Source: an uncultured Prevotella sp. (GTDB lineage Bacteria; Bacteroidota; Bacteroidia; Bacteroidales; Bacteroidaceae). From it: DNA of 38,764 nt. The stretch covers positions 1 through 38,764 of the forward strand of contig CAMTJK010000001.1 of NCBI GenBank assembly GCA_947072805.1, read 5' to 3'. This document shows, piece after piece, positions 1 to 38,764 of this stretch. Numbering within the stretch: the first letter of the stretch is position 1; each line of letters opens with the position of its first letter. Both the position numbers and the translations under genes were made by a program. The notes under the pieces were generated by a model. That model saw only the letters and a program-made list of their open reading frames with translations, had not been told where the DNA came from and made no database searches.

Positions 1-76
1 CAAAGATAATGCAAACGAGCGTCAAGAAAGCTTGCTTTAGCTTGCCCGAGTGCAGCTTATCTTATGCAAAGATAAT
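1..76 (-). repeat. Short hairpin element bounded by direct repeats of CAAAGATAAT (TATCTTTG, a Bacteroidota -7 promoter box, on the minus strand); may be cut by the window start
   Basis: caaagataat at 1-10 and 67-76. The minus strand folds as aagataa/ttatctt, tgca/tgca, cgggc/gctcg, caag/cttg and aaagc/gcttt. Confidence 0.65.
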
Positions 77-264
77 AATTTCTCCAAATGTAAAGGCATT
101 ATGTGTGGAAAATGGCGAAAAACAGAAAATAAATAATCTCTAATTTTGAGATTCTTATAAGCCGGTTTATTGTTGTTTGGGACAATATATGCGGAAACTG
201 TCTTCACTTCTGCGTCAGGATTTTCACAAGGTCGTTTTATACATCCGAGGATGATAACCGGCGT

Positions 265-715
265 GGGCTCGTAACTGTACTTAATGAAAGTTAATTTGTA
301 AAGATATTTGGTCGAATTTAACATTTTTAAATTCCGCATTCTAGGTGTAAATATTTGTTAATCAAAGTGGGCCGATTTATGCTCCCGACGGGTCGAAAAA
401 CGATCCCAGTTTTTTGGCAACGCGATTACGTCGTAATGACATCGCCATTACGTCGAAATCGCATTGCGATTTCGACGTAACGGCGATGCGATAAAAGCTA
501 TATCGCAATGAGCTCACGTACGTAACGGCAAACCGATGAAATGGTATTAAATCGCAAAACGCGTAACTTACTGATAATCAGCGCTTCCTATTTGAGGTGA
601 AAAACGCTCATTTTCGCGTCGTAGGTTAGAAATCGAGGTTTGGATGCCGATTAACACACGTTAAAGTCAAGATTTTTCATAAAAGTAAATAAATGTTATA
701 CGTGTTTTACCATTA
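265..715 (+). mobile_element. ~450-bp non-coding dispersed element (MITE-like), copy 1
   Basis: Near-identical to the reverse complement of 23986..24439 and to 38372..38764. It starts GGGCTCGTAAC and is conserved to TGTTATACGT (703), with a shared ACCATTA ending at 715. Confidence 0.85.
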
Positions 716-1073
716 TTTGTTCCGTGGGGTGTTACGGTAGATATTTTAAAAGGAAAGGTGAAAAATTAGAATTCTGTCTACTCGCGCTGATTTAATGAAT
801 GGCAAGCAGGAACTATTGAGGTAGGTTATACTTCATTTCGGAACTGTAGGTTATGAGTGGTGATAACGTCTCAATAACAAAACTACGTACAATGGAAACA
901 TAAGCGATACTTTTGGCTTTAAAAGCGGACAGCATGACTTTTATGTGAGAAGATGATAACAGAGTATATAAAATTATTGTATGCAGACATGTTTTTAAAC
1001 AGGATAAATAATCCGTTTACACTTGATATTATTAGTCAAATGCTCGTTAAATTTTGTCTTTTTTATCTTAATT

Positions 1074-1105
1074 TTTGTGATGTATAATATTTTTTAGTAT
1101 ATTTG
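1074..1105 (+). promoter_or_regulatory. Bacteroidota sigma-A promoter (-33 TTTG, -7 TATATTTG)
   Basis: TTTG at 1074-1077, a 20-nt spacer, then TATATTTG at 1098-1105, upstream of the ATG at 1144. Confidence 0.6.
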
Positions 1106-1143
1106 CAAACGTTATTTAAAGTTTTCCACGCTAATACGTCAGA

Positions 1144-1950
1144 ATGTGCAGATTGCTTTACATATTGCTTTTATCCGTATTCATCTTTGCGGGATGTGAG
1201 TGGAACCTAAAGTTCGGGGGCAATGACCGTGCTGCATCGTCCATAACGGTTGATAGATATGACAGAATTGAGAGTCTGTATCTGACAACGGGCGATTTTT
1301 CTGCCTTGCAGCACATGAACACCGGATATCCCATGCAGACAAGAACACTGATAGAGGATGTACTGAAGATTGGAAGAGTCAATGATCCCGAAATAAATTC
1401 TGCATTCCTGAATTTCTATCAGGATACTACACTGCAAAGCCTAATAACAGATGTGGAATTCGAGTTTGCCAATATGGATGATATAAATAGAGATTTGGCT
1501 GCATCTTTCGGTAGGCTGGTAAGCGAAATCCCGGATATTGAGATACCGAGAATATATGCGCAAATAGGTGCTCTTGACCAAAGCATTATTGTTGGTAACA
1601 ATATCCTCGGTATAAGTCTTGATAAGTATCTTGGTGCAGATTATCCTCTGTATAAGAAGTACTACAACGAATCGCAGCGTCTTTCTATGTCACGTTCAAT
1701 GATAGTGCCCGATTGTATTGGATTCTATTTGCTCAGCATCTATCCGATGCCCATGGACAAGGAGCTGTCACAGCTTGAGCATGACATGCACATGGGGAAG
1801 ATACAGTGGGTGGTAAACAAGGTTATGCAAAAGAAGGTATTTAACAACAAATATGTAAATACGGTGGATAAATTTATGAACAGACACAAGGATACCACAG
1901 TGGAACAGATGTTGTTGAATAATGATTATAGTGCATTTAGGCGCCGTTAG
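1144..1950 (+). CDS. GldB-like (gliding-motility family) lipoprotein
   Basis: 268-aa ORF with lipobox FAGC. The DRYDR and LGISLDKYLGADYPLY segments resemble GldB-family proteins as I recall them. Confidence 0.65.
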   Translation: MCRLLYILLLSVFIFAGCEWNLKFGGNDRAASSITVDRYDRIESLYLTTGDFSALQHMNTGYPMQTRTLIEDVLKIGRVNDPEINSAFLNFYQDTTLQSLITDVEFEFANMDDINRDLAASFGRLVSEIPDIEIPRIYAQIGALDQSIIVGNNILGISLDKYLGADYPLYKKYYNESQRLSMSRSMIVPDCIGFYLLSIYPMPMDKELSQLEHDMHMGKIQWVVNKVMQKKVFNNKYVNTVDKFMNRHKDTTVEQMLLNNDYSAFRRR

Positions 1951-2887
1951 TCCCTGCTTTTGTGCCCTGAACAGCTCCAGTCTTTTTGAGATAATTTACC
2001 AGAATGTTTGTGAATTCATGGTTCTTCAGCCCCCATCTGGGAGCAATTAGCATGTCGGCTGGTGACTGTGAAACGAACCTTTCAAGTACTATATCGGCTC
2101 TTAGCCTTTGGATGTATTCACTTATAAGCCGAATATATTCTTCGACCGAGTAGATATGAAATGGCTTCCTACTGTATATGTCAGCCAGTTTTGTTCCTTT
2201 TATAATTTGTAATTGATGTATTTTCAGCAGATTAAGACTTGTTTTTGATATGCTTTTTGCTTGCCGGATGCTTTCTTCGTAGTCCTCACCCGGCAATCCG
2301 AGTATGACGTGACCTCCGGTCAATATGCCTCGTCCTGTAGTTTCGGCTATGGCACGCTGCGTACATTCGAATGTATGTCCTCGGTTGATGTATTTCAGTG
2401 TATCGTTGTTTGTTGATTCAATGCCATATTCGACAATGAGGAAGGTCTGGGTGTTTAGTTTTTCAAGATAATCGTACAGTTCCGGAGAAACACAGTCGGG
2501 ACGGGTGCCAATTACAATACCCACAACATCATCAACAGACAGAGCCTCTTCATACATACGCTTCAATCTTTCAAGAGGAGCATAAGTATTGGTGAATGCT
2601 TGAAAATATGCAAGATATTTCATTTTCGGATATTTGGAGGAAAAGAAGTCCTTTCCCTCTTCCAGCTGTTTTCTGATGCTTTTGCGGCTGTCGCAATATG
2701 TGGGATTGAAGGTGTTGTTGTCGCAGAAAATACAGCCCCCGGAGCTTATTCTTCCGTCGCGGTTGGGACAGGAAAAACCGGCATCAACGGCAATTTTCTG
2801 TACGCGGAATGGAAACTTGTTCCTTATCCATCTGCCATAGTCGTTGTAAGGGTAGTCGTCTTGTTGTATATCACCAAATAAAACCAT
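1937..2887 (-). CDS. TIGR01212/YhcC-family radical SAM protein
   Basis: GFSCPNRDG...GGCIFC cysteine motif, plus YFQAFTNTY, GTRPDC and KIHQLQI. Confidence 0.9.
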   Translation of the reverse strand: MVLFGDIQQDDYPYNDYGRWIRNKFPFRVQKIAVDAGFSCPNRDGRISSGGCIFCDNNTFNPTYCDSRKSIRKQLEEGKDFFSSKYPKMKYLAYFQAFTNTYAPLERLKRMYEEALSVDDVVGIVIGTRPDCVSPELYDYLEKLNTQTFLIVEYGIESTNNDTLKYINRGHTFECTQRAIAETTGRGILTGGHVILGLPGEDYEESIRQAKSISKTSLNLLKIHQLQIIKGTKLADIYSRKPFHIYSVEEYIRLISEYIQRLRADIVLERFVSQSPADMLIAPRWGLKNHEFTNILVNYLKKTGAVQGTKAGTNGA

Positions 2888-2891
2888 GCTG

Positions 2892-2993
2892 CAAAGTTAC
2901 AAAAAAAATGCCGTCACAGCCGGATTGTAATGTCATATAATCAACATTAACAATAGTTTTGCCTATCAATCTCAGAATTTAGTTGTAACTTTG
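2892..2993. promoter_or_regulatory. Divergent -7 boxes (TAACTTTG) for the radical SAM gene (-) and the DPP-IV gene (+)
   Basis: caaagtta at 2892-2899 (minus strand) and taactttg at 2986-2993 (plus strand). Confidence 0.55.
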
Positions 2994-3022
2994 CGGTGTA
3001 TAATTTTCTAAAACAGGATGAT

Positions 3023-5227
3023 ATGAAAAATATTGCAACTATGTGTGCAGCGTTTCTTGTGGCAACAACACAGCTTGTTGCAGGCAATAATTTTGATTTG
3101 AAAAGCATAACGAGCGGCGAATTCCGTGGAGAACGCATGTCTGTTGTAGAGCCCATGACAGACGGGGAAAGCTATGCCCAGATATCAAACGACGGTAAGC
3201 AGATAGTAAAATATTCTTTCAAGACAGGCAAGCAGACAGGAATTCTGTTTGATGTTGCCACTGTCCGCGGTGGGAAAATAGAGAGTGTGGATGGATATAT
3301 TATGAGTCCAGACGGCAGAAGGATGCTTATACAAACGGATACAAAGACAATTTACCGCCATTCGTTCACCGCTACCTATTATATATATGATATTGGTAAC
3401 AACAAGATGGTTCCGCTGTCAGACGGTGGACCGCAGCAGACACCGCTTTTCTCTCCAGATGGCAATCAGATAGCTTTTGTCCGTGACAACAATATCTATC
3501 TAGTAAAGTTGTTGTATGACAATGCTGAAAGTCAGGTTACAAAGGATGGGGCGCGCAACGAGATAATCAACGGAATACCGGATTGGGTTAATGAAGAAGA
3601 ATTCAGCAACGACCGCAGTATGGTGTTTACAGCCGATGGCAGGCAGATATGCTGGATAAAATATGACGAGTCAAAGGTTAGGGAATATTCCATTCAGCTG
3701 TTTCGCGGAATGAATCCATCAAAAGAACAATATGCCGATTATCCTGGTCTATATACGTATAAGTATCCGGTAGCAGGTGCCGACAACTCAAAGGTTGCTG
3801 TTTACAGTTACGACATAAAGTCGCATCAGACCCGAAAATTGGATGTTCCGGTGGAAGCCGGCGGCTATATTCCCCGTATTGCTATGACTGCAGACCCTAC
3901 AAAGATAGCTGTCTATACCCTTAATCGCCATCAGGATTGTCTTTCGATATATATGGTCAATCCACTTTCTACAGTCAGCCAACTTGTAATACAGGAGAAA
4001 ACTAATAAATATGTACGGGAAAGCAACCTGTCGGGAATAAAGATTACAGACAAACATATTGTTGTTCCGAGCGATCGCGACGGCTATAATCATATATATG
4101 TGTATTCACTTGGCGGTCAGTTGCAGCGTCAGATTGTTAAGGAACAGTATGATGTTACGGATGTTTATGGACTTGATGAGGTAACCGGTGACGTCTATTT
4201 TTCTGCAGCTATGTTAGGCTCTCATGACCGTCAGGTGCTTGTGGCTCATCAGAACGGTAAGATAGACCGTATTACCCAGCAGGAGGGCTACAACAGTGCC
4301 ATATTCAGTACCAATTTTAAGTATTTTATTAATATTTGGAATGATTTGAATAATCCTCCTGTCTATACGTTGTGCAATAATGTAGGCAAACAACTTGTTA
4401 CTCTAATAGATAATAGGGAATTGCGGGAGAAAATGTCTATATATAATATAGGTTCGCGCGCGATGTTTTCTTTTACCACGTCAGAAGGCGTTGAATTGAG
4501 GGGCTGGATGATAAAGCCGGCTGATTTTAACGCATCTAAACGCTACCCAGTAATCATGTACCAGTATGGGGGTCCCGGCAGTCAGCAAGTCCTCAATACT
4601 TGGAGCATCGGTATGTGTGGACAGGGTGGTGTAATGGAGCACTATTTGGCACAGCAAGGCTTTATCGTGGTATGTGTTGATAATCGTGGTACCGGCGGTA
4701 GAGGATCGGATTTTGAAAAATGTACATACTTGCGCCTTGGTGAGCTTGAAGCTCGCGATCAGGTAGAGACAGCGATCTGGCTCGGCACTCAGCCATATGT
4801 TGATAAAAACAGAATCGGCATATGGGGATGGAGCTATGGCGGCTGGAATACTCTGATGAGCATGAGCGAGGGCCGTCAGGTGTTTCGGGCCGGAGTGGCA
4901 ATAGCTCCGCCTACGAGTTGGCGCTACTATGATACGGTATATACAGAGAGATACATGCGTACGCCCAAAGAAAATCCTTCAGGATATGAGATAAATCCAA
5001 TGAGTCGTGCAGACAAGCTTAGTGGCTCTTTGCTTATATGCCATGGATTGGCGGACGATAATGTACATTTCCGCAATACTGCCGAGTACACAGAGGCTCT
5101 TGTTCAGGCAGACAAAGACTTTCGGGAAATACTATATACCAACCGCAATCACAGCATATATGGTGGTAATACAAGGAATCATCTCTTCCGTCAGGTTGTG
5201 AATTTCTTCAAGAGCGAAATGAAATGA
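3023..5227 (+). CDS. Dipeptidyl peptidase IV (S9B family)
   Basis: Signal peptide from the ATG at 3023, DWVNEEE motif, GWSYGG nucleophile, DDNVH and the NHSI catalytic His. Confidence 0.92.
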   Translation: MKNIATMCAAFLVATTQLVAGNNFDLKSITSGEFRGERMSVVEPMTDGESYAQISNDGKQIVKYSFKTGKQTGILFDVATVRGGKIESVDGYIMSPDGRRMLIQTDTKTIYRHSFTATYYIYDIGNNKMVPLSDGGPQQTPLFSPDGNQIAFVRDNNIYLVKLLYDNAESQVTKDGARNEIINGIPDWVNEEEFSNDRSMVFTADGRQICWIKYDESKVREYSIQLFRGMNPSKEQYADYPGLYTYKYPVAGADNSKVAVYSYDIKSHQTRKLDVPVEAGGYIPRIAMTADPTKIAVYTLNRHQDCLSIYMVNPLSTVSQLVIQEKTNKYVRESNLSGIKITDKHIVVPSDRDGYNHIYVYSLGGQLQRQIVKEQYDVTDVYGLDEVTGDVYFSAAMLGSHDRQVLVAHQNGKIDRITQQEGYNSAIFSTNFKYFINIWNDLNNPPVYTLCNNVGKQLVTLIDNRELREKMSIYNIGSRAMFSFTTSEGVELRGWMIKPADFNASKRYPVIMYQYGGPGSQQVLNTWSIGMCGQGGVMEHYLAQQGFIVVCVDNRGTGGRGSDFEKCTYLRLGELEARDQVETAIWLGTQPYVDKNRIGIWGWSYGGWNTLMSMSEGRQVFRAGVAIAPPTSWRYYDTVYTERYMRTPKENPSGYEINPMSRADKLSGSLLICHGLADDNVHFRNTAEYTEALVQADKDFREILYTNRNHSIYGGNTRNHLFRQVVNFFKSEMK

Positions 5228-5330
5228 CCGGGTTGTGGGGTATGACGTTGATACAAAACGCTAATGTTATATTAACGCTGTGTAGTAAACAAGGAAATAT
5301 TAAACTCTAACTATATAATTTAATTAAAAC

Positions 5331-7643
5331 ATGAAATCAGCTACAACAAGTTTTGTCATCGCCATGATGCTGTTGTCAATGCCGATGGAAGCAAAGCCGA
5401 AGAAACACAAATTCGTAATGCAGCTTACACCTCTTGAGATTGTAGAGAAAGTAAACGATCATTGGCAGCAGACAAATAAGCCCGAAGTAAATGCTTTCTG
5501 GGACAATGCCGTCTACTTCACAGGAAACATGGAGGCGTACGGCCTTACGGGTAAAGCAAAATACTTGGAATACAGTGACAGGTGGGCTCGTTATAACAAG
5601 TGGAGTGGGGCGACAGAGAAGAATCGAGACAAGTGGTTGTACAAGACATACGGTGAAGGACAGCAACATGTGCTGTTCGGTGACTGGCAGGCATGTTTCC
5701 AGACATATCTTGACATGTATCAGTCTAATCCTGATGACTATAAGATTGTACGTGCGAGAGAGGTAATGACCTACGAAACATTTAGGAGCGAGAATGACTT
5801 CTGGTGGTGGGCAGATGCTTTATATATGGCAATGCCTGTCATGTCGAAGATGTATAGGACAACGGGCGACTGCTCATATCTTGAGAAAATGACATCTAAC
5901 TTCAAGTATACCGATGATTTGTTGTTCGATAAGGAAGAAGGTCTATATTACAGAGATGCGAAATATGTATATCCCAGACACAAGACCGATGCCGGAAAGA
6001 AAGATTTTTGGGCTCGAGGCAACGGTTGGGTACTTGCTGGACTCGCCAAGGTGCTTACGGATATTCCGGTATCTTATGCGTCACGCAGTGTTTTCGAGGA
6101 CAGATTCCGCCGTATAGCAACAGCAGCAGTCAAATGTCAGCAGCAGGAAGGGTGGTGGACCCGCTCCATGCTTGATGCAAAACAGGCCGAGGGACCAGAA
6201 ACCAGTGGCACTGCATTGCTCACTTACGGTTTACTGTGGGGGGTGAACAACGGACTTCTTGCCAGATCGGATTATGAGGAGGCTATAAATAAGGCGTGGA
6301 GATATCTATCAGAGGTGGCATTGCGGCCAGACGGTTCTGTGGGTTATGTGCAACCCATAGGTGAAAAGGCGGTAAAAGGTCAGCTACTTACAGCCGACAA
6401 TGTAACAAACTTTGGTACAGGCGCATTCCTTTTAGCAGCCTGCGAGAAGGTGAAATATGACGATGGAAGCGTTCGTCCTGCCGATGATAAGGCATTTACT
6501 GTAGCTGTCAGCAATGATGCTCATAGCTTCCGCTATGAGGTTGTAGAACTCTGTGCCAAGACTGTGTTCGAGAAGCTCGGAATAAGTGGCGGTAGACAAC
6601 TACAAGTATACAATGCTGTAGGACAGCAGGTGGCATATCAACTCACTTATGATGGCAAATTACTTATTGATGCTGCTGTACGACCCTGCGGCACAGCCCT
6701 GTTTACGATCAAGAAAGGAATCCCGCAAACATTTATCAACACTTGTTTTGGACGTATGTATCCCGAGCGTGTGGATGACATAGCCTGGGAGAATGACCGT
6801 GGAGCATATCGTTGTTACGGCCCAGCTTTGCAGCGTTCTGGTGAAGATGCTTATGGCAACGACGTATGGGTGAAAAATACTCCCGACCTCGTTGTTGAAG
6901 GTCGTTACTATCTTGAAGATATTATGAAACCTGTCATTGCCTCACTGAAGTCCACGAATCCAGCATCGGCAGACTCTTTAAACAAAATAACGAGTTATCA
7001 TTATGATCAAGGACATGGGCTTGATTGTTATAAAGTAGGACCAACTCTTGGTTGCGGAACTCCCGCACTGTTGGACGGAGAGAACATAATCTTCCCCTAT
7101 TGTTATAAGGAGTATGAGATACTTGACAACGGTCCGTTACGCTTCAGTGTAAGACTTGTATATAACCCTACGAAGGTAAAAGGTGATGAGAATGTTGTGG
7201 AGACACGTATTCTTAGTCTTGATAAGAATTCCAACTTCAATCGTATGACAGTGTGGTATGATGGTCTTACACAGTCTGCCGACTTAGCTTCTGGTGTCGT
7301 TATTCATACAGAAGATACGGAGAGCGTAGTTCTTGGAAAAGATTATGTTTGTTATGCTGACCCAACAGATAATCCGAGTGGACAAAACTTCCAAATATAT
7401 GTGGCAGCTCTTTTCCCGAACGGTGTAACGCAAACTCGCAAGTTGATGTATTCCAATCCTACAAGAGGAAATGCCGGTCATGCTCTCGGAATAAAGGGGG
7501 GCTATAAGAGTGGCGAAAAATATACATATTATTTTGGTTCATCGTGGAGCAAGTACGACTGTCGCAGTCTACAGGAATGGCAGAGCCGCATAGATACATT
7601 CTTGGAAGGTATTCGTACCCCACTGGAGGTTAGTTTGCGATAG
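5331..7643 (+). CDS. GH105/GH88 unsaturated glycosyl hydrolase fused to a DUF4861-like domain
   Basis: WWWADALYM, FWARGNGW and ETSGTA in the N-terminal part; DDIAWEND...YGPAL and DCYKVGPTLGCG in the C-terminal part; signal peptide. Confidence 0.82.
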   Translation: MKSATTSFVIAMMLLSMPMEAKPKKHKFVMQLTPLEIVEKVNDHWQQTNKPEVNAFWDNAVYFTGNMEAYGLTGKAKYLEYSDRWARYNKWSGATEKNRDKWLYKTYGEGQQHVLFGDWQACFQTYLDMYQSNPDDYKIVRAREVMTYETFRSENDFWWWADALYMAMPVMSKMYRTTGDCSYLEKMTSNFKYTDDLLFDKEEGLYYRDAKYVYPRHKTDAGKKDFWARGNGWVLAGLAKVLTDIPVSYASRSVFEDRFRRIATAAVKCQQQEGWWTRSMLDAKQAEGPETSGTALLTYGLLWGVNNGLLARSDYEEAINKAWRYLSEVALRPDGSVGYVQPIGEKAVKGQLLTADNVTNFGTGAFLLAACEKVKYDDGSVRPADDKAFTVAVSNDAHSFRYEVVELCAKTVFEKLGISGGRQLQVYNAVGQQVAYQLTYDGKLLIDAAVRPCGTALFTIKKGIPQTFINTCFGRMYPERVDDIAWENDRGAYRCYGPALQRSGEDAYGNDVWVKNTPDLVVEGRYYLEDIMKPVIASLKSTNPASADSLNKITSYHYDQGHGLDCYKVGPTLGCGTPALLDGENIIFPYCYKEYEILDNGPLRFSVRLVYNPTKVKGDENVVETRILSLDKNSNFNRMTVWYDGLTQSADLASGVVIHTEDTESVVLGKDYVCYADPTDNPSGQNFQIYVAALFPNGVTQTRKLMYSNPTRGNAGHALGIKGGYKSGEKYTYYFGSSWSKYDCRSLQEWQSRIDTFLEGIRTPLEVSLR

Positions 7644-7680
7644 TACAAATTACGTAGTAAGAAACAAATAATCTATTATT

Positions 7681-8436
7681 ACGAAAGCTGTAATCATAGG
7701 AGCCTCTTCTGGTATAGGGCTTGAAGTTGCAAAAATCCTGTTGAACGACGGGTGGCACGTTGGTGTCGCTGCCCGCCGTTCAGATTTATTATACGACCTA
7801 CAACGTCAATTTCCGGAAAGGGTTGTCGTTGCCAATATTGATGTAAGACAGGAAAATGCTTCTCTTGAACTGCTCGCAATGATAAGTAAGATGGGAGGAA
7901 TGGATCTTTTCTTCTATGCTGCAGGTATAGGAAAGCAAAATCCCGACCTCTATGCAGACATAGAGACAGCCACAGTTGATACTAATGCGCTCGGTTTCAC
8001 GAGGATGATATCAGCGGCTTTCCGATATTTCTCCGCTAATGATGGCGGACATATAGTTGCTATTTCATCAATAGCTGGAACCAAAGGACTTGGATTAGCA
8101 CCTTCGTATTCTGCTACAAAGGCATTCCAGAATGTGTATCTGCAGTCGTTGGAGCAGCTTGCGACTATTCGTCGCCTCAATATTTCAGTGACTGACATTC
8201 GTCCAGGATTTGTGGATACGGCTCTGCTTCACGACTGTTACCGTTATCCGATGCTGATGAGACCAGAACATGTTGCAGAGCATATAGTGAGGGCTATCTA
8301 CAAGCGCCGACATGTTGTTATTATCGACTGGAGATGGCGCTTCGTCACTATCTTTTGGCGTCTCATCCCTAACTATCTATGGAGAAAGGCGATTTTTTTC
8401 GTAAGGTATTCAGATGAACGTAAACTATCCGTTTGA
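7681..8436 (+). CDS. SDR-family NAD(P)-dependent oxidoreductase with an ACG/ATT start
   Basis: An in-frame extension upstream of the ORF-track start reads KAVIIGASSGIG (Rossmann motif). Catalytic YSATK is present, and an in-frame TAA lies at 7669-7671. Confidence 0.85.
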   Translation, partial: TKAVIIGASSGIGLEVAKILLNDGWHVGVAARRSDLLYDLQRQFPERVVVANIDVRQENASLELLAMISKMGGMDLFFYAAGIGKQNPDLYADIETATVDTNALGFTRMISAAFRYFSANDGGHIVAISSIAGTKGLGLAPSYSATKAFQNVYLQSLEQLATIRRLNISVTDIRPGFVDTALLHDCYRYPMLMRPEHVAEHIVRAIYKRRHVVIIDWRWRFVTIFWRLIPNYLWRKAIFFVRYSDERKLSV

Positions 8437-8512
8437 TGATTTCCATATGTGATGGTTGTCGTTTGTAATAAAAACTTTTTGCGTTTAATAATAATCATTG
8501 CGAATTTTTTGT

Positions 8513-8520
8513 TACCTTTG
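8513..8520 (+). promoter_or_regulatory. -7 box (TACCTTTG) upstream of the nuo operon
   Basis: Matches TAnnTTTG, 44 nt before the nuoA ATG. Confidence 0.5.
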
Positions 8521-8564
8521 CACCGCCTTATAGGCATACAAATTTGTAATATAATAAGTTTTTT

Positions 8565-8915
8565 ATGTATTTCATCTTGTTTACGACCGTTATACTAACG
8601 GCAATTGTGCTTGTAGCAGCGGCTTATGTGATAGCAAAACTCATAGGTCCCCGCACGTATAACAAGGTAAAGGGCGAGCCTTTCGAGTGTGGTATTCCTA
8701 CGCGAGGCTCTTCTTGGTTGCCAATGCATGTGGGCTACTACCTTTTTGCAATTCTCTTCCTTATGTTCGATGTAGAGACAGTGTTTCTCTATCCTTGGGC
8801 AGTTGTAGTTAAGGAGTTCGGTGTTATGGCATTGTTCAGCATCGGATTCTTCCTGTTGGTACTTGTGTTTGGCCTGGCATATGCTTGGCGGAAAGGAGCG
8901 CTGGAATGGAAGTGA
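8565..8915 (+). CDS. nuoA: NADH-quinone oxidoreductase subunit A
   Basis: [17 protein letters not shown] and WRKGALEW. Confidence 0.95.
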
Positions 8916-9529
8916 GAAAGCCGCATATAAAGAGCATTCCTTACGCAGAGTTTAAGGATAATGCCGCTCTTGAGAAAATAGTAGCCGAACTTCATGAAGG
9001 TGGCGTAGATGTGTTTGTTGGTTCGCTTGATCAGGCTATTAACTGGGGTAGAAGCAACTCGCTTTGGTCGCTCACTTTTGCTACAAGTTGCTGTGGAATC
9101 GAATTTATGGCAGTTGGTTGTGCACGTTATGATTTTGCACGTTTTGGCTTTGAGGTGACTCGAAACTCTCCACGCCAGGCAGACCTTATAATGTGTGCTG
9201 GCACTATAACCCACAAGATGGCTCCCGTTATGAAGCGCCTTTACGACGAGATGGCGGAGCCTAAGTATGTAGTTGCTGTTGGTGGTTGTGCTATCTCGGG
9301 CGGCCCATTCAAGTCGAGTTACCATGTAGTGAAGGGCATCAGTGAGATCGTACCTGTAGATGTGTTTGTACCTGGTTGTCCTCCGCGTCCGGAAGCAATT
9401 CTTTATGGTATGATGCAGTTGCAGCGCAAGGTGAAGATAGAGAAATTTTTCGGTTGCCGTAATCGTAAGGAGAAAAAAGCCATCGTTGTTGCTGGCACTT
9501 CGGTAGGCTCCGGCAATCATCAACAATAA
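8906..9529 (+). CDS. nuoB: NADH-quinone oxidoreductase subunit B
   Basis: [18 protein letters not shown] and VPGCPPRPE. The ATG at 8906 overlaps the end of nuoA. Confidence 0.95.
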
Positions 9530-9545
9530 TATAAGGAAGACGGAT

Positions 9546-11114
9546 ATGAAATTAGAGAACATACAATTCGAATTGAATGCCTTTGCTGCTGAGATGGCAA
9601 AGCTGAAAAACGACAAGCATTTCGACTTCCTCGTTACAATAGTTGGTGAAGATTTTGGCGAAGAAGGACTTGGTTGTATATATATATTAGAGAACACGCT
9701 TACCCATCAGCGTGTCAGTGTAAAGGCGATTGCAGCAGCGGGAAGTGAACCGTGGCTGCCTACGGTGAGCCATCTATGGAAGAGTGCCGACTTTCTTGAA
9801 CGTGAAGTGTTTGATTTCTTTGGCATCATCTTCGTTGGTCACAAAGATATGCGGCGTCTTTACCTGCGTTCTGATTTCAAGGGACATCCTTTTCGTAAGG
9901 ATTACGATATGAGTCCCACAAAAAATACCTATACACTTGATGATGATGCTGAGCCCGACTACACGTTGGAGTATACTCTCGACCGTGATGGGAAGCTCGT
10001 CGCGTGCCGTCGTATGCTATTTTCTGACGATGACTACGTGATAAACATCGGTCCACAGCATCCTGCTACTCATGGCGTTTTGCGCTTGCAAACCGTTGTC
10101 GATGGAGAGACGATAAAGAAAATATATCCTCATTGTGGATATATACACCGTGGTATAGAGAAGATGTGTGAGGACTACACATATCCGCAAACCTTGGCTC
10201 TCACAGATCGTATGGACTATTTGAGCGCCATGATGAACCGTCACGCCCTCTGTTCGGTTATAGAGGAGGCTACCGGAGTAGAGCTTTCAGACCGTATAAA
10301 GTACGTGCGTACCATTATGGATGAGTTGCAGCGTCTTGACAGCCACTTACTGTTCTATAGCTGTTGTGCTCAGGATCTCGGAGCCCTTACAGCATTCATT
10401 TACGGTATGCGTGACCGTGAGCAGGTGCTCAACATTATGGAGGAGACAACCGGTGGACGCCTCATTCAGAACTATTATAGGATAGGTGGCTTGCAGGCAG
10501 ATATTGATCCTCGTTTTGTGGAAAGCGTAAAGAAACTCTGTACCTACATGAAGCCGATGTTCAAGGAATATCACGATATCTTCACTGGTAATGTGATATT
10601 CAAAAACCGCTTCAAGGGCGTTGGTAAGCTTACTAAGGAGAGCGCTATAAGCTACGGTTGTACCGGAGGTACTGGTCGCGCTTCGGGATGGCATAACGAT
10701 GTCCGTAAGACCCACCCTTATGCAATGTATTCGCAGGTGGAGTTTGACGAGATCACATATCAGCATGGCGATAGTTTAGACAGATATCTTGTTCGTATGG
10801 ATGAAATGGAGCAGAGCATACGCATCATCGAGCAGCTTATTGACAACATTCCCGCCGGTGACTACTATATTAAGCAGAAGCCCATCATCCGTGTCCCAGA
10901 GGGTAGTTGGTATGCCTCCTGCGAGGGTAGCCGCGGTGAGATAGGTGTTTATCTCGACTCAAGGGGAGATAAGTGTCCTTACCGTCTGAAGTTCCGTCCA
11001 ATGGGTTTACCATTGGTGTCGGCACTAGATGAGATGCTTCGCGGCGAAAAAATAGCCGACCTTATAGCCGTCGGTGCTTCGTTAGATTATGTAATACCTG
11101 ATATTGACAGATAA
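9546..11114 (+). CDS. nuoCD: NADH-quinone oxidoreductase fused subunit C/D
   Basis: EREVFDFFGI...GHPFRKD (C part) and NIGPQHPATHGVLR, GYIHRGIEK, DIDR (D part). Confidence 0.95.
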   Translation: MKLENIQFELNAFAAEMAKLKNDKHFDFLVTIVGEDFGEEGLGCIYILENTLTHQRVSVKAIAAAGSEPWLPTVSHLWKSADFLEREVFDFFGIIFVGHKDMRRLYLRSDFKGHPFRKDYDMSPTKNTYTLDDDAEPDYTLEYTLDRDGKLVACRRMLFSDDDYVINIGPQHPATHGVLRLQTVVDGETIKKIYPHCGYIHRGIEKMCEDYTYPQTLALTDRMDYLSAMMNRHALCSVIEEATGVELSDRIKYVRTIMDELQRLDSHLLFYSCCAQDLGALTAFIYGMRDREQVLNIMEETTGGRLIQNYYRIGGLQADIDPRFVESVKKLCTYMKPMFKEYHDIFTGNVIFKNRFKGVGKLTKESAISYGCTGGTGRASGWHNDVRKTHPYAMYSQVEFDEITYQHGDSLDRYLVRMDEMEQSIRIIEQLIDNIPAGDYYIKQKPIIRVPEGSWYASCEGSRGEIGVYLDSRGDKCPYRLKFRPMGLPLVSALDEMLRGEKIADLIAVGASLDYVIPDIDR

Positions 11115-11118
11115 AATT

Positions 11119-12207
11119 ATGTTTGATTTTAGTATAGTAACAAGCTGGTTCGACAGTCTTCTTCGCAACGTTTTGGGGCTTGGGGACTTTATGTCGATAC
11201 TTATCGAGTGCGTTCTGGTGGGCGTTCTTATTCTAACGGCTTATGCCTTGCTTGCCATCGTGCTTATATTTATGGAGCGTAAGGTGTGCGCTTGGTTTCA
11301 GTGCCGTCTTGGTCCGATGCGTGTTGGCCCGTGGGGAGTATTTCAAGTATTTGCCGATGTGCTCAAGATGCTTCAGAAGGAGATTTTCTTCGTTGATAAG
11401 GCAGATAAGTTCCTTTATCTTGTTGCGCCTTTCCTTGTCCTTATAGCCTCTGTGGGTACTTTCTCGTTCATGCCGTGGAATAAGGGTGCTGGCATACTTG
11501 ACTTTAACGTAGGCGTATTTCTTATTACCGCCATTTCAAGTATAGGTGTGGTAGGTATTTTCCTTGCCGGTTGGGGCTCTAACAATAAGTATAGTGTTGT
11601 GTCAGCCATGCGTGGAGCAGTTCAGATGATATCCTATGAGATCTCTCTCTGTCTTTGCCTTATCACTGCTGTTGTACTTACGGGTACGATGCAGGTGAGT
11701 GGTATAGTAGAATCACAGTCTGGACCTTTTGGCTGGCTTGTCTTCCAGGGACATTTACCAGCAATCATTGCATTTTTAATATTCATTGTTGCAGGAAATG
11801 CCGAGGCTAACCGCGGTCCTTTTGACCTTGCTGAGGCTGAAAGTGAACTTACCGCAGGTTACCACACCGAATATTCCGGCATGGGTTTTGGCTTCTTCTA
11901 TCTTGCCGAATACCTTAACATGTTTGTCATTGCCGGTATAGCAACCACCGTTTTCCTTGGCGGATGGATGCCTATACACATTGGTGTGAGTGGTTTTGAT
12001 ACTGTGATGGATCTCATCCCCGGCATAGTATGGTTCATAGTCAAGGCTTTTGGTCTTGTATGGATACTGCTGTGGATACGCTGGTCGTTCCCCCGTTTGC
12101 GCATCGATCAAATTTTGAAACTTGAGTGGAAATATTTAATGCCGTTGTCGTTGATTAATCTTGTGCTCATGACGGTTGTTGTGGCAATGGGTTGGTATAT
12201 AAGGTAA
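11119..12207 (+). CDS. nuoH: NADH-quinone oxidoreductase subunit H
   Basis: ERKV...QCRLGP, NRGPFDLAEAESELTAGYHTEYSG and FPRLRIDQ. Confidence 0.95.
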   Translation: MFDFSIVTSWFDSLLRNVLGLGDFMSILIECVLVGVLILTAYALLAIVLIFMERKVCAWFQCRLGPMRVGPWGVFQVFADVLKMLQKEIFFVDKADKFLYLVAPFLVLIASVGTFSFMPWNKGAGILDFNVGVFLITAISSIGVVGIFLAGWGSNNKYSVVSAMRGAVQMISYEISLCLCLITAVVLTGTMQVSGIVESQSGPFGWLVFQGHLPAIIAFLIFIVAGNAEANRGPFDLAEAESELTAGYHTEYSGMGFGFFYLAEYLNMFVIAGIATTVFLGGWMPIHIGVSGFDTVMDLIPGIVWFIVKAFGLVWILLWIRWSFPRLRIDQILKLEWKYLMPLSLINLVLMTVVVAMGWYIR

Positions 12208-12232
12208 GGCAACGGACGAAAATTATCAGACA

Positions 12233-12760
12233 ATGGAAAACAATAAATCATATTTCGGAGAAGCAGCAGAGGGTATAAAGTCTCTGTTTACGGGTATGCG
12301 AGTTACCATGAAGGAGTATTTTACTCCGAAAGTTACCGAGCAATATCCGGAAAACCGTAAGACGACGTTGCATGTATCAGCTCGTCATCGCGGTCGTCTC
12401 GTCATGCCCCATGCCGCTGACGGCAGTCATAAGTGCATAGCCTGCACTCTTTGTGAGAAGGCATGTCCTAATGGAACGATAAGGATATCCTCGGAGATGC
12501 GTGAGACGGAGGATGGTAAGAAAAAACGTTTCCTAACCGATTACAGCTACGATCTCGGCGATTGCATGTTCTGTCAGTTGTGCGTCAATGTATGCCCTCA
12601 AGATGCAATCATGTTTACCAATGATTTTGAGAATGCTACGTTCGAGCGTGAGTCTCTTGTGCTTCATCTCGACAAGGAACTATCATATGAGCCATCGCTT
12701 CCTGGTATAATTGATGGAGCAAATGCTATCGAGACAGGTACGTGGAACACTAAAAAATAA
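12233..12760 (+). CDS. nuoI: NADH-quinone oxidoreductase subunit I (2x[4Fe-4S])
   Basis: TEQYPE, CIACTLCEKACP and CMFCQLCVNVCP. Confidence 0.93.
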   Translation: MENNKSYFGEAAEGIKSLFTGMRVTMKEYFTPKVTEQYPENRKTTLHVSARHRGRLVMPHAADGSHKCIACTLCEKACPNGTIRISSEMRETEDGKKKRFLTDYSYDLGDCMFCQLCVNVCPQDAIMFTNDFENATFERESLVLHLDKELSYEPSLPGIIDGANAIETGTWNTKK

Positions 12761-12782
12761 AATACCGACGTTAGAAAAAATT

Positions 12783-13304
12783 ATGGCCAATATAGTAATG
12801 TTTGTAATTCTTGCCGCTGTTATCATTGGTTCCGCCGTGATGTGTGTGGCAACAAAAAGAATAATGCGTGCAGCCACTTTCATGCTGTTTGTGCTCTTTG
12901 GCGTGGCTGGTTTGTATTTTCTTCTAGACTATACCTACTTAGGTGCAGTCCAGATAAGTGTCTATGCCGGTGGTGTTACGATGATCTACATCTTTGCCAT
13001 TCAGCTTGTGGGTAAGCGTCCCCTTCAGGGCCTTGTCGAGCGTATGAAAGGCAGCAGGGTATTTTGCGGTGCTTTAGTGTCGTTGGCAGGTTTTGTTGTC
13101 GTGACTCTTGTGCTGCTCAAGAATGGTTTCATCACAACGTGCTGCGACTATTCTGAAGAGGTTCCGATGAAGACTATTGGACAGTCACTTCTTGGTAGCG
13201 ATAAATACCAGTATGTGCTTCCTTTCGAGTTCATTTCGGTATTTTTGCTTGCCTGCATCATTGGAGGCCTTGTTGTATCACGTAAAGAAGGGGAGGAAAA
13301 ATGA
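12783..13304 (+). CDS. nuoJ: NADH-quinone oxidoreductase subunit J
   Basis: QISVYAGG, LPFEFISV and operon position. Confidence 0.92.
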   Translation: MANIVMFVILAAVIIGSAVMCVATKRIMRAATFMLFVLFGVAGLYFLLDYTYLGAVQISVYAGGVTMIYIFAIQLVGKRPLQGLVERMKGSRVFCGALVSLAGFVVVTLVLLKNGFITTCCDYSEEVPMKTIGQSLLGSDKYQYVLPFEFISVFLLACIIGGLVVSRKEGEEK

Positions 13305-13615
13305 TTATGGTACCAGTTGAATGTTATTTTGTGCTTAGTGCGCTTCTATTTTTCATCGGCGTGTTTGGTTTTGTCACTCGTCGTAACCTCATTGCCATGC
13401 TCATTTCCATAGAGCTTATACTCAATGCTGTCGACATAAATTTTGCGGCGTTTAACCGCCTGCTCTATCCGGGAGAGTTTGAGGGCTTTTTCATGACTCT
13501 GTTCTCCATCGGTGTTAGTGCAGCTGAGAGTGCTGTTGCCATTGCGATAATTATCAATGTTTACCGTAACTTCCGTAGTGATCGTGTGAACAGTATTGAA
13601 AACATGAAATATTAA
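13301..13615 (+). CDS. nuoK: NADH-quinone oxidoreductase subunit K
   Basis: RRNLIAMLISIELILNA and AAESAV. Confidence 0.95.
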   Translation: MIMVPVECYFVLSALLFFIGVFGFVTRRNLIAMLISIELILNAVDINFAAFNRLLYPGEFEGFFMTLFSIGVSAAESAVAIAIIINVYRNFRSDRVNSIENMKY

Positions 13616-13627
13616 TGTGTATTGAAC

Positions 13628-15619
13628 ATGGACTATAGTTATGTATTTTTGATACTTCTTCTGCCTCTTCTTTCATTTCTTGTGTTGGGACTTGCAGGCA
13701 TGAAGATGTCCCATAGGGTAGCCGGTCTTATAGGCACGGCATCGCTTGGTGCTGTCACTGTACTATCGTACATCACTGCTTACAGCTATTTTTCGGCGGA
13801 GCGTGTTGCAGACGGAGTTTATGCAACCATTGTACCTTACAACTTTACGTGGTTACCATTAGGCAGCCTTAATTTTGACTTAGGCATATTGCTTGACCCT
13901 ATTTCTGTGATGATGCTCATTGTGATAAGTACAGTGAGCCTCATGGTACACATTTACTCTTTTGGCTATATGCATGGCGAGAAAGGATTTCAGCGCTATT
14001 ATGCTTTTCTTAGTCTTTTTACCATGTCTATGCTCGGCCTTGTGGTGGCCACCAACATTTTCCAAATGTACCTTTTTTGGGAACTTGTGGGTGTTAGCTC
14101 CTATCTTCTTATCGGTTTCTATTATCCGTTGCAACCGGCCATTTCTGCGTCCAAGAAGGCATTTATAGTAACTCGTTTCGCCGATATGTTCTTCCTTGTC
14201 GGTATCCTCATTTTTGGTTACTATACAGGCTCTTTTAGCTTCTCCTTTGCTGGAGAAGTTGTCATGGGTGCTGGTACAGAGCCTTTCCTTACGGTTGATG
14301 CCAGTCGTGCTGTTTCCTCATGTGTGTTTATTCTGCCCACCGCTCTTATCCTCATGTTTATTGGCGGTGCAGGTAAAAGTGCCATGTTCCCCCTGCATAT
14401 ATGGCTTCCCGATGCCATGGAAGGTCCAACTCCTGTCAGTGCCCTTATACATGCCGCCACGATGGTCGTAGCAGGTGTGTTCCAGATAGCACGTCTTTTC
14501 CCCTTATGGATAGAATATGCTGGTTCACAGATGAGCATTATTGTATGGGTTGGAGTATTCACCGCTTTTTATGCAGCCGCTGTAGCATGTGCTCAGAGTG
14601 ATATCAAGCGTGTGTTGGCTTTTTCCACTATATCACAGATAGCTTTCATGATGGTAGCTTTAGGAGTGTGTCTTCCCGGTCATCACGGTGACTTGCTTGA
14701 CAATCATGCCCAACTCGGCTATATGGCTTCCATGTTCCATCTTTTCACCCATGCCATGTTCAAGGCATGTCTCTTCCTTGGAGCCGGCTGTATTATCCAT
14801 GCTGTCCATTCCAACGAAATGTCAGCGATGGGTGGACTGCGCAAGTATATGCCTATCACCCACGTAACATTCCTTATTTCTTGTCTTGCCATAGCAGGTA
14901 TACCTTTTTTCTCTGGTTTCAGTTCTAAGGATGAGATTATAACGGCTTGTTTTGCTTACAGCCCTGTTGTGGGATGGATAATGACTGGTGTCGCAGCTAT
15001 GACAGCATTCTATATGTTTCGTCTGTATTACGGTATTTTCTGGGGAACGGAGAATACGGAGTTGCATGCCCATCACACTCCTCATGAGGCACCTCTCAAT
15101 ATGACTCTTCCCCTCATTATTCTCTGTGTCATCACAGTTGGTGTTGGAGTCTATACCACTATTGCTGGCTTTGCAGGATGGGGTGGTAGCTTTGGTAGCT
15201 ACGTTACAGCCGCCGGTACTGTTTATGACATCCATTTTGACACAACAATTGCGCTAGTCAGCACAATCATTGCCATAATTTCAATAGCTCTTGCCACCTA
15301 CATATACAAGGGTGAGCGCCAGCCTATTGCCGATCGTCTTTACAGGCAATTCCCTCGTCTCCATCGTGCAGCCTATAGGCGTTTCTATATGGACGAGGTA
15401 TACATGTTTGTCACCCATAAGATTATCTTCCGCTGCATCAGTACACCTATAGCCTGGTTTGATCGACATGTTGTAGACGGTACGTTCAATTTCATGGCGT
15501 GGGGTGCTAATGAAGCTGGAGAGACTCTCCGTCCCTGGCAGAGTGGCGATGTTCGTAAGTATGCCCTTTGGTTCCTTACCGGTGTGATAGCTTTAACATT
15601 ATTATTACTTGCATTATAA
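13628..15619 (+). CDS. nuoL: NADH-quinone oxidoreductase subunit L
   Basis: GKSAMFPLHIWLPDAMEGPTPVSALIHAATMV and HAMFKACLFL. Confidence 0.95.
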   Translation: MDYSYVFLILLLPLLSFLVLGLAGMKMSHRVAGLIGTASLGAVTVLSYITAYSYFSAERVADGVYATIVPYNFTWLPLGSLNFDLGILLDPISVMMLIVISTVSLMVHIYSFGYMHGEKGFQRYYAFLSLFTMSMLGLVVATNIFQMYLFWELVGVSSYLLIGFYYPLQPAISASKKAFIVTRFADMFFLVGILIFGYYTGSFSFSFAGEVVMGAGTEPFLTVDASRAVSSCVFILPTALILMFIGGAGKSAMFPLHIWLPDAMEGPTPVSALIHAATMVVAGVFQIARLFPLWIEYAGSQMSIIVWVGVFTAFYAAAVACAQSDIKRVLAFSTISQIAFMMVALGVCLPGHHGDLLDNHAQLGYMASMFHLFTHAMFKACLFLGAGCIIHAVHSNEMSAMGGLRKYMPITHVTFLISCLAIAGIPFFSGFSSKDEIITACFAYSPVVGWIMTGVAAMTAFYMFRLYYGIFWGTENTELHAHHTPHEAPLNMTLPLIILCVITVGVGVYTTIAGFAGWGGSFGSYVTAAGTVYDIHFDTTIALVSTIIAIISIALATYIYKGERQPIADRLYRQFPRLHRAAYRRFYMDEVYMFVTHKIIFRCISTPIAWFDRHVVDGTFNFMAWGANEAGETLRPWQSGDVRKYALWFLTGVIALTLLLLAL

Positions 15620-15629
15620 TTAAGATAAA

Positions 15630-17114
15630 ATGAGTATTTTAAGCCTTTTTGTAGCAATCCCCGTACTGATGCTGTTAGGACTATGGATGTCTCGCAGCCT
15701 ACGTCAGATACGTGGCGTGATGGTAGCAGGTTCCTCTGCGTTGCTTCTTTTGTCGGCATGGTTAACATATGCTTTCATTGCAGCGCGTCATTCAGGCGAT
15801 ACCGCTCCTATGCTGTTCACTCACAGTATATCATGGTTCGAGCCGCTCCATATAGCTTATTCCGTAGGAGTTGATGGCATTTCAGTTGTCATGCTTCTTC
15901 TCTCTAGTATAATAGTATTTACTGGTACCTTTGCCTCGTGGCAGCTCAAACCACTCACTAAGGAATATTTCCTTTGGTTCACGCTGCTTTCTATTGGCGT
16001 TTACGGTTTTTTCATTTGCACCGATATGTTCGCCATGTTTATGTTCTACGAGGTGGCACTTATTCCCATGTACCTTCTCATTGGCGTATGGGGTAGCGGC
16101 AACAAGGAGTACGCAGCCATGAAGCTTACCCTTATGCTTATGGGTGGTTCCGCTTTGCTCATCATTGGTATACTTGGTATCTACTATTACAGTGGTGCTG
16201 ACACAATGGACGTCATGACAATAGCCTCTCGCCATAACATTCCTGTATCCGTTCAGAAGATATTTTTCCCGTTCATTTTTATAGGCTTTGGAGTTCTCGG
16301 CGCCCTTTTCCCTTTCCATACGTGGTCTCCCGATGGTCATGCGTCGGCTCCAACTGCTGTTTCAATGCTCCATGCAGGCGTGCTCATGAAGCTTGGAGGT
16401 TACGGATGTTTCCGTGTTGCCATGTTCCTTCTTCCTGATGCGGCCCGGGAGCTCTCATGGGTTTTTCTCATCCTCACAACCATATCGGTAGTTTATGGCG
16501 CCCTTTCTGCCTGTGTGCAGACAGACCTTAAGTATATTAATGCCTATTCTTCTGTATCTCACTGCGGACTTGTGCTTTTTGCCCTGCTTATGATGACGCA
16601 CACTTCCTGTACCGGAGCTATCCTTCAGATGCTTTCTCATGGACTTATGACCGCACTCTTCTTTGCTCTCATTGGTATGATATACGGTCGCACTCACACC
16701 CGTGACATACGTCGTCTTGGTGGACTCATGAAGATAATGCCTTTCCTTAGCGTTGGCTACGTTATTGCCGGACTTGCTAATCTCGGACTTCCTGGCTTTT
16801 CTGGCTTCATTGCAGAGATGACTATCTTTGTGGGCTCGTTTGAGAATGCAGACACCTTCCACCGTGTAGCTACGATCATTGCCTGCACCTCCATTGTTGT
16901 CACAGCTGTCTATATACTCCGTGTGGTGGGCAAGATACTTTTCGGAAATGTTTCCGATCCACATTATCTTGAGCTTTCCGATGCTACGTGGCATGAGCGT
17001 CTCTCTGTGTGCTGTCTCATTTTCTGTGTGGCAGCCCTCGGTGTAATGCCTTTCTGGGTGAGTTGGGTAATAGGCGATGCCGTCACCCCAATTCTCACCG
17101 CGATCAGTCTATAG
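15630..17114 (+). CDS. nuoM: NADH-quinone oxidoreductase subunit M
   Basis: GVDGIS, FPFHTWSPDGHASAPT, MKLGGYG and GLPGFSGFIAE. Confidence 0.95.
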   Translation: MSILSLFVAIPVLMLLGLWMSRSLRQIRGVMVAGSSALLLLSAWLTYAFIAARHSGDTAPMLFTHSISWFEPLHIAYSVGVDGISVVMLLLSSIIVFTGTFASWQLKPLTKEYFLWFTLLSIGVYGFFICTDMFAMFMFYEVALIPMYLLIGVWGSGNKEYAAMKLTLMLMGGSALLIIGILGIYYYSGADTMDVMTIASRHNIPVSVQKIFFPFIFIGFGVLGALFPFHTWSPDGHASAPTAVSMLHAGVLMKLGGYGCFRVAMFLLPDAARELSWVFLILTTISVVYGALSACVQTDLKYINAYSSVSHCGLVLFALLMMTHTSCTGAILQMLSHGLMTALFFALIGMIYGRTHTRDIRRLGGLMKIMPFLSVGYVIAGLANLGLPGFSGFIAEMTIFVGSFENADTFHRVATIIACTSIVVTAVYILRVVGKILFGNVSDPHYLELSDATWHERLSVCCLIFCVAALGVMPFWVSWVIGDAVTPILTAISL

Positions 17115-17175
17115 ACATTCCGTTCACATACATATATAAATATATATCAATAATATATATAAATAACACACCACA

Positions 17176-18606
17176 ATGGATTACAGTCAGTTTCTCAATA
17201 TGCTGCCCGAAGTTGCCCTTACGGCACTTCTCATCATAGTGTTTGTCGTTGATTTTGCTTTCAGCCGTTCCCAGCGTCGGCATTCGGCACTCTTTGTCGC
17301 TACCGTATTGCCCCTTGCTGCCCTCACCGCCCTTTGTTTTGTGGCGGAGCCCAGCAGCGCTTTTGGGTCGCTGTATGTCAGCACTCCTGCTGCCGGAGTA
17401 ATGAAGGTCATTCTCACCGGCGGAACTCTTGTTGTCGTTATCATGTCGCAAGAGTGGCTTTCTCGTCCCGAGGTACGCCGTTATGAAGGCGAATACTATA
17501 TTCTGTTGCTCTCTACGCTCCTTGGCATGTACTTCATGATGTCCTCTGCACATTTCTTGCTCTTTTTCCTTGCTCTGGAGATGGCATCAGTACCTCTTGC
17601 TTGTCTTGTTGCTTTTGGCAAGGGCAGTCACCTGTCCGCCGAAGCTGCAGCCAAGTTTATTCTCACCGCTACATTCTCTTCCGGTGTTATGCTCTACGGT
17701 ATCAGTTTTATTTATGCCCATGCAGGTACCCTCTATTTTGCAGATGTGGTAAACAGTCTCGAGGCCAGTCCTCTAACTATTATGGGTCTTGTCTTCTTTT
17801 TCAGTGGATTGGGCTTCAAGATATCCCTTGTACCATTCCATCTATGGACAGCCGACACCTACCAGGGAGCTCCAACGCCTGTTACAGCCTACCTTAGCGT
17901 AGTCTCCAAGGGTGCTGCCGCTTTCACCCTTATGGTTATTCTCCACAAGGTTTTTGCTCCTCTCATAAGCAGTTGGGAACTACTTCTTGCTGTTGTCATC
18001 ATGCTTAGTGTCACTGTTGCCAATCTCTTTGCACTGCGTCAGCGCGAGCTCAAGCGATTCATGGCTTTCAGTTCAATCTCGCAGGCAGGCTATGTCATGC
18101 TTGCCGTCCTCGGTACCACGGTTGCAGCAACTCCTGCTCTTAGCTATTACGTGCTTGTATACGTAGCTGCCAATCTTGGCGTATTCACAATTATCAGCCT
18201 TGTTGAGCAGCGCTGTGGCACTACTCGCATTGACAGCTATAGCGGCTTTTATCGTACAAATCCTCGACTGACACTGTTGCTTACCCTTGCTCTCTTTTCT
18301 CTTGCTGGTATTCCTCCTTTCGCCGGTATGTTCAGCAAGTTCTTCGTCTTTATGGCAGCGGTCAGCCGCACTCACAGCCTACTGGCGTGGATTACCGTTT
18401 TCGTAGCGCTCATTAACACTGTTGTCAGTCTCTACTACTACCTCATTGTGGTAAAGGCCATGTATATCAGCCCCACCGATCGTCCTCTGCCAGCCATTTC
18501 CGGCAGTGGTGCCATACGTGTCGCCCTTGCTCTCTGTACCGCAGGCATAATTCTTTTCGGAATTTTCGGTTGCGTATACTCGTGGATAGAAGCAGCTGCT
18601 ATGTAG
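17176..18606 (+). CDS. nuoN: NADH-quinone oxidoreductase subunit N
   Basis: FKISLVPFHLWTADTYQGAPTP and SLAGIPPFAGMFSK. Confidence 0.95.
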   Translation: MDYSQFLNMLPEVALTALLIIVFVVDFAFSRSQRRHSALFVATVLPLAALTALCFVAEPSSAFGSLYVSTPAAGVMKVILTGGTLVVVIMSQEWLSRPEVRRYEGEYYILLLSTLLGMYFMMSSAHFLLFFLALEMASVPLACLVAFGKGSHLSAEAAAKFILTATFSSGVMLYGISFIYAHAGTLYFADVVNSLEASPLTIMGLVFFFSGLGFKISLVPFHLWTADTYQGAPTPVTAYLSVVSKGAAAFTLMVILHKVFAPLISSWELLLAVVIMLSVTVANLFALRQRELKRFMAFSSISQAGYVMLAVLGTTVAATPALSYYVLVYVAANLGVFTIISLVEQRCGTTRIDSYSGFYRTNPRLTLLLTLALFSLAGIPPFAGMFSKFFVFMAAVSRTHSLLAWITVFVALINTVVSLYYYLIVVKAMYISPTDRPLPAISGSGAIRVALALCTAGIILFGIFGCVYSWIEAAAM

Positions 18607-18712
18607 CGTATAGACATTCCGGGCGATCTACATGTATCACACATACCGTAGATTAAACACACAGAGATATATGATATATTAAAAAATATTGTCTAGCTAA
18701 AACGTATAAGAA

Positions 18713-20335
18713 GTGCCGACCACAATGAAAAAGGGAGGCACTTTTTTATTTCCGCCAATGCCACTCTTACGTCGCCGCCGTTATTCAGGTGCCACCATCC
18801 AGCGTTATCCTCTGCTGCCTGTTGCTTTAGCACTTGCCGTGGGAATAATTTTAACCCCGGATATATATGCCACAGTTATTGTAGGTGCTGTATTCGCCGG
18901 TGTAGCCATTGTTGTTCCAAGGATGCGGCGTCTGTTGCTTACCTTTTCCCATATTATTGTATCAGTTACCCTTGGTAGCGTACTCGCAGGATATGCCCAG
19001 TGTTCTCTTTATGTTCCCCCTGAAATTACCGAGGAACCCATCACCTGCCGGGCTGTTGTCCTCCGCACAGTGCGTCAGCATCCGCGCAGTACTACTATCG
19101 AAATTATGCCAATCACCGGAAAACTCCGAAATCGCAAGGTATGGGCTACTTTGCAGCATGATACAGCTGCCAATACAGCAGCTGTCACATGTTGCACCTT
19201 TTCTCCAGGAACTTCCCTCGTTCTTACAGCAACCTTCCATTCAACTGTAGCAAGTGCTTATGAGAGCAGCCTGCCACCACTTTATATGATGTCACAGCAG
19301 GTGGTAGCAACGACTTTTATACCCCATTGGTGTTGGCGTATAGCTCACTATTCTAATACAGAAGTACTTGACAAACCATTGCGTGTTAAGCTCAGGCTTG
19401 TTCGCCTGCGTCACCGCCTTACCCATCACTATATCCGGCATATTCCAGATACAGATGCTCGAGCCTTGCTTTCTGCTCTTACCCTTGGTGACAAGACAAC
19501 ACTTCCAACGTCATTGCGTCGCGCCTATGCCACTGCCGGTGTTGCCCATGTTCTGGCTTTATCCGGCATGCACCTCGGCATGATATATATGATTCTTACC
19601 CTTCACCGACGTTATCGTCGCCGTCATTCCAATCCGGTTATTGAAGGTGTTGTGCTCGCTCTTCTGTGGGCATATATTGTTATGGTTGGTGCGCCTCCGT
19701 CTGCTGTACGTGCCGGCATTATGCTTACTCTTTTCAGTCTTGTCAGTCTTTCCCATCGCGAGAGTATGAGCCTCAATGCCCTTTCTTTTTCTGCTATACT
19801 TATGATGCTTTTCAATCCTTATGTTGTTTATGACGTAGGTTTTCAGCTATCCATATCATCAGTGGCGGGTATTCTTCTTTTTTGCGGTCGAGGTGACAGA
19901 GGGCGTTATCCCCTCCGTTGGCTTCGCAGTATGTTATCCGTCAGCCTATCTGCGCAGCTTGCAGTATTTCCCCTGGTGGCATATTATTTTAGCCGTTTGC
20001 CTCTGCTTTTCCTTCCGGTCAATGTATTGGTGTTCCCTTTGGTTTTTGTCATTCTTGTCCTTGCGACATCATCTTTGTTGCTATCAGAATTCCTTTCCTG
20101 TTTCCATGTTGCAGATGTCTCCTTGTTTCCGTTAGAGACGGTAGAATATTATCTGTGGCACGCGACAGGATGTGTTGCCGACTGGCTCAACGGCATTGTT
20201 AGGATGGTAGAAAAGATACCGTGGGGAGTGCTGGATGTAATACGTTTTAATGAGTGGCAGGTAGTGTTACTGTACATATTCCTTTTTTTGTCTTGGGCTG
20301 TTGTAAATAAGTGTCGGGATATATTCATCCGTTGA
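18713..20335 (+). CDS. comEC: ComEC/Rec2 family competence membrane protein (start uncertain)
   Basis: LGDK, GVAHVLALSGMH, PSAVRA, DVGFQLS and multiple TM segments. Confidence 0.85.
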   Translation: MPTTMKKGGTFLFPPMPLLRRRRYSGATIQRYPLLPVALALAVGIILTPDIYATVIVGAVFAGVAIVVPRMRRLLLTFSHIIVSVTLGSVLAGYAQCSLYVPPEITEEPITCRAVVLRTVRQHPRSTTIEIMPITGKLRNRKVWATLQHDTAANTAAVTCCTFSPGTSLVLTATFHSTVASAYESSLPPLYMMSQQVVATTFIPHWCWRIAHYSNTEVLDKPLRVKLRLVRLRHRLTHHYIRHIPDTDARALLSALTLGDKTTLPTSLRRAYATAGVAHVLALSGMHLGMIYMILTLHRRYRRRHSNPVIEGVVLALLWAYIVMVGAPPSAVRAGIMLTLFSLVSLSHRESMSLNALSFSAILMMLFNPYVVYDVGFQLSISSVAGILLFCGRGDRGRYPLRWLRSMLSVSLSAQLAVFPLVAYYFSRLPLLFLPVNVLVFPLVFVILVLATSSLLLSEFLSCFHVADVSLFPLETVEYYLWHATGCVADWLNGIVRMVEKIPWGVLDVIRFNEWQVVLLYIFLFLSWAVVNKCRDIFIR

Positions 20336-20891
20336 TGCTGTTTCTGAATTTTGAAACAGACATACCCGTATGTTTCCTGAAGAAACGACACATGTATGAT
20401 GTGTCGGCAAAATGCAGACGTAGTGCTATCTGCTCTGCAGTAAGTTCGGTGTGGACAAGCTGGTGTTTCATTTCGAGGAGAACCTGCCTTACAATGGCTT
20501 CTTTAGGTGTCTCATGACACACCTGCCGTACTATCATGGCAAGATAGTTGGATGTGATGCGCAGTTTGTCGGCATAGTAGCGTATGGAGCGCTGCTCGCG
20601 GAAATGATCGAAGACGAGATTATAGAATTGCATGCAGAGTCGCTCAGGGTGTTTCATTTCACGTTTTATGCCTTTTCCTCCATATTGTTGTTGCCACAGG
20701 TTGAAGAATATCAGAATGATATTTTGCAACATATTCCCGAGAATGTGAAAGGGTGATGATAAGTAGTTGAGATTGAGGAGGAATGACAGACAAATTTGTA
20801 CGGTTGTTCCCCAAATGTACCTAATAACAAGTCTATACTTATCGATTTTTACTGAAATTAGCTCGAAAAGTAGGATTTTCAGCTTGTTCAA
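20325..20891 (-). CDS. AraC-family HTH regulator, probably 5'-truncated (convincing only from ~20750 down)
   Basis: C-terminal AraC HTH: YYADKLRITSNYL...EQIALRLHFADTSYMCRFFRKHTGMS. The N-terminal ~45 codons look like read-through of non-coding DNA. Confidence 0.75.
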   Translation of the reverse strand: MNKLKILLFELISVKIDKYRLVIRYIWGTTVQICLSFLLNLNYLSSPFHILGNMLQNIILIFFNLWQQQYGGKGIKREMKHPERLCMQFYNLVFDHFREQRSIRYYADKLRITSNYLAMIVRQVCHETPKEAIVRQVLLEMKHQLVHTELTAEQIALRLHFADTSYMCRFFRKHTGMSVSKFRNSING

Positions 20892-20910
20892 CTAAGAAAC
20901 ATCGTAAAAC

Positions 20911-20944
20911 TTTGCTTACTCTCATTTTTTTATGAGTACCTTTG
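20911..20944 (+). promoter_or_regulatory. Promoter of the antitoxin/GNAT pair, with an inverted repeat between the boxes
   Basis: TTTG at 20911-14, TACCTTTG at 20937-44, and CTCAT-N6-ATGAG at 20921-36. Confidence 0.5.
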
Positions 20945-20984
20945 CAAGGTAATATATAATGTTGAATAGTAAGGAGTAAAAGAT

Positions 20985-21179
20985 ATGGCACTACCGATAG
21001 CATCCATACCAGTACCGACTGGTGAAGTGGCTCTGCGATTCGAGGGGCGTGCGCAGGCTAATTACCAGCGATACCTCAGCCTATCGGAAGAGCAGAAGAA
21101 AGCAGACGAGGCTATTCTTGAAAAGAAGTTTGCCGAGTTGTATAGCATGTTGTCAAAAGCTCATTTAGGAAGAAGATGA
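20985..21179 (+). CDS. Small protein, putative antitoxin partner of a GNAT toxin
   Basis: 64 aa starting MALPIASIPVPTGEVALRFE. Its TGA overlaps the next ATG (ATGA at 21176-79). It resembles small genes found upstream of Bacteroidales GNAT genes, from recall. Confidence 0.6.
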   Translation: MALPIASIPVPTGEVALRFEGRAQANYQRYLSLSEEQKKADEAILEKKFAELYSMLSKAHLGRR

Positions 21180-21395
21180 GTTTTTTGAAAGAGCACTTAT
21201 TCTGGATGCCGATTTGTGATTGTTGACGCATATAACACCCCATCAACGATGGTGTTTTATGAGCAAAATGGTTTCACAACATTATTCAGTACAGAGCAAC
21301 AAGAGAAAGACTACCGTCACATCACCTCAGAAGCAACATTGAGCACTCGCTTGATGTTTTACGACTTGATGTCGATGGTTGAAGAGTATAGGTAG
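21176..21395 (+). pseudogene. Internally deleted GNAT acetyltransferase (putative TA toxin)
   Basis: MSFLKEH... stops after 16 codons. Another frame reads SGCRFVIVDAYNTPSTMVFYEQNGFTTLFSTEQQEKDY...TRLMFYDL*, a GNAT C-terminus (VDA and FY.xNGF motifs). Confidence 0.75.
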
Positions 21396-21653
21396 GAACA
21401 CGTATTCATTCCTGCCACCCTGCAATGGGGACATAGACAAGAATACAAGGTTGAAATAAAACGTGAATAAGAAGAAACAGACATTAAAGGTAAACAGAAA
21501 CGCGGGCGGGATATCAGAGCCAAAGGCTTACTGACTCCCAATGAGAGAAAACAAGCATGAGGCACAAGCCTCAAAATCATTAACTCGGCGTTTCCGTTCT
21601 GAAAACTTGATAAAGGACATTATATAAAATATTGAGCTTTTAGTTCTTGTTCT

Positions 21654-21780
21654 CTTCTACAAGAATACCGCCAAAATTCAACGCATGAGGACAAGCAGAC
21701 TGAAAGTTCACGCTCGTTGGGCGTGGACTATTCTGTGCTTGTTATGCGTATAGGTCACTTGGCGGTAACCTTTGTAGAAG
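21654..21780 (+). ncRNA. Long multi-stem RNA hairpin in the 5' leader of the peptide/pilin cassette
   Basis: Nested pairs cttctacaa/ttgtagaag, taccgccaa/ttggcggta, acgcat/atgcgt, acaagca/tgcttgt and agttcacgctc/gggcgtggact (with G-U pairs). Confidence 0.7.
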
Positions 21781-21824
21781 GCAGGCAAAAGAATGGTTGC
21801 ACGCCTATTTTTTATTCTACAATA

Positions 21825-21956
21825 ATGAAAGAAATCAAAAAGAGACAATATGTGAAGCCTCAAATGGCTATTTATAATGTTGATAGTCCGCAACTATTAG
21901 CTGGGAGTGGCAATGGTGAGACAGAAAGACTGAACGAAGAAGATTACGAGTGGTAA
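21825..21956 (+). CDS. 43-aa peptide MKEIKKRQYVKPQMAIYNVDSPQLLAGSGNGETERLNEEDYEW
   Basis: ATG at 21825 in AT-rich context. The YxKP...LLAGS pattern is typical of small Bacteroidales peptides upstream of lipoproteins. Confidence 0.75.
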   Translation: MKEIKKRQYVKPQMAIYNVDSPQLLAGSGNGETERLNEEDYEW

Positions 21957-21977
21957 CATAATAAAGGATAAAAGAAA

Positions 21978-23516
21978 ATGAAAAAGTATATACAATCAGT
22001 GATGGCTCTTGTAACCGTCATGTCATTTGCTTCATGTTCGTCAGATGACAACGAGACCATTGACAACACAGGCAACACCAAGGTGATGTCGTTCACCGCC
22101 ACACAGGAAGGAACGGGCACACGCGCGGCAATCAACCCGCATGACAAGACGGAGATTGTTTGGGAGGAAGGAGACAAGATAAGTGTGATTACAGGTCATT
22201 ATCCAGCTACGTTTACATTGCGCGAGGGTGCAGGCACTGCCTCCGCAAAGTTTGAGGGCTCGACAATGTCAGCAAATTCTTATTTGGCTGTCTATCCATA
22301 TATCGATAATTACGATGTGCTATATTCTGAAGACTATATAGATAGGATTACGTTTCCAGCCAATCAGACCGCCACACCTAATGGCTTTGACAAGAATGCG
22401 GCATTTATGATGGCACAAAGCGAGAACACCACGTTGAATTTCAAGAATGCCGTGGGTTATATTAAAGTGACGCCACTGTTTGATTGCAGCAAGATAGAGT
22501 TGAAAGCAGCAAACGAGACTTATGCATTGGCTGGTACTGGAACACTCAGTTATAATTATGGAGAACCTTCAATCTATATTTCAAATAGTGCCACAGACAA
22601 GTCATATACCATCACGCTCAACGGTAATATCGAATCCGGCAATACATATTATATCGCCGTTCCCTCTGTAACCCTCACCGCAGGATGGACCCTCTCCTTC
22701 ACCACATCTGACGGCAGCAAGGTTTATACACGCAAGGGAAACAAAGAAATATGGATTAAGCGCAATACAGTAATCAATCTTGGAAAGTTTGCTACCGATG
22801 GTAATTATGGGAATGATGAAGCTAGAGGCATCGTAAGAGCCGATCAGGAGGTAGATATGGGACTGACTATTACGAAAGACGGCAAGAACTACAAGATCAT
22901 CTTCGCCAAGAGCAACCTCACGGCAACAGGTCTTGCAGAGAACGAATCCGACTTTGGCGATTATTTTGCCTGGGGAGCGTTAGAGCCTTGGTATACAAGT
23001 ATTACTACCACGTCCTCATCTGTTACCGTCAATGCATGGAAAGACGACAAATCCGAAGGTTATTCATACGGGAATTGCCCATCTTATGGCAATAATTCTT
23101 ATGTAGAGAATGATGTTTTGAAGATAGATTATGATGCTGCCCGCCAGGTTCTTGGCGGCGACTGGCAGTTGCCTACTAAAGAGATATGGAAGGCATTGTC
23201 AGATGCCAATAAGACTTCGGTGTATTGGGGAGCTGATGGAGAAAAGGAACTCGAATATATTGATGGTATTCAAGGTATGAAGATAACCAAGAAAGAAGAC
23301 AACTCCACTTACCTTTTCTTGCCTGCTGCTGGTTTCCTCATAAACACGAGCTCCAACAATATAGGTTCCTACGGCTACTATCGGTCGGGTACAGCCTACT
23401 CGGATACGTATGCGTATTGCTTGGACTTCTGCACTGGTAACTTCTATCCTCAGAGCCTCTACCAACGTTTCTATGGATGTCCCATCCGCCCCGTGCGCTT
23501 AGTCCCAGTTGAATAA
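21978..23516 (+). CDS. Type V pilin/fimbrillin-like lipoprotein with a C-terminal C-type-lectin-like (DGR-target-like) domain
   Basis: Lipobox FASC; GTR followed by W-x-x-GD-x-I-x-V; C-terminal domain VDMGL...GDYFAWG...DAA...GGDWQLPT...FLPAAG...G.Y.S...R..G.PIRPV. Confidence 0.78.
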   Translation: MKKYIQSVMALVTVMSFASCSSDDNETIDNTGNTKVMSFTATQEGTGTRAAINPHDKTEIVWEEGDKISVITGHYPATFTLREGAGTASAKFEGSTMSANSYLAVYPYIDNYDVLYSEDYIDRITFPANQTATPNGFDKNAAFMMAQSENTTLNFKNAVGYIKVTPLFDCSKIELKAANETYALAGTGTLSYNYGEPSIYISNSATDKSYTITLNGNIESGNTYYIAVPSVTLTAGWTLSFTTSDGSKVYTRKGNKEIWIKRNTVINLGKFATDGNYGNDEARGIVRADQEVDMGLTITKDGKNYKIIFAKSNLTATGLAENESDFGDYFAWGALEPWYTSITTTSSSVTVNAWKDDKSEGYSYGNCPSYGNNSYVENDVLKIDYDAARQVLGGDWQLPTKEIWKALSDANKTSVYWGADGEKELEYIDGIQGMKITKKEDNSTYLFLPAAGFLINTSSNNIGSYGYYRSGTAYSDTYAYCLDFCTGNFYPQSLYQRFYGCPIRPVRLVPVE

Positions 23517-23526
23517 CACACACAAC

Positions 23527-23580
23527 AAAGCATTTCGTGCTGGTCCGCATTCCGCAGGTCAGCACGAATTGTTTTTATTT
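23527..23580. terminator. Hairpin between the convergent pilin and HTH genes (likely intrinsic terminator)
   Basis: ttcgtgctg (23534-42) pairs with cagcacgaa (23560-68), followed by a T-rich tract. Confidence 0.65.
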
Positions 23581-23943
23581 CAATCTTTGTTGTCTCTGTT
23601 GCCAGAGTTTATCTATCTCCTGACGGTGTTCGTCCTCGTCCGAGTAGAGCCATTCGATGTAGTCGGCTCGCTGTGAGGTGTGGTCATCCAGCCGAGAGAA
23701 ATCACGGAGATGGACGACATACTTCTCCTCGATGGTCCTCAGCCTTGGTGACAGCAACCTCTTGATGTCAGAGAAAGCATAACGTTTACGTCTGCCCGCC
23801 TTGGCGGCTCTCAGATAACCAGCCTTGTCCCATGCCCAAAGGGTGGTAGTGCAGACATCGCACATCTTGCATGCTTCCTCCGTGGACAGCTTTTTCCCCT
23901 CAACGGCTGCCTGCTCCAGTCTCATCAGTTTGTGTTCATTCAT
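23575..23943 (-). CDS. MerR/excisionase-like HTH DNA-binding protein; 5' end interrupted by the repeat element (original ATG at 24454)
   Basis: LSTEEACKMCDVCTTTLWAWDKAGYLRAAKAGRRKRY is an HTH_17/MerR-like pattern. Confidence 0.72.
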   Translation of the reverse strand: MNEHKLMRLEQAAVEGKKLSTEEACKMCDVCTTTLWAWDKAGYLRAAKAGRRKRYAFSDIKRLLSPRLRTIEEKYVVHLRDFSRLDDHTSQRADYIEWLYSDEDEHRQEIDKLWQQRQQRLK

Positions 23944-23985
23944 CAGCTGCGCTTTCTGATGTAATAACTTGTTTTTGCCATTTCT

Positions 23986-24439
23986 TAATGGTGATTTGAT
24001 ACGTATAACATTTATTTACTTTTATGAAAAATCTTGACTTTAACGTGTGTTAATAGGCACCCAAACCTCGGTTTGAAACCTACGACGCGAAAATGAGCGC
24101 TTTTCATCTAAAATAGGGAGCGCTGATAGTCAGAAAGTTACGTGTTTTGCGATCTAATACCATTTCATCGGTTTACGATTACGTACGTGAGCTCATTGCG
24201 ATATAGCTTTTATCGCATCGTCGTTACGTCGAAATCGCATTGCGATTTCATCGTAATGGCGATGCCAATACGACGTAATCGCGTTGCCAAAAAACTGGGA
24301 TCGTTTTTCGACCCATCGGGACCATAATTCGACCCACTTTCATTAACAAATATTTACACCTAGAATGCCGAATTTAAAAATGTTAAATTCGACCAAATAT
24401 CTTTACAAATTAACTTTCATTAAGTGCAGTTACGAGCCC
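23986..24439 (-). mobile_element. ~450-bp non-coding dispersed element, copy 2, flanked by the 9-bp duplication GCCATTTCT
   Basis: Reverse complement of 265..715; GCCATTTCT at 23977-85 and 24440-48. Confidence 0.88.
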
Positions 24440-24462
24440 GCCATTTCTCGACATAGTGTACT

Positions 24463-24735
24463 ATGCCTTCGCCGAAGCAGTTGCAATCCGGCACACCGAT
24501 AGACGAAACAGATATGGAACCTAATGACCTTTTGGGCTTAAAAAAACTGCAACGTACGGTGAACAGCACAAAACTGCTCATGACGTATAGCACTGCATCC
24601 TCATATCTTGAGGTGCTCACGGCGCAGCAGACACTACTGCAGGCGGAACTGACTGAGGTTAAGGAGATACAGGCTTGCCTGCAGGGCATGACGGCATTAT
24701 ATCGTGCTATGGGTGATATTTTTATCCGGCTGTAA
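24463..24735 (+). pseudogene. C-terminal remnant of a TolC/OprM-family efflux outer-membrane protein
   Basis: STKLLMTYSTASSYLEVLTAQQTLLQAEL...ALYRAMG matches the OEP C-terminal YLEVLxAQ...LYxALGG pattern; the rest of the gene is absent. Confidence 0.75.
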
Positions 24736-24769
24736 TATCATTGTAACATGGCGTTTGTATATTTGCGCC

Positions 24770-25798
24770 ATGAAAATGACATTAACAGTATTAAGAATGG
24801 CTGCAATTACAGCCTTGAGTGTCAGTACTGCCGGAGAGGTTGTGGCACAGGAGTGGAAACCTGAAATACACGGTACGATACGTGCTAAGTATGAGTACCA
24901 GTACGAGCGTGAGGAAGGACGCTTTGAGGTGCGAAACGCACGTTTTAGTGTAAGTGGAAAAGTCACGGAGACGGTAGCCTACAAGGCGGAAATTGATCTC
25001 TCGGACGAAGGCGAGATAAAAATGCTTGACGCCTATACGCGCCTTACTCCGGTAAGAGGACTTGATATCACTGTGGGACAAATGAGAGTCCCCTTCACCG
25101 TGGATGCACACCGCTCCCCGCATTTGCGCTATTTCGCCAATCGCTCTTTCATAGCCAAACAGGTGGGAAACGTACGTGATGTGGGCGCCACAATGGCATG
25201 GCAGACGGCGGGAATATTGCCGATAACAGTAGAAGCGGGCTTTTTCAACGGCTCGGGACTGACAAACCAGAAGAACTATTGGACGAAGTCACTTAACTTC
25301 TCTGCAAAGGCGAGAATGATGATACCACAGGGATGGTGCCTCACGTTGAGCACACAGAAGATAAGACCGGGATTGTCCACGATAATGATGTATAATGCTG
25401 CGCTCTACTATCACAATGCAGGATGGCATGTGGAGGGTGAGTATCTCTATAAGCACTATTCAAGAGGAGCGTATGGAGCTGTTCACTCATTTGACGGCTT
25501 CGTGAACTACGATATAGGACTGAAAGGTAAGAAGATGATGATCAAAAAGGTGTCGCCACTGGCGAGATGGGACTATATGTCGGACCACAGTGACGGAGTG
25601 ACTGCCGATGAGAGTGGATGTCTGGTTACTACCGACTATCGTCGAAGTCGTCTGACTGGTGGCGTAACGCTAAGCCTTGCTACGCCTTTTATTGCTGACA
25701 TAAGACTGAACTATGAAAAGTACTTTTACAGAGAGGGCGCGGTAATAAAGCCTTCGGAGCACGACAAGATAGTGTTGGAGGTTATGACGAGATTCTAA
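24770..25798 (+). CDS. OprO/OprP-like outer-membrane porin
   Basis: Signal peptide, FEVRNAR, LDAY, GQMRVPF, RDVG and a terminal Phe. Confidence 0.75.
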   Translation: MKMTLTVLRMAAITALSVSTAGEVVAQEWKPEIHGTIRAKYEYQYEREEGRFEVRNARFSVSGKVTETVAYKAEIDLSDEGEIKMLDAYTRLTPVRGLDITVGQMRVPFTVDAHRSPHLRYFANRSFIAKQVGNVRDVGATMAWQTAGILPITVEAGFFNGSGLTNQKNYWTKSLNFSAKARMMIPQGWCLTLSTQKIRPGLSTIMMYNAALYYHNAGWHVEGEYLYKHYSRGAYGAVHSFDGFVNYDIGLKGKKMMIKKVSPLARWDYMSDHSDGVTADESGCLVTTDYRRSRLTGGVTLSLATPFIADIRLNYEKYFYREGAVIKPSEHDKIVLEVMTRF

Positions 25799-28617
25799 AG
25801 ATAGTGCGATGTGTAGCCTTTGCCACTGGCTGCAACCTCCTCTGGTGTGCCGCATGTTACTACCTCACCGCCATTGCTGCCACCCTCGGGTCCCATGTCA
25901 ATTATATGATCGGCAAGGCGTATTACATCGGTATTGTGTTCGATTATGATTACTGTGTTGCCACGCTCGACAAGTCTGTCGAGAACATCCATAAGAATGT
26001 TTATATCATCAGCATGAAGTCCGGTTGTGGGCTCATCGAGGATGAAGAGCGTGTTGCCCGTATCTTTCCGACTAAGTTCGGTTGCAAGTTTTACTCGCTG
26101 GCTCTCGCCGCCAGAGAGGGTGGTGGATGACTGTCCGAGTCGGATGTACCCAAGTCCTACGTCACGCAGTGTGCTTATCTTGCGGAGAATGTCGGGTACG
26201 TTTGAAAAGAAATCTACGGCACGGTCGATAGTCATGTCAAGAACATCGGCAATGCTTTTACCTTTATATCTTACTTCGAGTGTCTCACGGTTATATCGTT
26301 TTCCGTGGCATACTTCACATGGTACCATGACGTTGGGAAGAAAATTCATCTCAACAGTGGTACAGCCGTTGCCTCCGCATGCTTCGCAGCGTCCGCCTTT
26401 CACGTTGAAAGAAAAGCGACCGGGTTTATAGCCACGTATCTTTGCTTCTGGTAGATTGACGAAAAGTGAACGTATGTCGGAGAACACGCCTGTATATGTG
26501 GCAGGATTGGAGCGAGGCGTACGTCCCAGGGGGCTTTGGTCTACGGCGACGACCTTATCGATATTGTTGATGCCCTCTATGCTGTCGTATGGTGCCGGCT
26601 CTTGATGCGAACGGTAGAAATGTCGGCTAAGTATGGGGTATAGGGTTTCGTTGATGAGTGTGGACTTGCCGGAGCCGCTCACCCCGGTAATAACTATGAG
26701 TTTGCCAAGTGGGAACTCCACGTCTATGTCTTTAAGGTTGTTGCCGCGAGCTCCGTGGATAATGATGCTTTTGCCATTGCCAGCACGACGCTTGCGCCCC
26801 ATGGCAGGTGGAGGAGAGGCAAGATAGCGTGCAGTGGATACACGTTCGGCAACTTCAGGATTAAGCATCTCATTGGGTGTACCACAGAACACCACCTCAC
26901 CGCCCTTGCTGCCAGCAAGGGGACCAATATCGATAATGTGATCGGCACTTAGCATCATGTCCTTGTCGTGTTCCACTACAATGACGGTGTTGCCGAGGTC
27001 GCGCAGTGATTTCAGTGAGCGTATTAGTCGCTCGTTATCGCGTTGGTGCAGTCCAATGCTCGGCTCATCGAGGATGTAGAGTACATTGACAAGACGGGAA
27101 CCTATCTGTGTAGCAAGGCGTATGCGCTGGCTTTCTCCTCCGGAGAGAGATGCAGAGGGACGGTTTAGGGAAAGGTATCCGAGGCCGACCTCTAACAGGA
27201 AGTTGACACGTGTACTAATCTCCTTGAGAATCTCTTCTGCTATCTGCCGTTGCCGCTCCGTAAGTTTGGAAGGCAACTCGTCGAGCCATCGACGCAGTGT
27301 TACAATGTCCATGTCTGCCAGTTGGGATATGTCACAGTCGGCAATGCGATAGGAAAGGGCTTCGCGATTGAGACGCCTGCCGTTGCATTCGGGACAACGG
27401 CAGACAGCAGTGAACTGCTCGGTCCAGTTGCGTGCGGCAGCGCTGTCGTCGGTTTCCATCACAGTTCGAAGATATTTCATTATACCATCAAAATCGGTAA
27501 AATAGTCGCTTGATGTGGAGACGATTTCCTTGGCTATGCGTACCTTCTCGAGAGATCCGTAGAGTATCTCGCTCATGGCATCGTCTGGAATGTCGCTTAT
27601 GGGAGTCTTTATGGTGCAGTCGTATTTGTGGAGTAGGGCGTCAATCTGCCAGAATATCAACTGATTGCGGTATTTACCAAGCGGAACAATGGCCCCGGCA
27701 TGGATACTCAGACTGCGGTCTGGTATGACCTTGGTGATATCTACTTCACTTACTGTGCCGAGGCCTTTGCAGCGTGGGCATGCACCCTGAGGGGAGTTGA
27801 AAGAAAAATTGTTGGGCGCAGGCTCGCTGTAGGAAATGCCTGTGGTGGGGCACATAAGTCGTTTTGAGAAATGGCGTAGGCTGCCGCCATCGTCAGTGTC
27901 GATAATGATGAGCTGACCGTCACCCTGCTTCATTGCTGTAGCGACACTCTTCTTCAGCCTTTCAGAATCTTTAGATTGTACACGAAGCCTGTCTATGACC
28001 ACCTCTATGTCGTGGTTCTTGTAGCGGTCGGTTTTCATGCCGTTCACAAGCTCGGTGACTTCACCGTCAATGCGTACGTGAAGGTATCCCTTGCGACGCA
28101 GATTCTCAAAAAGTTCACGGTAATGTCCCTTGCGGCTGTGTACTAAAGGAGCGAGGATGAGGATGCGGCGTTCTGCATATTTTTGCATGATCATGGCAAG
28201 CACTTCTTCTTCGGTATATTTCACCATAGCCTCGCCGGTGGCATAGCTATAGGCTTGTGCCGCACGTGCGAAAAGCAGACGCAGAAAGTCGTAAATCTCG
28301 GTAGTAGTGCCCACGGTGGAGCGTGGATTTCTGTTGGTTGTTTTCTGTTCAATGCTAATGACTGGGCTTAGACCGGTAATCTTATCGACGTCAGGGCGCT
28401 CTGTGCCGCCAAGGAAGTTGCGGGCATAGGCAGAGAAGGTCTCTATATAACGCCGCTGACCTTCGGCGTAGATGGTATCGAACGCCAGCGATGACTTGCC
28501 AGACCCCGACAGCCCTGTAATTACAGTGAGGCTACCTCTCGGTATACTTACGTCGATGTTCTTAAGATTGTGTACTCTTGCTCCCCAAACGTATATCTTG
28601 TCGTCTTCTCTTTGCAT
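25795..28617 (-). CDS. uvrA: Excinuclease ABC subunit A
   Basis: GARVHNLK, two Walker A motifs ([16 protein letters not shown]), LSGGE twice, and zinc fingers. Confidence 0.98.
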
Positions 28618-28632
28618 TTCGGTCGATGTGTG

Positions 28633-29325
28633 TCAATATTCGGTGTTTTCCATATAGTCGCGCAGCAGATTTACATCGCGCTTTATGTTGTACTCTATTC
28701 CGTCTGCACCTTTTGCTTTTACCAAAACGTAGTATACGCCGGCTTTTACGGGAAATCCATGATAAGTGCCGTCCCAGCCTCCGTCAATGTCAGTCCACTC
28801 GTACAGCTTTTGTCCCCATCGGTTGAAAATGTATGCCTTGAAACTGATGATGCTTTTGTGGTTGCTTTTTGCCTTATAGATGTCGTTGATTCCGTCTCCA
28901 TTGGGCGAGAAGGCATTGGGCATTTCCAGTATACTGGAGCTTATGCTTACTATGATGGTTGAGACAAGTTCGGGCTGGGTATTGTCGTCGTAGCCTGTAC
29001 CGCTGTATGTGACGTATAGAGATACGGTTGTAGTTCCTGATTCTGTAAACTCATAACTTGTATTTTCCTCATAGCGTGTGAGATAGGCATCGGTTGCGCC
29101 GTCTTTCAAGAAGCGCCATTCGTATGAGGGCACTACTCCATCGTCAATGGCGGAGGGATTGGCACGGAAAGTAACGGAAAGTGGTGCTTGGGCATCGCTT
29201 ATGGCATCTGTGGTCTCGAAGGCTTCACCATCAACAGTATAGTACGCTGTAGGGTTGAAGTCTGCCACACAGACTACAGGGCAGAGTATAGCTATGGTTG
29301 CGAGGATATAAAATCGTATGTTCAT
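28633..29325 (-). CDS. PKD-like protein with a T9SS type-B (gliding-motility-associated) C-terminal domain
   Basis: [13 protein letters not shown]...IFNRWG...GWDG...GVYY motif and a signal peptide. Confidence 0.85.
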
Positions 29326-29542
29326 AGTTATTCATGTTTTATCCTGCAAAAGTAATCATAAAATCTGAGTTAAGCCACACAACGGCGCCTTTTTCTGTTA
29401 GAAGAATATAGCATGATGGTGCATGATGGACCATGTTATGTACTATGGTTGATGTGTTATATAGACAGCAAGATTATGCAGGGCTGATAGCAAAGCGGAG
29501 TGATATAGTCGGGAAATAAATGCTATATAAGTGGGGAATAGG

Positions 29543-29578
29543 AAAAGAAAAGGGACTTGCCGATAACGACAAGTCCCC
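29543..29578 (-). terminator. Intrinsic terminator
   Basis: gggacttg/caagtccc stem followed by a U-rich tract on the minus strand, downstream of the 68-aa gene. Confidence 0.7.
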
Positions 29579-29600
29579 AGTTGTATCATCAAATTCTTTT

Positions 29601-29807
29601 TTATTTGTCGATGATGTAGGCAAAGAGTACGGCGCAGAAGCCAAACAGCGCAATGATGACAAGTGTCATGAACGCATATTTTGTAAAATAATTGCGGCGC
29701 TTTATTGCTCTTAACGATTCTCTCTTGAATCTGCTTGCGTCATCTACTTCCTTTGCTTTGCTATGATTCATTTTGTGTTGTACTCTTATATTATCCATAT
29801 TTTTCAT
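29601..29807 (-). CDS. Small hypothetical membrane protein
   Basis: 68 aa with a basic N-terminus and a C-terminal TM helix; lies downstream of pepC and ahead of a terminator. Confidence 0.6.
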   Translation of the reverse strand: MKNMDNIRVQHKMNHSKAKEVDDASRFKRESLRAIKRRNYFTKYAFMTLVIIALFGFCAVLFAYIIDK

Positions 29808-29864
29808 TCTTTTATTTTTCCAATGATACTCTGCCGTAATAAATTGTCAGCGGAGTGGGAACTC

Positions 29865-31067
29865 TTATATTCCCATTTTTTTGCGTATGTCTTTAGGTAT
29901 GGCGTTTTTGTTTACCATGAAGTCCATTGTGTTAGCGATGATAAAGGTCTTGGTCATGTACCAAATGCCTTTGTAGTCACCGAATTCACCCCATGAATTT
30001 TTTACCATATAGTACTCCTTGCCGTTTTGGTCTTTAGCTATACCATATATAAGCATACCGTGATCGTCTGTTAGCTCCCAGTTGTCATAGCGCTGTTGTC
30101 GCATTTCCTGTGTGGGTACTATTTCGGGCGCTGTGCAACCGAGAGAGTCGAAAAGTTCGCTTTTCTTGCTCTTTTCAAGACGTAGCCAACGTGCAGCATC
30201 GCTGCCGGAAAGGCTTTGTACCTGCTTCATGTCGTAAGCGTAAGCTGTTCCCTTGCGTGTGAACCCCTCTTCCGATACATCGCCGCCCCAGGCTACAGTA
30301 TAGCCGTTGTTGATGGCGTTGTCAATAATACGCTGCATATCTTCCATGGGGATGTTCCAGGACAGAGGATTACGCCAGTTATCTTGCACTTCCACGGCAA
30401 ACTGTGTCCAGAAAGGATGGTGCGTGTAGCTCGTTATGGTCACGTAGTCATCCCAATTTAAGCTAAGGCTTTGTGCAAATTCTTTAGGAGTGTAGGTCTT
30501 ACCTTCATATTTGAAAGTTTCGGGGCACTGTCCGAGGTAGGCGTCAAGTATTCCCTGCAGTCCCACTTTCCATTGCGAGGATATTTTCTTTGCTTCGCTT
30601 TTAGCTATCGTGGTGACATATGGCGTCATAACCTCGAAGAATTCGTTAAAGTTGTTTAGCGAATCTCCGTAAAGACTTCCGGCAAAGGGCATTGCGTCTT
30701 CCGGACAGATACCGTAGTTCTGAAGTACGTAAAGTACGTCATAGGCAGATCCACCCTGTGAGAATTGGCAATCGCCGTGCAGTCTTACAACCTGGATGGC
30801 ACGATCCATATAATTCTTGTTAGTAACAAAGGCCTCGCAAAGATCGTAGGTCTTGCCGCTCTTTTTCAGTATTTCGCTCTCAAAGTACGACAATGTAGAA
30901 TAAGCCCAGCAGGTGCCACTGCGGTTCTGGTCCTTGATACTTGTGATTGGATTCTCTTTGACAGTGGTGAATACAGGCTTGTTCTTGTTCACCGTTTCTT
31001 TGTCTTCCTGAGCCTGTACGCTCATAGCCATAAGGGAAATGAGCGCAAGTGATAAAATTTTTTTCAT
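29865..31067 (-). CDS. pepC: Aminopeptidase C (C1B, bleomycin-hydrolase family), secreted
   Basis: QNRSGTCW, TDDHGM, VKNSWG and a signal peptide. Confidence 0.88.
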   Translation of the reverse strand: MKKILSLALISLMAMSVQAQEDKETVNKNKPVFTTVKENPITSIKDQNRSGTCWAYSTLSYFESEILKKSGKTYDLCEAFVTNKNYMDRAIQVVRLHGDCQFSQGGSAYDVLYVLQNYGICPEDAMPFAGSLYGDSLNNFNEFFEVMTPYVTTIAKSEAKKISSQWKVGLQGILDAYLGQCPETFKYEGKTYTPKEFAQSLSLNWDDYVTITSYTHHPFWTQFAVEVQDNWRNPLSWNIPMEDMQRIIDNAINNGYTVAWGGDVSEEGFTRKGTAYAYDMKQVQSLSGSDAARWLRLEKSKKSELFDSLGCTAPEIVPTQEMRQQRYDNWELTDDHGMLIYGIAKDQNGKEYYMVKNSWGEFGDYKGIWYMTKTFIIANTMDFMVNKNAIPKDIRKKMGI

Positions 31068-31082
31068 GTTATTATTGTTATT

Positions 31083-32477
31083 TTAGTTGCTCTCCATGTA
31101 TTTCTCAATGTCTTCCGGGTGGTATGGGATGCGGTTGGCACCGAGGAAACGACAACCGTCTTTAGTGATGAGAATGTCGTCCTCAATGCGAATGCCTCCA
31201 AAATCCTTGTATGTCTCGAGCAAGTCGAAGTTTATCCACTCTTTGCAGTGTCCCTTGGCACGCCAATCATCGATGAGTGCAGGAATAAAGTAAATTCCAG
31301 GTTCGTCTGTCATTACGAAGTTCTCTTCAAGTCTACGCCCCATGCGGAGACAGTTTGTGCCGAATTGCGTAGAGGGTTGTGTCTCGTCGTCGAAGCCTAC
31401 ATACTGCTGTCCAAGACCCTCCATGTCGTGAACGTCCATACCCATCATGTGTCCCAGACCGTGAGGCATGAACATGGCATGGGCTCCGGCTTGCACAGCT
31501 TCTTCTGTATCACCCTTCATCAGACCAATATCCTTTAGTTTATCGGTCATCATCCTGCATACATCCATGTGGACGTCATACCATCGTACCCCCGGCTTTG
31601 CCACTTCAATGGCGTAGTCGTGGCAAGATTCCACTATGCGGTATATATCCAACTGCCTTTGTGTGAATTTTCCTGATACAGGAAAAGTGCGGGTGTTGTC
31701 GGAACAGTAGTCGTTAAGTTCACATCCGGAATCACATAAAGCCAGACGTCCGGATTCAAGAAGATTATCGGACGGTCCGCCGTGCATTATTTCTCCATGC
31801 TGTGTGAATATTGTGGGAAAACTTACTTTCTGTGCGTGTGAGTTGGCGATGCCATCAACCTGTCCGCCTACATAGCGTTCTGTACGTCCAGGGCGTGTCA
31901 GCTTCATGGCGGTGGTGTGCATGAGGTAGCCTACCTCGCAGGCAGCTTCAATGGCGACAATCTCCTGCTGTTCCTTTGTGGAACGCATCTTTACCACGGC
32001 ATTGATAAGTTCTATTGAAGCCGACTCACGTTGTTGGTTGGGGTGGATGCCGAGCAGATCCATTATGAATATTTGTGTGTCGTGGCGATAAGGAGGCAGA
32101 AAGTGTATTTTGCGATGGCTGTCAAGAGCTTTGTTGCAGATGGACTTTAGTTCTTTGAGAGGGAAAGTGGTGCTTATTCCGACTTGTGATGCCATGTTGC
32201 TTACACTTTCTACTTCGCCGAACCATACAATATCCTCAATGTCAATGTCATTGCCGATAAGAATGTCGTTGTCGTTGTCAATATCGATAACACCAACAAG
32301 GCCGTCGCGATGCAGCCCGAAATAGTAAAGGAAACAGGAATCCTGTCTGAAAGGATAGTAGGAATTGGCCGGATAGTTGGCTGGAGATTCGTTGTTGCCA
32401 AATAAAAAGATTATGCCGCTCTTTACAAGTTTTTTCAACTCTGTACGACGGCGAATATAGGTTTCTTCGCTAAACAT
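31083..32477 (-). CDS. pepP: Xaa-Pro aminopeptidase (M24B)
   Basis: FRQDS, YCSDNTRTFP, HGLGHMMGMDVHD, EPGIYF and GGIRIEDD. Confidence 0.9.
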   Translation of the reverse strand: MFSEETYIRRRTELKKLVKSGIIFLFGNNESPANYPANSYYPFRQDSCFLYYFGLHRDGLVGVIDIDNDNDILIGNDIDIEDIVWFGEVESVSNMASQVGISTTFPLKELKSICNKALDSHRKIHFLPPYRHDTQIFIMDLLGIHPNQQRESASIELINAVVKMRSTKEQQEIVAIEAACEVGYLMHTTAMKLTRPGRTERYVGGQVDGIANSHAQKVSFPTIFTQHGEIMHGGPSDNLLESGRLALCDSGCELNDYCSDNTRTFPVSGKFTQRQLDIYRIVESCHDYAIEVAKPGVRWYDVHMDVCRMMTDKLKDIGLMKGDTEEAVQAGAHAMFMPHGLGHMMGMDVHDMEGLGQQYVGFDDETQPSTQFGTNCLRMGRRLEENFVMTDEPGIYFIPALIDDWRAKGHCKEWINFDLLETYKDFGGIRIEDDILITKDGCRFLGANRIPYHPEDIEKYMESN

Positions 32478-32513
32478 AATTAAAAAAACGCCTTTTTATA
32501 ATGGAATGTGCTG

Positions 32514-32551
32514 CAAAGATATAGCTTTTTTGATGAAAATCAGTATCTTTG
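32514..32551. promoter_or_regulatory. Back-to-back divergent -7 boxes (TATCTTTG) for pepP and the patatin gene
   Basis: caaagata at 32514-21 and tatctttg at 32544-51. Confidence 0.6.
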
Positions 32552-32570
32552 CGTGATTTTTAAGTAAAAA

Positions 32571-33413
32571 ATGCAAATTGACAGAAATACAGGATTGGTA
32601 CTTGAGGGTGGGGGAATGAGAGGCGTTTTTACAAGCGGAGTGCTCGATGCCTTCATGAAATATGAATGCCATTTCAAATATGTTGTCGCTGTTTCTGCCG
32701 GCGCCTGCAATGGAATGTCATACATTAGTCGCCAGCCGAGACGAGCCCGGATATCGAATATTGACATGCTTGTGAAGTATGATTATCTCGGGCTACATCA
32801 ATTCTTTAATCACGGATGTATTTATGACCCAGAATTGCTTTATGACAAGTTTCCTAACGAGATAGTACCTTTTGACTATGATACGTATTTCAAGAATGCC
32901 GCAACATTTGAAATGGTAACAACCAATTGCCTGACAGGTAGGGCAGAATACCTCTCCGAGGTGTCCGATCGCCGTAGAGCTATTGATATAGTGCATGCAA
33001 GTAGCAGTCTCCCCTATGTATGCAAGATAATAAATGTGGATGGAGTGCCGATGCTTGATGGTGGAATAGTAGATAGTATCCCCGTGATGAGGGCTGTGTC
33101 TACAGGACATTGCTGTAATGTTGTCATTTCAACGCGCAACAGAGGATACCGCAATCAGGGGCGTGATCGCAAGATACCACCTTTTATATATAGTGAATAT
33201 CCACGGTTGAGGGTAGCGCTAAGCCACCGTATAGATGCTTACAATAACCAGTTGGAGATGATCGAAAGAATGGAGGATGAGGGAAGCGTCATATGCATTC
33301 GTCCACGTCGTATGATGGACGTCGATAGATTGACTAAGGACGCCAGAAAGTTGGAAGCATTATATGAGGAAGGTTATAAGCTTGGATGTGAATTTTGTGA
33401 GAAATATATGTAA
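32571..33413 (+). CDS. Patatin-like phospholipase family protein
   Basis: LEGGGMRG, AVSAG and DGG. Confidence 0.88.
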   Translation: MQIDRNTGLVLEGGGMRGVFTSGVLDAFMKYECHFKYVVAVSAGACNGMSYISRQPRRARISNIDMLVKYDYLGLHQFFNHGCIYDPELLYDKFPNEIVPFDYDTYFKNAATFEMVTTNCLTGRAEYLSEVSDRRRAIDIVHASSSLPYVCKIINVDGVPMLDGGIVDSIPVMRAVSTGHCCNVVISTRNRGYRNQGRDRKIPPFIYSEYPRLRVALSHRIDAYNNQLEMIERMEDEGSVICIRPRRMMDVDRLTKDARKLEALYEEGYKLGCEFCEKYM

Positions 33414-33453
33414 TAACTATTATACAGTCATGAACAACTACTATAAAATTACT

Positions 33454-36030
33454 ATGGAAATCAAGAAAAAAACTATTATGACGCTTATGATAGCGTTGAT
33501 GGCTATTCCTGTTGTAGGCCAGAAGAGCGAGTGCTGTAACAGCCAATGCCAGTCGGAGGCAGAAATCTTTCTTTATTCTCCCGATGAAAAGCAGGGATTT
33601 CATGTAGCATCACCGGCAGATGATGGCAATTTTGCCGATTTGGGACAGCTGTTTTCTTCCGACTATTCGCGTTGGGGCTCGGAGAAGCGGATGTATTCTC
33701 CGTTTGTATGCCATCTTGAGAATGGCGGGTACGTGGCTGTATTTCAGGTAAACGATTATTCTCCATGTTTTGCCGTAACACGTTCTGATAATCTTGTTGC
33801 TTGGCGACCGCAGGACTATCCCCGTATGTCTGTTGCCGGATGTTTGGATCCTGTGGTGCGTCGTGGCAACAACAATTTATATTCTGTCATCTTCAAGACC
33901 AAGGATGGAAAGTATAGGAAAACAACAACTGATGCTGATTTCAGGCATTTTTCAGCCGATGTTACAGCCACTGCTGATGAGTATTTAGCTGCAAAAGGTA
34001 GTTGTGTCAATATTTCAGTTGGAGGCAAACTCTTCTCGGGATGTAAATTGACGGTTCCTTCGTGTCTTGTTGGTAAGTTGAAATCGCATTTTTCTACACT
34101 TGCAGAGAACGAGAAACGCAATAGCGAAACATTAGTTGATGATGAAAAGCTACGCAATTTATTGGGTGGTAAGGCAATAAATGCATTTCTGACTATCGAC
34201 GGCAAACGGCAGAAGGATATAAGCGACAAGCTTGTAGGTGTGTTCTTTGAGGATATCAGCTATGCTGCAGACGGCGGCCTATATGCCGAACTGATACAGA
34301 ATCGTGATTTCGAATACAATTCCAATGACCATAAAGGATGGACATCATCAACTTCGTGGCGCTCATCGTCGGGTATATTAAGTATCAGAAATGACATGCC
34401 TCTTAGCAGAAACAATTCTCATTATGTCGTCATCTCTTCCGATACCTTGTTCAATACAGGATGGGATGGAATTGTTGTGAAAAAAGACGCAAAGTATGAT
34501 TTCAGTTTTTTTGCCAACAACATATCCGGAAAGTCAAAAAATGTGCTTGTTGCCTTATATGCCGATGGACGGATTATCGCCTCATCAACCATTGCTACTG
34601 CTGGAAGAGCCGGAGAATGGAAAAAATACGAAGCAGTGCTCACAGCTACAGAAAATGCAGATAAGGCCGAACTTATGATTGTTCCTTTGAAGAAAAACGA
34701 CGTGGCGTTGGATATGATCAGCCTCTTTCCACAGTATACATATAACGGCAGAAAAAATGGACTTCGTAAGGATCTTGCCCAAACCATTGCCGATATTCAT
34801 CCTAAGTTCATACGCTTTCCTGGTGGTTGTATGAGTCACGGTGACGGAATTGACAACATATATCACTGGTGGCACACCGTAGGTCCTCTTGAGGAGAGAA
34901 AACCCGACAGCAATATATGGAGATACCATCAGACAAGGGGATTGGGTTTTTATGAATATTTTCAGTTCTGTGAGGACATACAGGCAGAGCCTCTTCCAGT
35001 ATTGGCTGCAGGTGTGCCATGTCAGAATTCTGGTGCTGACGCCAATGGCTATGGCGGGCAGCAGGGCGGCATACCAATGGAAGAGATGCAGGCATATGTT
35101 CAGGAACTGTTTGATCTGATAGAGTGGGCAAATGGCGATCCTGCAACAAATAAATGGGCAAAAATGCGTGCTGACGCCGGACATCCTGCGCCTTTTAACC
35201 TTAAATATATAGGTATAGGCAACGAAGATCTCATATCAACAGCTTTTGAAGAACGTTGTCTTATGATATGTAAGGCTATAAAGGAACGTTACCCCGATAT
35301 TACGATATGCGGAACAGTGGGACCTTTCCATTATCCTTCGTCTGACTACGTGGAGGGATGGACGTTTGCAAATGCAAACAAAAACGTCATAGACATGGTT
35401 GATGAGCATTATTATGAGAGTGTGGGTTGGTTTCTCAATAACCAGCACTATTATGACAAATACGACCGCAAAGGACCGAAGGTCTATCTTGGCGAATATG
35501 CAGCAAGGATGGGCAAGCGTTATCTTGACTGTGCTTTGGCAGAGGCTGTGCATCTGTGTAATATAGAGCGTAATGCAGATGTAGTATCCATGACATCATA
35601 TGCACCCTTATTGTCGAAAAACGGTCATAGTAACTGGAATCCGGATATGCTTTATTTTGACAACAAGAACATACAGAAGACACCCAACTACGAGACACAG
35701 CGCCTGTTTTCCACTTATTCCGGCAACAGATATGTCGAGTCAGCATTGCAGATAGACAGTGTCGCAGGTCATAGGGTGGCGACGAGTGTTGTACGTGACA
35801 CAAAGACCGGTCAGGCTTTTCTGAAGGTTGTCAATGTGTTGCCTGTGGAATTGAATATTGATGTCACATCAACGAATCTTCCTTTGGCAAATATTGTCAG
35901 ATACGAGGGATACAGTGGAAAGCCCGGACAGTCAAGGGTTAGCGTTGAACGTGGTACCTATTCCAAAACGCCAGACAATGTACTGCACATCAGTCTTCCA
36001 CCTTACTCATTGCGCGTTATAATGTTATGA
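33454..36030 (+). CDS. GH51 alpha-L-arabinofuranosidase with an N-terminal extension
   Basis: FFEDISYAADGGLYAELIQNRDFE, RFPGGC, IGIGNE, DEHYY, LGEYA and SYAPL. Confidence 0.9.
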   Translation: MEIKKKTIMTLMIALMAIPVVGQKSECCNSQCQSEAEIFLYSPDEKQGFHVASPADDGNFADLGQLFSSDYSRWGSEKRMYSPFVCHLENGGYVAVFQVNDYSPCFAVTRSDNLVAWRPQDYPRMSVAGCLDPVVRRGNNNLYSVIFKTKDGKYRKTTTDADFRHFSADVTATADEYLAAKGSCVNISVGGKLFSGCKLTVPSCLVGKLKSHFSTLAENEKRNSETLVDDEKLRNLLGGKAINAFLTIDGKRQKDISDKLVGVFFEDISYAADGGLYAELIQNRDFEYNSNDHKGWTSSTSWRSSSGILSIRNDMPLSRNNSHYVVISSDTLFNTGWDGIVVKKDAKYDFSFFANNISGKSKNVLVALYADGRIIASSTIATAGRAGEWKKYEAVLTATENADKAELMIVPLKKNDVALDMISLFPQYTYNGRKNGLRKDLAQTIADIHPKFIRFPGGCMSHGDGIDNIYHWWHTVGPLEERKPDSNIWRYHQTRGLGFYEYFQFCEDIQAEPLPVLAAGVPCQNSGADANGYGGQQGGIPMEEMQAYVQELFDLIEWANGDPATNKWAKMRADAGHPAPFNLKYIGIGNEDLISTAFEERCLMICKAIKERYPDITICGTVGPFHYPSSDYVEGWTFANANKNVIDMVDEHYYESVGWFLNNQHYYDKYDRKGPKVYLGEYAARMGKRYLDCALAEAVHLCNIERNADVVSMTSYAPLLSKNGHSNWNPDMLYFDNKNIQKTPNYETQRLFSTYSGNRYVESALQIDSVAGHRVATSVVRDTKTGQAFLKVVNVLPVELNIDVTSTNLPLANIVRYEGYSGKPGQSRVSVERGTYSKTPDNVLHISLPPYSLRVIML

Positions 36031-36071
36031 CGTTTGGATTTCCGAGGAGATAATGTGGATATCAGATATTA

Positions 36072-36114
36072 TAGGCTGTGTTATAAATGAGTATATAGCA
36101 CAGCCTAATTTTTT
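36072..36114 (+). terminator. Intrinsic terminator after the GH51 gene
   Basis: taggctgtgttata/tatagcacagccta stem followed by a T-tract. Confidence 0.75.
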
Positions 36115-36229
36115 AATTCTGAATGATGTCCTCTATAAATAGTATAGGCTTATTCTATACTTGTGTAAAGGTGAAGGCTTTTATAGCATTCCCAAAAATA
36201 TCTTTCGCGATCTAATGGCCTATTGGGGT

Positions 36230-37471
36230 TTAGTGCTCGGTATTGCTAATCTCTCTATATCCGACAAGTCTCCATGTACGTTCGCCAGTTCCTTTGAAGT
36301 ATACGTAAGCCTGGTATCTGTTTTCCGTTTGATAAAAGCATCCTTCTGTTGGTGGAATCATTGTAGACCCATCATGCCCACGCAGGAGATAGCGGTATGA
36401 GTAATAGCCTTGCTTCTGCATAAGGGTAAGGTTGTATGTTCCGTCGCTGTCGTCATATTCCATTATATAGCTGTTTTTGTCATTGTCTGTTGTCCATTGT
36501 CCGTCCACCATAAGCTGTCCGCCGTTAAGAAATGCTGATTGTAGTTTGTAGTGCACGAAGACATAGTCGCATGTGTTGTTATTGTCTATGTTGTCACTGT
36601 TACGTATGTAGAAAGAGCCGTTGGCATCATGGTCATATAGATAGTTCTTGCGTTCTTTGTCCATAAACGGATATACGTTGAAGTAGTTTCCGTCCCATGA
36701 AATTCTGTCAATACCCATTGTGGGGTGTGTAACATCGAGCACTTCAAATTTGTGATATTCATTGCCGCCTTCAAATATCAGGCTACGGTTGTGTTTCCAT
36801 TCAAGTCCTTTCGTGTTTATGATGTTCGGGCGTACGTTCATTCTCATGTCGTACTCACTGTTGTTTTGGGTTATTACGGTGGTAAGTTGCCGTTCCGGAT
36901 TTGTTATTCTCACGTTGCCGTAGTTCAGCCACATATTTATCTGTTGGTGACGCTTGTTTATGTCCAGGTCTGTGTTGGTTGTGCATTCGAGCCTTATGTT
37001 CATTATTGGTTCCACGACCATAAATCTTATCATGGCCACCGAGTCGCCGGTTTCATCGTCAATCACTGTTATGCGATAGTTCCCGCTCATTTTCAGACTG
37101 CAATTATCGTTTGGCAGTCTGAAAGAGTAGTGTGTATATAGTACTGTTGTGTTCAGGGAATTTTCGTAATCCTCAATTGGATTGTCATTGAAGCCTGTCA
37201 GGAAGTCGCTTTCAAATAATTCTTCAGACCTTGTCCAGTCTGCTTCACAGTGATCTATGTGATATATAAAGCGTTTGTAGGTGTGAGAAAGTTCATCGAA
37301 CGAGACGTTCAGCACATCATCGCTTCCGAGCCTCATTACCGGAGGTGACAGCCAGTCGTTGTTTGTCATTACCTGTAACGTCTTTATCTGTCTGCTTATT
37401 ACGGTCTGTTTTATAGCTAGAGCAGTGTTGCTCGGTATTAAGAGCAGCAATAAAAATATGATATTTCTCAT
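36230..37471 (-). CDS. DUF5103 / T9SS plug-like protein
   Basis: SFDELS, HCEADW, YTHY, SGNY, GGNEY, KQGYYSY and GCFYQTENRY match this family as I recall it. Confidence 0.75.
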   Translation of the reverse strand: MRNIIFLLLLLIPSNTALAIKQTVISRQIKTLQVMTNNDWLSPPVMRLGSDDVLNVSFDELSHTYKRFIYHIDHCEADWTRSEELFESDFLTGFNDNPIEDYENSLNTTVLYTHYSFRLPNDNCSLKMSGNYRITVIDDETGDSVAMIRFMVVEPIMNIRLECTTNTDLDINKRHQQINMWLNYGNVRITNPERQLTTVITQNNSEYDMRMNVRPNIINTKGLEWKHNRSLIFEGGNEYHKFEVLDVTHPTMGIDRISWDGNYFNVYPFMDKERKNYLYDHDANGSFYIRNSDNIDNNNTCDYVFVHYKLQSAFLNGGQLMVDGQWTTDNDKNSYIMEYDDSDGTYNLTLMQKQGYYSYRYLLRGHDGSTMIPPTEGCFYQTENRYQAYVYFKGTGERTWRLVGYREISNTEH

Positions 37472-38127
37472 TCCATGTTCTCCTCGTTCTTTAGTTTCAG
37501 ATACATTGACGGCGTCATTCCGATGACATTCTTGAATGCCTTTATGAAGTTGCTTGCCGATTTATATCCAAGGTCTTCATATATAGCCTGAATGGTCATG
37601 TTGCCGTATTTCTTAGAGTAAGACAACCTACGCGATGCCTCACGTATTCTGTATTCGTTAAGCAATGTCTTGAAGTTTTTCCCGAAAGCCTCGTTTATAC
37701 ACCACGAGACATAGCTTGTATTTGAGTCTACCATGCTCACAAGCGTATTGAGGTTGAAGTCTGGCTTGCATATCACCTCTACGTCTTCCATTACGGATAG
37801 TATCTTGTTTATGAGACGTATTTTCCGGTCTGCATCAAGGCCTATGTCATTCCGTTTGTCAGTCTTTTCTTTCTCTATGTTATCCTGTGGTTTTTCCATT
37901 ATGTCCAACAGTTCTTTCAGCATTCTGCTGTTTCTCGCATTGCCCATTTCCATGTCGGACTCTTTCGTATAACATTCGAGCGCGTCGGAATATAGCTCTT
38001 GTTCATATAATCTGTAACCCTCGTCGATAATATTCTTGAGGGTAGATTTGTCGTTCCCTGTCGCATCATTGGCAAAAACAGGCAGGAACATTATCAGTGT
38101 AATGATTATTGTAACAAGAATTTTCAT
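37468..38127 (-). CDS. AraC-family regulator with a signal peptide; sensor/TM region apparently deleted in frame
   Basis: Signal-like N-terminus and one TPR-like helix (YSDALECYTK), then directly an AraC domain (SNTSYVSWCINE...NEYRIREA...LGYKSASNFIKAFKNVIGMTPS). Confidence 0.75.
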   Translation of the reverse strand: MKILVTIIITLIMFLPVFANDATGNDKSTLKNIIDEGYRLYEQELYSDALECYTKESDMEMGNARNSRMLKELLDIMEKPQDNIEKEKTDKRNDIGLDADRKIRLINKILSVMEDVEVICKPDFNLNTLVSMVDSNTSYVSWCINEAFGKNFKTLLNEYRIREASRRLSYSKKYGNMTIQAIYEDLGYKSASNFIKAFKNVIGMTPSMYLKLKNEENME

Positions 38128-38371
38128 TTATAAAACGGTACGATGATGCAAAGTTAGCAAAATCTCGCACATTATTGAGTTATATGTCCCGATTTTCTGA
38201 AATGCGTGCCCTTTGCTACAGTAGAAAAAATAGAGTAGGAGACGAGAAAAAATAATGAGACGAGAACGAGATTTCTTTTATTATGTGATGGTACGCGCAG
38301 TTTTGTGATTAGTAATTGAAAGATACAATTTGATGCCTGATACAGTATTCTCTATGATAACTAAAGCGAGC

Positions 38372-38764
38372 GCTCGTAACTGCACTTAATGAAAGTTAAT
38401 TTGTAAAGATATTTGGTCGAATTTAACATTTTTAAATCCGGTATTCTAGGTGTAAATATTTGTTAATGAAAGTGGGCCGATTTATGCTCCCGACGGGTCG
38501 AAAAACGATCCCAGTTTTTTGGCAACGCGATTACGTCGTAATGACATCGCCATTACGATGAAATCGCATTGCGATTTCGACGTAACGGCGATGCGATAAA
38601 AGCTATATCGCAATGAGCTCACGTACGTAATGGCAAACCGATGAAATGGTATTAAATCGCAAAACGCGTAACTCGCTGACTATCAGCGCTCCCTATTTGA
38701 GATGAAAAACGCTCATTTTCGCGTCGTAGGTTTCAAATCGAGGTTTGGGTGCCGATTAACACAC
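38372..38764 (+). mobile_element. ~450-bp non-coding dispersed element, copy 3 (truncated by the window end)
   Basis: GCTCGTAACTGCAC...GATTAACACAC is colinear with 267..659. Confidence 0.85.

Follow-up and report, generated by a model that had tools for sequence, protein, structure and literature searches.

A high-copy intergenic repeat with mosaic, mutually avoiding copies in a gut Prevotella genome

What kind of sequence is repeated three times, in both orientations, along a single contig of an uncultured Prevotella, and how does it spread? The window analysed here (38,764 nucleotides) is the entire contig C1 of an assembly of 2.65 Mb in 240 contigs (90% complete), and the sequencing runs containing this region are mostly labelled pig gut. 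The original prediction of three copies of one element was confirmed, with pairwise identities of 93-97%. Positions 265-703 (copy 1) and 24439-24001 (copy 2) form a gap-free alignment of 439 nt with 93% identity; that of copies 2 and 3 is likewise gap-free, with 94% identity over 402 nt, while copies 1 and 3 share 97% over 300 nt. Between 271 and 702 conservation is almost complete, and it declines across 265-270 and 703-713. The window had been thought to end inside copy 3 at an assembly break; indeed, the repeat is found at 228 of the 480 contig ends. The window start (1-75) falls inside another repeat, with CAAAGATA/TATCTTTGCA ends, which is also present at 12 contig ends. The distances between inverted copies, proposed to be about 23 and 14 kb, measure 23,297 and 13,916 nt. 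The GC skew has the same sign on either side of copy 2 and thus gives no sign of inversion. Inversions between copies stay plausible, since PMC4755523 reports some inversions or translocations between copies of PINSR, a 188-bp intergenic Prevotella repeat described there as devoid of terminal inverted repeats (TIRs) and present in 177-184 copies. Elsewhere in the window, high summed depth in four runs at 21500-21900 and 23510-23710 suggests further repeats; these peaks surround a 512-aa ORF (no Pfam match, weak FISUMP match) and an HTH_17 gene that adjoins copy 2.

The positions of the copies and of their parts are as follows.

265 to 270 and 703 to 713: shoulders of copy 1, with partial conservation only
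271 to 702, + strand: conserved core of copy 1, right-end type A
271 to 294, + strand: left extension, specific to the window species, starting with GTAACT
295 to 305, + strand: left box TTTGTAAAGAT, matching the TGT-starting left edge of the Xylanibacter rodentium element
418 to 560, + strand: central palindromic array with a 22-bp period (autocorrelation 0.49 at 22 and 0.37 at 11)
564 to 580, + strand: IHF-like box YAA-N4-YTGA, half of a YAAC-N4-TGA-N3-TCA dyad; the box itself is placed at 564 to 576
651 to 667, + strand: TTAAC-N4-GTTAA-AGT site, with a spacer that differs between species; TTAAC-N4-GTTAA itself is 651 to 664
24002 to 24433, - strand: complete core of copy 2, type A
24437 to 24542, - strand: relic of an older repeat family (approximate limits), outside the element and directly adjoining copy 2 at its left end
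38376 to 38764, + strand: copy 3, truncated by the contig end, its last position corresponding to window 659

The element is thus organized as a left box, a 22-bp-phased palindromic array, an IHF-like site and, 86-88 nt further on (87 nt in the window), the TTAAC-N4-GTTAA site. An imperfect version of the latter, perfect in some alleles, lies in the left extension at 281-294. Genome-wide, TTAAC-N4-GTTAA occurs 105 times, with all but one or two occurrences falling within the element, and each other spacer length from 0 to 15 is seen at most twice. A near-perfect hairpin occupies 440-488 inside the array, whose length varies across the genome in steps of 22, being 87 nt in nine copies, 65 nt in one and 43 nt in three. 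In three runs, contigs join opposite strands at this hairpin (440-489), and such joints fit array variants with part of the palindrome flipped. Indels are nearly absent from the 35 standard-length copies. GTAAAGAT stands at both element ends in direct orientation, and no inverted arms link the two ends.

The YAA-N4-YTGA box is present in 60/60, 54/54, 23/29 and 15/15 copies of the sets compared, being the best of several offsets in species other than the window species and X. rodentium. It matches the E. coli IHF consensus, as checked in PMC9452768, in relaxed form only; the strict consensus is found in 0/60 copies here, 7/54 in X. rodentium and 9/15 PINSR copies. Five DNABII-family matches occur in the genome, and no AA/TT periodicity at 10-11 bp was detected in the element. 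The same box was also seen in unrelated small repeats of other species (L018, L019, L020, L023, L025 and L026) and, within the L018-L026 set, beside a permease-like cassette.

The suspicion that the genomic copy number is large proved correct. Probes for the two ends gave 117 left and 126 right matches genome-wide, and at least 120 nt of flank accompanies 104 left and 123 right ends (81 of type A and 42 of type B). With more than 100 ends of each side, the possibility that only these few copies exist can be set aside; we estimate about 110-125 copies, or some 2% of the genome, of which only five are complete and contig-internal in the assembly. In three pig-gut DNA runs, the summed contig depth over the element exceeded that of the flank by factors of tens to hundreds, a measure that is consistent with high copy and is not itself a copy number. 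The element is intergenic and non-coding: by simple ORF calling, none of 107 left ends and one doubtful case among 125 right ends overlap an ORF. Its ends face gene starts more frequently than gene ends (147/231, p=4e-5), and copies show no replication-strand polarity in this genome when orientation is compared with GC skew (85/155, p=0.26).

The sites of copies 1 and 2 are both occupied in other runs, and among the joints listed for 7 DNA runs none skips either copy, although contigs cannot show absence. Five clean loose flanks were compared, four of them by eye and one by script, and each corresponds to an occupied site in this genome. Flanks, runs and sampled genomes revealed no empty site. 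The search in sister species gave a best DNA match to the uvrA region of 72-74% among 400 genomes, indicating that no close sister is present among them; a search in relatives of G417 likewise revealed none close. Judged by eye from the flanks, some sites are common to G274, G362 and G238. Contigs C200 and C202 are near-identical (99.98% over 4.7 kb), reflecting either assembly redundancy or two strains. Two further multi-copy elements break contigs in this assembly: one with AACCCAAATCGGCC ends, in about 14 copies (ends of C138, C176, C180, C206, C207 and C117), and one with GGGTCAGCGG ends, of which eight were found (C61, C74, C93, C199, C220 and C221).

The element was next compared with other genomes. 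BLAST gives partial matches only, in 15 of the 400 further genomes sampled from the genus, reaching 77-78% over the right arm, and the TTAAC-N4-GTTAAAGTAAA motif is present in 6 of 401 genomes (84, 40, 10, 8, 4 and 1 matches, the single one being chance). The scaffold is present in four other species of the 400 genomes sampled, plus X. rodentium; the distance from the IHF-like box to TTAAC is 86-88 nt in five species, and their arrays differ. Since the TTAAC motif was the search key, its conservation follows by construction, whereas that of the spacing does not. A scan of named genomes gave, among the matches listed, several Prevotella MAGs and Xylanibacter rodentium PROD, and the named records carrying the motif were, again among the matches listed, Prevotella or Xylanibacter. 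X. rodentium has 61 motif matches, 60 of which were analysed as loci, and a profile of its 43 standard-length copies detects all three window copies (E 1e-28 to 1e-19). Metagenome scans returned no full-length match and one relative; a first search pattern over genome contigs gave no match, nor did the element match plasmid and phage collections. Matches in viral contigs were chance only, and loci L134, L146, L153, L162 and L100 were also judged chance matches. As anticipated, no Rfam family could be assigned: the window, its positions 1-1150 and four related loci give weak hairpin or AT-rich matches far below gathering. Likewise, no IS- or MITE-type ends were seen on the element.

The copies are mosaics of one another. 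In this genome, where cores lie about 4-6% from consensus, common variants more than 15 nt apart have a mean r2 of 0.01-0.03 in either arm; linkage decays with distance in the right arm (permutation p=0.0002) and not detectably in the left (p=0.35). Alleles carried by at least five copies account for 710 of 885 variant bases, and multi-base blocks are fully linked internally (286/288, r2=1) and free of other blocks within 54 nt of unique flank. Most ends here are contig ends, and the assembly could mix alleles beyond about 55 nt. Such mixing is unlikely in X. rodentium, because its copies are contig-internal and 79% alike; among 43 of them, r2 declines from 0.21 and, past 40 nt, has reached the 1/n floor of 0.03. 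For this linkage test, 6 of the 60 loci were dropped for an unmatched left anchor, as were 11 of the remaining 54 that did not score as standard-length, five of which are likely mis-anchored standard copies. Pairs of X. rodentium copies jump from about 70% to 90-97% identity within the element and share 30-150 nt of flank, and in C200/C202 an element end is joined directly to 131 nt that duplicate the C152 flank at 97.7% identity. Collectively, these data fit neither a clonal burst, expected to leave linkage at all distances, nor a star burst, expected to leave mostly singletons, and point to ectopic gene conversion. Conversion accounts for the uniformity of the copies, not by itself for their first spread or their spacing.

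Neighbouring copies also avoid each other, and neither this property nor the mosaicism has an earlier description that we could find in the literature searched. Contigs with the element at both ends span 5.6-28.8 kb (CV 0.49), only 3 of 58 being shorter than 6 kb, and simulated random choice among intergenic sites places 37-38% below this length. Contigs with the element at neither end are exponentially distributed (CV 1.02), with 34 of 71 below 6 kb; C1, C2, C12, C15 and C17 were left out of the spacing count. None of 32 gaps in X. rodentium is below 11.5 kb, against 9.1 expected. For PINSR, the published coordinates on chromosome 1 of OMA14 give one gap below 3 kb against 17.4 expected under uniform placement, a null that ignores gene lengths; the exclusion there is weaker, 3-4 kb. 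Binning loss of short repeat-bounded contigs may add to the spacing here, and not in the X. rodentium isolate. The idea that the spacing arises through loss of close direct pairs by deletion is unsupported, since direct pairs amount to 16/29 in the short half and 9/29 in the long half.

Over-dispersion in three data sets (this genome, X. rodentium and PINSR in OMA14) is what might be expected of host chromosome-organising sites, comparable with matS, parS or BIME, that are selected at near-regular intervals and only homogenised by conversion. The existence of sites common to strains (by eye also in G274, G362 and G238) and the near absence of indels among the 35 standard-length copies argue for such a role. 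On the other hand, the motif is restricted to 6/401 genomes, one of them by chance, copies number from fewer than 15 to more than 100, orientation is unbiased relative to GC skew (85/155, p=0.26), and the minimum distance differs by species (about 3, 6 and 11 kb). Furthermore, part of the spacing signal could stem from binning loss here and from the PINSR null, which takes no account of gene lengths. We therefore consider selected host sites a possible, rather doubtful explanation.

The ends of the element carry no sign of a target-site duplication (TSD). In this genome, 104 x 81 unpaired ends compared at k=5-10, a search blind to duplications of 2-4 bp, gave at best 3 matches at k=8, and in X. 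rodentium none was found at k=2-8 in 54 complete paired copies. Copy 2 is flanked by a 9-bp direct repeat, at offsets found in no other copy. An element-free homologue near the junction was obtained for 31/104 left and 20/123 right flanks, several of them weak; these homologues stop 0-3 nt from the core in some cases, copy 2 included, and about 25-28 nt from it in others. Older repeats are enriched in left flanks (23/85 vs 30/467, p=2e-7) and not in right flanks (7/82, p=0.47). The relic at 24437-24542 belongs to an older family, 70-80% alike, with more than 20 other sites in this genome (21 element-free homologues). The right flank of copy 2 shows no clear continuation of this repeat, a mismatch that would be compatible with a deletion at entry, with copies having exchanged afterwards or with a mis-join. 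In run X12, differences affect 5/15 nt in the right shoulder of copy 1, compared with 13/276 further out (p=0.001). Further old repeat families fill many flanks in this genome. An unassembled IS-like element starting with GTAACTACTCAG, which we take to be IS66-like, lies at the ends of C13, C15, C27, C35, C44, C59, C156 and C220; four of these ends are inside repeat arms and one or two at left-shoulder-like sites.

The repeat could also be envisaged as an ancient MITE (TG...CA ends) belonging to a DDE transposase, its TIRs and TSDs having been eroded by mutation and conversion, with target immunity as the source of the spacing. PINSR ends form an 8-of-9 inverted repeat, the left edge of the X. 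rodentium element is sharp at TGT, and the GTAACTACTCAG-ended element shares six bases with the left end of the repeat and has 4/8 of its own ends inside it. Yet no TIR is present here, and no TSD exists in either species despite cores only about 4-6% from consensus. The 60 X. rodentium loci include no long autonomous version either, nor is an IS66 transposase assembled here, bearing in mind that the assembly is 90% complete and that multi-copy IS bodies would be unassembled. Overall, an eroded MITE seems unlikely to us.

None of the enzymes searched for follows the element in its distribution. Neither IS66, Y1 transposase nor RT was detected in this 90% complete assembly, a search that unassembled multi-copy IS bodies would escape. 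Among carriers, Y1 occurs in 3/5 and RT in 4/5; Y1 is absent from this genome (G000), G238 and the complete G166, and RT from this genome and G106. Iterons of 22 bp, an IHF site and AT-rich arms resemble iteron origins and att sites. By this analogy, the repeat might be a replication origin or att site, orphaned from an integrative or mobilisable element and amplified in trans by a helicase or a tyrosine recombinase. Tyrosine recombinases are found in all carriers tested, and the HTH_17 gene adjoins copy 2. Against this origin, 36 integrase loci (1 match) show no enrichment of the box over 38 controls, a VapE-like helicase is absent in G000, G417, G106 and G238 with only G166 having it, and plasmid and phage collections hold no copy, viral-contig matches being chance only; we judge it highly improbable. 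A tyrosine-recombinase core within the element was likewise rejected, with no integrase enrichment and no paper found for the lambda core motif, and a resemblance to Xer dif was dropped, its spacer presumably being too short. In passing, C222:96-3361 carries three consecutive tyrosine recombinase genes, presumably RIT-like. Finally, a structured non-coding RNA or a repeat mobilised by RAYT or RT is scarcely credible, for although one strand folds better than shuffles (z -3.0 as RNA, -3.7 as DNA) and more ends face gene starts than gene ends (147/231), the 35-copy consensus fold is weak (-14.6 kcal/mol, covariation -0.8) with a single two-sided change in 5/39 pairs, Rfam gives no match, copies take both orientations relative to flanking genes, and Y1 and RT are missing from the genomes named above.

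The reading that we prefer, with a probability of about one half, is a non-coding, PINSR-type docking element for proteins, spread and homogenised by ectopic, recombination-type copying and not by cut-and-paste transposition. The element is intergenic, keeps the order and spacing of its motifs, is mosaic, has co-copied flanks and no TSD, and avoids its neighbours; we infer in addition protein binding, the initiation of breaks and exclusion between copies. The IHF-like box, the 22-bp array and the TTAAC-N4-GTTAA site would together form a dock of fixed geometry, bound by a bender of the IHF/HU type and by other proteins. Where the complex or the hairpin-prone array causes a fork to stall or a break to form, repair would draw on another copy and thereby shuffle variants in short tracts. 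Occasionally a tract could extend beyond the element and be resolved in DNA of weak or no similarity, in many cases relics of older repeats; the resulting copy would be ragged at its ends and lack a duplication. Neighbours would in turn be held several kb apart, either because a site is occupied or because close pairs are selected against. No mobilising enzyme or binding protein was identified among the families searched, and the birth of a copy was never observed, since no empty site was seen.

These results tie PINSR to longer repeats of gut Prevotella and name three candidate binding sites. Short-tract mosaicism and minimum spacing are two new measurable properties. All of these points are testable in cultured X. 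rodentium PROD, and in practice the repeat offers a species-specific PCR target. If the spacing reflects protein-mediated exclusion or a nucleoid function, it would represent a new mode of repeat spread or chromosome organization in a dominant gut genus. More speculatively, and we would sooner doubt this than accept it, Prevotella may carry a superfamily of gene-less nucleoprotein platforms of locked geometry (PINSR included) that spread from breaks by recombination, leave no transposase footprint and have an array re-coded per lineage; such self-spacing elements, of a new kind, might partition the nucleoid into domains of about 10 kb.

How does the element compare with known systems? The BIME-1/RIP and REP-RAYT systems of E. 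coli are intergenic palindromic mosaics with an IHF site. The present element differs from them in lacking GTAG-tagged REP units of 35-40 bp and in having a much longer unit; furthermore, it has no co-occurring Y1 transposase, its copies avoid each other, and it shows no preference for convergent gene ends. BrickBuilt of Porphyromonas gingivalis, as described in PMC4596501, is a MITE with 12-bp IS5-type TIRs, short TSDs and a filled/empty pair, present in 19 copies with 1-23 freely varying 23-nt units. Both are species-limited, intergenic, composed of a leader, a tandem array and a tail, and hosted by Bacteroidales, whereas the element here has no TIRs or TSDs, an array of nearly fixed length and more than 100 copies.

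The closest known system is PINSR, whose source and function are left open by the authors in the accessible part of PMC4755523. We recovered PINSR copies with the published primer and used 15 for a profile, leaving out the truncated L254. Like the window element, PINSR is intergenic, non-coding, present in more than 100 copies per genome and mostly fixed between strains. Read on the other strand, it starts with TTTGTAAAGA in 13/15 copies, as does the left box of the window element, the first 10 bases of TTTGTAAAGAT being present in the same proportion; a 22-bp palindromic array (autocorrelation 0.62) and then an IHF-like box follow, in the order seen here. The recovered copies (L255-L269) bear the 8-of-9 terminal inverted repeat, TGTAAAGAT / TGTAAATAT, where the accessible text of PMC4755523 reports none. 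In other respects the two diverge: PINSR measures 188 bp against 432 bp and has neither TTAAC-N4-GTTAA (0/15) nor the long right arm; the host of the window element is a deep-branching gut lineage. Mosaicism, spacing and an IHF-like site are not mentioned for PINSR in the accessible part of PMC4755523. The PINSR profile has no direct match in the window (E 0.64 and 0.96), and the PINSR-F primer gives 0 matches at 3 mismatches in the window genome; the sampled genus does contain genomes matching the primer. In X. rodentium, the profile gives 66 matches, all on the element, against 1 for a reversed control. Since the X. rodentium family cross-matches both, a kinship of scaffold with PINSR is indicated. 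The description of the repeat as uncharacterised accordingly holds for its sequence, which is in none of the libraries searched, and not for its scaffold, which it has in common with PINSR. To judge from sequence comparison, the window element and PINSR appear to share one scaffold without belonging to one sequence family, the X. rodentium family forming the link between them.

Follow-up and report, generated by a model that had tools for sequence, protein, structure and literature searches.

The window analysed here is the whole stretch of 38,764 nucleotides that spans positions 1 to 38,764 of contig CAMTJK010000001.1 (GenBank assembly GCA_947072805.1) of an uncultured Prevotella sp. A first-pass annotation described an RNA hairpin, a gene for a 43-amino-acid peptide, a gene for a 512-amino-acid lipoprotein and a terminator, and all four parts are present. 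The 127-nt hairpin at 21654-21780 has a predicted folding energy of -59.1 kcal/mol (z -8.6), and none of 200 shuffles was equally stable. The peptide ORF starts with an ATG at 21825, 44 nt 3' of the hairpin, and its stop codon ends at 21956; in the ORF listing, it falls within a longer frame with a TTG start. The lipoprotein gene (21978-23516), whose product has a lipobox with Cys20 and an Arg49 site, follows 21 nt 3' of the peptide gene. Downstream of it, a terminator-like hairpin at about 23527-23575 (-24.8 kcal/mol) leads into a T-rich stretch; it was not called by a simple terminator scan. The cassette is flanked by a toxin-antitoxin-like remnant on its 5' side and a convergent HTH_17 gene on its 3' side, and the neighbours are housekeeping genes. 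The features referred to below are:

20937..20944, + strand: Bacteroidetes -7 promoter box (TAnnTTTG), predicted from the consensus
20985..21395, + strand: toxin-antitoxin-like remnant, a 64-aa ORF and an internally deleted GNAT-type gene
21387..21830, + strand: portable leader module, 78-87% identical to relatives at other sites with other genes
21472..21480, + strand: AAG-AAA-CAG motif, where another subfamily has an ATG-NNN-stop mini-ORF
21496..21600, + strand: 5' domain with a predicted closing pairing of 21496-21503 with 21588-21600, covariation not significant
21634..21654, + strand: region 1 (putative anti-antiterminator, pairs with region 2)
21654..21780, + strand: rod (putative antiterminator state) with P1a, GAA/RCC loop, P1, P2 and the 2:3 pairing
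21780-21805, + strand: region 4, predicted to pair with region 3 into a terminator-like stem
21806-21816, + strand: U tract, directly after the 3:4 stem
21825..21956, + strand: 43-aa YxxP...LAGS peptide of a small-protein family also found before close pilin homologues
21978..23516, + strand: type V pilin-fold lipoprotein (residues 31-278) with a C-type-lectin-fold head (282-512), predicted tip-adhesin type
23527..23580, + strand: terminator-like hairpin between the pilin gene and the convergent HTH_17 gene

The GNAT and toxin-antitoxin labels of the remnant at 20985..21395 are our assumption; only the last ~60 residues of the GNAT-type gene match an intact 198-aa relative at another locus (L166), and the remnant ORFs have no Pfam or NCBIfam match.

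Two mutually exclusive folds of the leader

The 127-nt hairpin had been taken for the complete RNA leader. The hairpin is real, but it forms only the middle part of a longer switch (21634-21816), and the common module extends from about 21387 to 21830. Its rod consists of an outer variable stem P1a, a GAA/RCC loop, the stem P1 (21666-21674 with 21759-21767), a variable stem P2 and a core, in which region 2 (21687-21713, 5' arm) pairs with region 3 (21720-21743, 3' arm). Region 1 is complementary to region 2, and region 3 is complementary to both region 2 and region 4. The four segments can form two mutually exclusive pairings, namely the rod with its 2:3 core, or 1:2 together with a 3:4 stem that ends in the U tract. 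For the window copy, the rod is calculated at -70.2 and the alternative at -66.8 kcal/mol, favouring the rod by 3.4 kcal/mol, and in 136 of 140 close copies the rod has the lower energy (median difference 9.3 kcal/mol). In all 140 copies, the optimal fold of the incomplete transcript, with region 3 just starting to emerge, includes the 1:2 pairing.

Both states covary. The close-copy set comprises 140 of 144 distinct copies, after removal of four that were more than 92% alike or too near an end. For the rod, 97.6% of cells are paired and 12 of the 24 pairs show changes in both partners; for the alternative state, the values are 96.2% and 21 of 30, and none of 500 shuffles, which ignore kinship among the copies, scored as high in either case. 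Among 89 order-wide copies, 92.3% of rod cells are paired, with 303 double changes versus 75 in shuffled data; the order-wide tests leave out five Prevotella-like hits. Both arms of P1 are invariant in alignment A1 by construction of the search pattern, and it is in alignment A4 of the 89 order-wide hits, and only there, that P1 strongly covaries. A control with slid pairs was inflated because the tested structures were drawn from the same sequences. G-U pairs outnumber A-C mismatches by 245 to 9 and by 534 to 21, which identifies the sense strand as the folded strand.

Further tests bear on the individual pairings. A base that is bulged in the rod forms A-U (71), G-C (36) or G-U (26) pairs with its region 4 partner in the 140 copies, and 12 of 13 double changes between disjoint nearest pairs preserve this pair; its covariation can thus not be a by-product of the rod. 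Duplex energies of 1:2, 2:3 and 3:4 with their own rather than swapped partners differ with z values of -10 to -15 in the 140 close copies and of about -15 in 84 distant copies. Segments that are not expected to pair, 1:3 and 2:4 included, gave no significant pairing signal in these partner swaps, apart from region 1 and 4a, whose complementarity follows from the design. In an independent-pair check of six single columns, the signal is clear for two and weak for the other four, which include three with one double change only, half-kept pairing, or 4/7. The annotated role of the RNA as a regulatory leader is strengthened by these data: covariation in close and order-wide copies points to a conserved and likely regulatory element.

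Two further candidates in the leader were rejected. The pairing of region 0 with 21588-21600 was not significant when own and swapped partners were compared (262/2000, n=73), and the window ORF at 21541-21627, considered as a leader peptide over region 1, has a frame that is not kept in other copies, as judged by eye.

For a terminator, the 3:4 stem has an atypically long loop (about 60 nt), and a simple terminator scan of the window did not call it. Both folds could be real and govern translation or RNA stability of the first gene instead of termination; the long loop would fit, as would the greater stability of the rod over the terminator state and the position of the first start codon, which usually lies close behind region 4 (in the window 19 nt after the 3:4 stem). 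However, the U tract directly after the stem is kept, with at least 5 U within 8 nt in 134 of 140 copies, the start region is needed by neither predicted switch state, and some copies are located more than 200 nt from the next long ORF. Control of translation or stability is consequently judged improbable.

Distribution, cargo and upstream signals of the leader family

A 21-base, two-part search pattern taken from the rod stem matched 54 of the 301 genomes of the same genus, in which the reversed control matched none, as well as 5 viral contigs and at least 120 loci in GTDB. Among the 80 GTDB matches listed, most belong to Prevotellaceae, Bacteroidaceae and other Bacteroidales, and five from other phyla were judged chance; the pattern hits dropped as chance were L049, L051, L063, L066 and L089 (other phyla) and L138. 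Three typical copies are found in records titled Bacillota or Clostridium. With a covariance model built from the 140 close copies, matches were obtained within the family in 35 of 101 genomes, representing 19 of 27 genera, across the order in 44 of 151 genomes, where a single genome has up to 16 scored copies, and across the phylum in 3 of 101 genomes, the window's own genome among these. The latter carries two further distant copies and a partial one. Cultured species with the leader family are Paraprevotella clara, Xylanibacter caecicola and Palleniella.

No Rfam covariance model, including riboswitches, Bacteroidales-1/2, Prevotella-2, FopS and C4, matched the leader at the gathering score or with E up to 10, Rfam gave no match over the related leaders at 7 loci, and a phage collection contained no match. 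A description of the leader or of the peptide-pilin pair was not found in the literature searched, which included passages of PMC7366714, PMC5737381 and PMC2864571. A word search of the main texts of PMC11109978 and PMC8632094 returned no Bacteroid match, and the readable supplements of PMC8040213 had no match; its large alignment archives, or the 1.5-million-motif set of bioRxiv 10.64898/2026.10.21.760802, may hold the leader family unnamed.

The genes behind the leader vary widely. Relatives of the ~440-nt module (21387-21830) with 78-87% identity are located at other chromosomal sites in front of unrelated genes, which is at odds with the proposal of a self-contained module. The 175 downstream proteins fall into 135 clusters, and the leader is not tied to the pilin; the biggest cluster has 21 proteins and is leucine-rich-repeat or type IX cargo-like, a label given by eye. 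By a crude rule, which overcalls, an export signal is present in 85 of 98 proteins behind close copies and 56 of 77 behind distant copies, versus 671 of 1719 ORFs of the window's own genome. By sequence relationship, the hairpin is one copy of a multi-copy, portable leader family, which precedes unrelated genes mostly for predicted exported proteins.

A -7 promoter box (TAnnTTTG, which we take to be the Bacteroidetes consensus) lies 160-380 nt upstream in 62 of 99 leader copies versus 9.4 in shuffled sequence. The window copy has no box at this distance. The only -7 box on the + strand between 20800 and the peptide is that at 20937, which makes it the likely source of the transcript; the window leader is probably transcribed from this predicted promoter, through the toxin-antitoxin remnant. 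In addition, an ATG-NNN-stop ORF occupies a constant position in 29 of 83 distant copies (versus 8.3 in shuffles; 3-5 for an out-of-frame stop) and in 53 of 135 close copies (22.8 in shuffles), mostly 27-37 nt before region 1 in distant copies, or about 150 nt upstream. The motif A(A/C/G)G-AAA-CAG is present in 53 of 135 close copies, 12 of which also have the mini-ORF; in the window, AAG-AAA-CAG stands in place of the two-codon ORF.

The same module at different sites before unrelated genes could also suggest that the palindrome functions at the DNA level, serving the recombination or capture of varied cargo genes in the manner of an integron attC site. Several copies adjoin toxin-antitoxin or PD-(D/E)XK genes, rod-less alleles occur (L007, L174, L255, L261 and L264), and the strand asymmetry would fit a single-stranded DNA hairpin as well. 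However, the 59 upstream neighbours scanned (59 of 89 found) share neither a recombinase family nor a regulator gene, the copies are mostly single and not arrayed, and an RNA switch would be expected to have a promoter box, a mini-ORF, a U tract and two alternative pairings, as found here. A role as a DNA site is accordingly considered very unlikely.

The peptide and the pilin-like lipoprotein

The annotation of a pilin-like lipoprotein agrees with the structure prediction. The AlphaFold model of the 512-aa protein has a mean pLDDT of 91; residues 31-278 match type V pilins with their two-domain fold (3UFI, Z 14.1, rmsd 3.8, 212 aligned) and residues 282-512 match C-type-lectin folds with a middling Z of about 7 (Mtd 1YU0, Z 7.0, rmsd 3.1, 135 aligned), while 4EPS (BACOVA_04982) aligns over both parts. 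The head has weak Fib_succ_major and Lcl_C profile matches. The pilin motifs are Cys20, a strand at 34-43 and Arg49, and the lipidated Cys and the Arg site are each present in 18 of 21 full-length homologues. The protein is thus predicted to be a type V tip pilin whose head has a C-type-lectin fold. It ends directly after this head and has no C-terminal donor extension, no anchor or stalk gene adjoins its gene, and tblastn with the 512-aa protein revealed no second homologue in its own genome. A diversity-generating retroelement target is not supported: neither a reverse transcriptase nor a template repeat was found in the 90% complete, 240-contig assembly.

The peptide has no signal peptide, and its family has no name in Pfam, NCBIfam or Atlas. 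A related peptide lies directly before five of the seven close (45-51%) pilin homologue genes examined, and the other two lie behind a pilin with a tail similar to the second half of the peptide. Among distant homologues, two of seven are preceded by such a peptide. Several of the loci share a genome or sample series and are not independent. A lasso-peptide precursor was rejected as an identity (best E 0.13 in 3 of 14 members, no maturation genes adjoining). The idea of a free donor strand for the second half of the peptide stems from the look-alike tails on some pilins. When a natural tail-bearing homologue was folded alone, its tail remained unplaced (pLDDT 31-41), with the anchor strand present and few aligned rows with the tail, and this model lends the donor-strand idea no support. 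A donor-strand-like helper function of the peptide would at best be a doubtful proposition.

The first-pass annotation regarded the peptide as a dedicated partner of the pilin. The recurrence before close pilin homologues stands, but peptides that share the YxxP start are also found behind genes of the type IX secretion type, where no pilin is present. For leader, peptide and pilin as one dedicated, co-evolving adhesin module, there are some traces: among 93 pilin or lectin-domain loci, a clear distant leader was found at three (L213, L187 and L256) and a weak match to its 3' part at six (E 0.02-0.12). L256 is a peptide-pilin locus with a full distant leader relative (E 3e-8), and in P0154, from another assembly, an N-terminal extension reads through region 4, which indicates that a related leader-peptide junction is present there. 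The leader relatives at peptide-pilin loci suggest that a recurring pair has been placed behind the leader superfamily more than once. However, the peptide stands directly behind the leader in only 1 of 229 copies (140 close and 89 distant, with about 40 close copies having 300 nt or less of downstream DNA), and this copy is the one in the window. Together with the diversity of the cargo, the peptide's scarcity before distant pilin homologues and its occurrence after type IX secretion-type genes, this leaves a co-evolving module with hardly any credence, and, as far as the leader is concerned, the dedicated three-part system is largely refuted. The pair of peptide and pilin poses a lesser question, separate from the leader.

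Proposed switch mechanism and comparison with known systems

We consider it likely, based on the conserved pairings, that the leader is a transcription attenuator, which gates whichever accessory gene follows and is probably off by default. Region 1 would capture region 2 as soon as the latter is made. Region 3 would then remain available to form the stem with region 4 immediately ahead of the U tract, and the transcript would end about 15 nt short of the peptide's start codon. Should region 3 displace region 1 in time, the rod would form, region 4 would remain unpaired and the polymerase would continue. The default-off state would follow from the order of folding, as 1:2 forms first, and not from energy, the rod being the more stable state in nearly all copies. 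In the window, the pilin would then be exported as a lipoprotein, cleaved at Arg49 and displayed as a tip adhesin, as inferred from type V pili. A drop of RNA cover after the leader was rejected as evidence of termination: the four metatranscriptome runs used, out of 12, were assembled contigs of relatives (85% cut-off), which show no transcript ends and for which a drop is expected from their different cargo.

Clues to the trigger are the base of the rod, the two-codon upstream ORF in a subset of copies, the hypervariable stems and the rod-less alleles. Directly after the P1 stem of 7-9 bp there is an R-C-C in 139 of 140 close copies and in 81 of 84 distant ones even though P1 covaries, and the GAA before the stem is also kept. 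An R-C-C of this kind is the rule for RNase P substrates. The GAA/R-C-C rod base resembles hairpin substrates of this enzyme, which include 4.5S, CI and C4 RNA in passages of PMC5499578. An RNase P-type cut at this base would remove region 1 and thereby lock the on state. Our tentative first choice of trigger is binding or cleavage of the conserved rod base by a host factor, with RNase P as lead candidate. A ribosome lingering on the two-codon upstream ORF is possible but rather doubtful, and the distance of 27-37 or about 150 nt to region 1 is too far for simple masking of the latter; plain kinetic partition, leading to low or mixed expression, is about equally doubtful, and some other trigger has only a slight chance. 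Mimicry of SRP RNA was rejected, as the motif order is reversed relative to that of 4.5S RNA and Rfam gave no match.

The variable stems invite a different reading. P1a and P2 remain paired yet change faster than the adjoining unpaired spacer (62-67% versus 93% identity in 17 close pairs), and RNase P could excise the rod as a small RNA, which, in the manner of P4 CI or P1 C4 RNA, acts in trans on its own nascent leader, the variable stems providing copy specificity. The kept R-C-C would agree with this, and CI and C4 are among the RNase P hairpin substrates (PMC5499578, in part). However, CI has two targets, one on each side (passages of PMC4825925), whereas here each flank matches a different arm of the rod (region 1 the 5' arm, region 4 the 3' arm), which is the layout of a cis-attenuator; both arms are, moreover, locked to each other within the rod. 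There is no match to the Rfam C4 model or the phage collection, only 5 viral-contig hits were obtained, and no antirepressor was seen among the leader cargo. Fast paired change can also be produced by template switching in hairpins. Action of the rod in trans is judged unlikely. An RNA-only gate, in which the RNase P cut at the tRNA-like rod base locks the on state and the leader RNA, once released or terminated, acts back through its copy-specific stems on no copy but its own, is given a similarly low chance; if true, each surface gene could switch independently, cell by cell, without DNA inversion or a dedicated protein.

Bacteroidales gain and lose many surface and secreted genes, which are controlled by, for instance, DNA inversions and NusG-like antiterminators. 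A further layer of control would be added by an RNA switch that occurs across the order and moves among unrelated surface genes; it could account for the silencing of newly acquired surface genes, or for their expression in some cells only. The attenuator is directly testable, because its pairings are defined base by base and the family is present in cultured species; for the natural rod-less alleles, a locked-on state is predicted.

Several known systems share single traits with the locus. FopS of Bacteroides is a multicopy sRNA with a single-stranded stretch and one terminator, which acts in trans and has been deposited in Rfam according to its paper (passages of PMC11697453). Like FopS, the leader is non-coding, occurs in multiple copies in Bacteroidaceae and is associated with surface proteins; unlike FopS, it has no Rfam match. 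With P4 CI, P1-P7 C4 and Gifsy-1 IsrK (PMC4825925 and PMC5499578, both in part), it shares a long leader and an internal hairpin matching flanking segments, and with RNase P hairpin substrates a stem followed by R-C-C. In contrast to CI and C4, its flanking segments are of opposite sense (1 with 2, 4 with 3) and not same-sense targets on both sides, it lacks an Rfam match, its cargo is not antirepressor or replication genes, and it is rarely found in phage sequence.

Type V tip adhesins include BACOVA_04982 (PDB 4EPS) and the DGR-diversified tips BfrT, BthT and BunT, and a layout with pilin and lectin head has been described (passages of bioRxiv 10.1101/2024.11.15.621889 and, for the layout, PMC13655056). 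The window pilin resembles them in its lipobox, Arg site, two-domain pilin fold and C-type-lectin head, but it has no adjoining anchor or stalk gene and is preceded by a 43-aa peptide; unlike for BfrT, BthT and BunT, no reverse transcriptase or template copy was found in its 90% complete genome.

The E. coli trp attenuator is of the anti-antiterminator, antiterminator and terminator type. The same logic is reported for the B. subtilis vmlR leader, for which the toeprint of 16 nt is shorter than the mini-ORF distance of the leader described here (passages of PMC9226507). Unlike vmlR and trp, this leader is present in multiple copies per genome before unrelated, mostly exported-protein genes and has a terminator loop of about 60 nt; compared with vmlR, its mini-ORF is found only in a subset of copies, mostly 27-37 nt before region 1 in the distant ones, and is absent from the window. 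Where present, in part of the family, it is, as in vmlR, a very short upstream ORF of variable sequence, and like vmlR and trp, the leader has three overlapping, mutually exclusive pairings that end in a stem followed by a U tract.

Leader copies, rod length and cargo genes

The genome to which the window belongs contains three relatives of the leader, the multi-copy Bacteroidales RNA element proposed to act as a transcription attenuator; two are distant copies and one is partial:

C196:4754-4949, leader relative
C213:2910-3099, leader relative
C39:15734-15922, leader relative

Of the two distant copies, one is followed by a gene for a predicted secreted protein and the other by a gene for a lipoprotein. 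Tandem leaders are found at L269 (1501-1697 and 2403-2598) and likewise at L348, and each of the two copies is followed by its own gene. The length of the rod, the central hairpin of the leader, also varies:

L256:1013-1268, distant leader, the rod of which is much longer, upstream of a peptide-pilin pair

Related alleles, which lack the rod interior, are present at L174, L255, L261 and L264. A match to the Acido-Lenti-1 RNA, whose score exceeds the Rfam gathering score, lies at positions 727-772 of the Bacteroidales locus L255.

At L171 and L088, the leader is followed by a short leucine-rich-repeat-like cargo gene and then by a zinc-finger/HTH gene, which is similar in both loci and, at L171, is itself followed by an integrase-like gene. 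Perhaps these zinc-finger/HTH and integrase-like genes represent an element that inserts into leucine-rich-repeat-like cargo genes.

Neighboring genes and a dispersed repeat

20985-21395, gene pair, which we take to be toxin-antitoxin-like and to include a GNAT-type gene
23575-23943 (-), excisionase-like HTH_17 gene, converging on the pilin terminator
265-703, 24001-24439 and 38363-38764, three copies of a 439-nt repeat that contains a palindrome

Most of the middle part of the presumed GNAT-type gene is missing in comparison with L166. The HTH_17 gene is present only once in the genome. The repeat, whose copies in the window are 93-95% identical, occurs genome-wide in at least 12 copies of at least 300 nt and in numerous pieces at contig ends; it is likely a non-autonomous mobile repeat.

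Peptide-like sequences in other proteins

In some pilins (L174:2447-4066, L176, L266 and the protein P0013), the C-terminal tail resembles the second half of the peptide; this tail was left unplaced in a structure model. Furthermore, peptides of 52-64 amino acids with a YxxP start are encoded directly 3' of genes whose products have a C-terminus of the type IX secretion type, both in the window's genome (contigs C55, C56 and C140) and at L080, L081 and L206.
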